Source: a virus
Virus record (IMG/VR): IMGVR_UViG_3300025109_000004
Coordinates: 5,056-69,055 of that record
Reading direction: 5' to 3' (one strand)
Length of the DNA: 64,000 nt
The position numbers and the translations under genes are program-made. The notes beneath the pieces were generated by a model that saw only the letters and a list, made by a program, of their open reading frames with translations, did not search any database and was not told the DNA's origin. Below, piece after piece: positions 1 through 64,000 of the stretch (the stretch's first letter is position 1; each line of letters opens with the position of its first letter).

Positions 1-3000
1 GAATAGGAGTAGTATCTAAATCAAAAAAAGTTTCTCTACTACCAAGTATTTCACCCAGATCCATAAAGAAACTTATCATTTTATTTAACAACCGAAAGTT
101 TTGGAGAAACCCAGTCGGCACTTCTTCCTCTTGTCCTTTTGGTTTTGCACCCGGCGTTACATCGGCTGCGGTCAACCCTCCAGTAGTACCAGTACCAAAT
201 AAAATTTCTCCAAAATCTCCGATTGAATCTGCTATGCCTTCAAACACTTTCTTATTATCTTCAAGCATCTGTGGCAATTCTGTTGCAATACCAGTTAAAA
301 TACGTGAAAACTCCGCCTGATCAAACTTCCCTCCGAATATTGCCTTAACGAACAGATTGCCAAGATCCTTAAGAAATGGACCAATGGCACCAAGAAATAT
401 AATACCTTTAGAGAGGGCTTCGGCAGTGCCCTTCACCACCATATCAAAGATCCCTTCCTTAAGTGATCGCTGGAAGTTCTCCCATCCACCGCTTACGGAA
501 TAACTTTTAAACCCTTCCTCAAGTGCATTAGAAACTATCCCAGTCATGTCAGACCACATATCCTTAACACTCTCAACCATGTTAGCAGTCATATCATCTG
601 TAAGAGTAATACCTGCTCTTGTCATTTGCTTTATCCAATCAGCTTGTAAATTGAATAACTTTTCAAACATCTGTGTGACTTTAAACATGGTTTCAAACAT
701 CGGTTCAAACATTTTCTCTGATGCTTTACCTATAGCCGCAAACAGTGGAGTTAAAGCCCCCACAAGTCCGGGAAGTGCAAACAGCAATGCCCCAAGGATT
801 CCCTGTTCAAGTGCCGGACCAATTAATTTAATACTGCTTATTTTCTTAAATAAATTATCTAGCATTTTCCCAACAAACTTAAACAAATCTTTATAAATAT
901 CTCCTATGGCATCACGGGTTGCCTCTGTTGCTTCGACAAACCTCAGCTCTATAGCCATAGCAATATCATTAATAACTTGAAACGCAGGGGCCAACATCCT
1001 CTTCATCAGGGTGTCCATCATGTCAGCCATCTGCCCAACCACAATACTTGTAAACCCAGCTCCAAACTTGTCCCTGAATTGTTCCAATGCCTGAGTAGTG
1101 GTACTGGCATTAAGTCCTGCCTGTATCGCCCCTGTTATGGTAGAGGTGATCTGTTGACCAAGTTTCTTTACCCTGTTCATCCAATCCTTAATAATAGTAG
1201 CAAATTTCTTAGCGAACTTCGGATCAAGGTCAGTACCGAATGGAGAGAAGAATCCCTCCGCCTGAACCTTTTGAAGTTGTAGGGAAAGATTTTTTGCGAA
1301 TTCTTTTTCCTGTTTCTCCTGTTCCTTCTTCCGGTCATCCTTTGCTTTCTTGGCTCCAAAAGCAGCAACCCCTGCTCCAATAGCCAATCCGGCTCCACCA
1401 GCAGCCGCAAGACCCAATGGACTTTCAACTCCTAAACCGCTTGCGAGACCCACACCACTCATAGCACCACTAATACCACCTGAAACGACTCCTGCTCCTC
1501 CCCCTTGGACTCCACCCTGAAATGCCCCCTGTAGAACCTGAGCTCCTTGTAGCAAACCTTCAAATTTCCCAGCTGCTCCACCCTTCTTCAGTGCCTCACC
1601 AGTTTCTTTCCCCAATACTTTCCCAGCACTAAGTCCCATTATCTCACCAAGCTTTTCAAATATTCCCCCAAACTTGGAAAGGAAATCTCCCGCTCCACCA
1701 TCCTTCTTCTTTTTCTGTTCCGGCTCCGGCCCCTTCTTAATAATGTCGGTCACTTGTTGTTCAGGAAATTCTAATTTCCCCTTATTTAATCCAGCCCCTA
1801 GCAATGTGGATAAAATGCCCTGATCAAGTTTGAAGTCCGTTTTCCCTTTAAACAAATCTATTGTCGACGCTTCCGGCTCAAATAATTTTGGGACTTTCAT
1901 CTTCGTTCGCTGCACCGTTTCAATATTAAATTTCACCCATGCGTCCGATTCCTTGCTCCGTTCTTTTTCTTTTTCTGCTATTTTCTTTGGATCTGTTTCT
2001 CCAAGTCCCGGTATCGAAGGAGCACCTCCACCCAAAATAGAAGTATCCACTCCGGCACCTCCAGCACCTGTATCCCTAGAACGTATTACACCAAACTCTT
2101 TTTGATTCAAACCATCAATAAGTATTCCTGTTTCAATCAAAGCTTTATTTATGTTAATAATTTCCTCCGCAGTCTCATTCATAGAAATAGTAAGTTCAGC
2201 AGAAGTACCTTCTAAAGCTTTCTGTATTCCTTCCAATGGATTTGAATCTATCTTTCCTAATTGAACCAACCGATTAAGAATAGAATCAAGTGGCATCAAT
2301 ATAAATTTTAATAAACCAAATACTTCCCTCACAAATTCCACTACAACAAATGTAAGAGTTTTAAACGCCAGCTTTACCCCTAAAATACCTTTCAATAACA
2401 TTCCAAAAAACTTAGAAATATTTTTTAATGAATCAACAAAATCGTTACTCACTTTTGTAATACTAACAACAGCAGTATCATTTTCTCCTAATGCTTCAGT
2501 TGCAAAATTAAGTTGTCTAACCAGTAATATTAACCAGTCCACAACAAATCGAACCTCTTTCCCATACCTATCCATGAAATCAATAGCTTTGCCTTCAAGA
2601 GTAGACTTGAGTTCATCAAAAGATCCCTGCAAAGTATCTCTCATAATATCGGCTAATTCTTTTGCTTCACCTTTTGCATTTTTTAGTATTCTTACAAAAT
2701 TTTCATATGTAGATAACTGTTTTCTTAATATCAACGCAGCCTTACTTGATCTATCTCCAAATAGTTTCATCACTTCTGGGGCTTCTGAATCTACAAGTTC
2801 CTTTAAAGTCTCGACAAGTCCTTTACCACTCTTTGCTGCTTTGCCCATAATAAATGCTAAGTTAGTACCAGCCAAACTTCCTTGTACACCGGCATTACCC
2901 AAAAGACCAATAAAAGCTGCAGTTTCTTCAATACTAAATCCAAGAGCTTTAGCCGTTGGTGCTGCAAATTTAAATGCCTCTCCCATCTGTAACACGCTTG

Positions 3001-3562
3001 TATTTGCTCTTGTGGCAGTAGCAACAAGAACATCATTCACCCTTCCCAATTCTTTAACAGGAAGTTGAAAAGCACTTAATATATTAGAAGCAATATCAGC
3101 AGCAGTTCCTAAATCTAAAACCCCCGCTGTTGCTAAATCTAAAACTCCCGGAAGTGCTACAATAGCCTGTTTTGCTCTAAACCCTGCCATACCCAAGAAG
3201 CCCAAAGCCTTTGCTGCTTGTGAAGCTGTAAATTCTGTAGTCCTTCCCATCTCTTTTGCAACATTGGTTAACATTTGAAATTCTTTTTCAGTAGCTCGCA
3301 TGACACCACGAACCTGTGCCATACTCTTTTCAAATGAAGCACCAATACGAATGGAAGCGGCGACGGCAACCCCTGCAGCAAGCACAAAGGTTGCACCAAC
3401 TGCCTTTGCAGCCTGAGTACCAACACGGCGGACATCCATAAAAGACTTCTGCATTTTAGAAGCTGATTTTTTAGTCTGGTCCTCAGCCTGCTTCAACGCA
3501 GTTTTGTACTTCTTACCGTCGATGTCTATTTCTACAAATACAGTTCCTAGCTTTGCCGCCAT
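1..3562 (-). CDS. Tail tape measure protein (TP901-like), 3' end runs off window
   Basis: Not in the ORF track. Translated by hand from ATG 3562: MAAKLGTVFVEIDIDG...GASFEKSMAQVRGV...MGRTTEFTASQAAKALGFLGMAG. Ala/Gly-rich and directly after the tail chaperones. Confidence 0.93.
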   Translation of the reverse strand, partial: MAAKLGTVFVEIDIDGKKYKTALKQAEDQTKKSASKMQKSFMDVRRVGTQAAKAVGATFVLAAGVAVAASIRIGASFEKSMAQVRGVMRATEKEFQMLTNVAKEMGRTTEFTASQAAKALGFLGMAGFRAKQAIVALPGVLDLATAGVLDLGTAADIASNILSAFQLPVKELGRVNDVLVATATRANTSVLQMGEAFKFAAPTAKALGFSIEETAAFIGLLGNAGVQGSLAGTNLAFIMGKAAKSGKGLVETLKELVDSEAPEVMKLFGDRSSKAALILRKQLSTYENFVRILKNAKGEAKELADIMRDTLQGSFDELKSTLEGKAIDFMDRYGKEVRFVVDWLILLVRQLNFATEALGENDTAVVSITKVSNDFVDSLKNISKFFGMLLKGILGVKLAFKTLTFVVVEFVREVFGLLKFILMPLDSILNRLVQLGKIDSNPLEGIQKALEGTSAELTISMNETAEEIININKALIETGILIDGLNQKEFGVIRSRDTGAGGAGVDTSILGGGAPSIPGLGETDPKKIAEKEKERSKESDAWVKFNIETVQRTKMKVPKLFEPEASTIDLFKGKTDFKLDQGILSTLLGAGLNKGKLEFPEQQVTDIIKKGPEPEQKKKKDGGAGDFLSKFGGIFEKLGEIMGLSAGKVLGKETGEALKKGGAAGKFEGLLQGAQVLQGAFQGGVQGGGAGVVSGGISGAMSGVGLASGLGVESPLGLAAAGGAGLAIGAGVAAFGAKKAKDDRKKEQEKQEKEFAKNLSLQLQKVQAEGFFSPFGTDLDPKFAKKFATIIKDWMNRVKKLGQQITSTITGAIQAGLNASTTTQALEQFRDKFGAGFTSIVVGQMADMMDTLMKRMLAPAFQVINDIAMAIELRFVEATEATRDAIGDIYKDLFKFVGKMLDNLFKKISSIKLIGPALEQGILGALLFALPGLVGALTPLFAAIGKASEKMFEPMFETMFKVTQMFEKLFNLQADWIKQMTRAGITLTDDMTANMVESVKDMWSDMTGIVSNALEEGFKSYSVSGGWENFQRSLKEGIFDMVVKGTAEALSKGIIFLGAIGPFLKDLGNLFVKAIFGGKFDQAEFSRILTGIATELPQMLEDNKKVFEGIADSIGDFGEILFGTGTTGGLTAADVTPGAKPKGQEEEVPTGFLQNFRLLNKMISFFMDLGEILGSRETFFDLDTTPI

Positions 3563-3567
3563 TAAAA

Positions 3568-3873
3568 TTATCCCTTAGAAATCAAGTAATGTTTTATTTC
3601 CATAAAAGCCCTGTTGCACAAATTAAAACATTTCATCTGCTTTCCCTTATCAACCTTGAGCCAATCCATGAAAATCTTTACCGCTACCAAATCCAACCCT
3701 AGAATATCCCCCATACCAGTTGTTTTAAACTGCCCCATAATATAGGGGAATATTCTTGCCGCCTCCTCATTCTGTGGAAGCACTTTTGGAATACAGAGAG
3801 AACAATCCGGTTTATCCTTTTTTATTTTCTCGTAATATTTCCTGCACTGTTCGCAGTTGGTCTCTGGTTGCAC
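3568..3873 (-). CDS. Tail assembly chaperone, frameshift extension (gpT-like)
   Basis: Lies between chaperone and tape measure; open and in the -1 frame from slippery site A AAA AAC at 3897-3903. Confidence 0.75.
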   Translation of the reverse strand: MQPETNCEQCRKYYEKIKKDKPDCSLCIPKVLPQNEEAARIFPYIMGQFKTTGMGDILGLDLVAVKIFMDWLKVDKGKQMKCFNLCNRAFMEIKHYLISKG

Positions 3874-3890
3874 ACACCACTCTGCGAACT

Positions 3891-4361
3891 CTACAAGTTT
3901 TTTATTTCTTCGTCGTCCCCACCCATAAGTCTCTTATTCAATTCTTTCATACTCTGAGCATAGAAAGCCGCAAACTTGATCGACTTATTCATCATTTGAA
4001 CTTTGAATTGTCGTGTGCATGGAATATCTTTTCTGCTCTTATCCAAACACTTTTCCCAATCGATAATAGTATAATCCCAAATCAAAACAGACTGTTGGTC
4101 TTCATCAACCGTTTCGATTATGTGCATATGCTCACCTTTGAAAATACGCTTCTTCTTGGTGGTTACTTTTTCAACCTCCCTGATTTCCTCTATAGGACAT
4201 GTCCTGAGACAAACACGCATACCAGACTCCCCATAATCGAACCACATTCCAGGGTTGAGTTCATCAAAATCAAACTCGTTATCTTTCGGCATATCCGCTT
4301 CGTTCATGATTTCAACATCTTCATTTTCATCAATCTCATTATTTTCTTTTTCATCAGACAT
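3891..4361 (-). CDS. Tail assembly chaperone (gpG-like)
   Basis: Follows tail tube; 156 aa, acidic; ends at the slippery heptamer. Confidence 0.75.
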   Translation of the reverse strand: MSDEKENNEIDENEDVEIMNEADMPKDNEFDFDELNPGMWFDYGESGMRVCLRTCPIEEIREVEKVTTKKKRIFKGEHMHIIETVDEDQQSVLIWDYTIIDWEKCLDKSRKDIPCTRQFKVQMMNKSIKFAAFYAQSMKELNKRLMGGDDEEIKNL

Positions 4362-4404
4362 AATGAATTGCCCTCCTTTTAAATCCTTTGATTAATTCTT
4401 GGGT

Positions 4405-4857
4405 TTACACATGTACGAGTAAACCACTCACCTTGGCTGTAAAATCAATAGTCATCAATGCTGCTTTATCTGCGCCAATATTTACCGAAGTAATATTCAC
4501 CCAGCTATAGACAGTTGCCTCTCCGGTAGTTGAAGTTCCTGACCACCACTGAGTTGTCTGACACGGCTCAAAGTAACTTGTGTCATCTGTGTACAGTCTC
4601 AGGCTTGTGATATCAGTATTATCCATATTAGCCCTCATTAGCAGATCCTGCCCTGTAGCATCTTCTGGATCAAACAGACCACTAAATGTTACCGTACCAC
4701 CATCCTTCGCTCCAAACTCAAAACTTTTCCAATCATCATTGAATTCCGTTGCTTCCATCTGATCGGCTGTAATACCATCCATCGTCCATGTTCCCATACC
4801 GACAACTTTATTTGCACCAACAGATACCTGACAATCCTTTCCAATTTTTTTTCCCAT
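4405..4857 (-). CDS. Tail tube / major tail protein
   Basis: 150 aa with W-T-M-D...EATEFNDDWKSF..G.KDGG.VTFSG.FD..D..GQ pattern typical of siphovirus tube proteins; synteny. Confidence 0.8.
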   Translation of the reverse strand: MGKKIGKDCQVSVGANKVVGMGTWTMDGITADQMEATEFNDDWKSFEFGAKDGGTVTFSGLFDPEDATGQDLLMRANMDNTDITSLRLYTDDTSYFEPCQTTQWWSGTSTTGEATVYSWVNITSVNIGADKAALMTIDFTAKVSGLLVHV

Positions 4858-4877
4858 AATTTATATTCTCCTTTTCA

Positions 4878-6257
4878 TTATGAATCATTCACAACTTCTA
4901 CATTATCCTGACCAACCTCAGCCTCCTCGACAATGCCCAGTGATGCGGGTTCAAGATTTTCCCTTTTATTTAAATCAGGTGGCTTCACCCACCCGAACTT
5001 TCTATACCGCTTATACAATTCATACAATGGTCTAGCCACTTCCATCTGTGCTATGTGACCAATTTCAATGGAAGTATCCACCCATATTCTCTTTCCGGCT
5101 TTTTTCATGTTCCTGCAAAAGAACACATCTTCACCAATGTGTGTCCCATCTCTTTTCCCATCGATCTTAAACCACGGTCTTGGAGTATCCATAAAGCATC
5201 TGGTATCGAACATCATACAACCAGTTCCTATTGCATCAGCCTCAATCAACTCTCCACTATAAACCTCTTTATCAGGAATGTGCCAATACCTATCAGATTT
5301 TGGATTATGTTTTAATACTATTGGATCATACGGCGGATACCTTCTATGAACAGGCACGGCCACCACATCCTTATCCCTGTTCTTCAAAAGTTTTATAATT
5401 GTATCAACAGGATAAATCTGATCAGTATCCATCATAATCATATGAGTCACGCCTTCAATTAAAGCCTGTTCTACAAGGTTATCCCTAATCGCATCAATCT
5501 GTCCCGGCCACTTTGGGATAAGTAAAGTATATTCCTCTGGTTTTTCCATTGTAATGTAACTTATGAAAAAAGATGTATGCACTTTTTCATCTGTAATAGG
5601 GAAAGCAATTCCCAATTTAAAATCTTCTGATATTCTATTTCTATTATTTTTTCTCTGGATGTACAGAGCATTATCCCTTGCAGAATTAGCAGGAGAATAT
5701 GCCCACTTGTAATCATCATCCCAAGGAACAGTTTTATCAACTATAGGATTAATGTGTTTAACTTTTGCATCAGGCGCAAATATATACCTACCTATTTCTT
5801 TACACCTATCAGTCAACTCATTATCACAAAAAGAATGAACATACCCAGTATGAAAAAACTCATCATCGAGAAATGGCAACAACCTTCTATGTGCTATCCA
5901 ATGAGTTGCATTAAGGTTTCCATCAACCTCATCATAATTATCATTTAGTCCAACCAATCCCCAATTCGCATCAAACATTTCCATAGACTCAAATGCTATT
6001 TTTAAAAAATTTTTTTCCGGCAAAGTGTCATCACCAAGAAAACATATATATGGATGATTATGCATCTCTATTACTTTGTCTGTCATAGTCTTTATCATTT
6101 TCGGACAACCAATTCTCTCCTCATCCGCTTCAGCATATACAGAAATATTCTCTTTTGGTATTCCAGCGTTAGCATAAATTGTATCTACTAACTTTTTTAC
6201 ATTTTCTTTTCTAATTACTGGTATAATTATTGATACCTTTCTATCCTCTTGCTTCAT
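4878..6257 (-). CDS. Two-domain GT-A (GT2-like) glycosyltransferase
   Basis: N-domain VSIIIPV...FLGDD; C-domain RDNLV..AL..G.THMIMMDTDQ...GTGCMMF...GEDVFFC. Confidence 0.85.
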   Translation of the reverse strand: MKQEDRKVSIIIPVIRKENVKKLVDTIYANAGIPKENISVYAEADEERIGCPKMIKTMTDKVIEMHNHPYICFLGDDTLPEKNFLKIAFESMEMFDANWGLVGLNDNYDEVDGNLNATHWIAHRRLLPFLDDEFFHTGYVHSFCDNELTDRCKEIGRYIFAPDAKVKHINPIVDKTVPWDDDYKWAYSPANSARDNALYIQRKNNRNRISEDFKLGIAFPITDEKVHTSFFISYITMEKPEEYTLLIPKWPGQIDAIRDNLVEQALIEGVTHMIMMDTDQIYPVDTIIKLLKNRDKDVVAVPVHRRYPPYDPIVLKHNPKSDRYWHIPDKEVYSGELIEADAIGTGCMMFDTRCFMDTPRPWFKIDGKRDGTHIGEDVFFCRNMKKAGKRIWVDTSIEIGHIAQMEVARPLYELYKRYRKFGWVKPPDLNKRENLEPASLGIVEEAEVGQDNVEVVNDS

Positions 6258-6948
6258 AATAGTCTGCCCTCTCTATGAATCTTCCAGTTAATTTTCTATA
6301 TGACATATGTCCTGAAGTTTCATCCCAAGCATTAACCCCCTTCATATCCAGAAGCTCAATCCATACTCCATCATATAATCCTGTTTTTAGTTTTCCTTTC
6401 TTTATTATTGATTGATATTGACTCCAGCCAAATAAAGAGTGTGTTTCATACTCAATAGGAACATCAAATATATTCCTTTTAAACACCGTGCCACTAGCCC
6501 CAATTAGAATTGGAACAAAATGATTTAGACCAAACTTAATAAATCCTTTCTCCCTTTTAAGATGTTCCCAATTATAAATACCCTGTATAAAGAAATAATG
6601 ATTAGCCTGTACAGCATCTCGATCAAGACCAATTAAAGGATCAAGTAAATCATTTAACCAGTTAGTCGGGACTATAGTATCATCATCAACCTTCGCAATA
6701 AATTCATTATCCTTTGTCAATTCTAGGAACTGATTCATAGCCCCACCAATTCCCTTATTCTCATTATTAAAAATAATCTTTTTTATTTTTCTATGACTCC
6801 TAAATTTATAAAGAAATGCATCCGTACCATCCATTGAACCATTATCGATAATAATAATTTCACCATCATGAGTAGTCTCAAGTAGAACAGGTAAAGTCTG
6901 CTTTGTATAATCCAACCTATTCCATGTGGTATAAAGTACTGGGATCAT
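6241..6948 (-). CDS. GT2-family glycosyltransferase
   Basis: TTWNRLDYTK...IIIIDNGSMDGT...NKGIGGAMN...KVDDD (DxD). Confidence 0.9.
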   Translation of the reverse strand: MIPVLYTTWNRLDYTKQTLPVLLETTHDGEIIIIDNGSMDGTDAFLYKFRSHRKIKKIIFNNENKGIGGAMNQFLELTKDNEFIAKVDDDTIVPTNWLNDLLDPLIGLDRDAVQANHYFFIQGIYNWEHLKREKGFIKFGLNHFVPILIGASGTVFKRNIFDVPIEYETHSLFGWSQYQSIIKKGKLKTGLYDGVWIELLDMKGVNAWDETSGHMSYRKLTGRFIERADYYEARG

Positions 6949-7478
6949 TTAGATTCCTTTACTGCAAAAAATACTCCGTGAGTATGTATAATTTTATTTG
7001 CTTTGTCCGTAACCAAGTCTTCCCTAAATCCTTTAAACTTTGCTTTAATTCCATACAGCTTTCTATGCTCATCATCAGTATAGTAAATCCAACTGTTAAT
7101 ATTCCAAAAACTCAAATGAGTTGGATCTTGAAAAGCCCCCCTACCATCTGTACTAGGAGTGAAGTGTTCAAACTTTCCGTCATGCCTCAGCACTCTAAAA
7201 ATTTCCTCGATGACGAATATTGTTTTGCCAAGTGGAACGTGTTCAAGAAAATCCCATGCCCTTACTTCATCAACAGAGTTATCTTCCCACATATTCAACC
7301 CAAAAGAAACAATGTCTAATTGAACATCTGGATCACACTTAGGGTTATAATCAATATTAACGAAGTCTTCTTTTTTTCTGTATCCACATCCCAAATTTAA
7401 TTTTACAGGATTTTCAATACTCATTATATTTACCCTCCCTAGTTTATTGTTCTCTTCCAACCCACCATGTTTCCCCAT
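6945..7478 (-). CDS. Class I SAM-dependent methyltransferase
   Basis: KLNLGCG motif I, DNSVDEV, FLEH, EIFRVL..DG, AFQDPTH. Confidence 0.88.
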   Translation of the reverse strand: MGKHGGLEENNKLGRVNIMSIENPVKLNLGCGYRKKEDFVNIDYNPKCDPDVQLDIVSFGLNMWEDNSVDEVRAWDFLEHVPLGKTIFVIEEIFRVLRHDGKFEHFTPSTDGRGAFQDPTHLSFWNINSWIYYTDDEHRKLYGIKAKFKGFREDLVTDKANKIIHTHGVFFAVKESK

Positions 7479-8145
7479 TCTTAACTATAATCTTTCCTCC
7501 CACATAATGAAAAAAATCATTCTGATGAACTATCCCCCGATTTACCCTCACTACAGGTAATTGAGTCTTCCATGCTGTATATGCTAAACTCAGTTGATCA
7601 TTCTTACTTCCCTTTAAATATTCATCATACCAGTATTCTCCAAATTCATTTATCTCTTTAGTATGTCTCCTAATAACAATACCACCAGCAAATATTCCAA
7701 AGTCCCTCGGCATCCCTTCCTCTGCATACCTATTTATCTGATCGTAAATTATTTCTATATTATTTTTATATTTCTTATTTTCAACTATCGCAAGTGATTC
7801 TTCATAAATACACCGTCTGACTGGGTGCATCCAAAAGGCAATATCGCCATTTTTTAAAATATGTTTAACAGCCTCAAGCAATGGTCCTCTCTTTGGAACG
7901 ATCATGCTGTCCAACCAGACACTGTACTCACAATTAAAGTATTTATGTGGGAGCATTTTATATCTGGCTGTATCAACTTTCGGATGCCCTTTCCTTTCTA
8001 ATTTCTTTTTCTGCCAGGGAGATTTAAGCTCTGTTCCATTTTCCATATATGCAACGTAGTCAATATCCTTTGACGGATAAAAACTATTCAAAAAATATTT
8101 ATCTGTCAGTGCAGTATATACAACACATTCAACCATCCAACTCAT
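7444..8145 (-). CDS. DUF616/TOD1-MUCI70-like glycosyltransferase-like protein
   Basis: VVYTAL, ARYKMLPHKYF, SVWLD, HP.RRCIYEE, NDQLSL.Y. Confidence 0.75.
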   Translation of the reverse strand: MSWMVECVVYTALTDKYFLNSFYPSKDIDYVAYMENGTELKSPWQKKKLERKGHPKVDTARYKMLPHKYFNCEYSVWLDSMIVPKRGPLLEAVKHILKNGDIAFWMHPVRRCIYEESLAIVENKKYKNNIEIIYDQINRYAEEGMPRDFGIFAGGIVIRRHTKEINEFGEYWYDEYLKGSKNDQLSLAYTAWKTQLPVVRVNRGIVHQNDFFHYVGGKIIVKNGETWWVGREQ

Positions 8146-8632
8146 CCGATGAATTTTTCTTCTTTTTCTTCTTTTTCTTATCGATCTTCATGGCAACACA
8201 CATTATATCATTCCATATTGTTAGACCCTCCCCATACTTCGGAAGTTCACAAGATAAAATATCCAATTCTTTGCCCACCAACTTACTCAGAGATTCAACA
8301 GTAAATGTTTTTATTTTAGATCCAGTAGAAGGAGTAACAATACACAACAATCCCTCATCCTTCAAAAGTCTGTTAATACGGGCAATGGCAACATTTGGAT
8401 TATTGGTTGAATAGAAAAAAGAACTTGTCGCAACTATATCGAAAGAACTATCATCAACTGGTATCCCTTCCCCTTCCACTGCTCGGGAGGAATGATAAGT
8501 ATGCCCACAAAATTCAACTAATTCTTTATGATCCTCAGAGTCCTTACTGAGCACCAAAACATTTAAATTCTTTTTTCCTTTAAGATGTTCCTCAACGAAA
8601 CGTCTCATAAACTCTATTGCAGTTGCTCTCAT
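8129..8632 (-). CDS. Methyltransferase-like protein (degenerate motif I)
   Basis: IPVDDSSFDIV...INRLLKDEGLLCIVTP resembles Methyltransf_11; the glycine loop is not obvious. Confidence 0.55.
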   Translation of the reverse strand: MRATAIEFMRRFVEEHLKGKKNLNVLVLSKDSEDHKELVEFCGHTYHSSRAVEGEGIPVDDSSFDIVATSSFFYSTNNPNVAIARINRLLKDEGLLCIVTPSTGSKIKTFTVESLSKLVGKELDILSCELPKYGEGLTIWNDIMCVAMKIDKKKKKKKKNSSDELDG

Positions 8633-8635
8633 AAA

Positions 8636-8878
8636 TTAATCTCCTTCCTCTGTAGAAACTTCCTCAATCTCTGTATTATTAAAATCTAATACTATGTGAG
8701 ATGATACCTCTTTTAAAATATATGGATCTTCCTCGTCAAATTCCGATGCATCCAAATGATCAACATTAATAAAGTCAACATAGCATCCCGTCTCTATTTC
8801 AAATTTCTTTACTCGATTTTTAATATCGAGATTTAATTCAGTTACTTTTTTTCTTATCACCTTTGAATCTACCATCAT
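8636..8878 (-). CDS. Hypothetical protein
   Basis: 80-aa ORF with AGGAGGGCAA RBS. Confidence 0.6.
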   Translation of the reverse strand: MMVDSKVIRKKVTELNLDIKNRVKKFEIETGCYVDFINVDHLDASEFDEEDPYILKEVSSHIVLDFNNTEIEEVSTEEGD

Positions 8879-8887
8879 TGCCCTCCT

Positions 8888-8997
8888 TAAATTTAGGATC
8901 CTGCTTGCTTAAATCGCTCTCCAATCGATTATCTTCTCAAAAAGGTTATATCCTATTAGTTTAAAATTTAAAGCTCTTAGAAACGATTTATGAGCTT
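8888..8997. repeat. Dispersed ~110-bp non-coding element, copy A
   Basis: Aligns colinearly with 30171-30280; partial copies near 45207-45258 and 39412-39508. Confidence 0.8.
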
Positions 8998-9004
8998 TTC
9001 TTGT

Positions 9005-9775
9005 TTAATTTTCTGGTTCCCAAATATAAATTATCTTTGCATCTTTGCCCGTATGTAATCTCCATTTTCTTCCATCAAATGAAGGCACAAGTCCAGATTC
9101 CCAAAGATCAATACAAGGTTGAAAGGGATTTTCTCCTTCTCCATGCTTAATATATTTCCAATTCTTTAATACGAAAAATGATGATACATAACCCCTGACA
9201 GAATCACCAACAGACTCCCCAACAGACTCCCCAACAGACTCCCCAACAGACTCCTTAACGGAAGCCTCAACAGATTCTCTAACAGAATTACCAACAGACT
9301 CTCTAATTGCTATCCAAATAGAATCCCCGACATGATATCTAACAATAGTATTAATAGAATTCTTGACGGAAGCCTTGGCAAAATTCCTAATAGAAGCCCA
9401 TTGTAGTAATAGTTCCTTTTCATTGTTTGAGACTGTTTTTAATTTTCTTTTAATTTTTAACGGATCAATAATCTTCTTGATTTTTAATTCTGGTATCATA
9501 AGAGAAAAATTTAATTTTCTGCATTGTCTTTCAACAGCTTCAGAATCATCTTTTACATTTAATTGATTGATCTTAAATTCTTTGCTTAGTGGATTATACT
9601 TATATTTATTTGTTCGGTCCTCATTAAGATTGAAATAATCTGCAATACTGGAATGGCTGTCTGTTCCCAAAGTTCCTAGAGCAGAATTTTTAGAGATTAT
9701 TTCTTTTCTTATCTTGGCATCAAAATACCATATTCTTTTTTGTCCATTGCTTATACAACTAAAAAATTGGTACAT
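9005..9775 (-). CDS. Hypothetical protein with SVGE/SVRE tetrapeptide repeats
   Basis: Likely start ATG 9775 (GGAGGGG RBS) rather than 9853; contains a 12-nt tandem repeat. Confidence 0.7.
   Translation of the reverse strand: MYQFFSCISNGQKRIWYFDAKIRKEIISKNSALGTLGTDSHSSIADYFNLNEDRTNKYKYNPLSKEFKINQLNVKDDSEAVERQCRKLNFSLMIPELKIKKIIDPLKIKRKLKTVSNNEKELLLQWASIRNFAKASVKNSINTIVRYHVGDSIWIAIRESVGNSVRESVEASVKESVGESVGESVGESVGDSVRGYVSSFFVLKNWKYIKHGEGENPFQPCIDLWESGLVPSFDGRKWRLHTGKDAKIIYIWEPEN
9207..9254. repeat. 4 x CCAACAGACTCC in-frame tandem repeat
   Basis: Four exact 12-nt copies read directly. Confidence 0.95.
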
Positions 9776-9797
9776 AGTTTTTGGTTCTGCCCCCTCC

Positions 9798-10196
9798 TTA
9801 ATTCTTTTCCATTTGCACCAGATACTGAACTGTGTATTGATAAGTATTCTCAAGTGGTGGTCGAGTAAGCTGATAAAAAATTAATTCCATTTTGAAGAAT
9901 GTATATCCACTTACAGTCAAAGTTGTATTGTTATAAACATTTTTTAAATTTGTAAAAATAGTTTGTATATCCGTATCTGCATTCTTTATGGAAAAGATAT
10001 TAAACTGAATTATAATATCGTCAACCTGCTCGTCATTAAACCAGTACTCAGGAACCCCGCTCGGCAGGGAGAAGACTATATAATCATCTTGCAGACCTTT
10101 CTCTGCTTCAGTATTATACATCCTCCCGTCGACACTATTAAACAAAGTGGAATCGGCTGTGAATTTAGAATATACTGCTGTAAATAATTCCTGCAT
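9798..10196 (-). CDS. Tail terminator / completion protein (DUF3168-like)
   Basis: VDGRMY..EA...YIVFS...IIQFNIFS; synteny after gp10-like gene. Confidence 0.75.
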   Translation of the reverse strand: MQELFTAVYSKFTADSTLFNSVDGRMYNTEAEKGLQDDYIVFSLPSGVPEYWFNDEQVDDIIIQFNIFSIKNADTDIQTIFTNLKNVYNNTTLTVSGYTFFKMELIFYQLTRPPLENTYQYTVQYLVQMEKN

Positions 10197-10197
10197 A

Positions 10198-10719
10198 TTA
10201 TATCTTCACCAATCCTTTCTTTCCAAACTTTGCCAGTTTTCTCTCTATAGCTTTTTTGTGCAGTTCGAATCCCGGTCTCATGAATGGCCTTGGTTTAATA
10301 TATCTCGTACCAAACTCAAGATATGGGGCATACTGAACATTTGTCCCAACCACTACCTTGAACTTCTTTCCATTTTTTATTTTCCCGCCATCAGGTTTCC
10401 CCACTCCATCACTTATATCACCTTTTCCTTCTGTAGTCCCTCTTGCTTTACTGCTACCAGTCCAATTCACAGAGATACTGTTCATCAACCGACTTTCTAT
10501 CGGTTTGGGTGGCTGACCTACGGCACTTGCATAGGTAATTGGTCCCTTCTCATTTTTCTTTTTTGATCTTGGTTTATCCCGATCCGTTCTTGATCGTGAC
10601 ATACTTTTCTTTATATCACCAGACATCTGCATCCCGATAGCTACAAGACCCTCTTGTAACGAGTTAGTAAGTGGATCAAGTTTCTGTGGCTTCCATACAA
10701 CTCGTTTTTTAACTGTCAT
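10198..10719 (-). CDS. HK97 gp10-like neck protein
   Basis: VGTNVQYAPYLEFGTRYIKPRPFMRPG signature. Confidence 0.88.
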   Translation of the reverse strand: MTVKKRVVWKPQKLDPLTNSLQEGLVAIGMQMSGDIKKSMSRSRTDRDKPRSKKKNEKGPITYASAVGQPPKPIESRLMNSISVNWTGSSKARGTTEGKGDISDGVGKPDGGKIKNGKKFKVVVGTNVQYAPYLEFGTRYIKPRPFMRPGFELHKKAIERKLAKFGKKGLVKI

Positions 10720-11037
10720 CTATCTGATCTCCTTACAAAAACACTGAAGCTTCCTGTTCCACTCTTTAGGGTTGATAATATATTTTATCTGAAAAATTCG
10801 ACCACCATATTTCAACTGCCACCACTCCTTTACATCGGTTCTATATCTGATAGTTATCTTATGAGAAATCTCGGCCTGTAGTTGATCGGCAACCACTCTC
10901 TCTTTTCCATTAGGGACTTTTATCTCACCCCATACAGTAGCAACCGTACTAAATGTCTCTGATATAGAACCTGTCTCCGTTCTCGCCTTTGTGGGAGCCT
11001 GTATCTGTATTCTTTTTCTAAGGTTTCCTATACTCAT
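10720..11037 (-). CDS. Head-tail adaptor / head closure (SPP1 gp16-like)
   Basis: IGNLRKRIQIQ...ATVWGEI...HKITIRYR.DV. Confidence 0.9.
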   Translation of the reverse strand: MSIGNLRKRIQIQAPTKARTETGSISETFSTVATVWGEIKVPNGKERVVADQLQAEISHKITIRYRTDVKEWWQLKYGGRIFQIKYIINPKEWNRKLQCFCKEIR

Positions 11038-11040
11038 CTT

Positions 11041-12063
11041 CTATAACCAAATAATCGTATATTTCTGAAGAGGTCTCATGATATCCTTTTCGGCATCTTC
11101 AGCATTGGATGCTTTCAATGCCCCTTCATCCGTGTTCCAGTCACCCCTATTCTCGTACCAGTAAGAAACCAGTCTCTTGATCACGGTTCGTATTGGCTCA
11201 GGTACGTTTGTTCCAGCATCCCCATATCCAGCAACAAACTCTACATTAATTGCATTTACAGGGTAAAGAGAATCAGTAGGCCATGCACTATCCGGTGGCA
11301 GCACAATTCTTCCTAATGTTCTACTCGTATCTACAAGATAATCTGTTGTCACTGTCATAGTAGTGTCATCGTTATTAGTATCAGTATAAATAATAGAAGT
11401 AACGGACTGAAGCTTTCCAAACGGTAGTTCAAAAAAATCAGTGCCGGGGAAATCTTCAAGATATACATTCCATGTCTGTGTAATCAAAGCCCTTCGTGTT
11501 TTTTTCTCCACCTGCTCCCGTGCGGCAGTTATTAAAGCTGTGACAAGGTCATCATCTGCACTCTCAGCAGCATCCCTTGTAACGCTTACTGAGAATATAC
11601 CAGAGTCATTCGCCACTACATAAACGGCTCTGACATATTGCTTTACACCATCGTATTCTTTTGTATAGATATCATTATCATTAGCAGCGGTTACCTGTGT
11701 AAAAGCTCCACCAGTAAAATCATTCCATGTAGCATTGTCATCGGACTCCTCTATATGAACATCAACTGTGGTGGTAGCCTCAACTGTTCCAACGTTGAAT
11801 GTAAAGAGAGTTCCATAGCCTTGTCTGTCAACAGCGGTCCCGTTAGCTGTTCCTATGCCATAAGATGCTGGTGCTATAGACTGATCCACAAGAAGATCAG
11901 CTTCAACATCAACACTATCCAATCTCAGATACTGTTTCATCTCAGACAGACTGACAGGCTCAACTGTTGGTGCAGTATTAAGAACCCTCATTAAGCTTGG
12001 TATAGTCAATGCAAGTTGATCATCACTATCCCCTCTATTTCTACTTCCGTATCTATATAACAT
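11041..12063 (-). CDS. Head-tail connector (gp6/gp15-like) with internal beta-sandwich insertion
   Basis: EPVSLSEMKQYLRLD ... DDDLVTALITAAREQVEKKTRRALITQTW ... FVAGYG...VPEPIR...YWYENRG. Confidence 0.85.
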   Translation of the reverse strand: MLYRYGSRNRGDSDDQLALTIPSLMRVLNTAPTVEPVSLSEMKQYLRLDSVDVEADLLVDQSIAPASYGIGTANGTAVDRQGYGTLFTFNVGTVEATTTVDVHIEESDDNATWNDFTGGAFTQVTAANDNDIYTKEYDGVKQYVRAVYVVANDSGIFSVSVTRDAAESADDDLVTALITAAREQVEKKTRRALITQTWNVYLEDFPGTDFFELPFGKLQSVTSIIYTDTNNDDTTMTVTTDYLVDTSRTLGRIVLPPDSAWPTDSLYPVNAINVEFVAGYGDAGTNVPEPIRTVIKRLVSYWYENRGDWNTDEGALKASNAEDAEKDIMRPLQKYTIIWL

Positions 12064-12203
12064 TACTGTGTCCTAAATTAATTATATATTGTCAATTTAT
12101 GCTCGCTCCCGGTCCTAAAGTTTCCCATCCTGAAAAGTATTTAGTTCCTAAAAGCCCCCCACCAGCTCCTGAGAAAAGCGATAGTTCCTTCATTGCCACC
12201 TTT

Positions 12204-12243
12204 CAAAAAATCAGGGGGAATCAGGAAAGGACTTCCCCCGATT
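12204..12243 (-). terminator. Intrinsic terminator after 263-aa gene
   Basis: Minus strand ATCGGGGGAA-loop-TTCCCCCTGAT followed by a T-run. Confidence 0.65.
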
Positions 12244-12245
12244 AG

Positions 12246-13037
12246 TTATCGACGTTGCCAGACTTTTAGATAAGTAAGGGTTATCTTCGATGCTACAGTT
12301 CCGTTTGTCTTAACTCCTATGTAAGGAATCAATTTATCAGCCCCTGTCATCGAAGCTGCTGCGTTTGTTGCCAATAAGGAATTTGCCGCATAGAACTTTA
12401 CTTTACCATCATCATGCATCTCAATCCGATAAGTCCGTAAAGTATCCGCAGCCCATGCAGCCCCAGTTGTTTCCGTTCCATCAGTTCCATCTTTAACCGT
12501 AATACTATTAATAGTATCGGTTGTCATTTCGGAGTCTGTGAAAAAGAAAGCCCCATCGGTCGCATTCGTTGTAGTAGTTGTTCCGTTTTTGGTAACAGCA
12601 ATATTACCCGCAGATTCTGCCTGCGCATCACTAAATCCTATACACCAAGCAGTTCCAGAAGCATCACTACCGGCGACCTCAAATTCCATCGTCGCCCATA
12701 GACTAGGTTGCCACTTTGCACTTAACGCAGCCTGAACATCATTATTATCAGATGCTCCGGTTGTAAGAACCAATCCATCAGCATTATACTTAGCCAGACC
12801 ACTGTTGGTTGCCTGTAATGCATAAGTATCGGTAACCCCTCGAACTGTAGTCCCTGGTTGATATAAATCAAAGAACTGGTCCGGAGCCATCACAGCAACA
12901 GTTTCACCAGTACTCTTTTCGTAAAATTCCTGCGTGCCATTTGTCCATCGAGCACTAATACCATAGGCAAATATGGAAACTGTGTATGAAAGTATTAATA
13001 CCACGAGAAATATGGCTATTTTATTTAATCTTGTCAT
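12246..13037 (-). CDS. Head-module protein with putative signal peptide and beta-rich (lectin-like) domain
   Basis: Likely start 13037 (TAAGGAGG RBS): MTRLNKIAIFLVVLILSYTVSIFA; Thr/Gly-rich; RTYRIE..DGKVKFY. Confidence 0.55.
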   Translation of the reverse strand: MTRLNKIAIFLVVLILSYTVSIFAYGISARWTNGTQEFYEKSTGETVAVMAPDQFFDLYQPGTTVRGVTDTYALQATNSGLAKYNADGLVLTTGASDNNDVQAALSAKWQPSLWATMEFEVAGSDASGTAWCIGFSDAQAESAGNIAVTKNGTTTTTNATDGAFFFTDSEMTTDTINSITVKDGTDGTETTGAAWAADTLRTYRIEMHDDGKVKFYAANSLLATNAAASMTGADKLIPYIGVKTNGTVASKITLTYLKVWQRR

Positions 13038-13149
13038 CTTATTTTTTACCTCCTTACCAAAAATATTATTAATTAAGTGATGCCCTCTGCACTCCCACGA
13101 GGAGGGCATGTCACGGACGAAGGAGATACAAAGAACACCACTTAAACTC

Positions 13150-13587
13150 TTACTTGTTCTTTGATCCCGCTACCATCTTATCTTTTTTTGGAAACTCCAA
13201 GCCCCTTCGTTTGATGCCGGATACAGATGGTTTTGTTTTTGCTGATTTTTTCTTTGTCATCTTTTTTGCCCCCTTCTTTTTTGTTGATTTTTTCTTGGTG
13301 ACTTTTTTCTGTTTCTTTTCACTCACCTCATGGGCAACACCCCGCTCGATCATCTTTCGTGCTTGCCATTCCACTATACACAACTCTGTGCCCTTTGGAT
13401 CTCCCAACCACTCTTCATCAAAAACAATTTTCAGTCCCCCTTTTTTTATTTCCTCGCTATATGATTTCTCCTCAGGATCCACATGAGCAGTGCCACGATC
13501 AATCATCAATAAAGCCTGCTTGGTATTAAGATCAAGATGTTTCCCTTTTGGATTACCCATCCACTCCATATCGAGTATTATCTTCAT
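13150..13587 (-). CDS. Hypothetical protein: two short internal repeats plus Lys-rich tail
   Basis: KII.D.EW.G.PKG....L...QA..MI.RG.AH occurs twice. Confidence 0.7.
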   Translation of the reverse strand: MKIILDMEWMGNPKGKHLDLNTKQALLMIDRGTAHVDPEEKSYSEEIKKGGLKIVFDEEWLGDPKGTELCIVEWQARKMIERGVAHEVSEKKQKKVTKKKSTKKKGAKKMTKKKSAKTKPSVSGIKRRGLEFPKKDKMVAGSKNK

Positions 13588-13624
13588 AATGAATTGCCCT
13601 CCTTTTAAATCCTTTTGTTAAAAA

Positions 13625-14113
13625 TTAATCGGTCACTGCTTCAACAGCAATACCGCTGTTGTACCGGAATCCGCCAAGTACATACAGACCGCTAACGATG
13701 AAAGCATTCGATCCAGCACTTGCGGCAACATCAACCCGAATACAATCAAAACCATTAGCAATATCCAACTGGCTTGCATTGATCTCGATCACATAGATAC
13801 TTGCAGAAGTACCCATCGTAAAAGTGTCCGAAGTAACATCCGTCTTGGCCAGCGTAGAACTTGTGGTTAAAGTTCCTTCCTTCTGGTATACAGTATCAAA
13901 AGCAAGTGCCTTTGAACTACCTCCAGCTACCGTAGTTGCCTGCAACAGAGTGACAGCAGAGCCTGCCCCACCAGCAAGAACGCCAGCCATAAGGACAATT
14001 GTTATCCGATCCGCATTCTTCAGAGAAACCCAATCCTCAGTCGGAACACTATCAACATCGACAGGACCGAATGCAGTAACGATTTTGGTAATATCTATCA
14101 ACTGTTTACTCAT
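13625..14113 (-). CDS. Capsid decoration / cement protein
   Basis: Immediately after MCP; DWVSLKN...VTLLQAT..AG..SKAL...LDIANGFDCIRV. Confidence 0.65.
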   Translation of the reverse strand: MSKQLIDITKIVTAFGPVDVDSVPTEDWVSLKNADRITIVLMAGVLAGGAGSAVTLLQATTVAGGSSKALAFDTVYQKEGTLTTSSTLAKTDVTSDTFTMGTSASIYVIEINASQLDIANGFDCIRVDVAASAGSNAFIVSGLYVLGGFRYNSGIAVEAVTD

Positions 14114-14241
14114 TTTATACTTACCTCCTATTCAAAAAAATTATTTAAATTTATGTGTAAAGCCCTTCAGGGGGAGACGGTAGCAGAAAGGAGCTAAACC
14201 AAACCTCTACCACCTATATCACCCCCAGTCAAGAGCACTTA

Positions 14242-15537
14242 TTACCTTGCTGCCAATCCGACAAACGGTGACAGGGTATCTGTAGCATACCGAGTGGTGA
14301 GTGCTGATTTCCACCAAGGCTGACCATCGATCCGGAAAACAAAACGGAAAGCGGTCTGATCGTAATCAAATTTCAAGTGCATACTAGATGCGAACTGCAT
14401 ACCCGCTCCATTGCCACTTTTCTGACCCACAAGGTATTGTGAAAAATCAGTAAAGTAAATATCACCAAGATCGCCAAGTGTGCGGCAATGCTCAGTATAG
14501 ACGATGGGTTTGCCCATAAGGGTATCAAACGGTTTCCCACTTAAACCACCTGCAGGCATATAGGCGATAGACCCACCAGTACCAACAGCAAGACTCATTG
14601 TGGCAAGCTGTTTAAAAGTATCATCATTTGCATACCATACTCCCTTCCTCTTATTAGAAAGGCGAGCAAACATCTTGACGATATTCTCAAACAGAATCGT
14701 ATCTGCGCCCTGTCCACCTTCTGCTGCAACCGAAATCAAACACGGAGCATTGATGATACCAAGAGGCTGTCCAGCACCAGTTCCATTCAGAAGAACCCAG
14801 TCGAGTTCATAGGTCAGAGCGTCCGAAAACATACTTGTGATCAGAGGTTGAATGGAAATCGGAGAATCTTCCATCAGCTCATCAGATACATAGGTAAGCC
14901 CCGCTACCTTTTTCAGATTCAATTCCACGTTGCCCAACTTAGGTTTCGTCCCGGTTTTCTGTGCTTCCTCGTTCAGCCATTTAAACTGAACACCTCCATG
15001 AACCGTTCCACCACTTCTATCAAAACCAGAAACAGTAGGTATCTTAACGGAATTGGTTGCCATAGGAATAATCATGGCAGACTGCAGGATGTTGGAATTC
15101 TCCACCGCTACCTTCAACAGTTCATTCCTGAACTCTTCCGGCACGAGGAATCCACCACTTGCTCCATCACCTTCAGTCATGCTGGGAGTACCGGCAGCTT
15201 TCAGCATTGCATCATAAGCCACAAGTTTCTCATCCCAATCAGTTCCACTCCGTCCAGCCTTGAAAGTACTGTGGGCAAAATCGGCAAAATTAACAAAACC
15301 ACCCTTGGGATCCTTGCCCTCATCTTTGAGATGGGTTTCATCCCCCGCAATAGCCTTCACCTTCTCATCCCATGTCTTGTCAAGCTCTTCACTGTACGCA
15401 GCGTATTTCTCTTCAACAAGTGACTCAAGTGCAACCTTATCATCTTCCCTTGCCGCGGTGATAGCCTCAGTAATCTGATCTTTGATCAGGTCACCACACA
15501 TCTCTTTAAATTTCTCTTTCGTTATTTTTGTACTCAT
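14242..15537 (-). CDS. Major capsid protein, HK97 fold
   Basis: GGFLVPEEF, VSDELMEDS, NGTGAGQPLGI, FDYDQTAFRFVFRIDGQP. Confidence 0.96.
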   Translation of the reverse strand: MSTKITKEKFKEMCGDLIKDQITEAITAAREDDKVALESLVEEKYAAYSEELDKTWDEKVKAIAGDETHLKDEGKDPKGGFVNFADFAHSTFKAGRSGTDWDEKLVAYDAMLKAAGTPSMTEGDGASGGFLVPEEFRNELLKVAVENSNILQSAMIIPMATNSVKIPTVSGFDRSGGTVHGGVQFKWLNEEAQKTGTKPKLGNVELNLKKVAGLTYVSDELMEDSPISIQPLITSMFSDALTYELDWVLLNGTGAGQPLGIINAPCLISVAAEGGQGADTILFENIVKMFARLSNKRKGVWYANDDTFKQLATMSLAVGTGGSIAYMPAGGLSGKPFDTLMGKPIVYTEHCRTLGDLGDIYFTDFSQYLVGQKSGNGAGMQFASSMHLKFDYDQTAFRFVFRIDGQPWWKSALTTRYATDTLSPFVGLAAR

Positions 15538-15686
15538 CTTTCGCTATACCTCCTATCAAAATATTGTGTTTTTATTTTTACCCTCACCATTGATAGCAAT
15601 ACTGATGTCGTATTCTTGCCCTACCCTCGTTCGCATGAAGCTAATAAACGGTTCCGCAGATACACACAATATTTGCTTTTAAAAAA

Positions 15687-17624
15687 TTACAATACCTTTC
15701 CAGATATTATATCTTTTTTATTCCTAATAATATCAGACCCTCTAGCAATCTTGACATCCTTCATTATATCTGCCAAAAAAGTCTTGTCTGATAAAATTTC
15801 CTGCACATCTTCTAGCGATACATCATCGTCAGAAGAAAAATCCAAATCGTAAGTTTGATCATCCACTCCCTTACCACCATCCGGCGACCTCGGCTCACTG
15901 GCATCCAATAAAATGGATAGAGCCTCTACAGCAGTTGTCAATGTTGATAAAGTGTTTGTTACTATCGTCCGATTCTTTCCAGATAAAACTCTGCCATCTT
16001 TCTCCTCTGCCTCCCATTCCTCAACCCGTTTATTAAGATTGTCCAAATCCTCTTTACTTATAGCCACAAGACTACCATCAGAAAGACCGGCAAGGATTGG
16101 ATTCCTCTTAATCAAATCCCTTTTTGTAGTACATGAAGAACAGGTCTCTTTGAATTCTTTGGTTTCAAATTCTTTTTCACAATCAGCACATCGGCAGAGA
16201 TAAGATTTATCAGGTTCGATTGGACCTTCTTCATAACAAGTATCACAAATAGTATTATCCTCCCCATCCTCATCTATCTCAAACCACTGCTTACATTTTT
16301 CACAACAAGCAATATCAATATCCTCATCATCAAAACATTTATTACAAACTGTCTGTTCACCCTCCTCCGATTCAAATTCTCCACCACATATATTGCACAT
16401 ACAAATAACTTTTCCCTCGTCCTCCTCTTCTTTATATTCGGTAACCATAAAATCAATGTCATCATGAGTAACAGTACTGCAAAGTTCAAATTCCAATAGC
16501 TTCATATCAGCATCATTGTATTCTTTAAACTCTGGAGGTTCTGCATCAAACTCTCCATAGTGTCCAACAAGGTGATCGTAAACACCTCTCTTCTCATTAT
16601 TGGGTATTGCCACCCCGCCACGAGCCCCAAGCAGTGCCCCCATTGCTGCGACCACTCCTCTCCATACAGCCTTCTTATCACTGGGTCTATGATGGGGGAG
16701 TTTAAAATCTCCTTTGGTCAGATCATCAGATTCTTTCTTTCCATCGAACCAAGTGGTTATTGATTTGAGCATATCAACATCAGATGCTCTCATCACAGCA
16801 GGACCATTCCACACTTCCTCCACTGGGGCAATTCCGTATGACTTAAAAGGTATCACTGTTTTCTCTCCATCTGGTTCTTTGTCTTTACAGTTACAATTCT
16901 CATCTTCACAATCACAAAGTTCCAGTTCCAGATCGTCATCCTGAGTATCCTCATCAACAACATCTTTTCTATCGGGATCAACATCTTTCCCAAAACCATC
17001 ACAAGCACACTCCTCCGAATCACAACCACCACAACGTTTCCCAATATCAGTTTCGAATGCATGATTTATCACAAGGTCCACTTTCTTCTCCTGAAGGATA
17101 TCTACCACAGTATCAACAATACATTTCTCTTTAATATTTCCTTCCCCTATCTCAGCGATCAAGGCATCAGGACACGCCGGGATACTCACACAACTTATCT
17201 CCAGTAATTCTGCTTTTTTAAATAGACGATATTTTATAGGATTCCCCTTCTCATCCTTTTTCTCCCGATCGTCAAAGGCTTTCGGAATAAACCCTACGGA
17301 GAATGCTCGCATAATTCCCTGCTTGTACAACTGGAAAACTTCTTCCCCTCTAGCAGTCTCAGCAAAGATAGCCTTGAACCACAACCCTTCTGGTCTTGCC
17401 TTAATAGACACCACCCTACCAACCGGCAGTGATCTATAATCATGGGACAACATCAGGACAGGATTTTTCTTTTTAAAATCTTTTAAATTTGTCCAAGCAT
17501 TCGTAGCAATAATTTCACCGTCTCGATCCAAAGTAGGCTTGCTCCCCCACGCCTCAATGCTCCTCTCCTCATCATTGACCGCCTTCACTTCAGATATGCA
17601 AAATAACTTATTTTTTATTTTCAT
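15687..17624 (-). CDS. HK97-family prohead protease with long C-terminal extension
   Basis: DRDGEII, NPVLMLSHD, PVG, AFSVGF, ELLEISCVSIPA.P.A. Confidence 0.9.
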   Translation of the reverse strand: MKIKNKLFCISEVKAVNDEERSIEAWGSKPTLDRDGEIIATNAWTNLKDFKKKNPVLMLSHDYRSLPVGRVVSIKARPEGLWFKAIFAETARGEEVFQLYKQGIMRAFSVGFIPKAFDDREKKDEKGNPIKYRLFKKAELLEISCVSIPACPDALIAEIGEGNIKEKCIVDTVVDILQEKKVDLVINHAFETDIGKRCGGCDSEECACDGFGKDVDPDRKDVVDEDTQDDDLELELCDCEDENCNCKDKEPDGEKTVIPFKSYGIAPVEEVWNGPAVMRASDVDMLKSITTWFDGKKESDDLTKGDFKLPHHRPSDKKAVWRGVVAAMGALLGARGGVAIPNNEKRGVYDHLVGHYGEFDAEPPEFKEYNDADMKLLEFELCSTVTHDDIDFMVTEYKEEEDEGKVICMCNICGGEFESEEGEQTVCNKCFDDEDIDIACCEKCKQWFEIDEDGEDNTICDTCYEEGPIEPDKSYLCRCADCEKEFETKEFKETCSSCTTKRDLIKRNPILAGLSDGSLVAISKEDLDNLNKRVEEWEAEEKDGRVLSGKNRTIVTNTLSTLTTAVEALSILLDASEPRSPDGGKGVDDQTYDLDFSSDDDVSLEDVQEILSDKTFLADIMKDVKIARGSDIIRNKKDIISGKVL

Positions 17625-17774
17625 GTCATTGTATCTCCTCTGCTATATTATCATTTACTAAATGTATATCCACACTGTAAACATTTCCTGTTATGTTCTG
17701 AGTGAAACTTCAGTTTATATATAAACCCACATAAACCTATGGGGCATTGTTCATTCGCTACGAATATCACGCTG

Positions 17775-18062
17775 CTATCCTCTACTTATATATCCATGTT
17801 TCTCGTTAAATTTTCTATTTACTTCGTCAAAACATTTATTATGGTATATCCCTGCTCTTGGAGATCCAGTCATTGCCGTAAAATCATCCTCTTCAACTTC
17901 CTTACCACAACTGTTGCATTCAATAAAATAATCAGGACAATAGACAAGCCTATTATTCAAACTAAGCCTTGCTTTGTTCCCAGCAGCACAAAGCACCTGC
18001 CCCTTACCCCTTTTATATACAATTCGATAGTTATAACAGAAGAAACAATTTATATCTCTCAC
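17775..18062 (-). CDS. Hypothetical Cys-rich protein
   Basis: Several CxxC pairs. Confidence 0.55.
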   Translation of the reverse strand: MRDINCFFCYNYRIVYKRGKGQVLCAAGNKARLSLNNRLVYCPDYFIECNSCGKEVEEDDFTAMTGSPRAGIYHNKCFDEVNRKFNEKHGYISRG

Positions 18063-18400
18063 GCTGCTGCTTTCTCCCTTGTATCGACTATCCTGTATTC
18101 AAGTCTGATATTAAAATAAGTGCTTCTATTCTTTCGGAGGTATAACAACCCCTTTGTAGCATCTTCAATTCTTCTATACTTTTGATAACTCCTTTTCCAC
18201 TTATCACTTCTATCAAACAGCGTTATGAACCAATCGTCAGGATCAATCTCATCGAAGTTTGTTATCCTCTCCTCTATAACAAATGGTTTGTTCTTGCATT
18301 TCTTTTTCGGTGGTTTACTATGCTCATTCTTCCAACTATTTCTCGGAAGATATGGTTTGCCATCTCGTCGGTCTTTATCTCCTCGTTTCCGCTGGCTCAT
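18059..18400 (-). CDS. Hypothetical basic protein
   Basis: Stop overlaps the start of the next gene. Confidence 0.55.
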   Translation of the reverse strand: MSQRKRGDKDRRDGKPYLPRNSWKNEHSKPPKKKCKNKPFVIEERITNFDEIDPDDWFITLFDRSDKWKRSYQKYRRIEDATKGLLYLRKNRSTYFNIRLEYRIVDTREKAAA

Positions 18401-18526
18401 TTATTTTTTTAACCTTAGAATGTTTGCATTCGGGACACGTTACTATTTCTACTTTTTTTAAAGCTTCAACAAAATATTCCCCAAGCCTTTTAGACATTTC
18501 ATATATATTATTGTTCTCTTGACTAT

Positions 18527-18706
18527 TCATTCCGGTTTCTCACATGGGGTATAATTTTCACATTCACCATTATCTATTTTTATATTTTTTAAATTACACT
18601 GGCACACCGGACCCTTAACCTGAAAAATACAATCAGTTGTAAAACAATCCACCTTAACTATTGACTCGATATCTAGCGTAACTTTTATCTCACCACCACC
18701 AGCCAT
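18527..18706 (-). CDS. Small Cys-rich protein (59 aa, below ORF-track cutoff)
   Basis: MAGGGEIKVTLDIES...C..TDC...C.C..; AGGAGGGCAA RBS. Confidence 0.55.
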   Translation of the reverse strand: MAGGGEIKVTLDIESIVKVDCFTTDCIFQVKGPVCQCNLKNIKIDNGECENYTPCEKPE

Positions 18707-18718
18707 AGGTTTGCCCTC

Positions 18719-18910
18719 CTATATCACAGCATTTTTTGGCACATCATTATCAATATCCATCGGGGTGAAGGTCAAGAAAGCCTTGTCAAGTTTATCTCTT
18801 AACTGCTGGGTGGTCAGACCAGAACCAATAAGTGTTGGGATGTCACCAAACTGCCTTCTATATATTCTGAGAAGTTGATCCAAACTTTCATCATAAATTA
18901 TTTCACCCAT
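18719..18910 (-). CDS. Small MuF-associated protein (candidate immunity/partner)
   Basis: 63 aa, second gene downstream of MuF; GGAGGGCAA RBS. Confidence 0.5.
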   Translation of the reverse strand: MGEIIYDESLDQLLRIYRRQFGDIPTLIGSGLTTQQLRDKLDKAFLTFTPMDIDNDVPKNAVI

Positions 18911-18925
18911 TGCTTTTGCCCTCCA

Positions 18926-19132
18926 TTAACTAATAAAAGAAAATTGTAATCCATGATCCCCCTTAATAGGAAACGTATGAACAATACTTCCAGATAAAAT
19001 ATCTTGAGGTATCCCTTCAGGAAAAGCCTTACACTTATTCCAATTTTTTTTACTCAAACGTCTACAATGATCACAGGCTAATTCTGCCATACCACCATTC
19101 ACAAAAATAGCTCGTCTATTTTTAACTGTCAT
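18926..19132 (-). CDS. Small Cys/His MuF-associated protein
   Basis: CDHC...CKAFPEGIP.DIL.G...H..P..GDHGLQF; overlaps the MuF stop. Confidence 0.65.
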   Translation of the reverse strand: MTVKNRRAIFVNGGMAELACDHCRRLSKKNWNKCKAFPEGIPQDILSGSIVHTFPIKGDHGLQFSFIS

Positions 19133-22100
19133 TTAGATGCCCTCAACACTTTTATTTTTCTAAATTTTGTTCCAGTAGAAACAAGTCCCGACTCTGGTCC
19201 TAATGTAGAAAGTCCCCCATAAAACCACATCACATCATCAATAGGTATTGTTGCTTCAACAAGTATATGACTATCCCCCACAGCATACCTACCTGCATGG
19301 TTTACATCAGTCGACCAATAAGTCCCATTCATTTCTTTTATTTGTTTAGTTTTCTTCATTGTAGCTATATCATCAGCTTTCATAGAATTCATTCCACGAA
19401 ATACTTTAAATTCTTTTACCCCCTGTTTCTTTAACCATTCCCTTTGAACACTTGCTGCTATATGAGATAATTCTAAAACTTCATCTGTTACTTTTCTTGA
19501 AGCATTAATCATAGTAAGTAATTGATCTGCTGATCCATTTGACATCATTCCTACAACGCCCATATCGCTTGAATAAGTAAATTTACCTGTCTTTGCATAA
19601 CTCATAGCCGTTGACATAATGGGACTTTGTCCTATAGTTTCCAATCCTTGACCACTGGCACTACTCCAACTTTTAAAAGATTTAATAGCTTCCTCAGAAA
19701 ATTCTTTATATAACATTTTCTTTTCTGCCATTACTGCAACATCCTCTGCTGCTTCCGTTAATAATTTTGCCCTACCTGTCACAGTTTCTGGAAATTCTAT
19801 ATTGCCAGCATTTCCTAAATTAAAAATCTCATCAGCGTTTTTCTTCCCCCAATTTTCTGCAACAGAAACATTGCTTGTAAGTTGAGATATATCTGAAGTG
19901 GGAAGTACTGTTGAAGGAGTTGGTTTCGGAGCAGTGACCCCTGTTTGACCACCTCGGATCGGTTTATTTACCATCACTCTTGCTTCTTTTATTTTATCCT
20001 CAAACCCCTTCACCAATTTTGGGAATCGTTTTTTAAGTATATTGTATTCAGCCCGATTATTTATTGTTAAACTCATAAGTTGAGTAAAAATTTCTGGTTC
20101 TTGATAAGGAGTAGTAGCCCAATATTCAATACTATGCCCAGAAGACTGACCACCTTTTGATAAAGCTGAAATAATATCTTTTGCAGAACGATCATTTATC
20201 CCAAGATTCCTTTGCAAATCTCTGATAGCTACCCTGCCCTCATATTCGGTATTGACAATAAATTTCTTAATTCCTTTTCTCGTAGTATCATCAAACTTAT
20301 CTCCAAAAACTTTTATATATTCCCCAATAACCCTTATCGCATCAGGATCATAGAAAGCATTTTGTCCGGACATCTTCACAAGAGTATCTCTCAATTTTGT
20401 ATCCGACATTTTATTTAATTGTTTTAATCTATTTTGACTATATATCTTCCACTTTTTTAAATCCTTTTTAGTCTCTTTAACTATCTCCTTGCTTAATTTC
20501 CTTATCTCTTTTCCAAAATCTCCTGTTTTAGAAAACCATGCTGATCGGGAGGTACCAAAAAAATTATTTGGTTTTTTAGAAAACATATTATCAAGAAAAT
20601 GTCCATACTCATGTGTTGAAGTTCTGTCTGCAGTTACGCGAGACATATGAGTAACTTTTTCCTGTGGGTGATAATAAGAATTTTTGCTATCAGGCAAATC
20701 TCTCTTAACCCCTTTCGGAATCGGTCCTCTGGCAACAATCTGCTGCAATTCATTATCGGCTTGTTTATATTGTTCTATTAATATTCTTCTTTCTGCAGCA
20801 CTTATGCCTTTTGCCTTCTTGAGCCTTGTTTCAAAAATCTTCATCGGCTCTTTATAATCAGCTGTAGGATCTATCGGAACAGATCCAGAGGGAACTATAT
20901 CATCCAACAATGCTGTATCAACCATCGGAACCAAAGTACACCTACACGATGGATGAATCGGAGGACCATTTACATTACCATAGTCCATCGATAGTTTACC
21001 TCCTCGATCACCAGTAACGGTACTGCCCTCTTTTGCAAAAGGGTTATCAAGAGGAAAAACCTTACCATCCATCTTACGACAGAATTGACAATTGTGAACA
21101 ACAATCTTGTTTGCCGTATAACTATGATCCTCCTCAACCTCAAGATTATATACCGGCTGAGTCCTTCTCACCTTCCATTTCTTTACTGACTTGACTTCTA
21201 TATCAATAAAGCAACTCTGTTGTTCAATAGCTTCCTCTAATCTAATTGCGCACGATGAAAAATTATTTATAATATCATTCTGTTTAAAATGTAATATCTG
21301 TCCTGTAAAAACCTGACTTAATTCTCTATCTCTTTTTCTAGTACTAATATCTGTATGGAAATAATCACCATCAGCCTCAATTATGATATTGTAATCAGGA
21401 AGAAAAAAGTCAACCCAAAATCTCCTCTTACCATTATTATAATATTTTTGAGGTTCAAAATTTATGCTTTCCTTTTCCAAAAACCACCTGACCTTTTTCT
21501 CAAGATAAGAATTGCCTAAATGATTTTTTCCTCTATTAATAAAAGCAATTTTTAAAGCAGCATCATGTCTTTCTTTATTTTTCCATCCCCAATCAGGTTG
21601 CTTTGCAAGTTCCCTATTCTGCTTCACTTTCATCTTCCATGAAGGGGAACCTTTTTTATAAACTTCTTTGTTCGTCTTTGAAATCTTATCTTTGAAATCT
21701 TGCTGAAATTTTTCATCTTCCCATTTTATATCAAAAGCCTTTCTCATCTTTTTTGTTTTCTTATATTTTCGATTATCCTCAGCAAGTTTTTCTTTCTGTT
21801 TTGGATCAGACCATCTAACTTTATTTGAATTCTGAGCATTACAAGAATAAGAACAATATTTTTTATCAATAGGAATTAAAGTATTACACTCTCTGCAAGG
21901 ATGAGCTATATAAACTATCTTATCTCCCTGCTTAATTTTATCTGCTCTCTTCCATTCTCCATTAACAAGTATGGGATGATTTGCTGTACAAGTTAATCCT
22001 TTACCTCTACGAGAATTCCCCAAATTAATTCTCACAAACTTCCCAACAAAATTACTTCTCTTTAAACCTATTACTTTTCTATAACGATCTTTATGAGTAA

Positions 22101-22941
22101 GTACTTTGTCCCCAACTTCAATATCCTGAATAGGAACAGAACTATTCTTTGTCTGTACTCTTGTACCAGCAGGAAAACAAACCCTTTCGTCAAGTGCGGT
22201 GACCCATTCTTTACCTGTTACAACCCCGCTCTGTTTGTATGCCTCTATGGCTCCCTCATTTGCTGCCCGTGTAGTTTCAGTTCTCGCAATCTGCCGAGCC
22301 TTAACATCTGACATATTTTCAAACTGGTCCTTCACCCGATTTCTTAACTGAGTAATACTCTCTCCATTCTCTACCCCTACCGCAAGAGCATTCCTAATTC
22401 TTTCCTCAGCTGAGTTCATTACGCTATTGGCAAGCTTGATACTGTTCTCTGCAACGAACTGGGTCATCAATGGGTTATCTATAGCGAAAGAACCAATAAA
22501 CTCTGCCTGCTCACCTCCAACTATGGTCTGAAGTTGAGCCATAGTCCGAGCACCGTTCTCAGCAGTGACTTCCTTCATGAACTCTTGACCTTCCTCTCTT
22601 AATCTTTTCGTCCACTCCCTGTTGCTGAACATCCAATTATCAAACTGATCTTTTGTTACCATTACCTCATACGAAGTGCCTTTAGCATCTCCGTATACAA
22701 ATCTCTTTTTCATCCTCCCCAACATCTGCTTACCCATATCAAGAAACATCTTCGATAATACTTTCCGAAACTTTTCAGCATTTCCGATATTAGCTTTAAA
22801 GAAATCCATCCACCATCTGATCTGCTCCCTACGAGATAGCTTCTCATTCTCTTTCAGAAGAATATCAAGGCACAGATCCATAGCCAGAAGTCCCGCTAGA
22901 TCGTATTGAATGGTATTCAGCTGTTGTGTTTGAAGATTCAT
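19129..22941 (-). CDS. MuF (SPP1 gp7-like) minor head protein with intein and C-terminal HExxH peptidase and ART-like domains
   Basis: ARQIARTETTRA, KEWVTALDERV|C..C, PPIHPSCRC; THEYGH; FRG...YWST. Confidence 0.88.
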   Translation of the reverse strand: MNLQTQQLNTIQYDLAGLLAMDLCLDILLKENEKLSRREQIRWWMDFFKANIGNAEKFRKVLSKMFLDMGKQMLGRMKKRFVYGDAKGTSYEVMVTKDQFDNWMFSNREWTKRLREEGQEFMKEVTAENGARTMAQLQTIVGGEQAEFIGSFAIDNPLMTQFVAENSIKLANSVMNSAEERIRNALAVGVENGESITQLRNRVKDQFENMSDVKARQIARTETTRAANEGAIEAYKQSGVVTGKEWVTALDERVCFPAGTRVQTKNSSVPIQDIEVGDKVLTHKDRYRKVIGLKRSNFVGKFVRINLGNSRRGKGLTCTANHPILVNGEWKRADKIKQGDKIVYIAHPCRECNTLIPIDKKYCSYSCNAQNSNKVRWSDPKQKEKLAEDNRKYKKTKKMRKAFDIKWEDEKFQQDFKDKISKTNKEVYKKGSPSWKMKVKQNRELAKQPDWGWKNKERHDAALKIAFINRGKNHLGNSYLEKKVRWFLEKESINFEPQKYYNNGKRRFWVDFFLPDYNIIIEADGDYFHTDISTRKRDRELSQVFTGQILHFKQNDIINNFSSCAIRLEEAIEQQSCFIDIEVKSVKKWKVRRTQPVYNLEVEEDHSYTANKIVVHNCQFCRKMDGKVFPLDNPFAKEGSTVTGDRGGKLSMDYGNVNGPPIHPSCRCTLVPMVDTALLDDIVPSGSVPIDPTADYKEPMKIFETRLKKAKGISAAERRILIEQYKQADNELQQIVARGPIPKGVKRDLPDSKNSYYHPQEKVTHMSRVTADRTSTHEYGHFLDNMFSKKPNNFFGTSRSAWFSKTGDFGKEIRKLSKEIVKETKKDLKKWKIYSQNRLKQLNKMSDTKLRDTLVKMSGQNAFYDPDAIRVIGEYIKVFGDKFDDTTRKGIKKFIVNTEYEGRVAIRDLQRNLGINDRSAKDIISALSKGGQSSGHSIEYWATTPYQEPEIFTQLMSLTINNRAEYNILKKRFPKLVKGFEDKIKEARVMVNKPIRGGQTGVTAPKPTPSTVLPTSDISQLTSNVSVAENWGKKNADEIFNLGNAGNIEFPETVTGRAKLLTEAAEDVAVMAEKKMLYKEFSEEAIKSFKSWSSASGQGLETIGQSPIMSTAMSYAKTGKFTYSSDMGVVGMMSNGSADQLLTMINASRKVTDEVLELSHIAASVQREWLKKQGVKEFKVFRGMNSMKADDIATMKKTKQIKEMNGTYWSTDVNHAGRYAVGDSHILVEATIPIDDVMWFYGGLSTLGPESGLVSTGTKFRKIKVLRASK
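21091..22179 (-). mobile_element. Intein (363 aa) with Vsr/DUF559-like endonuclease
   Basis: Block A CFPAGTRV, block B TCTANHPIL, block F/G VYNLEVEEDHSYTANKIVVHN|C; internal VDF...IIIEADGDYFH. Confidence 0.93.
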
Positions 22942-23196
22942 TTACTCTTTAATATCCTCATAGTATTCTTCGATAATCCCTCTCAACTTCAAAGCATTTA
23001 TTAATTTAAGATTTTCTTTCTGTTGTTTTTTCACTTGCCTTTTTAACTCATGAATATCTTCAAATATCGCAAGTATAGAAGTTTCCCATACCAAATCTAA
23101 AGCTCTTCCATACTCAGTCATATACTTATGAACTTTTTCTCTTTCAAATACTTCATCTTCTTTCTGAACTTCTTTATAAAATTTTTCTATTGCCAT
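22942..23196 (-). CDS. Hypothetical coiled-coil protein
   Basis: 84 aa, strong RBS, abuts the MuF start. Confidence 0.6.
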   Translation of the reverse strand: MAIEKFYKEVQKEDEVFEREKVHKYMTEYGRALDLVWETSILAIFEDIHELKRQVKKQQKENLKLINALKLRGIIEEYYEDIKE

Positions 23197-23415
23197 AGGT
23201 TTGCCCTCCTATTGGTTTACTCTGGAATAAACAACTCATCCCTTATCATATAGCAGTCACACTTATCATGACATGGTGTGACTATCTCATCAAAGTTAGC
23301 ATTGTCAAGAGTCTTACAACCACAGTTTTTTAATTCACATTTATTACCAACCCTGAAGATGAATGGTCCATCCATCGATTTCTCTTTTTGTATCTCCTCA
23401 ACATTCTTGTCCAAA

Positions 23416-23682
23416 TCAATATGCCTTCGTTAAAGGATTCCGAATCGTGCCGACAGCCAGAGAGGAGGCATTCCCGATGACCATTACCTGTCGTGTAGTG
23501 ACAACTTCCTTCACAGCCTTTGCAATAGCCTTGCGATCCAATATAGTTAACTTGATCGGAACCATCACTGTCACAATATCTTTATCAATGACTTTTGTTT
23601 TCTTGGCGACTTTGACCACTCCACAAATTATTTTATCGATGTCACTGACTTTAGGTTTTGCTTTCGTTTCATCTTTTGCCAT
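23416..23682 (-). CDS. Hypothetical protein
   Basis: AAAGGAGG RBS; 88 aa. Confidence 0.6.
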   Translation of the reverse strand: MAKDETKAKPKVSDIDKIICGVVKVAKKTKVIDKDIVTVMVPIKLTILDRKAIAKAVKEVVTTRQVMVIGNASSLAVGTIRNPLTKAY

Positions 23683-23895
23683 AATTTTTTGTCCTCCTTT
23701 TTAATTTATGTTTAACAATTATATACCTTGCCGTAAATCAAGATACACATCATTCGATAGCAATCCATACAATGTATTCTGCCGTTAACCAATCCATAGT
23801 CCTCATCACCAAACATTTCCCTACCACACTCAGTACAGACATATTTCTGAGTTCTATATTTTTTATCTATATTTGTTTGAACAGTTTCCATATTA

Positions 23896-25311
23896 TTAAT
23901 ACCCTGCTGATTTCTTTCCCTGTATCTCCTGAATCTTTTGGTAAATACGTTGGGCAATCGCGGCAGTAACATTTTCATCCTGTTCGGGAGGAGCAGTACC
24001 GACCGGCAACCATAAACCCTGTCCAAGTGGCAAGTCACCCCATGAAACATCGTCCAGTCCATCCTTTTTTCTCTCCTGATTAATACTGGAGTAGAAATAT
24101 TTCAATCGGGATTCTCTCTGCTTTATCTTCAGTTCTGTATCTTCAGGCAACAGATCATCGTAGGCAACAAACAGATTTTCATCATATCGAGGTATCACCT
24201 GCTCATTCAGTTTCTCCTCGATCCTTGTCAACCTCGGCTCAATGGTATCCTTAATCCATTGTCTCTCACCAGCCTCTGCATTCGCCTTGTTAACATTCTC
24301 GGTAACTATCTTGCTCATTGGTACACCGAAGGCAGCAGCAATCATCTCCCTGTTGTACTTCTTCCCCTTTTCAAATGCCAACTCCTTGGGACTGAAAGCT
24401 ATCTTCTCATACTTTAATCCGGATGAGAGGACAACGGTTTTGCCCTGACGACCAAACCCACTATACCGAGCCTTCCATAATTTCCTGATCCTTTCAAACT
24501 CCTCCTCATCAAGTTCCTGTTCGGTACTCAGTACACCTTCCGGCGCGGCATTGTTCTTCAACAAGGCTTCCTCAAATGCCTGCCCCTGCTGATCAATAAC
24601 AAATGTTTTCCTGACCGCAACCAGAGGACTATAGCCATAAAACATACTCGTTGGAGATCCAAATTTAAAGTGAACGATCTCGTGGATATCAAACGGAATC
24701 TTGATCGTCCCCATATCATAGACATACCCACCAACAAATGTTTTATCATCTGTAACAATCTTCATGTTCTGACTTGGCAGTACCCATATCTGTCTAGGAA
24801 TCTTCAAAGTTGGATCATCAGCGATGTACCAAAAAGCATCCCCTGTTAGCTCAAGATAAATTTGGGTCAGTTCCCACAAGTCAAACCGATTAATAAAAGC
24901 ATTCACATTCTGCATGAGTAAAAGGAACGGGTGATCAACCACTTCCTCAACCTCTACTGCTTTTGAAAGCCACGGTTGTAGATGAGCAAATGATTCCAGG
25001 CGATCTCTTTTCTCCTTCGTCACTGCTCTCGTAGGAACCTGAAGTTTACGTCCCGGTACTTTCTTGGCAACAAATAATCTCAATGGGGCATTGGCAACTG
25101 CCGAAGAATTTCTACTCACACAAACATAGACCCAATCCACATATGCCTGCACTTGAAGCTTGGGGTTATCTGGCTGGGGTATGTCCTTACCCCTCTGCAT
25201 TGGGTTAATGATAAATGGTATCTTGGTCTTACTGATATTCATATCCGCCAGTATATCCTCACGGGCAGACTTCTTCTCTACATTCTCAAATTGTGATTCC
25301 ATTAAGTTCAT
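23896..25311 (-). CDS. Portal protein, HK97 family
   Basis: WVYVCV, LELTGDAFW, EIVHFK, YGYSPL, NNAAP.GVL, IAAAFGVP, NKANAE. Confidence 0.95.
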   Translation of the reverse strand: MNLMESQFENVEKKSAREDILADMNISKTKIPFIINPMQRGKDIPQPDNPKLQVQAYVDWVYVCVSRNSSAVANAPLRLFVAKKVPGRKLQVPTRAVTKEKRDRLESFAHLQPWLSKAVEVEEVVDHPFLLLMQNVNAFINRFDLWELTQIYLELTGDAFWYIADDPTLKIPRQIWVLPSQNMKIVTDDKTFVGGYVYDMGTIKIPFDIHEIVHFKFGSPTSMFYGYSPLVAVRKTFVIDQQGQAFEEALLKNNAAPEGVLSTEQELDEEEFERIRKLWKARYSGFGRQGKTVVLSSGLKYEKIAFSPKELAFEKGKKYNREMIAAAFGVPMSKIVTENVNKANAEAGERQWIKDTIEPRLTRIEEKLNEQVIPRYDENLFVAYDDLLPEDTELKIKQRESRLKYFYSSINQERKKDGLDDVSWGDLPLGQGLWLPVGTAPPEQDENVTAAIAQRIYQKIQEIQGKKSAGY

Positions 25312-25499
25312 TTATATCCCAGCTCCTAAAATATCCCACATATCTATATTCAATGGTTCTCTTTTTATAACACTCTTTATTGATACCACTCTTACAAACT
25401 TACTATCTCTATATAATTCAACCTGCCCACACCTTCTATTACCAGTAATATATTCTTTATTACGCCATAAAACTTTAACACCAGCATTAATAGTTAGAT

Positions 25500-25748
25500 T
25501 CATCTGCTTTGCTCCACAGAGTTAATCATTTCTCCAGTCGATGTAGTAAGATTCCATTTTTGTTTTGATGGTAGATCCTTTTTTATAAAAGCATCAGGCT
25601 CCTTGCAATCTTCAGGTATATACTCTTGGGTCATATCGTGCCACGTCAGATTCAGTTCATACTTGCTACAATACTGCCTCTCCTTGGAACAGTTAGGACA
25701 GTCATAGCAACGGGAGATAGTAAACATAACTTTCTTTTTAGTTGTCAT
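25500..25748 (-). CDS. Hypothetical Cys-rich protein
   Basis: CYDCPNC..YC..IPEDC. Confidence 0.55.
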   Translation of the reverse strand: MTTKKKVMFTISRCYDCPNCSKERQYCSKYELNLTWHDMTQEYIPEDCKEPDAFIKKDLPSKQKWNLTTSTGEMINSVEQSR

Positions 25749-25976
25749 ATAGACACCCCCACTTTTTGTTTCAGATAATGAATATCTCTGAGTATGTTTG
25801 TCACATGTTCTTTCTGTAAAGAGTCTCCCACATACTCATCGGCTTTCTCTTCATCAAATTTTTCTACCGGCTTTTTCATTACTTCCTTATAACCAAAAAA
25901 TGAAGTCACTCCCAACAACGGTATTTTCTTTATAAAATCTCTTCGTTTCATATTTTTGCCCTCCCTAGTTTATTAC

Positions 25977-26201
25977 TTATTCCCAAATCGGAAAATCCTT
26001 CTCCTCACAAAGTGCTAGTAACTTAGCCCTACATTTTTCAATTGCCAAATACTCTTCACTTGTTAAATCTTTATTGTGGTCAAGTTCGATATTAATCCAA
26101 TTATCAAAATCCTGCAATGCTGATAAATATTTACTCCCATTCTTGGCGCAGTTATATTCATACTCCTCATCCGGTAAACTAAATATGGTAAACTCGATCA
26201 C
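25977..26201 (-). CDS. Hypothetical protein
   Basis: 74 aa, coupled to upstream gene; carries a 50-nt segment that is copied elsewhere. Confidence 0.6.
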   Translation of the reverse strand: MIEFTIFSLPDEEYEYNCAKNGSKYLSALQDFDNWINIELDHNKDLTSEEYLAIEKCRAKLLALCEEKDFPIWE

Positions 26202-26482
26202 TTGATTGATCCCCCCGTCGCCTCACTCAATCCTATATTCAATAGTATAAGATACCCTATCAGATCATCCACGGTGTTCTCATCATCTCCACTAAACCCA
26301 GAATTTTTTATTCTACTTAACTTGTCATCAATCCTATCACTTAACTGCTGTACCGGATCTGCTTTTGAAAATATCCTCAAGGGCTCAAGGGCTGAATTGC
26401 CATACTTAATATTCTTCTCCAGCAGGAGTTTCTTAATCCTATCACACTCTTCAGCTATCTGTCTTTGTGAACGCTTGCTCAT
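26198..26482 (-). CDS. Nucleotide-modification-associated domain 1 (Nmad1/DUF1599-like)
   Basis: LLEKNIKYGNSALEP.RIFSK...RIDDKLSRI...DLIGYLIL. Confidence 0.75.
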   Translation of the reverse strand: MSKRSQRQIAEECDRIKKLLLEKNIKYGNSALEPLRIFSKADPVQQLSDRIDDKLSRIKNSGFSGDDENTVDDLIGYLILLNIGLSEATGGSIK

Positions 26483-26855
26483 ATAAACTATTTTCCCAAT
26501 TTCTTAATTCTGAATTATCTCTCCTCCATCCAACAGTCCCAGTGGAAATAACCGTTACATGCTGTTCTTCCGATCTATATGCCCTTTGTTTCTCATCATC
26601 TTTTTCTTCCCTATCAACTTTCATTCCAAATGTATGTTCAACAGCATGATTGATTTCATGATAGAGAGTATCAAGCATCATCCACTTACCCATATCATGC
26701 ACAACCCATAGTATTTTTAAATCAAACTCACATTGGCCAGATGACATATGGGTTAAATAATATTTAAAATCCACCCACCTGATCTCATAATCAAAAGGTC
26801 CAATCTTAACAAACCCAACAGGACAACCATAAGTATCAATCTCCTTTTTAATCAT
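26451..26855 (-). CDS. Small HExxH zinc-peptidase-like protein
   Basis: VKIGPFDYEI...G.C...DTLYHEINHA...EEQHV. Confidence 0.7.
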   Translation of the reverse strand: MIKKEIDTYGCPVGFVKIGPFDYEIRWVDFKYYLTHMSSGQCEFDLKILWVVHDMGKWMMLDTLYHEINHAVEHTFGMKVDREEKDDEKQRAYRSEEQHVTVISTGTVGWRRDNSELRNWENSLYEQAFTKTDS

Positions 26856-27751
26856 AGTATGATCTTCTCAGCTGAAACGGGTTTACCTCTCCTTACCGCC
26901 ATACAGACACAACCAAGTTCGGTTGGATCGTACCCCGCCTCCTCGCTATAGCTATCCCCCTCTATCTCCAGATCATACATCTTCACAAAACTTCCTCCCG
27001 AAATATACCAACAATGGTCAGGGTGTATATAGCTCCTACCAGTTAAGTCATGGGGCTGTGAATAGTGCTGAGTAATTTCTTTTCCATTGTCTGATAAGTA
27101 TAATGCATGGGTCGGCTCATGAATCAAAATCTTGTGGCAATGTCCTTGAGCCTTGATAATACAGTCACCATGTTTTTCCTTTAACAACCTTTTCAGGATC
27201 AGCTCCATATTTGTTTTTCTTCTTGCGGGGTCATCGGCTGTTGAACTTATCGTCCTCTTCCCGTGAGTTGCAAAAACTTTAAACAGCTGCCTACCCGACT
27301 TGGTAACAAAAGTTACCTTTGCGCTCCAAGTACCATAGGGGATTTTCAACTCCCTACATACGTACTGGGTGGACTGGAAATAAGGCCACATATGTTTAGG
27401 ATGGTTACCGTTCAAGATACATATGTATTTCTCAGCCCCAATCTTTCTTGCTTCTCTGATGTACTCCTCAGCCTCGTACAGACACATCCCCGCCACCGGA
27501 CCAATATCATTATCCTTGAGTATCTTGGATAGATGTGCCGGTGAGAACCTCTTAATGTCCCTCATGGAAACAGACTCGGTTACATCCCCAACATCAATCC
27601 CAATATTATGGTCCACCCCACGGTGAGGGCTGTTCATTCTCTTTGCTAACTTCCCCCACCCTTTCTTATAAGCAAATGGGTTACCACAATGACGATCTCC
27701 AAAAATCCACAAGTTAAAATTCAGCGGTACTTCTCTTGTTATAAGTTTCAA
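26852..27751 (-). CDS. Calcineurin-like metallophosphoesterase
   Basis: GDRHCG, GDVTE, GNH, THG, GHCH motifs. Confidence 0.85.
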   Translation of the reverse strand: MKLITREVPLNFNLWIFGDRHCGNPFAYKKGWGKLAKRMNSPHRGVDHNIGIDVGDVTESVSMRDIKRFSPAHLSKILKDNDIGPVAGMCLYEAEEYIREARKIGAEKYICILNGNHPKHMWPYFQSTQYVCRELKIPYGTWSAKVTFVTKSGRQLFKVFATHGKRTISSTADDPARRKTNMELILKRLLKEKHGDCIIKAQGHCHKILIHEPTHALYLSDNGKEITQHYSQPHDLTGRSYIHPDHCWYISGGSFVKMYDLEIEGDSYSEEAGYDPTELGCVCMAVRRGKPVSAEKIIL

Positions 27752-27756
27752 AATGA

Positions 27757-28086
27757 TCAGACAGAATTTTTACCGCGGCAGTTGATACAAGTAATATACA
27801 TCTCTCCATTATCTTTAATATCGGCATCCTCATCGAGCAGTCTGGTACAGTTTGTACATCTGCCTTCTGTCCTCAGTTTCCTCCTAGATTCAAATATGTA
27901 TCTACATTTCTCTTCAGGTGTTTGGTGCTTATTGACTGACACCTGATGACTTGCCAAATGTTTTTCACAATGCAAATAAGGGTACAATGCAGGACGAGAG
28001 CACCAAACACATATCCCCTCTATTCTTTTTCTTTCCCTTTCCTTTTTCTTTATCTGGTTGTATCTGAGTTTCTGTTGTTCATTCAT
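27757..28086 (-). CDS. Zn-finger protein
   Basis: GICVWC...CEKH and GRCTNC...CINC. Confidence 0.6.
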   Translation of the reverse strand: MNEQQKLRYNQIKKKERERKRIEGICVWCSRPALYPYLHCEKHLASHQVSVNKHQTPEEKCRYIFESRRKLRTEGRCTNCTRLLDEDADIKDNGEMYITCINCRGKNSV

Positions 28087-28089
28087 TTC

Positions 28090-28347
28090 TTACTGATTAT
28101 TAAAACATTCTTTATGACACTCGTTGCATACTTCTTTGTACTTAAAAAGATTTGGATCGTAAAAAGATACTGGTCTAAGTTCATCACTCACAATATTCAT
28201 CTCCTTTAAACTTTTTTCTCCCTTACACATCTCGCACACAAACAAAAATCTATGCTGACCATTATCTCTCCCAAGACAAGTGGGAGGACAATCCTCACAT
28301 CCATAATTAATATCTTCAAGGTCGAAACATCTCCGGTCACAACTCAT
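28090..28347 (-). CDS. Cys-rich hypothetical protein
   Basis: Multiple CxxC; GGAGGGCAA RBS. Confidence 0.55.
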   Translation of the reverse strand: MSCDRRCFDLEDINYGCEDCPPTCLGRDNGQHRFLFVCEMCKGEKSLKEMNIVSDELRPVSFYDPNLFKYKEVCNECHKECFNNQ

Positions 28348-28606
28348 TATTGTTTGCCCTCCAATTTTTAAAATTTAATTACTCATAACCATGTTCCAAT
28401 TATTGAGTGGTATTAAATCTTTATTTCCTGTTGTCTCTATCCATTCATAAACTTCTTTGGTATCCGGATTAAAAAACTTAATGGGAAGTTTTGCCAATCT
28501 CTCCAATTTTTTATATGAAATTATTTTTGGATTGTCCATAGATCCAAAAACTATCTGCATCAAACACCATAATCTTTCCGGTACATTATACTTATTAGTC
28601 GGCATA

Positions 28607-30145
28607 TCACATCGTCCTGATCTGGGGTCTCGCCCCCTTTTTGCCGTACTTGGTATAGAGACCATATCTAAAGGTATCACAGAAGTGATCATTGAACTTC
28701 ACCGGCTCCTCCAGAACGTGACCATTACTATCCTCCCTGTAGGAATAACCGCTGATCTCCTTTACCCCATCGGGGCTGTTGTCAAGGATATGAAGCTTCC
28801 ACCGCTTGCAGTAATCAATCCCATCACTGACCGATTTATCCGATGGCAGACATTTAAAACCGTTGTCGTTGATCTCCTTTATACGGGCGGGCTCCTGTGT
28901 GTCTGCATATATGGGATATCTCTTCCGGTTCTCTGTCGGGATCTTTTTATCCAACACCTTATCGATAAGATCCCGGTTGGTGTAACCCGGTTTATACAAT
29001 ACAATCTCAAGCCACGCCTCCATGATCGTCGGGTCAGCCCAGATCCTCGCCACACAGGTCGGGGAAGAGAAGCCAAAGTCAACGGCATATATTTCCCCTA
29101 TACCTGCCCTAACCTCCTCGGGCACTTTGTCAACCACATCCCATTTGCGGTAAATAATATTCTCCAGCGAGCCCCACTCACCAAGGGTATAGATCCGGTG
29201 GAAGTTGGGATCCTGAGCCGCCAGCCCCTCAACATAATCAACATAATCCTTATCGAGATACGGATTGTCCTTATACGTGGATATGATCTCAGCCAGATCA
29301 CCGGTCTGTTTATCAAGCAGCTCGGTCTTGATCCAGTGTATCTCATTGATGGGATTAAAAGCAAGATGTATCTGATTACGAGTACCCCCTCTGGGGACCG
29401 ATGCCCTTAATCTCAACAACAGCTGCTTATAGTCGGCATGATCAAACTCCGTAGCCTCCTCTAATAAAATATCATTCCACTCTGTTGATTTAATTCTCTC
29501 AGGGTCGGCAAATAAAGAACCAAAGTGGAGAAGATTACGACCATAACGATAATTCATCTCCACCTTTTCCTCTTTCACATACCGATCCAGTTTATAGGAG
29601 TGAAGGATCTCGTCTATCTTCGGCTTTACCGATGCCCTTAATGACGGCAGGGTTTTTCTCAGTATTAATATCTTTCTCGGTCCAACGCCAAACAGCCGCT
29701 CAACCATCAGCTGATAAACACTATGGCTTTTGCTTGACCCCGCCCCGCCCCTTGATAACACTATCCTCGAATTGGATGTCATCTTCAGCTTCATGAAGAC
29801 GGGAGTGATCTGGATGTTTCTCTCCTCCTGCTGTTTCTTATCGGGTATGGGATTACCGGCTTTTACTTTTTTCTTTTTCCCGGGACCATTGTTATCAGAA
29901 ATATTTTTATTAAGATTCTTTTTTCTGGAAGTACTTTTGTCTAAAGAAACAGAAGCTGATTTGTTTAAAGAATCGGATAAAGTATTTTTATCAGAAGCTG
30001 ATTTGTCTAAAATAACTGTGGAGGGGTTATCATTCCCCCCAGTCAAACACGAGCTATTTTTTGATAGGGGGATAGTCTGAGGGGGTTGAGGTATTATTCT
30101 TCCCTCTCTCCATATCAAATTATTGCCCTGTAACCCTGCTTCCAT
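28607..30145 (-). CDS. terL: Terminase large subunit (PBSX/Terminase_3-like)
   Basis: Walker A RGGAGSSKS, Walker B ILLEEATE, AFNP, STYKDNPYL, VDFGF, DHFCDTFRYG. Confidence 0.95.
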   Translation of the reverse strand: MEAGLQGNNLIWREGRIIPQPPQTIPLSKNSSCLTGGNDNPSTVILDKSASDKNTLSDSLNKSASVSLDKSTSRKKNLNKNISDNNGPGKKKKVKAGNPIPDKKQQEERNIQITPVFMKLKMTSNSRIVLSRGGAGSSKSHSVYQLMVERLFGVGPRKILILRKTLPSLRASVKPKIDEILHSYKLDRYVKEEKVEMNYRYGRNLLHFGSLFADPERIKSTEWNDILLEEATEFDHADYKQLLLRLRASVPRGGTRNQIHLAFNPINEIHWIKTELLDKQTGDLAEIISTYKDNPYLDKDYVDYVEGLAAQDPNFHRIYTLGEWGSLENIIYRKWDVVDKVPEEVRAGIGEIYAVDFGFSSPTCVARIWADPTIMEAWLEIVLYKPGYTNRDLIDKVLDKKIPTENRKRYPIYADTQEPARIKEINDNGFKCLPSDKSVSDGIDYCKRWKLHILDNSPDGVKEISGYSYREDSNGHVLEEPVKFNDHFCDTFRYGLYTKYGKKGARPQIRTM

Positions 30146-30170
30146 CTATCTTTCCCCATCTATCTATCGT

Positions 30171-30280
30171 TAAATTAAGGATCCTACCGCTCTCCATCGC
30201 TCTCTAATCAATTATTTCTCTGAAAAGGTCATATCCTATGGCTTTAAAATTATAAGCCCTTAGAATCGATTTGCGGGCTT
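30171..30280. repeat. Dispersed ~110-bp non-coding element, copy B (terS-terL gap)
   Basis: Colinear similarity with 8888-8997. Confidence 0.8.
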
Positions 30281-30750
30281 CACTGTATTGTTGGTTGCTG
30301 CTGCTCCTCATTCTCTTCTCTCTGCTGCTTTACTTTATCGGGGGTCATCAGATCGTAATTAAACGTTATCGGCACATTGGGTAAGATTACTTCATTGGTA
30401 TCCATATAGCCCCTGCTCTTACCTTTCATCTTTAAAGTAAACTCAGTAGCCCACTTATGCCCTTGCTCAAGAGCTGCAGTAAGATTGTATTCAGCAAGAT
30501 CCAAAACCTCTTCCTCGGTTCTCTTTGCCACAAGCTGAAGAACCTTATTGTTTTTTATCCACCAGTAGACAGATGAGAAGGTAACATCCAGTTTCTTTGC
30601 CGCGAGTGAGGTACTGCCCCCACATTTCTCCAGAGCCCTCTTTACCTTGCGCAGGGTCAGACCGGCATTCCTACCCTGAGACCTTCGATCTGTTATCTGC
30701 TTTGCCGTATCCATCTGTTTCATTATGTCTGTATCAACTTTTATTGTCAT
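30280..30750 (-). CDS. terS: Terminase small subunit
   Basis: HTH ALEKCGG..SLAAKKL.V..SSVY.W, LDLAE..L, A..F.LK..GK.RGY; directly upstream of terL. Confidence 0.8.
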   Translation of the reverse strand: MTIKVDTDIMKQMDTAKQITDRRSQGRNAGLTLRKVKRALEKCGGSTSLAAKKLDVTFSSVYWWIKNNKVLQLVAKRTEEEVLDLAEYNLTAALEQGHKWATEFTLKMKGKSRGYMDTNEVILPNVPITFNYDLMTPDKVKQQREENEEQQQPTIQ

Positions 30751-31471
30751 TGTTCTCTATTCTTTCCCTATTGCTGTTCTGTTTTATGGAGAAATGCATA
30801 AGTGCTTTGATCTAAGATAAGTAGGTGAGAACCACCCTCGACTATTTTCTCGGTTGTTTTTAACGCTTTGTTTCTCTCTATTTCTCTCTCTTATTTACTA
30901 CCAATCTTTCGGACCATTATTACCCACACTCTTTATACTGATCTCTCTTATTCTTCCCACTCTCACAATCTTTACTTTATATAATAATATCAATATCATT
31001 TCTTATCCTTAGGGTTCTTCTTTTCTCTTTATCTTCTCTCCAATAAAAAAGGGATTCATAACCGTTTCTCAGCCCCCATTCTATGTGATGGTTGGAAGAG
31101 CCTTGACGTGCCTGTTGAATCCCTCTTTCATGTTAATACTTTTGTTGTTGTATTTACTTCATTTCTCATACCCTTTTCCCGTGCATATTATTCTTATTTT
31201 AACGTTATAAAGACATTCCAGTAATTGTTAAATTATTTTCCCTTTAAACAGTTGATTTTATTAACCATTCCTTTTATTCCCGGATATGGCTGTTTTCTTA
31301 ATAAATTCCTCTATGGAAACCCCTTTACCAGAGTATAACATCTCTGTTGGTTTCCGTTCACCGATCAGTTCAAAGAGTATATCCATCCCATCCTCCCAGT
31401 GGTTATCCGAGTTAATAAGCCCAATGACTTTTCTTATCTGCTCCCTCTCATTCTTTGTCATATTATTCCCT

Positions 31472-31729
31472 CTACCATCTTAACTGCTCAACGGTCTTAT
31501 TACTATTGTACAGGGTATAACCGTCCTCCTCTATGAGCACCCGTATGGCTGCTTCTATTACTGCCCTCTCCTCCACAATTCCCTTGAAAGGATAATTTAA
31601 ATAATAATCCCCATCCCTTGCCCTTTCTTTTATCCTTTCATAGACGATAGATAGTGTATGCTGTACCCTTATATTAAGTTTCGTATTCCCTTTCTTACTG
31701 GATAGTTTTCTCGCCTCTTCTACTTTCAT
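31472..31729 (-). CDS. Hypothetical protein
   Basis: AGGAGGGCAA RBS; 85 aa. Confidence 0.6.
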   Translation of the reverse strand: MKVEEARKLSSKKGNTKLNIRVQHTLSIVYERIKERARDGDYYLNYPFKGIVEERAVIEAAIRVLIEEDGYTLYNSNKTVEQLRW

Positions 31730-31751
31730 TATCTTTGCCCTCCTTTTTTAT

Positions 31752-32378
31752 TTATAGCCTGTCGTTGACGATTAGAGATATCTCCCCCTTCATCATATTC
31801 TTTATCTCTCGGTACGTGTTGATGTCGAGGCTAGTCTTCTCTCTTCTTTCCAGACGTTGCTCCTTATTCCCGGTCATCGATAACAGCGCATCCTCAAACA
31901 CGATCCTATCCTCACTTGACAGCTCCTCGTAAATTGATTTTAATTCCTCGATGATCCCGTACAGATTAATATTTCTCTCTGGTCTAATGAGGTACTCGCT
32001 AATGACTGAATACGGGACATGTCGTGGGTGTTTGTTCTTGTTGACAAAATGGATGAGCATCCCATAGGTTGTATACTTATTGGTGTGCTGGATAATGTTA
32101 ATATTATTTTTTTCTTTATAGCCATTGAGGGCAAAGAGAAAACAATCCCATGATACACTCAATAGCTCTCCCTCCCCCATAAAATATTTTCTCTGCTTTA
32201 AAAACCTCTTCATCTCCAAGACTATAAATGATTGGAGCATGTCATATAGCCGGTTTCTTTTTTTATTTTTTACTTTTTTATAAATTGATCTACTATACTC
32301 CCTGTACGATCTCTCTATTACCTCTATCTCCTCTTTGTTTTTTGATAATCCATTACCGTTATTATTTTTCATAGGCAC
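31752..32378 (-). CDS. Hypothetical protein, possible sigma-factor-like regulator
   Basis: First gene of the minus arm; ELLSVSWDCFLFALNGY weakly recalls sigma region 2. Confidence 0.35.
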   Translation of the reverse strand: MPMKNNNGNGLSKNKEEIEVIERSYREYSRSIYKKVKNKKRNRLYDMLQSFIVLEMKRFLKQRKYFMGEGELLSVSWDCFLFALNGYKEKNNINIIQHTNKYTTYGMLIHFVNKNKHPRHVPYSVISEYLIRPERNINLYGIIEELKSIYEELSSEDRIVFEDALLSMTGNKEQRLERREKTSLDINTYREIKNMMKGEISLIVNDRL

Positions 32379-32697
32379 TCCCCCCTCCTCTTGATTTATT
32401 GTTGTGTGGTGGTTGATTTATTGCCTGCTACGAGAATTATATCTCAAAAAATATAAAAAATAAATACCTATCTCAAGGGGTCTAAGTAGTTGAAATCCCA
32501 TGGAAAATGAAAAAATATCTTGTAAGTAGTTATATTACCTTATAAAATCAGACAGGTCGAGTAAAATGGGCTTTTTTGGGGGCTGAAAATAATTTTTTTG
32601 CAGAAAAATGAAAAAAAAATGAAAAAAAATAACATAAGTCTTTTCAATGAGTTAGAGGGCTATTTCAGGACTAATCAAAAATAATTGAAAATAAGCA

Positions 32698-32725
32698 TTG
32701 CAATTACTATATATATACTTATAAT
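32698..32725 (+). promoter_or_regulatory. Sigma70-type early promoter
   Basis: TTGCAA-16 nt-TATAAT with A-rich upstream region, ahead of the first plus-strand gene. Confidence 0.7.
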
Positions 32726-32902
32726 TTTAGACATGAGAGCGAATCAAACATACAACAGCCAATCAAACACAGGGAGGAACTTCTCCACAATAGCCAAAGA
32801 TTCCAATAATTGCTCGGATGGCAGGTCGCAAGAAAGTATGGTCATTGTTCACTATCAAAGAAACAGAAGTTTAATAATTAATCTTTTAAAAGGAGAAAGA
32901 TC

Positions 32903-33259
32903 ATGGATGACAAAAAAGAACTGCAAGATATGTTAAGGGAAATGAGTAAAAAAACTGAAGTCGTTGGGGAACTTGATGGAAGATCATGTTACGGTCATTG
33001 TTTAATACTTGAGAATTTGGTTCCCCCAAGTGTATTTATTAAAACGGCGGAGGAGTTGGGGTGGACCCAGCAAGTACTCGATGAAACTAAAAAACATAAA
33101 GCAGAAAAATGTTTGTTCGTTGACCTTGGACTTGAAGGGAACGAAGAGATTGGATTTTATATGCAAAAACCGGATGAGGATGGTTACTTGATGGCGTTGG
33201 TGTATCAACTGGATTTTGAGAGTGGGGAGGCATTACTTTTTATTGGTGATGCTGAGTAG
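32903..33259 (+). CDS. Early hypothetical protein
   Basis: AAAGGAGAAAGATCATG initiation region. Confidence 0.7.
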   Translation: MDDKKELQDMLREMSKKTEVVGELDGRSCYGHCLILENLVPPSVFIKTAEELGWTQQVLDETKKHKAEKCLFVDLGLEGNEEIGFYMQKPDEDGYLMALVYQLDFESGEALLFIGDAE

Positions 33260-33397
33260 CTGTTAAATCGTTAACCCTCTAACCAATAGGAGAAATCATA
33301 ATTATGAATTAGAGTATTCATGGGGTAGGGGATGGTGGTAATGCCGAGCCCCCCTCCTCCCCGATGAGTATTTTAATAATCTTAAAAGGAGGAAAAT

Positions 33398-33652
33398 ATG
33401 AAACTAGAATTTATGCAGAAGCATGAGAACCACAAATACAAATCATTTTGCCATACCGAACTTTACAGCTTTATGATCACCACTTCAACAGTTGATGGAG
33501 ATGTAGAAAAGACAATCGAAACATCAGTTAACTATGTTCCTGAGTTTGACGATTTTGCAACTGTAAACCCAAGACTGCTGACCGCAGAAGTAAAAGCATT
33601 AATCAGAGCATTCACATTCCGAGAAGAACAATACATAATAATCGATAATTAA
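33398..33652 (+). CDS. Early hypothetical protein
   Basis: AAGGAGG RBS right after hairpin 33308-33377. Confidence 0.7.
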   Translation: MKLEFMQKHENHKYKSFCHTELYSFMITTSTVDGDVEKTIETSVNYVPEFDDFATVNPRLLTAEVKALIRAFTFREEQYIIIDN

Positions 33653-33770
33653 GAAAGGAGCTATATGTTCACGGTGAAGGAATTTATTTGTCTTATTATC
33701 TGCATCATCTCGATGCTGGTCGTATGCTACATCAACGACCCTAACGACACCCTAATGGAGGACAAAGACT

Positions 33771-34079
33771 ATGCCATGTTATCAAGTGAGGACAATTAAT
33801 GTGAAGTTCAAAGCATTGAGCAAAGAACTCTTATATGAAACATTCACAAACTTAGGATGGACGGTTACAGAAAATCATCGCAACGAAATAAGAATAGATG
33901 GTAAAGCGATTACGCTCCTTCTCAATGAGGGGGTTGCCGATCTGCCGGTCCGAGAACAGAACAATCTCAACAAACTCAAGCAAGCATATTCAAAAACGGT
34001 CGTCGAGAAAATTGCCAAAAAGAAAAAGTGGATCATCAGGAACCAATCGGAAAACAAGATGACAGCGAGGAGGTATTAA
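33771..34079 (+). CDS. DUF1257/Ycf35-like protein
   Basis: ELL.ETF.NLGW...NKLKQAYSK.VVE..AKKKKW; context with DUF2997-like and AAA genes. Confidence 0.5.
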   Translation: MPCYQVRTINVKFKALSKELLYETFTNLGWTVTENHRNEIRIDGKAITLLLNEGVADLPVREQNNLNKLKQAYSKTVVEKIAKKKKWIIRNQSENKMTARRY

Positions 34080-34083
34080 TCTC

Positions 34084-34341
34084 ATGTACTCACTCAGAGA
34101 TGATCATAACAACTTGCTAGGTACTGATGAAAGTGATCAAAAATTAATCGATTTTATTGTTAAGCAAGAGCAGAGAGAAAATGGGAAAGACATTTACTGG
34201 AATCGAACAACCATTACAGAAAGAAACGATGAAATTTCTTTTTGGTATCCTGTTGATGAAACATGGGAAGAAGATGCTTACCCAAACGAAACATATACTC
34301 TAACATATAGTGGAAAACTTTCTTCGGAAGGAGGGCATTAA
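34084..34341 (+). CDS. Early hypothetical protein
   Basis: GAGGAGG RBS; 85 aa. Confidence 0.6.
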   Translation: MYSLRDDHNNLLGTDESDQKLIDFIVKQEQRENGKDIYWNRTTITERNDEISFWYPVDETWEEDAYPNETYTLTYSGKLSSEGGH

Positions 34342-34345
34342 TATT

Positions 34346-34540
34346 ATGGCTGATATAATAAATATTGAAATACTGGAGGATGGTACGGTCAAGTTTGAGA
34401 CCGACAAAATCTCGGATGCTCGACATGTGGCGGCTGATCAGTTTCTCACAGAGGTTGAGGAACTGCTTGGCGGTCCGGTCGATATCAAACAGAAGAAGAA
34501 ACATCATCACGTTCATACTCACAACCATGTCAAAGCATAG
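34346..34540 (+). CDS. DUF2997-like small protein with His-rich tail
   Basis: MADIINIEILEDGTVKFET...EVEELLGG...HHHVHTHNH; start re-placed at RBS AAGGAGGG. Confidence 0.55.
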   Translation: MADIINIEILEDGTVKFETDKISDARHVAADQFLTEVEELLGGPVDIKQKKKHHHVHTHNHVKA

Positions 34541-34596
34541 ATTAAATCTCTTTGAGAGGACTGATTCATTTCAGACTCCTCTCATGGATGTTTAAT
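34541..34596 (+). other. Conserved intergenic bulged hairpin (family also at 33308-33377, 35922-35980, 36443-36496, 39344-39403)
   Basis: TGAGAGGA/TCCTCTCA stem, 3' AC bulge, CTGA/TCAG upper stem, ATTAAA/TTTAAT base. Confidence 0.8.
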
Positions 34597-35126
34597 TTTT
34601 TATTAATCTTAACCAAGGAGAGAGATCATGAGAAAACCAAATCACTGTTCGGTATTAACAGAAATTATCTGTGCAACCGAGAAATGTAACCGCCGGATCA
34701 AGAAAAATCTTTTTGAGAGGAAAGAAGGAAAAGGGAAAGACCTGTACTGCTACAAATGCTACAGAATAATGAGCGGGGCGGGACCGGAGAAAAAGAAAAA
34801 GAAAGAACAAAGCGTTTAAAGATTTTTTATTAACCTCATAGGAGGAAAGGAGATGAAAAAGATATTTTTGTTAATTTTCATATTTACATTCATGCCCCTG
34901 AATAAAAGTTTTGGACAATCAGAAATACCAATATCCATAACAGAGATTAGAATGGAGAACTCTTCTGATCCCCCCACTATACCAGAGGATAAAAACTGCA
35001 GAGAGATATTCTGGGCAATTGTGGGGACAATCTATACAGCTTTAACAGGAGAGGTGATATACCATGTTCCCGATACAGGCGAGGGACCATATTTATGAAA
35101 TACAAAAAACCATAGAAAGGAGGATC

Positions 35127-35573
35127 ATGAATCAAATACATGTGGGTTTTACAGGTACTCGACAGGGGATGACTGACAAGCAAAAAACAACACTCCATAA
35201 AATATTAGTAAGCAATAATAATATAAAAAATGTAGATGTTCTTCATCATGGAGATTGCAAAGGAGCCGATGCTGATGCTCATTATGAATGTTGGAAATTA
35301 GCTATTTCTATTATTCTTCATCCACCGGATAATCCTAAGCATCGAAACTACTGTGACACTGGTCCATATGAAGATATGGTAAAAGAAATCAATCCCACAA
35401 AACCATATCTTACTCGTAACCATGATATTGTTGATGAAACAGATTATCTCATCGCTTGTCCCGATGGGTACAAAGAAGAACTACGCAGTGGCACATGGGC
35501 AACAATACGGTATGCAAAAAAACAACATGTTCTAGTTTATATTATTTACCCAGATGGAACACTGGGACATTAA
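35127..35573 (+). CDS. SLOG-superfamily (DprA/YspA-like) nucleotide-binding protein
   Basis: VGFTGTR, LHHGDCKGAD, RNHDIVD, SGTWATIRYA. Confidence 0.75.
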   Translation: MNQIHVGFTGTRQGMTDKQKTTLHKILVSNNNIKNVDVLHHGDCKGADADAHYECWKLAISIILHPPDNPKHRNYCDTGPYEDMVKEINPTKPYLTRNHDIVDETDYLIACPDGYKEELRSGTWATIRYAKKQHVLVYIIYPDGTLGH

Positions 35574-35608
35574 AGATTTTCAAAGCCATAGAGAGGAGGT
35601 GATATAGT

Positions 35609-35884
35609 ATGGCGATAAAATACTTGCAAACTTTTGAGGTGAAAGGAAACGGGGCATTCCCTCTTGATATGCTGCGCTACGATAGATGTTTTCCTGCAAC
35701 AGAAAGTGATAGCAGGAAAATAGCGGACACAGAATTTAGCGTTGGAGTCAATACCCACTCAATCAAACTATGCCGGTATGTATCAGTTCGACAAACTCCA
35801 ACTGTCGATAGATGGAACAGTTTTCTATGGAAGGTAGTTCCAGATTCTATAACCATAGAAAATAATATAGTTATTTTCTATTGA
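35609..35884 (+). CDS. Early hypothetical protein
   Basis: FEVKG.G.FPLDMLRYDRCFP...PT.DRW.SF.W; strong RBS. Confidence 0.7.
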   Translation: MAIKYLQTFEVKGNGAFPLDMLRYDRCFPATESDSRKIADTEFSVGVNTHSIKLCRYVSVRQTPTVDRWNSFLWKVVPDSITIENNIVIFY

Positions 35885-36020
35885 AAAAGAAAAACAAAAA
35901 GAAATAATTACTGAAAGAGTGTAAAGATTTTCGAGACCATCAACCACAGACCACGGTTGAACTGGTCTCGTGAGTTTTTAACCTTAATTATTTTTACTAA
36001 CCTTAGAAGGAGGAAAGACT

Positions 36021-36446
36021 ATGAAAGATCGTATCATGTACACCAACGTCAAGTATAAACTTAATCAAGCATTCAAAGAAATCAGGAAAGAGGGAATCCT
36101 CGCAAGGCAGAATTTCTCATGCTGTCAGGGATGTGGAAGCTATGACCTTGCTGAAGCAGCTGAACAGCAAGAAAAAAATGGCAAGAAAAAAGTTCTCGGG
36201 TATGTCTTCTATCACCGACAGGACAATGAAAAATTTTTGGAAACTGGTAAAGTCCATCTTGCTTTCACCTCACTTCATAAGGATCTCTCTACGAAGCAAC
36301 TCGGATTGATGATCGTTGCCATACTGCTGAAGAATGGAATATGTCTTAATTGGGATTATACCAGTAATACAAGAATTGAAGTCACCGGAACAACATCTAT
36401 TGAACCTACTCCGATACATCATATTTCACCAAACGATAGAGGTTAA
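36021..36446 (+). CDS. Hypothetical protein (DUF6891-like)
   Basis: L..AF..I...GILARQNFSCCQGCG...GYVFYH.QD. Confidence 0.6.
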   Translation: MKDRIMYTNVKYKLNQAFKEIRKEGILARQNFSCCQGCGSYDLAEAAEQQEKNGKKKVLGYVFYHRQDNEKFLETGKVHLAFTSLHKDLSTKQLGLMIVAILLKNGICLNWDYTSNTRIEVTGTTSIEPTPIHHISPNDRG

Positions 36447-36517
36447 TAGGGTTGAGGATATGCTTTAGCGATAGAGCATACCTCCTGAACCATTAATCTT
36501 TTAAAAGGAGAAAGATC

Positions 36518-36910
36518 ATGGAAATAAATAAATATGGGGATGATCTCAATTATTCTTTTCACATCACCAACGATGATGGAGAAACAATTTTTTCTTATTC
36601 AATATCCCTGAGTGGTATGTACAATCAGGGAGGGAGCTGGAGCGGATCGGTTGTATGGTATGGGAAAAGATTTCATAACTATCTCAACACTCTTCTCTGC
36701 CCCGATATGGATTCTGAGATGTACCAGCAGGCGCGATGGGAAGCAGAAAAAGAAACAAAAGATTACTGCTCATACTCACCTATCGGATGGGGATTTCAAA
36801 CTCAAAGGGAAATGAAAAAATGGATCACCAAAACTTTGCGTGACCATGTTTACCCTGCAATCAAACATGATACCAAAAAAACTATCTATCAAATTAGAAG
36901 AAATAAATAA
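36518..36910 (+). CDS. Early hypothetical protein
   Basis: 31-nt initiation region identical to that of the gene at 32903. Confidence 0.65.
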   Translation: MEINKYGDDLNYSFHITNDDGETIFSYSISLSGMYNQGGSWSGSVVWYGKRFHNYLNTLLCPDMDSEMYQQARWEAEKETKDYCSYSPIGWGFQTQREMKKWITKTLRDHVYPAIKHDTKKTIYQIRRNK

Positions 36911-36938
36911 TCCACCCAATCCAAAAGGAGGAAAGATC

Positions 36939-38390
36939 ATGAAGGGAACAAAAGAAACGATCAATGCAATAAAGGCTGGTTACTCATATTTCTACTGCCA
37001 GACATATGAGATGAACCGGACAGTCGAAAACCTGTTTGAGGAGCTGAAGACCTTCTCCGAAAATTCCTCATTATTCAACGAGGTGAAAGTCTGGGATCTC
37101 TCGATCAATGAGGATCCTGAAGAGGTCATCAACTGGCTCAGGGAACCGGGAGTGATTGTCATCGCAAAAAACTGGAACTGGTTTCTCTTGGATGATTACA
37201 ACAAACCAGAGAAACAGAACTGCTCCTTTTTACAGCGCAACTCGGATCTGTTCACATCAAAAGAAAATCGCAATGTCCTGATCATCGTTGGTGATGGTCC
37301 GATGGAAGATACTGTTCCCGCCATGCTGAAAAAGGAATTTCAGGGAATCGAATTTGAACTCCCGAAAGAAGAGGAGATCAGAGAGGTTTTAAACTTCATC
37401 ATCGAATCAGTCAGAGACAACCCGAAGTTTGAAGAGCCCTCAGAAGAACAAAAGAAACAATTGGTCGATGCAGCAAAGGGTATGACCAAAACCGAGATAA
37501 AAAACGCCTACAGCTTTTCTCTCGTTAAGACAGAAGGGAAACTTGATCCCAAGATAATAGCCAAACTCCGAGCAAAGGAAGTAGAGAACACTGCCGGTCT
37601 GAAGATCATCGAGACCGATCAGGATTTTAATACATTGAGAGGATATGAAAATCTCAAAAAATTTACCATCACCACAATCAACCATCCTTTATCAAAGGGT
37701 ATTCTCCTGCTCGGTCCGGCTGGTACTGGCAAGACTCATTTTTCAAGATGCCTTGGAAATGAATCCGGAAAAATTCTGTTTGAGCTTGAAGTTGCCGAAC
37801 TGTTCAGTGCTCTGGTCGGTTCAAGCGAGGAGCGGGTAAAGAAAGCCATTGAAATCATAATCGCGAACGCCCCCTGTATTGTTCTCATCGATGAGCTTGA
37901 GAAAGCACTGGCGGGAGTCGGGGGTGGAGGTAGCAACGATGGTGGAACAACAAAGAGGGCTCTTGCCCAGCTGCTGAAGTTCATGTCAGATACCGAAAAA
38001 AGAAAAGGGGTATACATCATCGCCACCTGTAATGATATCTCTCAACTTCCTCCTGAATGGATACGGGCAGGTCGATGGGATTCAGCACCTTTCTTCATCG
38101 ATTTACCGAGCAGTGAGGAGAAAGCAGATATTCTGAAACTCTATCAGGAAAAATATGGTGTCAACAGCAAACCAAATATGGAGGGATGGACAGGGGCAGA
38201 AATCGAATCCTGTTGTCGTATCGCATCCATGATGGAAACCTCAACCAAAGAAGCAAGCAACTTTATCGTTCCGGTAAGCAAGACAATGGAAACAGAGATC
38301 ACCAATCTTCGCAAATGGGCGAAGGGTCGTACGATAACAAGCTCCATTATTTCCAAAACAAAAACAACAAACAGAAGCATCGAAATTTAA
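36939..38390 (+). CDS. Ycf46-like AAA+ ATPase
   Basis: KGILLLGPAGTGKT, VGSSEE, VLIDELEK, IATCNDISQLPPE..RAGRWD..FFIDLP; start placed at AGGAGG RBS. Confidence 0.85.
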   Translation: MKGTKETINAIKAGYSYFYCQTYEMNRTVENLFEELKTFSENSSLFNEVKVWDLSINEDPEEVINWLREPGVIVIAKNWNWFLLDDYNKPEKQNCSFLQRNSDLFTSKENRNVLIIVGDGPMEDTVPAMLKKEFQGIEFELPKEEEIREVLNFIIESVRDNPKFEEPSEEQKKQLVDAAKGMTKTEIKNAYSFSLVKTEGKLDPKIIAKLRAKEVENTAGLKIIETDQDFNTLRGYENLKKFTITTINHPLSKGILLLGPAGTGKTHFSRCLGNESGKILFELEVAELFSALVGSSEERVKKAIEIIIANAPCIVLIDELEKALAGVGGGGSNDGGTTKRALAQLLKFMSDTEKRKGVYIIATCNDISQLPPEWIRAGRWDSAPFFIDLPSSEEKADILKLYQEKYGVNSKPNMEGWTGAEIESCCRIASMMETSTKEASNFIVPVSKTMETEITNLRKWAKGRTITSSIISKTKTTNRSIEI

Positions 38391-38418
38391 TCCCACAAAC
38401 CAAAAAGGAGAAAAGATT

Positions 38419-39348
38419 ATGAGTAAATCAAACCAAGCAAAAGAATTTGATTACCTGAATGATGACAAAGTTGTGGAACATCTTTTTACAGAGGGGGTCC
38501 TTGTCAGGCTGAATACCCGATGCTGGCAGGCAACCAGTTCCAAACTGCGAGAAGGAGAACTCAAAGCAAATGAGGATGTGATTCATGGAATTAAAACATT
38601 AATCGATCCTGACTCACTGGCAGACATCCGTTGTTTCTGTAACATGGCTCGCAATACCGTCAAGAGGAGCAAAAGCCGAAACAGGAGCAAAGCAGGTTAT
38701 TCATTTTTAAATATGGATTCGGTTGTCTTCGTCCCGAAAGGAATTTTGCCATGGATGGAAAGTCGCCTGCAGGAAATCAAGGCTGGGTTTGATAAAGCCG
38801 TTGAAGAGTTTATAGAGGCTTACCCGAAACTGAAGAAGGCATGGAAAGAGGTTGATCCGGAATTGTACGATGAGGATCTCTACCCATCACCTACAGATTT
38901 GAGAAGTAAGTTCGGAATCGAGTGGATGAAGTTTGTCATTACCATGCCATCGAAATCAACCGGGATCCTATCCAGCGCGCAGTATCAAAATGAAGTTGAT
39001 CAGCAGAAGAAACAGATCCGGGAATTTCTTGATTCAGCACTCTCATCCATCTCTACTGAATTTCTGGGGATCGTAAATGAACTCAAAACCAAAGCCGAAA
39101 AAGGGGAGCCCATGAACGCCCGCCGCCTTGAGACGATCAAGAATTTCGGTGCAACTTTTGATGCTCTGAACATCACCAGAAACCAAGATTTAAAAAGACT
39201 GGTCTCCGATTGCTACGGTCTCATTGGAACATCTGAGAAGGAGGATTTCAAAGAAGATTCATTTCAGAGCAAAGTTAAAGATGGAATGAAAAAGATCACC
39301 ACCGAGTTTAAGAAATCCAGCTCATTAAAAAGAGCAGTTGACTTTTAA
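38419..39348 (+). CDS. DUF3150-like protein
   Basis: GVLV.L...W, K.LIDP..L, VFVP, F.KAVEEF.E.YP, YPS...LRSKF; follows the AAA ATPase. Confidence 0.6.
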   Translation: MSKSNQAKEFDYLNDDKVVEHLFTEGVLVRLNTRCWQATSSKLREGELKANEDVIHGIKTLIDPDSLADIRCFCNMARNTVKRSKSRNRSKAGYSFLNMDSVVFVPKGILPWMESRLQEIKAGFDKAVEEFIEAYPKLKKAWKEVDPELYDEDLYPSPTDLRSKFGIEWMKFVITMPSKSTGILSSAQYQNEVDQQKKQIREFLDSALSSISTEFLGIVNELKTKAEKGEPMNARRLETIKNFGATFDALNITRNQDLKRLVSDCYGLIGTSEKEDFKEDSFQSKVKDGMKKITTEFKKSSSLKRAVDF

Positions 39349-39530
39349 ATCTCTTTGAGAGGATCAACTAAGTATCGTTGAACTCCTCTCATGGATGTTT
39401 AATATGCTTGATAAATCGCTCAGGATTGCCGTAGGACAGACTATCTCAAGGTCACCCATAGGAGAACACCCACTCAAAATTACAAGCTCTTAAATCGAAT
39501 TTTATGAGTAAATAAGAATAATTATTTACC

Positions 39531-39558
39531 TTTACTTTTTAATAGAAACCCTTATAAT
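39531..39558 (+). promoter_or_regulatory. Sigma70-type promoter
   Basis: TTTACT-16 nt-TATAAT upstream of the RHH gene. Confidence 0.5.
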
Positions 39559-39584
39559 AATAATTTTATGAAAGGAGAACTCTT

Positions 39585-39740
39585 ATGACAAAAAAGAAAC
39601 TGAACAAGAAACCAACCATCACCATCACCATCGATAAAGAGGTTCATGACGCAATCATCGAGAAGTCAAAAAAGGAGAGACGCAGCATTAGCAATTTTGT
39701 TAATCTTAAATTATTGGAGGCATTATTGAAAAAACAATAG
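39585..39740 (+). CDS. Ribbon-helix-helix (Arc/CopG-like) regulator, 51 aa, not in ORF track
   Basis: KPTITITIDKEVHDAIIEKSKKERRSISNFVNLKL; AAAGGAG RBS. Confidence 0.8.
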   Translation: MTKKKLNKKPTITITIDKEVHDAIIEKSKKERRSISNFVNLKLLEALLKKQ

Positions 39741-39752
39741 AAGGGTAAGACC

Positions 39753-40115
39753 ATGCCGAAAAGAAAAAAGAAAAATATATTTCATCCCCCCTGTGGGATC
39801 TGTCAGACCTTTGAGGAGATTCCATCAAAACACCGGCTCGCAAACTCTCGCTACTGCCATACATCGGGGAAGAGAACTGAGATCGACTACGATCATCCAT
39901 CATGTAAAAAGTTTGTGATGGCGGAATACTTCTGGTGTGAACATATCCAAAGAAGAATTAATAAAACCGTTTGTTTTCATCGTTTCAAAAACATCGTGAA
40001 CTTTAAAGACTTCAACGGGTGCAAAAAATGTCCTATCGGAAAAATGTTGGAAAGTGATGGATCCATTTACATTTCACCATTAATCAAACGCCAAGGGAGG
40101 AAAAGCCATGTATGA
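39753..40115 (+). CDS. Cys-rich hypothetical protein
   Basis: CGIC...C...C, C..C..CKKC. Confidence 0.6.
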   Translation: MPKRKKKNIFHPPCGICQTFEEIPSKHRLANSRYCHTSGKRTEIDYDHPSCKKFVMAEYFWCEHIQRRINKTVCFHRFKNIVNFKDFNGCKKCPIGKMLESDGSIYISPLIKRQGRKSHV

Positions 40116-40479
40116 CGATAATGAACAACTGAATATCTATGATATGAGAGAAGAGATAAAAAGTTTTTCTGAGAATTGTATTGCAGCAGCATCAGAGGAG
40201 TATGAGGATTCTACTCACTCCCCGAACTCCTACTCACCCACCCCTCCAATACTATTAGAGATAATAAACATGGAAACATTCTACTCCCTGTCTGAAGAAG
40301 CACAAGAGGTAATAAACATCATAATCAGTTGCCCTGCCGAACTGCGGAGAACTCTTGGTATACCTCTTAGATTAAACCAGTCTCTGCTGAAAACATTCTT
40401 CCATAAAAAAAGAGGGTGGAAGCACAGATCCATCAAAAGGACTTTTAAGGAAATCAAACAATATCTCCACAACAACTGA
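40108..40479 (+). CDS. Hypothetical protein, possible C-terminal HTH
   Basis: SLSEEAQEVI...GWKHRSIKRTFKEIK. Confidence 0.5.
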   Translation: MYDDNEQLNIYDMREEIKSFSENCIAAASEEYEDSTHSPNSYSPTPPILLEIINMETFYSLSEEAQEVINIIISCPAELRRTLGIPLRLNQSLLKTFFHKKRGWKHRSIKRTFKEIKQYLHNN

Positions 40480-40486
40480 GGAGGGT

Positions 40487-42196
40487 ATGATGAAAATCAA
40501 CATCAGGATCCCCTATAACAAAGAGGCGGTGGCTATCATCAAGTCACTGCCTCCACCCACCCGCAAATGGAATCCCGAGAAAAGATGTTGGTCGATAGAG
40601 GATAGTGAGTATTTTAATCTCGCAAATAAACTGAGGAAACCTCTGCCCATATTCGCAAAGAAACTTATCTTTGATAAATCCTATAAACCCATCAGGGATG
40701 CTGTGATCAAGAACCAAGGGCGAAAAGAATCAGCAATTAAAAAATCCAAAGCATCATCATCCTCTATTATTATTCCATGCCCAGAGGGTAAAGAGTATTT
40801 TGATTTTCAAAAAGCTGGCATAGATTATATGTTGCGGAGAAAAAATTCATTGTTAGCCGATGAAATGGGACTGGGGAAAACCATACAGGCGATCGGGGTC
40901 ATGAATTATTTTCAGAGAGAAATTAAAAATACCCTTATCATCTGTCCGGCAACTGGTAAAATAAACTGGTCCAGAGAATTGGAAGAATGGTTAGTAAGTA
41001 ATAAACTCTCCATCGATATTGCATACTCAGGACAGTTTCCCAATTCTGACATTGTCATAATAAACTATGATATAGTCATGAGAAATATTAAAAAAATTCA
41101 AAATCGAGAATGGGATTTGTTGCTCCCCGATGAATGTCATTTTCTGAAAGGGGAAGATACCCAAAGAACAAAGGCTATCCTCGGGAACGATAACGGGATG
41201 AGAAAGTTCCGGAAAACAAAAAAGAAAAAGGATATCGAAAAACCCACCCCACCCATCCAAGCAAAAAGAAGTATTTTCATTACCGGAACTCCCATCGTTA
41301 ATCGACCAAAAGAACTTTATTATATTGCAAACAGATTGATGGATGGGAGGCTGGGATCATTTATTAAATATGCCTATCGATACTGTGATGCAAAACAAAC
41401 AAGATGGGGATGGGATTTTGATGGAGCCTCTCATCTTGATGAGCTTCAATCGGTCCTCAGAGAAAATATTATGGTGAGGAGAATGAAGAAAGATGTATTG
41501 AAAGAACTCCCAGACAAGGTCAGACAGGTAATAGAACTACCCTCAAACGGGCTGATGAAAGTTGTTAGATCAGAGCAGGCAAAAACAGAAAAATATAATA
41601 GGGTAATCAAACAACTTGAAAAAGCAATCGAGGTATCCACAGAAACCTCTGATGAAAAACAGTACAGAGATAAATTAAAAAATATGGATTACTCTATGTC
41701 TCTGCCGGAACTAAATGAACTTTCTAAACTCCGACGGGTTACCTCTACCGCCAAAGTTCCTTATGTAGTAAAGCACCTGCAGAATGTTCTGGAAGGAACT
41801 GATAAGGTTGTGGTGTTCGCTCACCATCATGATGTGATCGATGCAATACATAATGAATTTAGAAACCATGCTGTACAGGTTACCGGAAGGGATAGCCAGA
41901 AGAAAAAACAAAACATGATTGATCTATTTCAAACGAATAAAAAAACAAAACTATTTATCGGCTCAATAAAAGCCTGCGGGGTTTTGATAACCCTGACCGC
42001 TGCAAGCACTGTGGTGTTTGCGGAGCTTGATTGGGTTCCTGGAAATTTACAACAGGCGGAAGATCGACTTCACCGAATTGGACAAAAGAACTCAGTACTG
42101 GTCCAACATCTGGTTCTGGAGGGAACGATTGATGCCTACATGGCAAAGGTTATTGTCAGGAAACTAAATGTTATCGATAAAGCAGTTAACCAATAA
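40487..42196 (+). CDS. SNF2-family (HARP/SMARCAL1-like) helicase
   Basis: LLADEMGLGKT, DECH, TGTPIVNRP, QAEDRLHRIGQ; N-terminal RKWNPEKRCW. Confidence 0.93.
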   Translation: MMKINIRIPYNKEAVAIIKSLPPPTRKWNPEKRCWSIEDSEYFNLANKLRKPLPIFAKKLIFDKSYKPIRDAVIKNQGRKESAIKKSKASSSSIIIPCPEGKEYFDFQKAGIDYMLRRKNSLLADEMGLGKTIQAIGVMNYFQREIKNTLIICPATGKINWSRELEEWLVSNKLSIDIAYSGQFPNSDIVIINYDIVMRNIKKIQNREWDLLLPDECHFLKGEDTQRTKAILGNDNGMRKFRKTKKKKDIEKPTPPIQAKRSIFITGTPIVNRPKELYYIANRLMDGRLGSFIKYAYRYCDAKQTRWGWDFDGASHLDELQSVLRENIMVRRMKKDVLKELPDKVRQVIELPSNGLMKVVRSEQAKTEKYNRVIKQLEKAIEVSTETSDEKQYRDKLKNMDYSMSLPELNELSKLRRVTSTAKVPYVVKHLQNVLEGTDKVVVFAHHHDVIDAIHNEFRNHAVQVTGRDSQKKKQNMIDLFQTNKKTKLFIGSIKACGVLITLTAASTVVFAELDWVPGNLQQAEDRLHRIGQKNSVLVQHLVLEGTIDAYMAKVIVRKLNVIDKAVNQ

Positions 42197-42218
42197 TAAT
42201 TAAGGAGGAGAAAAGATT

Positions 42219-42362
42219 ATGACTAACAAAGACTATTCAGAAAAAAATGATATATTTAAAAGTGCTTGCAAAGACGCAAATATAGAACCAACCACCAGAC
42301 AAGCAAGTAAGTTTTGAAGGGGTATGGGCAAAGCTTATAAATTCATAATGAAAAGGAAATAA
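42219..42362 (+). pseudogene. Small ORF interrupted by TGA at 42315
   Basis: MTNKDY...PTTRQASKF*RGMGKAYKF; strong RBS; the frame continues to TAA 42362. Confidence 0.45.
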
Positions 42363-42400
42363 AAATATTTTTTCATGGTTTGGTAAAAGTAAAGTATAAT
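42362..42400 (+). promoter_or_regulatory. Conserved 39-bp promoter, copy 1
   Basis: AAAATAWTTTTTCATRGTTTGGYAAAASTRWRGTATAAT, also at 49340-49378 and 51439-51477. Confidence 0.85.
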
Positions 42401-42432
42401 AGGTTATATTAATTTTTTATAAAAATAATCCT

Positions 42433-43335
42433 ATGTTTAATGTCATCGAGTATCTGGAAGATAGAAATATCTCCTATAGAACAACTGGAAAGAATGTCAG
42501 TGCCGGATGGGTCGAGGTGAACTGCCCTTGGTGTGGTGACCCATCCGAACACCTTGGCATCAACATTGAGGGGCTCGGGTTCAACTGCTGGTCATGTGGT
42601 AATAAAGGTTATATCACAAAGTATATAGCCGAGATCGAGAACTCCATAAGTAACATAAGAAACATCATAAATAAGTTCTCAGACCAGGACAAAGAACCCG
42701 AGCCCCTTTCCTCTTTATCTCTGCAACAAAAATATCTATTCAAACTTCCATCCAACGCTTCTGATCAACCTTCAAAAAATCACAAACGATATCTCAAGAA
42801 AAGAAATTTTGACGTGGGATTCCTATGCTCAAAATATGGGATCAGATTTTGTAGTGTCGTGGGAAAATATAAACACTCGATCATTATCCCCATAATCATG
42901 AACAGGGAAATGGTTTCATTTACCACGAGAGATGTAACAGGTATGAGGGATCAGCGGTACAGCCATTGCCCGAACAACAGATCCATTATCCCCATCAAAC
43001 AAACTATTTATAATCTGGATAACTGTAATGGGGAGACAGCTTTAATTTTAGAAGGTCCGACTGATGTGTGGAGAATGGGGGATAATACTATGGCTCTATT
43101 TGGAACTCAGTATACACAACAACAGATTGCCCTGCTCTCTCAAAAAAAATTCAAGAGGTTGTATATTCTATTTGATAAGAAAGCAGGGGAAGAAGCCCTT
43201 ATGCTCGCAAAGGATCTTTCTCTATTTGTTACAGAGACATTCGTTGTTGATCCTATGGGATATGACTATGATGATCCTGCTTCATTAACTCAGGCGGATG
43301 TATTATATGTGAAGAAAAATTTAGTGGGGGTATAA
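42433..43335 (+). CDS. dnaG: DNA primase (Zn finger + TOPRIM)
   Basis: CPWC..HL...FNCWSCG; ILEGPTD; LFD; DDPA. Confidence 0.85.
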   Translation: MFNVIEYLEDRNISYRTTGKNVSAGWVEVNCPWCGDPSEHLGINIEGLGFNCWSCGNKGYITKYIAEIENSISNIRNIINKFSDQDKEPEPLSSLSLQQKYLFKLPSNASDQPSKNHKRYLKKRNFDVGFLCSKYGIRFCSVVGKYKHSIIIPIIMNREMVSFTTRDVTGMRDQRYSHCPNNRSIIPIKQTIYNLDNCNGETALILEGPTDVWRMGDNTMALFGTQYTQQQIALLSQKKFKRLYILFDKKAGEEALMLAKDLSLFVTETFVVDPMGYDYDDPASLTQADVLYVKKNLVGV

Positions 43336-43339
43336 AGAT

Positions 43340-44536
43340 ATGACAAAACAAATAACATCAAATGATGAATCATGGATGGGGATGTTTACAGGGAAATCCT
43401 TCTGGCAGATAAATAAAACTATCTGTATGGGGATAGGATTAACTCCAACCCTGTTGCTCGCAGAACTATCCAGCAGGTGGGAGTATAGAAAAAAGAGGGG
43501 GGAGTTAAAAGACGGTTATTTTTTCCGCACAAAAGAAAAGATTGAAGAGGAAACATTTCTCTCCCCATACCAACAGGGAAAGGCACTTGAACTGCTTAAA
43601 AAATTAAATCTTGTTGAGACAAAGATGATGGGGGTTCCCTGTAAAATGTATTATAAAATCAACATCCAAAATATAAGTCACCTCCAAGATTTTATTGTTG
43701 AATATCGAAATTCCCAGTTCTTAAAAAACTTGAGAACTAGCCATGAAGAAATTAAAGAACTAGTTCTTAAAAAACTTAATGACTCATATAATAAGAATAT
43801 AAATAAAAAGAATAGAGATAAATCATCTAAAGATGATATTGCGATTTCACAGAAATCGAGGGAAAGCTTTTCTCTTACAATTAAACCTTATCTTGATTAC
43901 TGGTATGAGAAAGGGTTTACTGTTAAACATGGGAGGCAGACCAAGACCTATAAGAAAGCAAAACAATTTTTATTTGATCTTATCAATGGAAAATTATTTG
44001 AGAATGTTCCTAACTATGAAGATCATGTTGGTAGGGAGTTTACTCTTAATGAATGGAAACAGTCTGTTAATAATTATGAGCTGGTTTTTGACAAATCGTT
44101 TTCCCCTGCTGATAAATCAAAACTCGCCAGACCTGCCCTCGACTCTTTTCTCTTTAACGAGAGGGCTAAAGATGGGAACTACAGCAGATTCATCAAGTAT
44201 CTCACCTACACCCCGAAACGATTGGAACAAAATCCTGGAGGGAATCCCTACCCAAAGACAGTTCAGCTCCTGCAGAAAAAACTGAATCTCAAAACCGTTA
44301 ATATAAACCTCGTGAACGCATCAATCAGGATTGAGAAGTTCTTCGCCAAACATGATCATAAACTTGATGGAGCAATAAAGGGCTCATCAAAGAGAAAAGT
44401 GGATCTCTGTTTTAATGTTGCGGATGATATGGAGAACATCAAACTATCCACCAACCTGTTCCTACAAGAGTGGTATTATGAACGAGTCCATAAATGGCTC
44501 GATGATAGGGGCTATCTTTTAACAAGGAGGAGATAA
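43340..44536 (+). CDS. Replication initiator-like protein (N-terminal winged helix)
   Basis: DGYFF.T.E.IEEET.LS..QQ..A...L..L.LVE....G.P.K.YYKIN; internal iterons. Confidence 0.7.
   Translation: MTKQITSNDESWMGMFTGKSFWQINKTICMGIGLTPTLLLAELSSRWEYRKKRGELKDGYFFRTKEKIEEETFLSPYQQGKALELLKKLNLVETKMMGVPCKMYYKINIQNISHLQDFIVEYRNSQFLKNLRTSHEEIKELVLKKLNDSYNKNINKKNRDKSSKDDIAISQKSRESFSLTIKPYLDYWYEKGFTVKHGRQTKTYKKAKQFLFDLINGKLFENVPNYEDHVGREFTLNEWKQSVNNYELVFDKSFSPADKSKLARPALDSFLFNERAKDGNYSRFIKYLTYTPKRLEQNPGGNPYPKTVQLLQKKLNLKTVNINLVNASIRIEKFFAKHDHKLDGAIKGSSKRKVDLCFNVADDMENIKLSTNLFLQEWYYERVHKWLDDRGYLLTRRR
43715..43830. repeat. Probable replication origin: three 23-bp iterons plus AT-rich tract
   Basis: CAGTTCTTAAAAAACTTGAGAAC / TAGCCATGAAGAAATTAAAGAAC / TAGTTCTTAAAAAACTTAATGAC at 43715, 43738, 43761. 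Confidence 0.6.
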
Positions 44537-44539
44537 AAG

Positions 44540-45109
44540 ATGAAATATTATGAAGAATACAAAGTCAACATTCCAGAAGGTCAGTCAGGGGATTTTAAAA
44601 TCCAAAAATTTATAGTTAATAAAAAAGATGCTTTTAGTTTTAATATTTCAAATATGTTTCAAAGAAGTATTGAACCGGGAACTTATACAAAATTGGTCGC
44701 GACCAATAGACTTATTATGTCTGATACACCAGCAGAAATTTCTGATCATTTGGAAATTATTTATCAAGCTAAAGGGAATGTTTTGATTAATGGTTTAGGA
44801 ATAGGAATGGTTGTGATAGTATGTGCGAGAAAGAAAGAAGTTAAAAAAATTATAGTTAATGAAATATCTGAAGATGTAATTAAATTGGTTGCTCCATTTT
44901 TAAAATTCAAGAAAAAAATACAGATTAACCATATTGATGCTTTTGACTATAAACCAAATGGAATTAGATTCAACACAGTATGGCATGACATTTGGGATGA
45001 AATCTGTGAAGATAATAATGATGAGATGAGTAAACTCTGCAGAAGGTATGGGAGATGGTTACAAAAACCTCATTGGCAGAAATGCTGGGGAAGATACCAA
45101 TGGAGATAA
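44540..45109 (+). CDS. SAM-dependent methyltransferase (spermidine-synthase-like fold)
   Basis: MSDTPAE, GNVLINGLGIGMV, VNEISEDVI.LV, DAF, WHDIW. Confidence 0.8.
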   Translation: MKYYEEYKVNIPEGQSGDFKIQKFIVNKKDAFSFNISNMFQRSIEPGTYTKLVATNRLIMSDTPAEISDHLEIIYQAKGNVLINGLGIGMVVIVCARKKEVKKIIVNEISEDVIKLVAPFLKFKKKIQINHIDAFDYKPNGIRFNTVWHDIWDEICEDNNDEMSKLCRRYGRWLQKPHWQKCWGRYQWR

Positions 45110-45297
45110 TATTTTATATAGTTTTATACTAGATATAAACTATCGATTTTAGGGCTAGAAAATAGGGGGTATGATATATCTTTAAATCTCTGATTTAGCC
45201 CCTTAGATTGCTCTCCAATCGATTATCTTTTAGAAAAGGTATGAGACTATGGGTTTAGAAAAACAACTGTTTAAAACTTAAATATGGAGGCCAAATC

Positions 45298-45702
45298 ATG
45301 GCAAAATGGGTAAAATGGGGAATTTCACCAGAGGGATATCATAATTTGATATTAGAACTGGTAAAGAAGATCAAGGAAACAGAAAGGAAGTTTTCAAAAG
45401 TTTATGGCATACCAAGGGGAGGATCCATCATTGCGGTTTATCTTTCTCATTATCTTAATATTCCAATAGCAGATATTGTTTTTGATCAAACAACTCTTAT
45501 AGTAGATGATATAGCGGATACAGGAAAAACTTTGAAGCCTTACAGCGAAGCATTCTTTACAGCCACCCTTCACTACAAATCACGAAGTATTGTTACTCCT
45601 GATATCTACATCAAGAAAGTTGAGAACAAAGATTGGATAGTTTACCCCTATGAGATGAGTAGTGAGATCCCAAACAGGGAGCTACCAAATAAACCAACAT
45701 AA
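45298..45702 (+). CDS. Type I phosphoribosyltransferase
   Basis: VYGIPRGG, LIVDDIADTGKTL (PRPP loop), WIVYPYE. Confidence 0.88.
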   Translation: MAKWVKWGISPEGYHNLILELVKKIKETERKFSKVYGIPRGGSIIAVYLSHYLNIPIADIVFDQTTLIVDDIADTGKTLKPYSEAFFTATLHYKSRSIVTPDIYIKKVENKDWIVYPYEMSSEIPNRELPNKPT

Positions 45703-46237
45703 GAAGAAATAAAAATTTAACTAAGGAGAACCATGCAAATTTAATTGAATTTTATTATTGGGCAATAGGAAAGGAGCAATCAAATGAACAAAATGCAATT
45801 CTTACTTATGCTGAATTTTATGCGATTTGGAACACCCCTCCCAACTAAAAAACAAATAGAAGAAAGGAAAAATTTACTTAAAGAAAAAAGAAAAAAAGAA
45901 CCACAACTTTGTAGTATTGAAAATTGCAACAATAAATGATAAATCCGAACTGTATTTTTTACAAATCCTTCGGTAACTGTCTTAACGAAAAAATTAAAAA
46001 GAAATATTTTATCGGGAGGCAATGCATTGAGTGGGTAAACGAAAAAAACGATATTTGTAAATTTAAGATCGAACATAAAAAGTCTTTGGTATTACCACCA
46101 CCCCCACCAAGAAAAATTTATACTAAACTGGGTAGAGCTTAACAATGACCAAAGAAAAAGAGATCATCTGGCAACAGATCAAGATTAGCACATCACGTTA
46201 ATATAAACATAATCCGACAAGATAAAGGGAGGGAAAT

Positions 46238-46831
46238 ATGAAAGTATTTACACCATCAGAAATCAATAAAATTATTCCGGCTCTTGGGAAAAAACAAATT
46301 AATGACCTTGTTGATAAAGGTCTAATTGAGCCTTGGAAAAAATCAACAGGGCAAGGGGTCACGAGATTATATGACAAGAAAAACATAATTGATTTGCTTA
46401 TTTGCTGGCAAATAAGGGGAATGATGCCACAAAAACAGATTAAAGAATTTATAAGTTATGCTCATGTTGACCCAAAAATAATATTTATTATTTCTAAGCG
46501 GACTGGAGATAAATGGTATTTTCATAGGATAGCCGAGGGATTTGATGAGCAGTTCTTTCAGGCTTGTCTGTTTTGGGACTATGACAGTGAAAGAAAGTAC
46601 ACGCCTAAAAAAATGGACACAGCTTCAATAGTTGTCAATGTTAAATCGACTAGAGAGTTTGTCGAAAAATATTTCGCAGCAAGGAGGAAAATAACCATGA
46701 GAACAATCTACAATCAAAACAAAGTTAAAATTCTGGAAGGACAATCGGGAGAGTGGAAGGTTAGTAAGTTCCTAAAGAAGGTAAGCAAAGAAAAGAAATA
46801 TACATGCATGTCCAACATGCGATTCTTATAA
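46238..46831 (+). CDS. MerR-like HTH protein fused to a methyltransferase N-terminal remnant
   Basis: FTPSEI...LVDKGLIEP....GQG..RLY; C-terminal KVKILEGQSGEWKVSKF. Confidence 0.6.
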   Translation: MKVFTPSEINKIIPALGKKQINDLVDKGLIEPWKKSTGQGVTRLYDKKNIIDLLICWQIRGMMPQKQIKEFISYAHVDPKIIFIISKRTGDKWYFHRIAEGFDEQFFQACLFWDYDSERKYTPKKMDTASIVVNVKSTREFVEKYFAARRKITMRTIYNQNKVKILEGQSGEWKVSKFLKKVSKEKKYTCMSNMRFL

Positions 46832-46844
46832 CTAGGGAGACTAT

Positions 46845-47225
46845 GTGATGATGACCAAACAAAAACGTCAGGAGGTAATAAAGCAAACTAGGGAACGATT
46901 CGATGTAAAGAAGTTTCAAATTAATGGAGCAATAAATATTGGATGCCCATTTTGTGAAATAGCAAAAAATTCCTGTTTAGAATGTGAAATTAGTCCTTGG
47001 GCTCCCGAAGTAGATCCGTTTTGTGGTGGTATTATATGGGATAAAATCGAAGATGAACCGGGGAGTGGTATTATTCATTGCTCTGATGCAGTCATATTTT
47101 GTGATGCCGATGAGGATACTTGGAAACAGATATGTGAGAATATAAATCATCACATGAATTTAATTGAATTTTATTATTGGGCAATAGGTGAAGTAAAAGA
47201 GAGGGGGAAAGAGGTATGTGTTTAA
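46845..47225 (+). CDS. Cys-rich hypothetical protein
   Basis: CPFC...CLEC. Confidence 0.55.
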   Translation: MMMTKQKRQEVIKQTRERFDVKKFQINGAINIGCPFCEIAKNSCLECEISPWAPEVDPFCGGIIWDKIEDEPGSGIIHCSDAVIFCDADEDTWKQICENINHHMNLIEFYYWAIGEVKERGKEVCV

Positions 47226-47824
47226 CCACAATAAATAATTGTAGGACCGATGAACAAATCAAAAACGGGAAGTATCTGAAAAATCAACAAGAGGCATGGG
47301 TAGTTGTAGAAAAACATGGATACGGAAACTACAATGGAATCCGATGTAATTCTCCGGCAAGGTTTGGGGTATGGGAGGAAGCCCCCATTAGAAAAAAAGA
47401 TATACTAAAATGGGTTGATGAAGATTATTTATATGAATTAGGGTTTCATGGATTTAAAAATAAAGAGGATGCTGAACAAGTTTACAAATGGGAACTGATG
47501 TATAGAAGAAATTTTTCAAGAATCTTGTCTGGTATTAAGAGAAGAAATTTTTCAAGGAATTTTTCTGGTATTACAATAGCACTAGTACGGGTAATATTTA
47601 GAGATATTTTGGCAGAGGGAAGACAAAATTTATCAATAATGGGATATGCAAGGTTCTATAAAGAATATTGGAGAGAAGTAAAAGTGATAGTGGCTAGAGG
47701 GCGTTGTATCGTGGAAGAAATAAAAAATTTAACAAGTGAAGAGTATTTGGCAATTTCGAACTTGACCACAATAAAGAAAGCAATAACTGCAATAGATCAT
47801 CATATTAGAAAAAAGGATAAATAA
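47216..47824 (+). CDS. Hypothetical protein
   Basis: MCL...YELGFHGF..KEDA; contains a tandem duplication near 47504-47573 and a permuted insert. Confidence 0.65.
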   Translation: MCLTTINNCRTDEQIKNGKYLKNQQEAWVVVEKHGYGNYNGIRCNSPARFGVWEEAPIRKKDILKWVDEDYLYELGFHGFKNKEDAEQVYKWELMYRRNFSRILSGIKRRNFSRNFSGITIALVRVIFRDILAEGRQNLSIMGYARFYKEYWREVKVIVARGRCIVEEIKNLTSEEYLAISNLTTIKKAITAIDHHIRKKDK

Positions 47825-47827
47825 TCT

Positions 47828-49339
47828 ATGGAGTTTAGAATAAGGAAAGTCGATTCCCAGATTGAGAAGAGAATCCTCATGGCAATGATCGTATCAAAAG
47901 ATTTCCTTCAGGAAATCATGCCACTGATAAATCCCAATTACTTTGCCAATAGTTATGCGAGAAGAGTAGCATCATGGGTGATTGAGTTCTGGGGGGCATA
48001 TGAGACAAACCCCTTTGATAATATCCAAGATATATACCTGAGTAAAAAAGAAAAATTAAAAGAACCTGAACAGGCTCTTATTGAAACTCTGCTGATGGAT
48101 ATCTCTGAGCAGTATGGGAAGGATGATAAGATCAATGTTGACTATATGGTTGATAAGACCATTGATTATTTCAAGAGGAGGGAGCTGGAACTGATATCTG
48201 CCAACATCAAGGACTCACTCACAAGAGATAATCTGGTGGATGCAGAGAAGGCTGTTATACAGTTTAAGAAAGTGGGGAAGCTAACCTCCACATGGATTGA
48301 TCCATTCAGTGAGGAGAGCGTCGAAAAAGTATTTCGGGATGAGGATAGTAGTTTTTTTAAATTTCCGGGAGAGCTGGGGGAGTTTCTTGGTCCATATGAG
48401 AGGGGATGGTTGGTTGGAATAGCGGGTCCTTACAAGAGGGGGAAGTCGTGGCTTTTGCAGGAATATGCCATCATGGGAATATTACAGGGGTTAAGGGTGG
48501 TGTTCTTCTCACTTGAGATGACCGAGAAGCAAGTACTTGAGAGATTATATAAACGAATAACCGGATTGGGAACAAAAGAGGGAGGTGATCTGCTATACCC
48601 AACATTTGATTGCCAGAGGAATCAGTTTGGTAATTGTAAATCTGAGAATAGGAAAAGCTCCGAGAAACTTTTTGCCAGCAAAGAATCTCCAAAACCAAAG
48701 TTCAAAGATGCCCCAGAGGACTATATACCATGTGACTATTGTCGAACGAAGAATAGGGAGCAGTATCAGTTTGCCACATGGTTCAAAGTATTAAATAAAG
48801 ATCCTTGGAGTCATGGTGTGGTGGCTGATAAGATTAAAGTATTCCAAACATACTATAAACATTTATTCAAAATAAAAATCTTTCCAAAGTTTAGTGCTAA
48901 TATGGCTGATATCGATCATAACCTTAATATATTAGAAGCAACTCAGGGATTTACTGCTGATATGATTATTCTTGACCATATGGATATCACAAAACCAGAG
49001 GATAGTTCTTTAACTGGAATACAAAAGGAAGATGAGACATGGATGTCAGCAGGGAGAATAGCGGGGGAAAGACATGCTCTGTTTGTTGTGGGTACTCAGC
49101 TGACTAAAGAGGCTCTGGATGCTTATATCGTTACCCATAAACACAATGCACGATGGGCAGGAAAGCTAGGGCATGTCGAGGCGATGCATACCCTGAATCA
49201 GATCCCAGATGAGAAACAAGATGGTCTGATGAGGATAGGTACTATGATCCATAGGCATATGGAATTCTATGAGGGGGAGACGGTAAAGATATTACAGGAC
49301 ATAAAAACAGGGCAGGTTAATCTTGGCTCTTTCAAGTAA
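47828..49339 (+). CDS. dnaB: Replicative DnaB-like helicase
   Basis: GIAGPYKRGKS, VFFSLEMT, IILDHMD, VGTQ. Confidence 0.88.
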   Translation: MEFRIRKVDSQIEKRILMAMIVSKDFLQEIMPLINPNYFANSYARRVASWVIEFWGAYETNPFDNIQDIYLSKKEKLKEPEQALIETLLMDISEQYGKDDKINVDYMVDKTIDYFKRRELELISANIKDSLTRDNLVDAEKAVIQFKKVGKLTSTWIDPFSEESVEKVFRDEDSSFFKFPGELGEFLGPYERGWLVGIAGPYKRGKSWLLQEYAIMGILQGLRVVFFSLEMTEKQVLERLYKRITGLGTKEGGDLLYPTFDCQRNQFGNCKSENRKSSEKLFASKESPKPKFKDAPEDYIPCDYCRTKNREQYQFATWFKVLNKDPWSHGVVADKIKVFQTYYKHLFKIKIFPKFSANMADIDHNLNILEATQGFTADMIILDHMDITKPEDSSLTGIQKEDETWMSAGRIAGERHALFVVGTQLTKEALDAYIVTHKHNARWAGKLGHVEAMHTLNQIPDEKQDGLMRIGTMIHRHMEFYEGETVKILQDIKTGQVNLGSFK

Positions 49340-49378
49340 AAAATAATTTTTCATAGTTTGGTAAAACTATAGTATAAT
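49340..49378 (+). promoter_or_regulatory. Conserved 39-bp promoter, copy 2
   Basis: Aligns without gaps to 42362-42400. Confidence 0.85.
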
Positions 49379-49836
49379 AAAAAATAAAATTTAAGGAGGG
49401 CAAAGATCATGGAAAAGAAAAAGGTACAAATAAAAATCATTGCTCCATATAAATCGGGAAAGACAACTATCGCTTCTTTAGGATGATGATGAACTGGAAC
49501 AGTTTATAAAATTATGGATAAAGCATAAACAAAAATCTTTTAAGACAACTAAATCATAGATGAAGTAAAGTGCTGATAACAATAGTACGATATGAAAATG
49601 AGAAAACCCTAAAGCGAATATGGCTTTTCAATACCGATGGGGACAATGTATTCCTTGAAAGTTATGTCGAGGAATACCTGAGTATAAGTTCTCATCAATA
49701 TAAATCAATATTTGAAAAATACTATAACCACGACCCAGCATTATCAAGAATGAAAAAAGAGGATATTAAAACTCCTCAAGATGTCAGAGAGGAAATAATA
49801 AAAACAGTCATTAATTTATAGAAGGAGGAAAGAACT

Positions 49837-50760
49837 ATGCTGACAGTAACCAAGATATTTCGTGACATTTCCTATGGTCATCACCTGCCGGAGTATGATG
49901 GCAAGTGCAAAACCCCTCATGGGCACAATGCGACATTGGAAGTAGAGGTGGATGGAGTATGGGAAAATGGAGAGAAGGAAGGTATGGTATGTGATTTTAG
50001 TATTTTGAAAAGAATTATTAATAAGTATGTGATTGATATACTTGATCATCAGAACATCAATGATTTAAATTTATGTGATTATGGGGGAGAAGTTTTTCAA
50101 ACTATGCGTAGGATGATCAAGATGCCCACAGCCGAGAACATGGTCAAGTGGATTATAGAAGTATTAAGGAAACATTTTGGTGATCACCTCATCAGGGTCC
50201 GGTTGTATGAGACCTCCGATAGCTATGCCGAGTGGTATCGAGAAAATATAATTAACGAAGAAGTAAAGAGAAATGAAGAGGATTATTATTGCTCTGCAGT
50301 TGGTCATGATGAAATCGATTGTGGAGACGAGAATGAGTGTGGTGATTGTGAGCATTATATAGAAGTATCAAAGCAGAAGAAAACCCCCGGTGGTGAACAT
50401 TTAAAGCATCCAGTTATTAATAATATTTTTATACAAGCAAAAAATGATCCTAATATCGATAGTATTTGTACTGCTGCAGATAATGATGAAGTCGATTGTG
50501 ATGGAATATTCTGCAAGGACTGTAAATGGAATAAAGAGTTCTCATACATCGATTTTAAAATCAAACCCAAAGATACCAGAGTCCAACTGAAGAACCTGCG
50601 AGACGGGGCTATATTTGAAAACGAAAATAGTTGTAGATTAGTAAAAACAAGAATAATAAAAGATAACTCTATTCAGTGCATTTCTTTACATGAAGGAAGC
50701 ATTTGTCATTACCCAATCGATTACAAACCTCTTGTGAGGGAGATCATAATCGATGGCTGA
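49837..50760 (+). CDS. queD: 6-carboxytetrahydropterin synthase with ~170-aa C-terminal extension
   Basis: HHL..Y.GKC..PHGHN, GMV.DF..LK, LDH..IN, PTAENM, VRLYET. Confidence 0.9.
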   Translation: MLTVTKIFRDISYGHHLPEYDGKCKTPHGHNATLEVEVDGVWENGEKEGMVCDFSILKRIINKYVIDILDHQNINDLNLCDYGGEVFQTMRRMIKMPTAENMVKWIIEVLRKHFGDHLIRVRLYETSDSYAEWYRENIINEEVKRNEEDYYCSAVGHDEIDCGDENECGDCEHYIEVSKQKKTPGGEHLKHPVINNIFIQAKNDPNIDSICTAADNDEVDCDGIFCKDCKWNKEFSYIDFKIKPKDTRVQLKNLRDGAIFENENSCRLVKTRIIKDNSIQCISLHEGSICHYPIDYKPLVREIIIDG

Positions 50761-51439
50761 GAAAATAAAAATCTACTCAATATTCAATTCCATAGATGGG
50801 GAGGTCAACAGGTTTCATCAGGGAGGCTTCACCACGTTCATCAGATTTGCCGGTTGCAATTTAAAATGCTCCTACTGCGACACCCTGTACGCTCAGGATC
50901 CGAACTGCGGGAAGGAGATGACGGTTGCCCAGATCATAAAGGAAGTAAAAACGTTCGGGTGTAAAAAGGTCACCATCACTGGGGGCGAGCCGTTGATGCA
51001 GATAGATGGGTTCATAGAATTATGCCAGCAATTACAAGCTAGAGAGTATGATATCTCTGTTGAAACAAATGGGACGATCGATGGTGAGGAATTCATACAA
51101 TGTATTGACTGCTGGGTGGTGGACTACAAACTACCAAGTTCAGGGGTGAAAGAGAAACAGATCAATATGAATTTTTTGGAGGATCTGAATGATCAGGATT
51201 TTGTAAAGTTTGTCATAACATGCAAGGGGGATTATGTAATAGCAAAAAAGGCGATGAAAAAAATTATAAAAAATAACAGCAATTTTGATCCTCCTTACTT
51301 TGCTTTCTCCCCCATGCATGGTAGTCTGGAGCCACAGACCCTTGTCGAGTGGATACAGAAGGACAAACTGTTTGATAATATTATAATCAATCTTCAACTC
51401 CATAAATATATCTGGAAAAATGCGGAAAAGGAGGTGTGA
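50753..51439 (+). CDS. queE: 7-carboxy-7-deazaguanine synthase (radical SAM)
   Basis: IF.SIDGE, FIRFAGCNLKCSYCDT, TGGEP, ETNG, QLHK. Confidence 0.95.
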   Translation: MAEKIKIYSIFNSIDGEVNRFHQGGFTTFIRFAGCNLKCSYCDTLYAQDPNCGKEMTVAQIIKEVKTFGCKKVTITGGEPLMQIDGFIELCQQLQAREYDISVETNGTIDGEEFIQCIDCWVVDYKLPSSGVKEKQINMNFLEDLNDQDFVKFVITCKGDYVIAKKAMKKIIKNNSNFDPPYFAFSPMHGSLEPQTLVEWIQKDKLFDNIIINLQLHKYIWKNAEKEV

Positions 51440-51477
51440 AAATATTTTTTCATGGTTTGGCAAAACTGTGGTATAAT
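51439..51477 (+). promoter_or_regulatory. Conserved 39-bp promoter, copy 3
   Basis: Aligns without gaps to 42362-42400; has an extended -10 (TG.TATAAT). Confidence 0.85.
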
Positions 51478-51541
51478 GGTATCATAAAAAGTTGAGAGTG
51501 TTTCACAAAAAACAAAACCAAAACCAAAGGAGGGCAGCATC

Positions 51542-52090
51542 ATGAAAGCAACATTAAATGGAGAAAAAGTTGAACTGGCAAGAGAGGTTCCGAACAAAGA
51601 GATCAAGGCAATATCAACAAAGCTGAACAAGACCCACGGCACGAAGTTAAAGATCGTTGCCATATCAACCATCGCGATGATCGAAGCGTTCATCCTCAAG
51701 ATTGAGGAGCTGGATACCAGCAAGGCAAAAATCAATAAAGAGTTCTCCGATTTTTACAATGGGCTCTTTCCAAAAGCAGACAAGAAAAAACCTGCTGCAA
51801 AGAAAGAACCTGCCAAGAAAAAATCCGCTGCAAAGAAAGAACCGGCAAAGAAAAAAGAATCAAAAGGTCCTGGAGTGATTGCCTCCATTCTTGAATTCAT
51901 CAAAAGCGGTCCAATCACAAAAGAGAAAATTCTGACCAAATTGGAAAAGCGTTTCCCTGATCGTGATACTGTCGGTATGGAAAAAACCATCAAGGCACAA
52001 ATCAGCGGTAAGAAAAGACCTCTCCGGATGGAGAAGGAAAAGAAAGTCAAATTTGTCATCAGTGACAAGGGAGCTTATTCAATAAAATAA
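51542..52090 (+). CDS. Lys/Ala-rich DNA-binding protein (histone-H1-like linker, possible winged helix)
   Basis: AAKKEPAKKK repeats; GVIASILE..GPITKE.IL..L..RFPDR. Confidence 0.6.
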   Translation: MKATLNGEKVELAREVPNKEIKAISTKLNKTHGTKLKIVAISTIAMIEAFILKIEELDTSKAKINKEFSDFYNGLFPKADKKKPAAKKEPAKKKSAAKKEPAKKKESKGPGVIASILEFIKSGPITKEKILTKLEKRFPDRDTVGMEKTIKAQISGKKRPLRMEKEKKVKFVISDKGAYSIK

Positions 52091-52100
52091 AAGGAGGGTT

Positions 52101-52766
52101 ATGAAAACAAAAGCATTGGTACTTTTATCAGGGGGGCAGGATTCAGCAACCTGCCTCTCTTTGGCAAAACAAACTTATGATGAAATTTATACGTTGGCTT
52201 TTAATTATGGACAACGTCATCAAAGAGAACTTACCTGCTCCGCAAAACTTTCTCAGATTGCGGAGGCTCAACTTCATTTCACATTATTTGTTCCCACCCT
52301 TCAACATCTGGGGGGATCGGCTTTGGTTGAAACAGATTCCACCATCGATAAACCCCATTCAAAAAATAAAAATTTACCGGCATCATTTGTCCCGGGACGA
52401 AATTATATTTTTCTTGGGTTTGCTGCAGCGAAAGCCTATCAACTGGATATTCATGATTTGTATACAGGAGTATGCGAAACAGATTATTCTGGCTATCCGG
52501 ATTGTAGAAATGATTCAATAAAAGCTATTTCTTATGCCCTCAATCTCTGTCTTGATTATCAAATTATTATCCACACTCCTCTCATGAATATAAACAAAGC
52601 CCAAACAGTACAGATGATGGATAATCTTGGAACTCTTGATTGGTACAAACATACCCATACCTGTTACGAGGGTCAATATCCCCCCTGTGGTAAATGTCCT
52701 GCCTGTGCAATAAGGGCTAACGGATTTAAAGAAGCAGGTATCAAAGATCCTCTGGTGGAGGGTTGA
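52101..52766 (+). CDS. queC: 7-cyano-7-deazaguanine (preQ0) synthase
   Basis: SGGQDS, YGQRH, VPGRN, D.SGYPDCR, TCY...CGKCPAC..R. Confidence 0.96.
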   Translation: MKTKALVLLSGGQDSATCLSLAKQTYDEIYTLAFNYGQRHQRELTCSAKLSQIAEAQLHFTLFVPTLQHLGGSALVETDSTIDKPHSKNKNLPASFVPGRNYIFLGFAAAKAYQLDIHDLYTGVCETDYSGYPDCRNDSIKAISYALNLCLDYQIIIHTPLMNINKAQTVQMMDNLGTLDWYKHTHTCYEGQYPPCGKCPACAIRANGFKEAGIKDPLVEG

Positions 52767-52769
52767 CTA

Positions 52770-53342
52770 TTGACTAAAGAAACTTATGATGAAATTTATG
52801 CTTATTCAATAGATTGTATATGGAAGATGATTGAACTTGTTGGGGAAGATCCAGAACGGGAAGGGTTAAAGGATACCCCAAAACGAGTTGCAAAGGCATG
52901 GGAGTATATATTTGCAGGATATTCTCAAGATCCTAAAGATGTCATGACTACATTTGATTCTGATGGTTATGATGAAATAGTTCTATTAAAATCAATAGAG
53001 GTTTATTCGATTTGCGAACATCATCTCATGCCCTTTTTTGGTAAAGCCCATATCGCCTACATCCCTGATAAAAAAATTATCGGGATATCCAAACTCGCCC
53101 GACTCATTGATATCTATGCGAGACGAATGCAGATACAGGAACGGATCGGGGATCAGGTCACCACTGATTTGATGATTTATTTACAACCGCAGGGAGCTGC
53201 CTGTATTATTGAAGCAAATCATCTCTGTATGAGGATGCGGGGGGTGGAGAAACAAAATTCAACTATGGTCACCTCCTCCCTCAAAGGAGTATTCATGGAA
53301 GATGGTCGGGCGCGAGAGGAGTTGATGAGATTGATAAAGTGA
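52770..53342 (+). CDS. folE: GTP cyclohydrolase I
   Basis: GEDP.REGL..TP.RV, S.CEHH..PF.G, G.SK..R, QERI, H.CM..RG. Confidence 0.96.
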   Translation: MTKETYDEIYAYSIDCIWKMIELVGEDPEREGLKDTPKRVAKAWEYIFAGYSQDPKDVMTTFDSDGYDEIVLLKSIEVYSICEHHLMPFFGKAHIAYIPDKKIIGISKLARLIDIYARRMQIQERIGDQVTTDLMIYLQPQGAACIIEANHLCMRMRGVEKQNSTMVTSSLKGVFMEDGRAREELMRLIK

Positions 53343-54268
53343 AAATTTTACTTTCACGGAGGGAAAAATTGAAAAAGAAAAAACTTAATATCTTTTTAGA
53401 TTCAGGAGCATTCTCTGCATGGGCAAAAGGAGAAGAAATAAACCTGAAAGATTATATTGCCTTCATCAAGAAGTATGAAAAGTATATCGAGGTGTATGCC
53501 AACCTCGATGTGATCGGTGATCCCAAAGCCACATTAAAAAATCAAAAGAAGATGGAAAAAGCCGGACTATCTCCCCTCCCCTGTTTTCATTATGGAGAAG
53601 ACATTTCTTATCTCAAAGACTATATCAAAAATTATGAGTACGTCAGTCTTGGAGGCATGGTCCCCATTTCTTCAGCCGATTTAATAAAATGGTTGGACAA
53701 AATTTTCGGTGAATACATTTGTAACACCAAAGACCACAAACCAAAAGTCAGAGTGCATGGATTCGGAATGACCTCATTCGATCTGATGTTGAGGTATCCT
53801 TGGTATTCAGTTGATAGTACTTCATGGGTGATGACCGGACGGTTCGGGGGAGTGATGGTCCCTAAATTCAGGAAGGGAAAATACTCTTATGAAACTTCTC
53901 CTTTAAAAGTTGATGTTTCCACCCGCTCTTCCTCAGTCAAGAAAGAGGGTCAGCACATCACAACATTTTCTGAGTTGGAGCGGCAGCAGATCCTGAAATA
54001 TTTTACTCATAAGGGATATAAATTAGGAGTTTCCAAATTCAAATCGGTTAAAGAAAAAGGGTATACGTTAAAAGACAATGAGTGTTGGAATGGGAAAGCT
54101 AATAAGAATGGTGATAAGGAGGTGGAGGAAGTTATCGAAAAAGGTATCTGTAATCAGTATAAACAGAGGGATGAATTAAACATAATTTATTTTTTAGATT
54201 TAGAAAAAAATATGCCTACCTATCCCCAGCCCTTCAAACCACAAAGAATAGGGGGACTGGGATTGTGA
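53339..54268 (+). CDS. dpdA: DpdA-like DNA transglycosylase (TGT fold); start may be TTG 53369
   Basis: FLDSGAFS, NLDVIG, PCFHYGE, LGGMV, VHGFG, PWYSVDSTSW; directly after queC-folE. Confidence 0.8.
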   Translation: MKILLSRREKLKKKKLNIFLDSGAFSAWAKGEEINLKDYIAFIKKYEKYIEVYANLDVIGDPKATLKNQKKMEKAGLSPLPCFHYGEDISYLKDYIKNYEYVSLGGMVPISSADLIKWLDKIFGEYICNTKDHKPKVRVHGFGMTSFDLMLRYPWYSVDSTSWVMTGRFGGVMVPKFRKGKYSYETSPLKVDVSTRSSSVKKEGQHITTFSELERQQILKYFTHKGYKLGVSKFKSVKEKGYTLKDNECWNGKANKNGDKEVEEVIEKGICNQYKQRDELNIIYFLDLEKNMPTYPQPFKPQRIGGLGL

Positions 54269-54450
54269 AGATATATTTAGCAGAATTGGGAGAGGAGAAT
54301 TATGGAAACTATCGTCAGGCAAGTTTTAATTTCAAGAGGGGGGGATGTTTATTGTTTTCATTTTATGATTTGACTATAAGCCCGTTTCCGTATCGAAAAC
54401 AAACATGGAGAATTTTAATTGAAACTTTATCTTGCAGGAAGAAACTTTGA
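54265..54450 (+). CDS. DpdA N-terminus-like micro-ORF 1
   Basis: MKIYLAE...LLFSFY; GTGA overlap with the dpdA stop. Confidence 0.55.
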   Translation: MKIYLAELGEENYGNYRQASFNFKRGGCLLFSFYDLTISPFPYRKQTWRILIETLSCRKKL

Positions 54451-54561
54451 AAAAGATATACGATTGAGAGAGAGCTATTTGAATTGAAAGCAAATCGGTT
54501 AATTTCTTTTTTCAATAGGAGGACGGTTATAATAGTTATTGAAGTGAGATTAACAAAATGA
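54419..54561 (+). pseudogene. DpdA N-terminus-like micro-ORF 2, frameshifted in a GA run
   Basis: TTG start with GGAG RBS: MKLYLAGRNFEKDIRLRE / LFELKANRLISFF after removing one GA. Confidence 0.5.
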
Positions 54562-54686
54562 AAATATATTTTGCCTCAGTAGATACAATTAGACTCACAA
54601 CTTTTTATTATATAAAATCATCGAAAATTATTGTTCAATTAAGGAGGGCACTCATACATGAAAACAAAAACACAAGAACTGCTTGA
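54558..54686 (+). CDS. DpdA N-terminus-like micro-ORF 3 (42 aa)
   Basis: MKIYFAS...RLTTFYY; ATGA overlap with the micro-ORF 2 stop. Confidence 0.5.
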   Translation: MKIYFASVDTIRLTTFYYIKSSKIIVQLRRALIHENKNTRTA

Positions 54687-55704
54687 CATACTTACCAACC
54701 TCAAACCGGGATTGGCACAAAAGGATATTGTGGAGCAGATGACCCACTTCATTTTTACCGGCTCCAACGCTGTCACCTACAATGACCAGATTTATATCTC
54801 TCACCCATTTGAAACTCCATTCAAAACATCGGTTCCAGCACAAGAACTCTTGCAACTACTTCAGAAGGTTGAATCAAAAAATACCATCCTAAAAATGGAA
54901 GAAAACCAGTTGAAAGTCAAGTGTGGGAAGGTATCTGCAGGGTTCTCTACCCTTGTGGAAGATCAGGTCTTTAAACTCCTCCCCGCCCTTGAAAAACAGC
55001 TGAGGAAATCAAAATGGGACCGACTTCCAGAACAGGTGCAGGAAGGATTGAAACTTACCATGTTCTCGACAACACAAGATATGATGAAGTATAGTCAGGG
55101 ATTGACCTGTGTCTATGCAAATAAAAACTCGATTACTTCAAGTGACGGACACAGGGCTGGGATCTTCCAACTTGATGACAGTATCAAACATTCCTTTTTG
55201 TTGACCGCTATCACGATCCCTGAACTTCTTAAGCTTGATCCCATAAAATACTGTCTCACCGACTCATGGATAAATTTTAAAAATAAAGAGGGAACGGTGT
55301 TTAGTGTTAAAAAGATCGTGGTGGAGGAGAATGTGCTCAAGAATGTGGATAAGTTCTTTGACTCGTTCAAGAAGAAAAAGAGGAAGGTGAAACTGCCGCA
55401 GGATAATCTGTTGAAGGCTGTTGATGTGGGGGCTATCATAGAGCAAAGTCAAGTGGATATGGAAAAGCGGATAAAAATCAGTATCAGCCCTGATGAACTG
55501 ATTGTCGGGTCAAAGCGGGAGACGGGGTGGATAGAAACATCAGTGGAGATTGATTATGAGGGAAAGCCGGTGGAGTTCCAGATCCACCCCGAGTACTTCT
55601 CCAATATCCTTAACCATGCAACAACTATTTATATCGGGGAGGACAAGGTATTCTTTGAGTCGAGTAACTTCAAACATCTCATCTGTATGTATATGGAGGA
55701 GTAA
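54658..55704 (+). CDS. dnaN: DNA polymerase sliding clamp (DnaN/beta-like)
   Basis: 348 aa; SVPAQ.L..LL, SSDGHRA, F.I.PEYF..IL; size and pattern fit the three-domain beta clamp. Confidence 0.75.
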   Translation: MKTKTQELLDILTNLKPGLAQKDIVEQMTHFIFTGSNAVTYNDQIYISHPFETPFKTSVPAQELLQLLQKVESKNTILKMEENQLKVKCGKVSAGFSTLVEDQVFKLLPALEKQLRKSKWDRLPEQVQEGLKLTMFSTTQDMMKYSQGLTCVYANKNSITSSDGHRAGIFQLDDSIKHSFLLTAITIPELLKLDPIKYCLTDSWINFKNKEGTVFSVKKIVVEENVLKNVDKFFDSFKKKKRKVKLPQDNLLKAVDVGAIIEQSQVDMEKRIKISISPDELIVGSKRETGWIETSVEIDYEGKPVEFQIHPEYFSNILNHATTIYIGEDKVFFESSNFKHLICMYMEE

Positions 55705-55707
55705 TTT

Positions 55708-58308
55708 TTGACAACCAGAAAACTTTTTGACATAAAAAAAATGAAACCCGCTGATCAGATCATCACCGAGCCCCATTGTCTCAAGTGTGGTCTTGATAGA
55801 AAATGTCAAACCCCGAAAATGAAGTGGACGGGAAAGGGAAGGCAGAAAGTTCTAATATGGGGGGAGGCTAATGGTGCTACTGAGGACGAGTCGGGTATCC
55901 AATTCAGTGGTGATGCTGGGGATGTTCTGAGAACCGAGTTGAAAAAGAATGGTCTTGATCTTGACAAGGATTTCTGGAAGGACAACTCCCTTGGATGCAG
56001 ACCAATGAACCCGAAAAAAACTGCCAACAGACCCCCCACAGATGCCGAGATAAAATACTGTAGACCCAGAATCAGAAAAGTTGTGGAGGAACTAAAGCCG
56101 GAGCAGATTTGGTTATTTGGTGGCATGGCGGTAAAGAGTTTCCTTGGGCAGAAGATCAGTGATTGTGCTATCAACAGATGGAGGGGGCTCTGTATCCCGG
56201 ACAGGGATGTTAATGCATGGGTGCTCCCGATGTTCCACCCCTCCTACCCAATGAGGGACTCAAAAAATTATAATCTTAAATCGGTCTTTGAGAGGGATAT
56301 AAAATTTGCCTGTTTACAGATCGGAAAAGAGTTCCCGGAGTTTAAGGATGAGTGGAAGCAGGTTAAAGTATTAAAAACATTTGATAAGGTATGTAATGCC
56401 CTTGAAGATGTATTACATTGGCAACCAAAGTATTTTTTCTTTGACTATGAGACCACCGGGATCAAACCCCATAAAGAAGGAAGTAAGATAGCGTCTATTT
56501 CCTTTACCTCATCAATTACCCCCTTACATGCCTATAGTTTCCCCTACGAGTTCAATAATTACTGGACTCCTCTCCAGTTACGACAAATTAGAAAACGATG
56601 GATCAAGATTCTCAAACACCCAAAGATAAAAAAAGTGGCTCAGAACTCCAAGTTTGAGGATAGCTGGTCGAGAGTGATCTTTAATACTGTTCCCGATCCT
56701 TGGCACTGGTGTACTATGAACTGCTCTCATGTGCTTGACAACCGGCAATATTTCTCAAGCCTTACATTTCAACTCTACATCCAATTCGGTATTAATCCAT
56801 ATGACAAAGAGATGAAGAAATATCTTGAGAGCAAGGATTCAACGGGGTTCAATAGAGTAATGGAAGCCCCTCTTGATAAACTGCTGGGGTATGGGGGGAT
56901 GGATAGTCTTGGTGGGTATAAACTATTTCTTAAACAGCAACAGGAACTAAAAGGGAAAAAGAAAAAAGCATTTATGTTTTTCATGGATGGGTTGGAGGTA
57001 TTCTCCGATATACAGGAAAATGGGATCCCTGTAGATGACCTGTATTATGAGAGAAAAAGAAAGAGGCTGACAAAACAGATCACAGAAATGGGGAATGAAC
57101 TGGTTAATGGAGTGGAGGGAAAAAAGTTCAAAGAGAGGGAGAACAGGGAACTTAAACTTACGTCAAATAAGGATATGGGTATTTTATTATATGAGGTTTT
57201 AAAGTTTCCTGTAATTAAGACACAAGATGGAAAAGGAAAGAACTACTGCGTCGATGTAAATGCTCTGGAGCAGACCGATTCTGATTTCACGAGAAAACTA
57301 TTGAGAAAGAGGAAATTGGAAAAAGTTATGGGGACATATATTGCCCAGTTCCAGAGGGAATCTGTTGGCGATATCATGTACCCGATATTCGACCTCCATA
57401 CCACGAGGACATACAGACCCAGTGGTAGCAAACCAAACTTCACAAACATTCCAAGACGTGATAAGGAAGCAAAAAATATCTGTCGCGGTGGGATTATTCC
57501 AAGCAAGGGAAATAAACTTGGGGAGTTTGACTTTAAGGGGATAGAGGTAAATATTTCCTGTTGTTACCACCACGATCCTACCATGATAAATTATGTAACT
57601 AATCCAAAATCAGATATGCATAGGGATGGAGCATGTGATATCTGGCAACTAACTAAAAAAGAAATTACAGATGATATACGTGATAGGGTAAAGAATGATT
57701 GGACGTTCCCCCAATTCTATGGTGATTGGTACATGCAATGTGCAGAATCATTAATAAAAGATTGTTTCAATCTAAAGACCACATCAGGTATTATTTTAGA
57801 AGATCATATAGCAGGATTTAATAAGAAATCATCATGGGTGACTGATAAAGAGTATTTTGAAAACCACTGTAAGGAAGCAGAGAGGATAATGTGGGAAGAG
57901 CGGTTCCCGGTCTACGCCCAATGGAAAAAAGATATTAATAAATTCTACAGAAAGCATGGTTATATTGAAACCCATATGGGATTTCGATACACGGGGTATA
58001 TGGGCAGGAACGATGTTACCAACTATCAGACTCAAGGAACGGCTTTCCACTGTCTGCTCTGGACTCTGATACAGGTGAACGAGATATCCAAAAAGGAAAA
58101 ATGGGGAAGCAAGATTATCGGACAGATATATGATAGTATTGTTTTTGATCTTGTGCCTGATGAGCAGGATCATATTATAGAAACGGTCAATAGGATTGGT
58201 ACGAAGGAGATTAGGAAAGAGTTTGATTGGATCATCGTGCCATTGAGTATCGACTTTGAGGTAACCCCGATTGATGGGGCATGGAACGAGAAGGAGAAAG
58301 TAAGATGA
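55708..58308 (+). CDS. polA: Family A DNA polymerase with N-terminal family-4 UDG-like domain and 3'-5' exonuclease
   Basis: UDG: C..CGL...C, GEA.G..ED..G..F.G.AG, CRP..N..P, FHPSY. Exonuclease: DYETTG, N.KFE, Y...D. Polymerase: PN..NIP, DF..IE, R...K...F..FYG, QGTA, IYDS. Confidence 0.93.
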   Translation: MTTRKLFDIKKMKPADQIITEPHCLKCGLDRKCQTPKMKWTGKGRQKVLIWGEANGATEDESGIQFSGDAGDVLRTELKKNGLDLDKDFWKDNSLGCRPMNPKKTANRPPTDAEIKYCRPRIRKVVEELKPEQIWLFGGMAVKSFLGQKISDCAINRWRGLCIPDRDVNAWVLPMFHPSYPMRDSKNYNLKSVFERDIKFACLQIGKEFPEFKDEWKQVKVLKTFDKVCNALEDVLHWQPKYFFFDYETTGIKPHKEGSKIASISFTSSITPLHAYSFPYEFNNYWTPLQLRQIRKRWIKILKHPKIKKVAQNSKFEDSWSRVIFNTVPDPWHWCTMNCSHVLDNRQYFSSLTFQLYIQFGINPYDKEMKKYLESKDSTGFNRVMEAPLDKLLGYGGMDSLGGYKLFLKQQQELKGKKKKAFMFFMDGLEVFSDIQENGIPVDDLYYERKRKRLTKQITEMGNELVNGVEGKKFKERENRELKLTSNKDMGILLYEVLKFPVIKTQDGKGKNYCVDVNALEQTDSDFTRKLLRKRKLEKVMGTYIAQFQRESVGDIMYPIFDLHTTRTYRPSGSKPNFTNIPRRDKEAKNICRGGIIPSKGNKLGEFDFKGIEVNISCCYHHDPTMINYVTNPKSDMHRDGACDIWQLTKKEITDDIRDRVKNDWTFPQFYGDWYMQCAESLIKDCFNLKTTSGIILEDHIAGFNKKSSWVTDKEYFENHCKEAERIMWEERFPVYAQWKKDINKFYRKHGYIETHMGFRYTGYMGRNDVTNYQTQGTAFHCLLWTLIQVNEISKKEKWGSKIIGQIYDSIVFDLVPDEQDHIIETVNRIGTKEIRKEFDWIIVPLSIDFEVTPIDGAWNEKEKVR

Positions 58309-58520
58309 AAGATATATGGATAAAAGAAAAAGTAAAATTGCATTTGGGGATAAGCCATGACCGACCTTGTTATTTGTGAAGAATTTGATAAAAAAATATG
58401 TATTGATAAGTGTTCCCATTTTGGGAAGCATGAAAGAGATAATTGTTTTTGTGAATTAATTACTTATTGTGATGAAGTGGGAAAAATGCTTAAATGCGTC
58501 CCGGTTAAAGAGGAGGGGGA

Positions 58521-58724
58521 ATGAAAAAAGCAATGATACATTTTGATTTTACAATAGAGGTTATATGTCCGTATTGCGGAACAAAGATTAATTTAGCAGG
58601 CTACGATAATGATGCGTGTTTTTCCGGCCCTATTTTTGAAGGTAGGCCACATGATTTAATAAATGAATCTTTTGAGTGTATTTCATGCGAACAGGTTTTT
58701 AAATTTAAAGGTATAGAAAGGTAG
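58521..58724 (+). CDS. Small Zn-ribbon protein
   Basis: CPYCG...CISC. Confidence 0.6.
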   Translation: MKKAMIHFDFTIEVICPYCGTKINLAGYDNDACFSGPIFEGRPHDLINESFECISCEQVFKFKGIER

Positions 58725-58725
58725 A

Positions 58726-59367
58726 ATGAAAAAACTAACCAAAGAGGAAAAAGTAGAATTAAGGCAAGCGGTGAAGATGACTAGGAAACGGTTTAAGGTG
58801 AAGAATTTTAAGAAAGGAAAAGTAATCATGACAGTATTTTTTACGGCAGATGAACATTACGGTCACTATACAAGCAAAGATAAAAACATAATCAAGTACT
58901 GCAATAGACCTTTCTCATCTATTGAAAAAATGGATGAAACCCTGATTAACAATCATAATGAAGTAGTTAGAGATCAGGATATAGTTTATCATCTTGGTGA
59001 TTTTACTCTTGGCAATTTAGATATGGCTGAAAGTTATTATCAAAAATTAAATGGATGCCATTTTTTCCTTCAGGGAAGTCACGATAGATGGTTTTGGGAA
59101 CCAAGACCTTTTATCATCGAAAAGAAAATACAGGGACAACATATTGTTATGTGTCATTACGCAATGAGGGTATGGGCAAGATCACACTACAATAGCTGGC
59201 AGATATATGGCCACTCACATGGGCAACTAGATCCTATTGGAAAGCAGTGGGATGTTGGTATGGACAACAATAATTTCTATCCTATTTCATTTGAAAACTT
59301 AAAAGAAATTATGAATAGACAGCCAGATAATTTTAACCTTGTGAAGGAGAAAATAAAATCCAACTGA
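58726..59367 (+). CDS. Calcineurin-like phosphoesterase
   Basis: FTADEHYGH, YHLGDF, GSHD, CHYA, YGHSHG, DVG.D. Confidence 0.9.
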   Translation: MKKLTKEEKVELRQAVKMTRKRFKVKNFKKGKVIMTVFFTADEHYGHYTSKDKNIIKYCNRPFSSIEKMDETLINNHNEVVRDQDIVYHLGDFTLGNLDMAESYYQKLNGCHFFLQGSHDRWFWEPRPFIIEKKIQGQHIVMCHYAMRVWARSHYNSWQIYGHSHGQLDPIGKQWDVGMDNNNFYPISFENLKEIMNRQPDNFNLVKEKIKSN

Positions 59368-59573
59368 GACGATATAGTTTTCTGGAAACCTGCACGAATG
59401 TAGGGGTGGGGTTTGGGGTGACCATAATAGTTGCGAAACTGGTCTATCCACTCTTTGGATGGGATGCCCCGATGGATAAGGTACTTGGTATTACGATCAT
59501 ATTCACGGTACTATCCATAGCAAGAGGGTACATTATGAGAAGAATATTTGATTATTTCACGGGAGGGAATTAA
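59358..59573 (+). CDS. Small two-TM membrane protein with apparent ATC start (not in ORF track)
   Basis: IQLRRYSFLETCTNVGVGFGVTIIVAKLVYPLFG...LGITIIFTVLSIARGYIMRRIF; AAGGAG 8 nt upstream. Confidence 0.55.
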   Translation: MQLRRYSFLETCTNVGVGFGVTIIVAKLVYPLFGWDAPMDKVLGITIIFTVLSIARGYIMRRIFDYFTGGN

Positions 59574-59576
59574 TAC

Positions 59577-60956
59577 ATGGACTATAATAATTTCCTAAAA
59601 TTAAAAATACATAAAATAGAGGGAACAGGCATCATAATTAATCATAATAAATTAAACCCAATGCTTTTTGATTTTCAAAAACATATTGTTAAATGGGCAT
59701 TGAAAATGGGACGTGCTGCTATATTTGCCGATACCGGAACCGGTAAAAGCATAATGGAATTTGAATGGGCCAAACACATAATTAAAAAAACAAACGGCAA
59801 TATACTATTATTAACTCCTATTGCTGTGGGTGAACAGATGCTAAAAGAGGCTGAAAAGTTCGGAATTGATGATGTAACACGGTCACGAGATGGAAAGATA
59901 AAAAGTAAAATAACGATAACAAATTATGAAAGACTCCATTATTTTAATCCCAGTGATTTTATTGGTATGATATGTGATGAATCTGGCATACTCAAAAACT
60001 TTAAATCAACCACAAAAAGAGGAATAAATATTTTTGTTAGAAAAATAAAATATCGATTATTGGCAACTGCAACAGCAGCCCCAAATGATTTCATTGAGCT
60101 TGGCAATTCATCTGAGGTGCTTGGATACCTTGGGTATATGGATATGCTATCACGCTTCTTCAAGAATGATCAACAAAATTGTGCAACTAATAAGGGTATG
60201 TATAGGGAAATAATAAAATGGCGTCTAAAAAATCACGCACATATATCTTTCTGGCAGTGGGTATGTAGTTGGGCAATAGCATTGAGAAAACCATCTGATT
60301 TAGGTTATGATGATAACGGTTTTATTCTCCCGGCATTAGAAGAAAATTATCATAAACTTGAAATATCAAGGAAACCAAATCGAGGACAGTTATTTACTTT
60401 CCCAGCACATGGATTGAAAGAAGTCAGGGATGAACGAAGGGCCACATATAAACAAAGATGTGAAGCTATAGCAGAGATTGTTAATAAAATAGATGATTAT
60501 TCTGTTGTTTGGTGCAATTTAAATGATGAGGGAAATTTGCTGGAAAAGTTAATAGATAATTCTGTTCAAATCAGTGGTCGTGACACCGATGACAGTAAAG
60601 AAAGAAAACTAATAGATTTTTCAACAGGCAATATCAAAAAACTTGTCACAAAGCCAAAGATAGGGGCTTGGGGGTTGAACTGGCAGCATTGTAACCATGT
60701 GGCTTATTTTCCGGCATACAGCTATGAACAGATATATCAGGCGATAAGGAGATGTTGGCGTTTCGGTCAAAAGAGGAAAGTTACTGTTGACTATTTTTAT
60801 ACCCAGGGTGATGTAAATTCTATTAAAAATTTAGAAAGAAAGAAACAACAGGCGGATGAAATGTTTACCAAACTGACAGAGGAAATGAACAATCCATTGA
60901 ATCTAAGAAATACAATAAATTTTAATCAGGAGGTTAAATTACCATTATGGGCGTGA
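59577..60956 (+). CDS. SNF2-like helicase coupled to DNA methyltransferase
   Basis: FADTGTGKS, CDES, ATATAAPND, QAIRRCWRFGQ. Confidence 0.88.
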   Translation: MDYNNFLKLKIHKIEGTGIIINHNKLNPMLFDFQKHIVKWALKMGRAAIFADTGTGKSIMEFEWAKHIIKKTNGNILLLTPIAVGEQMLKEAEKFGIDDVTRSRDGKIKSKITITNYERLHYFNPSDFIGMICDESGILKNFKSTTKRGINIFVRKIKYRLLATATAAPNDFIELGNSSEVLGYLGYMDMLSRFFKNDQQNCATNKGMYREIIKWRLKNHAHISFWQWVCSWAIALRKPSDLGYDDNGFILPALEENYHKLEISRKPNRGQLFTFPAHGLKEVRDERRATYKQRCEAIAEIVNKIDDYSVVWCNLNDEGNLLEKLIDNSVQISGRDTDDSKERKLIDFSTGNIKKLVTKPKIGAWGLNWQHCNHVAYFPAYSYEQIYQAIRRCWRFGQKRKVTVDYFYTQGDVNSIKNLERKKQQADEMFTKLTEEMNNPLNLRNTINFNQEVKLPLWA

Positions 60957-61906
60957 TAAATCAAAAACATACAAATGAATATAGTATATATGAAGGTGAT
61001 TGTATTCAAGTGATGGCAGATTTAAAAGACGAGTCTATTGATTTATCGGTATATAGTCCTCCTTTTGCGGTGGGTAGCGGTGGCCTTTACATATATTCAA
61101 GTAGTGAAAGGGACTTGTCAAATTCAGATAATTATGATGATTTTTTTAGACATTACAAGTATGCATTAAAGCAATTATTTAGAGTAACAAAGCCCGGTAG
61201 ATGTACAGCTGTTCATTGCATGGATACCCCGAGCAGTAATTCAGGACAGGATTACCTTATTGATTTTCCCGGCGATATCATAAGAGCACATGAGAAAGAA
61301 GGTTTTAATTATATTGCTCGCCATTGCATATGGAAAGAACCGTTAACGGTACGAAACAGGACTATGACAAAAAACCTTGCACACGCAACAATTGTAAAAG
61401 ATTCAATTTATTGTGGCGTGGCTTCTGCTGACTATCTTTTGATTTTCAGGAAAAAAGGAGAAAACAAAATTCCTATAACTCATAAGAGAGGGCTAACTAG
61501 ATACTATGGCGAAAGAAAAATACCTAGTAGTTTACTTAAATATAAAAATTGGAAAGGCAAACAGACAGAAAATCGTTTTTCTCATTGGATATGGAGACAG
61601 TATGCATCCTCTTTTTGGGATGATATACGATTGGATAATGTTTTAAAATTTAAAGAAGGTAAGGATGAAGATGATGAAAAACATATACATCCCCTTCAAC
61701 TAGATGTAATAGCCCGGATAGTTGAACTTAGATCAAATCCGGGGGAGATTATATTGTCTCCATTTATGGGCGTTGGAAGTGAGGTTTATGGATCTGTTAC
61801 CAATAACAGGAAGGCAATCGGTATTGAATTGAAACCGAGCTATTACAAACAAACTATAAAGAATTTAAAAGGAATAAAAAAAGAACAAATAAAAAGACTA
61901 TTTTAA
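60947..61906 (+). CDS. Beta-class amino-DNA methyltransferase (probably m4C)
   Basis: GDC, SVYSPPF (SPPx), KHIHPLQL, SPFMGVGS, GIELK. Confidence 0.88.
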   Translation: MGVINQKHTNEYSIYEGDCIQVMADLKDESIDLSVYSPPFAVGSGGLYIYSSSERDLSNSDNYDDFFRHYKYALKQLFRVTKPGRCTAVHCMDTPSSNSGQDYLIDFPGDIIRAHEKEGFNYIARHCIWKEPLTVRNRTMTKNLAHATIVKDSIYCGVASADYLLIFRKKGENKIPITHKRGLTRYYGERKIPSSLLKYKNWKGKQTENRFSHWIWRQYASSFWDDIRLDNVLKFKEGKDEDDEKHIHPLQLDVIARIVELRSNPGEIILSPFMGVGSEVYGSVTNNRKAIGIELKPSYYKQTIKNLKGIKKEQIKRLF

Positions 61907-61916
61907 GGAGTAACTA

Positions 61917-62849
61917 ATGCCATTACATACTACCTATAGACCAAAAACGTTAAAAGAATTTTTTGGGAATGATGCAATAGTGAAGAGCCTAAAATCAGTC
62001 TTAGATCGTAAGAAGGATAAACCCCATTCCTTCCTCTTCACCGGACCAAGTGGGTGTGGCAAGACCACCCTCGCACGAATCCTGAAACATGAACTCAAGT
62101 GTGATGACATGGATTTCTATTCCTACAATGCCGCCAACACAAGAGGCATCGACACCATCAGGGAGATCAATGAGAAGAAATCATTTAGACCGATGAGCGG
62201 AAAAATAAAAATCTATATGTTAGAGGAGTGTCACCAAATTACAGGAGCCGGAATTGAGGCTATGCTTGACATGATTGAGGAGCCCCCATCCCATGTATTC
62301 TTTATACTCTGCACCACTGAGCCAGAGAAACTGAAGGTCACATTAAAAAGGCGTTGCCATCATTATGAGGTTCAGCCTCTGTTTAGAAATGAAATGAACC
62401 AGTTGATCGACAGGATACTTGATATTGAGAAAGCCAAAATAGAGAAATTAGTTAAGGACAAGATAGTATCCCTTGCGAATGGTAGTGCGGGGATGGCTTT
62501 GAAAATGCTAGATAGCGTGATCGACATGGATGATGAGGAGCAGGCAATTGATGCTCTTGAATCCACAACGGTGAGTGAGGCAGAGGTAATCGAGCTGTGC
62601 AGGGAACTTGTGAAGGGCAGGTCATGGAAGAAAATCAAGGAAATTTTAAAAGGCATAAAAGGGGAACCAGAATCCATCCGATACGCAGTGCTAGGATACA
62701 TGAATAGTGTGATGTTGAACAACGGAGGAGGGGACGTGGCGGAGGTTCAGTCCTGTTTTATGGATTCATATATTTACTGCGGGAAGGCTGGTTTGGTCCA
62801 GTCATGTTATTTAGCCTGCAGACATATTAGTGTTCCATCCTGGGTATAA
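61917..62849 (+). CDS. dnaX: Clamp loader ATPase (DnaX gamma/tau-like)
   Basis: LH..YRP, HSFLFTGPSGCGKTT.ARI, NAA..RGID.IR, LEECH, EEPP.H..FILCTT. Confidence 0.88.
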   Translation: MPLHTTYRPKTLKEFFGNDAIVKSLKSVLDRKKDKPHSFLFTGPSGCGKTTLARILKHELKCDDMDFYSYNAANTRGIDTIREINEKKSFRPMSGKIKIYMLEECHQITGAGIEAMLDMIEEPPSHVFFILCTTEPEKLKVTLKRRCHHYEVQPLFRNEMNQLIDRILDIEKAKIEKLVKDKIVSLANGSAGMALKMLDSVIDMDDEEQAIDALESTTVSEAEVIELCRELVKGRSWKKIKEILKGIKGEPESIRYAVLGYMNSVMLNNGGGDVAEVQSCFMDSYIYCGKAGLVQSCYLACRHISVPSWV

Positions 62850-62875
62850 GATAAAATAAAAATTAGAGGAATAAT

Positions 62876-63772
62876 ATGATAAGACAAATTTTATTAAATA
62901 TCAACGAAGACCTTTTATGCTCTATTGAAAAAAGAGCTAAAGATTTAAAATTAGACAGAACTAAATTTATACGACATGCTATAGAATCTTTTATTAATTC
63001 TAAAAGTACAAATATAGAAAAAAGGTTAACTAATATTGAAAAAGAACAGATAACTCATAATAAAACAACTAAACTCGCTGTTAAATTAATGGAACAAATA
63101 AATGAAATGAAATTAAAAAAAGAAATAAATGAACAATATTCTTGTGAAGAATTATTTATAGTATTTACTAGACTTAATCCAGAGCAATTATATTCGGCAC
63201 ATATTAGTGTTCCATCATGGGTTGACTGTCCAGATGATAAAGGAAAATTTGGAGTGGACTTTGATAAACTCCGAGCCTGTCGGAATTGTGGCACTATCAA
63301 CAGATGTAATATGACTCCTAGATATTGCGATATATATGATTTATGTGCAGAAAAAAATAAAAACATTAAATTTGGGGATACCTCAGATGGTCATTGTGGT
63401 GGTCTTGAAGATATAGAGATACCAAAAAGTTTTATTCAAAGAATAATAGAGTGGAAAAAACTTAAAGAACGGAAAAAACCAACAAAACGAAAATTATTTT
63501 CTATTGAAAAAGAAAAACAAAAAGAAATAATTATAGAAAATAATATAGATATACCATTATCAAAAATTAATTCTGTTGGAAGAAAATCATTATTGCCTTT
63601 TAAAACTATGAATATTGGAGATTCTATTTTTATATCTGATCAATTTATGCAAGAACATTTCGCAAAAACCACTCATGCAAAAGATAGTGCAAGAGCTTAT
63701 GGCAAAAGACATAATAAAAAATTTATGACTAGAAGAAAAGAGAATGGATATAGAATATGGAGAATTAAATAA
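62876..63772 (+). CDS. Chimeric DNA-binding protein (RHH + Cys cluster + small C-terminal domain)
   Basis: N-terminal ILLNINEDLL..IEKRA...DRTKFIR.AI; CP..G.FG.DFD..C..C; IENNIDIP...PF..M.IGDS...RIWR. Confidence 0.6.
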   Translation: MIRQILLNINEDLLCSIEKRAKDLKLDRTKFIRHAIESFINSKSTNIEKRLTNIEKEQITHNKTTKLAVKLMEQINEMKLKKEINEQYSCEELFIVFTRLNPEQLYSAHISVPSWVDCPDDKGKFGVDFDKLRACRNCGTINRCNMTPRYCDIYDLCAEKNKNIKFGDTSDGHCGGLEDIEIPKSFIQRIIEWKKLKERKKPTKRKLFSIEKEKQKEIIIENNIDIPLSKINSVGRKSLLPFKTMNIGDSIFISDQFMQEHFAKTTHAKDSARAYGKRHNKKFMTRRKENGYRIWRIK

Positions 63773-64000
63773 ATGTCCTTAAGTAAAGACGAGATAATAA
63801 AGAAATACGGGATGGTCAAAATCAGGAAGTACAGATGTATCCTTGGGGAGAATGCCTTCAGGGCAAAGAGAGGGTATTACTTCGGGGGTCTGGGGGCATA
63901 TGAATATGATCCGGTAAGAACAGCAGGATGTGTCTTTGACTGGTGTGGAAATGCCAGATTATGTAGACGGGATATGAAGAAGAAACAGCCAGTGAATCCC
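63773..64000 (+). CDS. Hypothetical protein, runs off window
   Basis: ATG directly after the previous stop; open to the end of the window. Confidence 0.45.
   Translation, partial: MSLSKDEIIKKYGMVKIRKYRCILGENAFRAKRGYYFGGLGAYEYDPVRTAGCVFDWCGNARLCRRDMKKKQPVNP

Follow-up and report, generated by a model that had tools for sequence, protein, structure and literature searches.

Gene content of the dpdA locus

The window, the whole 64-kb stretch of marine phage DNA that was analysed, carries a dpdA gene directly downstream of genes for preQ0 synthesis encoding QueD, a QueE-like enzyme, a QueC-like enzyme, and FolE (Table 1). The name QueE derives from the gene position and the annotation of relatives. 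The folE stop codon overlaps the upstream GTG of dpdA, and on the other side the sliding clamp gene marks the downstream limit of an array of small units. No intrinsic terminator was found on the + strand between positions 49500 and 56000. The phage record is 77% complete (CheckV), with approximately 23% of the genome absent. A DNA-level search of an isolated-phage collection gave no match, a host scan of genome contigs matched only MAG contigs of mixed taxa and gave no host signal, and the runs listed as carrying the window sequence included no RNA dataset.

Table 1. Genes, micro-ORFs, and repeat tracts at the dpdA locus (window coordinates)
Feature	Position	Strand	Basis or remark
QueD (6-carboxytetrahydropterin synthase), Cys-rich C-terminal extension	49837..50760	+	Pfam PTPS E 5.7e-28, residues 9-134
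QueE-like radical SAM enzyme	50753..51439	+	Pfam Radical_SAM E 4.6e-15, Fer4_12 E 6.2e-11
QueC-like preQ0 synthase	52101..52766	+	SGGQDS motif and synteny with annotated relatives
FolE, GTP cyclohydrolase I	52770..53342	+	Pfam GTP_cyclohydroI E 2.8e-72
DpdA catalytic core (β3-β8 and C-terminal region), without β1-α1-β2	53369..54268	+	PHROG 887 E 5.8e-59
micro1, intact 61-aa stand-alone N-terminal unit (MKIYLAE...LLFSFY)	54265..54450	+	GTGA stop/start overlap
G7 homopolymer of micro1, in frame, encoding ..RGG.. directly ahead of β2	54338..54344	+	
micro2 first half, β1, TTG start, MKLYLAGRNFEKDIRLRESYLN*	54419..54487	+	
micro2 second half, -1 frame (..IERELFELKANRLISFF..; KANRLISFF)	54451..54561	+	BLAST to C-terminal halves of family members
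(GA)4.5 tract within the stretch where micro2 changes frame	54466..54474	+	
micro3, 42-aa unit (MKIYFAS..RLTTFYY), probably a deleted copy	54558..54686	+	
Sliding clamp (DNA polymerase processivity factor)	54658..55704	+	PHROG 947 E 1.2e-25

The dpdA frame is open from 53339 to 54268 and offers two start codons, a GTG at 53339 and a TTG at 53369. The TTG is the likelier start, since it is preceded by GGAGGG and the public cluster representative (P0001, 299 aa) begins there. From either codon the FLDSGAFS motif is reached early, after 8 residues (TTG) or 18 residues (GTG), exactly as in the original prediction. Comparison with phage 9g DpdA gave 41.3% identity over 73% of the query (tblastn, E 7e-51), and the PHROG 887 profile ("queuine tRNA-ribosyltransferase") matches the window DpdA no earlier than profile position 53. 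In the full-length enzymes, 58–59 codons (NP1, ART, Vid5, and PSASB_03) or 61 codons (9g) precede the point aligned to window residue 17, and all five proteins start with M.[IV][FY].A[AG]...LES[YW]HY, which bears out the original prediction that an N-terminal unit precedes DSGAFS. The window DpdA is without this unit of about 45 residues (MK.Y.AG ... LES[YW]HY), which is fused in 9g DpdA1 and NP1-type enzymes, and no N-terminal unit was found in the open frame upstream of its start. Judged by its sequence, it would be a split variant that does not carry a complete (β/α)8 barrel in one polypeptide.

The short dpdA is a working gene, because the short form is the norm of its clade, accounting for 90 of the 120 best cluster representatives (among 4123 proteins at E<=1e-20), and because the catalytic motifs are invariant in 89 sequences. 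Residues D21, D57, G105-G106, H140-G143, and D159 are conserved in 5/5 sequences and in 89/89 of a larger alignment (G141-G143 nearly so). From their order and spacing, the window residues would be equivalent to D95, D130, G206-207, and D256 of bacterial DpdA. In Pfam, no match came up for the DpdA of the window, for the units, or for four full-length DpdAs of other phages. Searches of PDB sequences, run with the protein and with two profiles, returned nothing significant, the bacterial DpdA 7UI4 appearing only at E 0.93 over 26 residues. The ESM Atlas neighbours of DpdA are viral clusters, one of which bears PF23859 DpdA on 29% of its members (score 0.93). We also considered a circular permutation in which the C-terminal extension replaces the missing strands; fused-unit members of the clade carry the same extension, and this candidate was rejected.

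The original prediction that three overlapping micro-ORFs with one shared pattern follow dpdA holds for all three. Micro1 starts at a GTG that overlaps the dpdA stop codon, and it contains both strand motifs (β1, MKIYLAE; β2, LLFSFY) separated by a linker of normal length (22 residues). A public protein collection includes its predicted product (P0271). Micro1 shares 39% identity over 57 aa with the first unit of P0122 (E 1e-6) and, from end to end, is similar to a subtype present in L047, L099, and P0122; a word search gave no close homologue beyond its own cluster. The second half of micro2 matches P0175 with 55% identity over 20 aa. Micro3 begins at an ATGA overlap and runs over the start of the clamp gene (54658), and its β1-β2 linker consists of only 5 residues, below the range of 9–26 in 129 relatives. 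It aligns with L094_4165 at 37% identity with gaps, a word search found no homologue, and it is probably an internally deleted, dead copy. Because micro2 is out of frame and the micro3 linker falls below the range of the relatives, only micro1 looks functional and is a credible partner of the core in the window. Programmed ribosomal frameshifting in micro2 was rejected, as no slippery heptamer was seen and the shifts of relatives go both ways at repeat tracts.

Against the family HMM, the copies in the window have weak scores: micro1 reaches E 0.13-0.16, the second half of micro2 0.46-0.77, and micro3 0.006. Such scores, the defects of micro2 and micro3, and the incomplete record fit an explanation in which all three micro-ORFs are functionless leftovers of duplication or recombination, with DpdA using a unit from the missing part of the genome or decaying itself. 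We regard this as quite improbable. Micro1 retains its full 61 aa, both strand motifs, a normal linker, and full-length likeness to one subtype of relatives; its start is coupled to the dpdA stop; and the core keeps every invariant residue of the clade. Moreover, the array is identical in contigs of four further runs from four studies, although contigs hide minor variants.

The N-terminal unit family in related phages

Alignment of the unit-family profile with full-length DpdA placed the units on columns 1–47 (hhalign probability 91.8%, E 7.5e-7), and a micro1-anchored family alignment matched the DpdA N-terminus with a probability of 83.2% (E 8.7e-6). Micro1 alone against the DpdA alignment was not significant (probability 1.9%), PHROGs held no family for the units, and the ESM Atlas gave no usable match for a unit. 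These profile alignments support the homology of the micro-ORFs to the N-terminal segment absent from the window DpdA, the outcome anticipated for an alignment of homologs.

A survey of related phages had been proposed together with the original prediction. Among 74 non-redundant related loci with flanks, 31 carry a short DpdA, and at least one intact separate unit ORF lies within 2.5 kb in 30 of these 31 (mean 2.2); the exception, L046, has a fused unit broken at a G8 run. By this count, a split DpdA with separate units is a trait of the family, and, as far as the genome sequences tell, stand-alone N-terminal units accompany short DpdAs across related phages. The relatives carry 1–5 paralogous units, amounting to 166 intact unit ORFs (132 unique) across 106 loci. 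A unit type that is joined to DpdA in one genome may stand free in another, a Rosetta stone pattern, and in-frame tandem units occur as well (three in P0170, two in P0208). At E<=1e-3, searching with the unit profile retrieved 516 cluster representatives; nearly all of the top 150 are between 44 and 117 aa long. In a scan with a degenerate DNA pattern that is independent of DpdA, 22 of 46 matches were units; DpdA was present in the retrieved locus for 15 of these 22, and the other seven lie within 1.8 kb of a locus end.

Comparison of the relatives' units revealed that pN is lower than pS in 47/47 pairs, with a median dN/dS of 0.175 (18 unsaturated pairs). The relatives' units are, by these sequence comparisons, under purifying selection. 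The searches yielded no relative whose DpdA is more than about 65% identical, so these selection figures stem from the units of relatives and not from the window copies. A conserved DNA or RNA element in place of a protein was rejected in view of the units' dN/dS.

The units might alternatively act as DNA. Gene conversion from silent cassettes is known from pilin and polymorphic-toxin loci, and the units could likewise be silent cassettes recombining into the 5' end of dpdA, or regulatory repeats, without being translated separately. A hybrid of two neighbouring units in L011, the interconversion of fused and free forms, and an A/T-rich start sequence common to all units would fit such a role. 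We consider it very improbable in view of the strong protein-level purifying selection with saturated synonymous sites, the start codon that overlaps the upstream stop codon in 103 of the 132 units, and the confinement of conservation to the two strand motifs, as amino acids. Cassette recombination and translation as free subunits are mutually compatible.

Complex model and repeat tracts

Modelling of the window DpdA with micro1 yielded ipSAE values of 0.78, 0.81, and 0.79, as against 0.00 for the best of three controls. The runs share at least 74% of their contacts, and the partner pLDDT is at least 63. The mark of this complex test was reached by 58/80 solved complexes and by 2/110 mismatched pairs; halves of split genes tend to pass it by likeness to fused or solved barrels, the analysis's own alignments were used, and passing it is evidence of a fit between the pieces rather than of binding by this particular copy. 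In the model, micro1 sits in the β8/β3 gap, flanked by the final and the initial strand of the core, and closes the barrel, as had been predicted (ipSAE 0.79 versus 0.00). Residues 1–8 of micro1 would pair in parallel with DpdA residues 155–161 (WYSVDST), and residues 29–34 with DpdA residues 18–23 (IFLDSG), adjoining the catalytic Asp21. Together, the alignments and the model suggest that the barrel is open when the unit is absent, and both lend good support to its probable completion in trans by a separate unit. Physical binding of the core and micro1 is suggested by the model, with added support from the fused forms of relatives, and the confident docking also argues against micro1 being a decayed remnant.

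Free units also accompany fused-unit DpdAs, in 36 of 43 loci, indicating that simple replacement of a missing piece is not the whole story. An explanation that we consider unlikely, while giving it more weight than decay of the array, is that the short DpdA works alone with the N-terminal unit dispensable, and that the micro-proteins are a DpdA-derived family with another job, e.g., regulating or inhibiting DpdA, or acting on the neighbouring clamp or polymerase. It would account for free units being as frequent beside fused enzymes, which have no obvious need of them, as beside short ones (30/31), for the further free units past the clamp gene, between the clamp and polymerase genes, and for the short form of 75% of the nearest DpdAs. 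However, a (β/α)8 barrel would hardly be expected to close with two neighbouring strands missing, the same units occur fused in frame to the core, and the conserved residues of the family are those of the two strands that form the modelled interface. The model, moreover, docks micro1 exactly in the β8/β3 gap, with controls at 0.00.

Analysis of the unit sequences indicated that repeat tracts are associated with unit frameshifts. In 92 non-redundant sources, 38 frameshifted and 188 intact units were counted, and (AG)>=4 or G/C>=7 tracts occur in the shift stretch of 26/38 frameshifted versus 37/188 intact units (OR 8.8, p 9.6e-9, an optimistic value, as related loci are not independent samples). 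Tract densities are 1.09 and 0.62 per kb in units versus 0.041 and 0.020 elsewhere in the loci, corresponding to an approximately 30-fold enrichment of (AG)n or poly-G/C tracts in units. Arg-Glu is coded by AGAGAG in 35/110 cases in units versus 18/291 elsewhere (p 2.5e-10, optimistic for the same reason). Loci L034 and L035 differ by G8/G9 and C8/C9 with identical flanks, a possible homopolymer sequencing error. Across the 64-kb window, two of the only three such tracts lie within micro1 and micro2. Their lengths showed no variation in the contigs of four other runs, although contigs lose minor variants, and at G7 and (GA)4.5 both are short for slippage to be fast. The original prediction did not mention repeats within the units; they lend indirect support to its idea of switching.

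Proposed mechanism and comparison with known systems

We propose that the phage makes preQ0 through FolE, QueD, QueE, and QueC, and that preQ0 would be inserted into phage DNA by a naturally split DpdA transglycosylase. The 299-aa core would comprise β3 to β8, including two aspartates, the invariant one in DSGAFS and that in VDSTSW, while the first quarter of the barrel (β1-α1-β2 and the next loop) would be a separate small protein, here micro1. Micro1 would be translated by coupling to the dpdA stop codon and would slot between the last and first core strands, completing both the barrel and the active-site rim. Slippage at (AG)n or poly-G/C tracts may shift many units in and out of frame. Given the 1–5 paralogous units of the relatives, their fused and free forms, and tract slippage, we read the array as N-terminal modules that serve a single catalytic core as alternatives and can each be switched individually; in the window, micro1 would be ON (G7 in frame) and micro2 OFF at (GA)4.5. 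We hold with moderate confidence that the locus encodes a naturally split DpdA core with micro1 as its partner and an array of alternative switchable modules, of which micro2 is OFF and micro3 probably dead. Activity of the core would depend on a unit, and it is plausible that different units alter the DNA target motif or the modification level.

A further, more tentative step is combinatorial phase-variable hypermodification among the uncultured phages of the clade, in which whichever module is in frame completes the DpdA core. Because the module would carry DNA-contacting loops beside the active site, slippage or module recombination would change the motif or the density of 7-deazaguanines between virion lineages. 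We regard this extension as possible but doubtful.

DpdA picks the guanines that are replaced by 7-deazaguanines, and this choice determines the restriction and CRISPR systems of the host that the phage can evade. A separate, exchangeable quarter of the barrel would make the choice of DNA motif by DpdA directly testable. If the proposal is true, it would amount to bet-hedging, an "epigenetic coat change" that protects from modification-dependent defences as well as from restriction enzymes, and would bring repeat-tract switching of DNA modification, so far a bacterial theme, to phages. It would also be a natural case in which a quarter-barrel supplied in trans completes a TIM barrel, and the first natural enzyme family with a TIM barrel assembled from a free (β/α)2 quarter. 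For annotation, hundreds of "hypothetical" ORFs of 45–70 aa beside dpdA would gain a role, and expressing short dpdA genes alone would be inadvisable in functional assays.

The closest known systems are the phage DpdA1 enzymes (9g, CAjan, and Queuovirinae such as NP1 and iggy), which like the window protein belong to the DNA guanine transglycosylase family inserting preQ0. They share the motifs DSGAFS, LD.IGD, PLPCFH, GG, HGFG, and DS.SW with the window DpdA, and their loci have the same order of folE, dpdA, clamp, and polymerase genes, with preQ0 genes alongside. In the 9g and NP1 enzymes the unit is fused and the protein forms a single chain, whereas the window unit is encoded apart and in several copies, and the window clade has a longer C-terminal region than the 9g/NP1-type DpdA1. 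In the main texts of the literature searched, no mention of a split DpdA form was found. Insertion of preQ0 by 9g DpdA1 is reported in PMC10516641, as is the inactivity of the DpdA1 of Cellulophaga phage phiSM when expressed alone. The phiSM protein was considered as a short form and set aside, as its gene carries a fused unit.

Bacterial DpdA, from the Dpd restriction-modification system of Salmonella Montevideo (PDB 7UI4), is likewise a TIM-barrel transglycosylase, but it acts together with DpdB and consists of one chain of 436 aa, unlike the split form of the window. According to the structural description in PMC10164549, its β1/α1 insertion helps form the DNA-binding surface, its β2/α2 insertion lies beside the active site and may confer specificity for a sequence, and its first catalytic Asp (D95) comes after β1, Ins1, β2, and Ins2. 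On a strand mapping from motif order and spacing, these DNA-binding and specificity elements would lie on the split-off unit.

Switching of DNA modification is familiar from bacteria. In Type I systems, the specificity of hsdS is switched by recombination between cassettes. In Type III mod phasevarions, expression of a DNA methyltransferase is switched by simple-repeat slippage, as reported in PMC5909438. Phasevarions and the window locus have in common a DNA-modifying activity with a module known or proposed to switch via repeats or recombination; the former are bacterial, act by methylation, and switch the whole enzyme or a target-recognition domain, whereas the latter belongs to a phage, would act by base exchange, and would switch a quarter of the catalytic barrel. 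Repeat tracts of Campylobacter phages reportedly affect receptor-binding proteins. These tracts are hypermutable poly-G runs (Sorensen et al. 2021, Cell Rep 35:109214, as cited in PMC10877375), and they set a precedent for phage diversity through repeat tracts. The tracts of the window type, in contrast, belong to the modules of an enzyme for DNA modification, and (AG)n dinucleotide repeats are numerous among them. Finally, (β/α)8 barrels can assemble from separate pieces, and the quarter, (β/α)2, has been proposed as their evolutionary unit (PMC4591997, PMC13137295). That work used engineered or designed pieces, whereas DpdA would be a natural family split at the first quarter, in which the piece is a gene family under selection.

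The shortened DpdA core and its predicted complex with micro1

The best-supported reading is that the DpdA of the window is naturally split into a catalytic core and a free quarter-barrel subunit. The subunit would be micro1, the first of three tandem unit copies after dpdA. A unit is the N-terminal DpdA segment of about 45 residues (β1-α1-β2), either fused to the core or encoded as a free small ORF. The dpdA frame begins at GTG 53339, and a TTG at 53369 sits behind GGAGGG; the TTG is the likelier start and is used by the public cluster protein P0001 (299 aa). Whichever start is used, FLDSGAFS is reached after 8–18 residues, as originally predicted, while full-length phage DpdAs have about 45 additional residues ahead of it. 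The annotated starts in phages NP1, ART, Vid5, and PSASB_03 lie 58–59 codons ahead of the point matching window residue 17, and that of phage 9g lies 61 codons ahead; passages of one study report that 9g DpdA1 puts preQ0 into DNA (PMC10516641). The unit that the original prediction ascribed to full-length enzymes does precede their DSGAFS strand, with the pattern M.[IV][FY].A[AG] ... LES[YW]HY. The match of PHROG 887 to the window DpdA starts only at profile position 53, and no unit was found in the open frame upstream of the dpdA start. By motif order, the core contains six strands (IFLDSG, VYANLD, PLPCFH, YVSLGG, VRVHGFG, and WYSVDS).

The complex was modelled from the window DpdA with 88 short homologues and micro1 with 48 family members. 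The ipSAE values were 0.78, 0.81, and 0.79 (median 0.79), against 0.00 for the best of three controls; most solved complexes (58 of 80) and few mismatched pairs (2 of 110) attain the mark, a rough guide with the custom alignments used here, and the halves of split genes tend to pass such a test through their likeness to fused or solved barrels. At least 74% of the contacts were common to the model runs, with the pLDDT at least 63 for the partner and 83–84 for the other chain. In the model, micro1 residues 1–8 are parallel to DpdA 155–161 (WYSVDST, with the invariant Asp159), residues 29–34 are parallel to DpdA 18–23 (IFLDSG, with Asp21), and the DpdA C-terminal helix 275–295 packs against the unit. 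Since the core has six strands and the unit is docked, the unit would give β1 and β2 between β8 and β3, a predicted arrangement as in a closed (β/α)8 barrel. The model shows that micro1 and the core fit together in a predicted complex that completes the barrel, as had been proposed; binding in the cell is beyond its reach.

Passages on the bacterial enzyme bDpdA (PMC10164549) place its first catalytic Asp after β1, Ins1, β2, and Ins2; in their account, Ins1 helps form the DNA-binding surface, and Ins2, which lies beside the active site, may take part in sequence recognition. Mapped by motif order and spacing only, these elements would be the parts borne by the free unit. In the best-supported reading, micro1 belongs to a family of alternative N-terminal modules that occur in several copies and can in part be switched by repeats, and it is reasonable to infer, from the position of the module, that different modules may alter the DNA motif or the degree of modification.

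Units in related loci

The DpdA clade comprises 4123 proteins at E ≤ 1e-20. Among its 120 best cluster representatives, 90 are short DpdAs, with 32 or fewer residues (mostly 6–12) ahead of the DSGAF strand, and the other 30 have at least one fused unit, with sequences that vary. Related loci (7 + 19 + 80) were fetched from viral and metagenome contigs and hold 166 intact unit ORFs of 30–95 aa (132 unique) that match the unit profile from their first residues. Free units occur ahead of dpdA, between it and the clamp gene, and in the interval that separates the clamp gene from the polymerase gene.

Linkage was counted in 74 non-redundant loci with at least 700 nt upstream and at least 1500 nt downstream of dpdA. 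Short DpdAs are encoded in 31 of them, 30 with at least one intact separate unit (1–5, mean 2.2); in the sole exception, L046, a frameshift in a G8 run disrupts a fused unit. In the other 43 loci a whole or partial unit is in frame with DpdA, and 36 of these also carry separate intact units. The persistence of free units beside fused DpdAs, and their presence beyond the clamp gene, fit simple complementation poorly, and the units may also, or instead, serve a role other than barrel completion. For a split DpdA completed by a free subunit, the survey indicates a family trait and not a local accident, with split cores and free units recurring among relatives.

A degenerate DNA pattern search independent of DpdA gave 46 matches, 22 of which are units; 15 of these share a locus with DpdA, the other 7 are at most about 1.8 kb from the end of a locus, and the remaining matches are unrelated proteins or truncated units. 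A 21-unit profile found 516 cluster representatives at E ≤ 1e-3 among 1.84 billion proteins, and the best 150 are nearly all 44–117 aa long.

In all 47 inter-locus unit pairs (60–97% identity) pN was lower than pS; synonymous sites are saturated in 28 pairs, and the median dN/dS over 18 informative pairs is 0.175. The start codon lies on the preceding ORF's stop codon in 103 of the 132 unique units. Conservation is confined to two strand motifs (M1, Y4, A6 and L..S), joined by a linker of variable sequence with a median length of 19 (range 9–26). In profile-profile comparison, the unit aligns to columns 1–47 of full-length DpdA (probability 91.8%, E 7.5e-7; 83.2% with the unit alignment anchored on micro1), and the same comparison with micro1 alone was not significant. 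Judged from sequence, the units are proteins homologous to the DpdA N-terminus that the window enzyme lacks, as the original prediction held.

Several variants were observed. Tandem N-terminal units, three or two, are fused in frame to DpdA in P0170 (three), P0208 (two), and P0074 (L040), and the last unit alone can be contiguous with the barrel; P0168 is a spurious repeat protein. L015 (about 2140–2971) and L016 (about 1340–1625) contain, directly upstream of the short DpdA, an additional and shorter DpdA-like ORF that has a fused unit of its own (MKIYYAAGAMNL..VLISYYG..DSGAF). The single unit of L011 (3439–3621) is a hybrid that joins the first half of one of two neighbouring L010 units to the second half of the other, which points to a probable recombination within the array. 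In L056 (about 2357–2524), an in-frame TGA right after MKIYLA interrupts a fused unit, a nonsense change and not a frameshift. DpdA1 of Cellulophaga phage phiSM (L186, 1872–2594) is only 241 aa long; passages of PMC10516641 describe it as inactive when expressed alone in E. coli, and a missing unit is ruled out as the cause, because the unit is fused in the gene.

The window's micro-ORFs and repeat tracts

The three micro-ORFs are present as first described. Micro1 (61 aa) has a GTG start overlapping the dpdA stop. The micro2 frame opens with TTG 54419 and closes after 22 codons; the second half of this unit (..IERELFELKANRLISFF..) is shifted to the -1 frame. The start codon of micro3 (42 aa) sits on the stop codon of the second-half frame, and micro3 overlaps the clamp start. 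These copies are divergent from the family, with HMM E-values of 0.13–0.16 for micro1, 0.46–0.77 for the second half of micro2, and 0.006 for whole micro3. Micro1 has a normal linker (22 residues) and a subtype motif (..LLFS[FY][FY]DL...PF.(R)K..W(R).L); it resembles L047_4443, L099_4399, and the first of the two units in the protein P0122 (39% identity over 57 aa, E 1e-6), and in L099 this subtype is the sole unit near the short DpdA. Micro3 is the micro1 subtype minus about ten linker residues, its 5-residue linker being shorter than those of all 129 relatives, and a word search found no homologues of it. The original prediction, that interchangeable peptides supply the missing segment in trans, was right in its core, the split DpdA; its three units proved to be one good, one switched off, and one deleted, making the window a somewhat run-down member of a widespread architecture.

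Four additional runs, from as many studies, have contigs in which the array, including the frameshift, is identical base for base; the micro2 frameshift is therefore not an assembly error, and there is no polymorphism for a selection test on these units. A contig of run X8, from a strain that has diverged (14 of 128 bases differ at 54637–54764), matches the window from the clamp start onwards and is unrelated upstream, so a close relative has a different array before the clamp gene.

A feature absent from the original prediction is the repeat tracts in units. Frameshifted units recur in relatives, with the shift at simple repeats. In 92 non-redundant sources with 188 intact units, 38 candidates have β1 and β2 halves in different frames, and 29 of these contain a simple repeat inside the shift stretch. 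(AG)≥4 or a G/C run of at least 7 occurs in 26 of the 38 (18 and 8, respectively; up to (GA)8.5), versus 37 of 188 intact units (OR 8.8, p 9.6e-9, an optimistic value because the loci are related). Compared with the remainder of the loci, unit regions are 27- and 31-fold denser in these tracts. The G runs encode Pro-Gly-Gly-Gly, and the Arg-Glu repeats typical of the family are encoded by the (AG)n tracts; AGAGAG accounts for 35 of 110 Arg-Glu dipeptides within units versus 18 of 291 elsewhere. L034 and L035 differ by G8/G9 and C8/C9 between identical flanks, which may reflect true slippage or an error in the homopolymers. Tracts in fused forms would switch DpdA between the full-length protein and a core, which could still begin at a conserved internal Met 7–12 residues ahead of FLDSGAF, where the short forms start. 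The whole 64-kb window contains only three such tracts, two of them in the array; loss of one GA, or gain of two, would bring the halves of micro2 into a common frame. Elsewhere in the window, (GA)4 occurs only once, at 34618–34625, just upstream of a 63-aa ORF starting at 34628.

Gene order and known systems

The source is a linear 69-kb IMG/VR record (completeness 77%, CheckV), of which the window covers 64 kb; the sequence was found in nine marine-metagenome runs (at least half of sampled words). The dpdA region is a DNA-modification and replication module, and no terminator-like sites were found on its + strand at 49500–56000.

Coordinates of the dpdA module and of the tracts in the array
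Feature	Position	Strand	Remark
QueD	49837-50760	+	
QueE-like radical-SAM enzyme	50753-51439	+	
Lys-rich ORF	51542-52090	+	
QueC-like gene	52101-52766	+	
FolE	52770-53342	+	
DpdA	53339/53369-54268	+	
micro-ORF array	54265-54686	+	three ORFs
G7	54338-54344		inside micro1, in frame
(GA)4.5	54466-54474		within stretch where micro2 changes frame
Sliding clamp	54658-55704	+	
UDG-PolA fusion	55708-58308	+	
Helicase, N6/N4 methylase, clamp loader	downstream of UDG-PolA fusion	+	

QueD (307 aa) has a PTPS domain ending near residue 134 and a Cys-rich C-terminal extension of ~170 aa, which contains two Cys clusters resembling each other and matches no Pfam family. The Lys/Ala-rich product encoded between queE and queC (182 aa, AAKKEPAKKK repeats) is histone-H1-like and has no Pfam family. 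The family A DNA polymerase, encoded immediately downstream of the clamp, has a domain of the uracil-DNA-glycosylase superfamily at its N-terminus (PF03167, residues 44–197, E 1e-19). The module also includes an N6/N4 DNA methylase (60947–61906, PF01555, E 4.9e-21), so the phage has a second DNA-modification enzyme besides DpdA.

No description of a DpdA that is split or shortened at its N-terminus, or of small subunits accessory to it, was found in the main-text passages searched; short forms may appear in the supplementary gene tables of PMC6884629 and PMC10516641. The split-DpdA architecture is apparently undescribed. Repeat-tract switching reportedly occurs in receptor-binding genes of Campylobacter phages. 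Passages of the literature already describe such switching for bacterial DNA methyltransferases, and TIM-barrel fragment complementation for engineered proteins.
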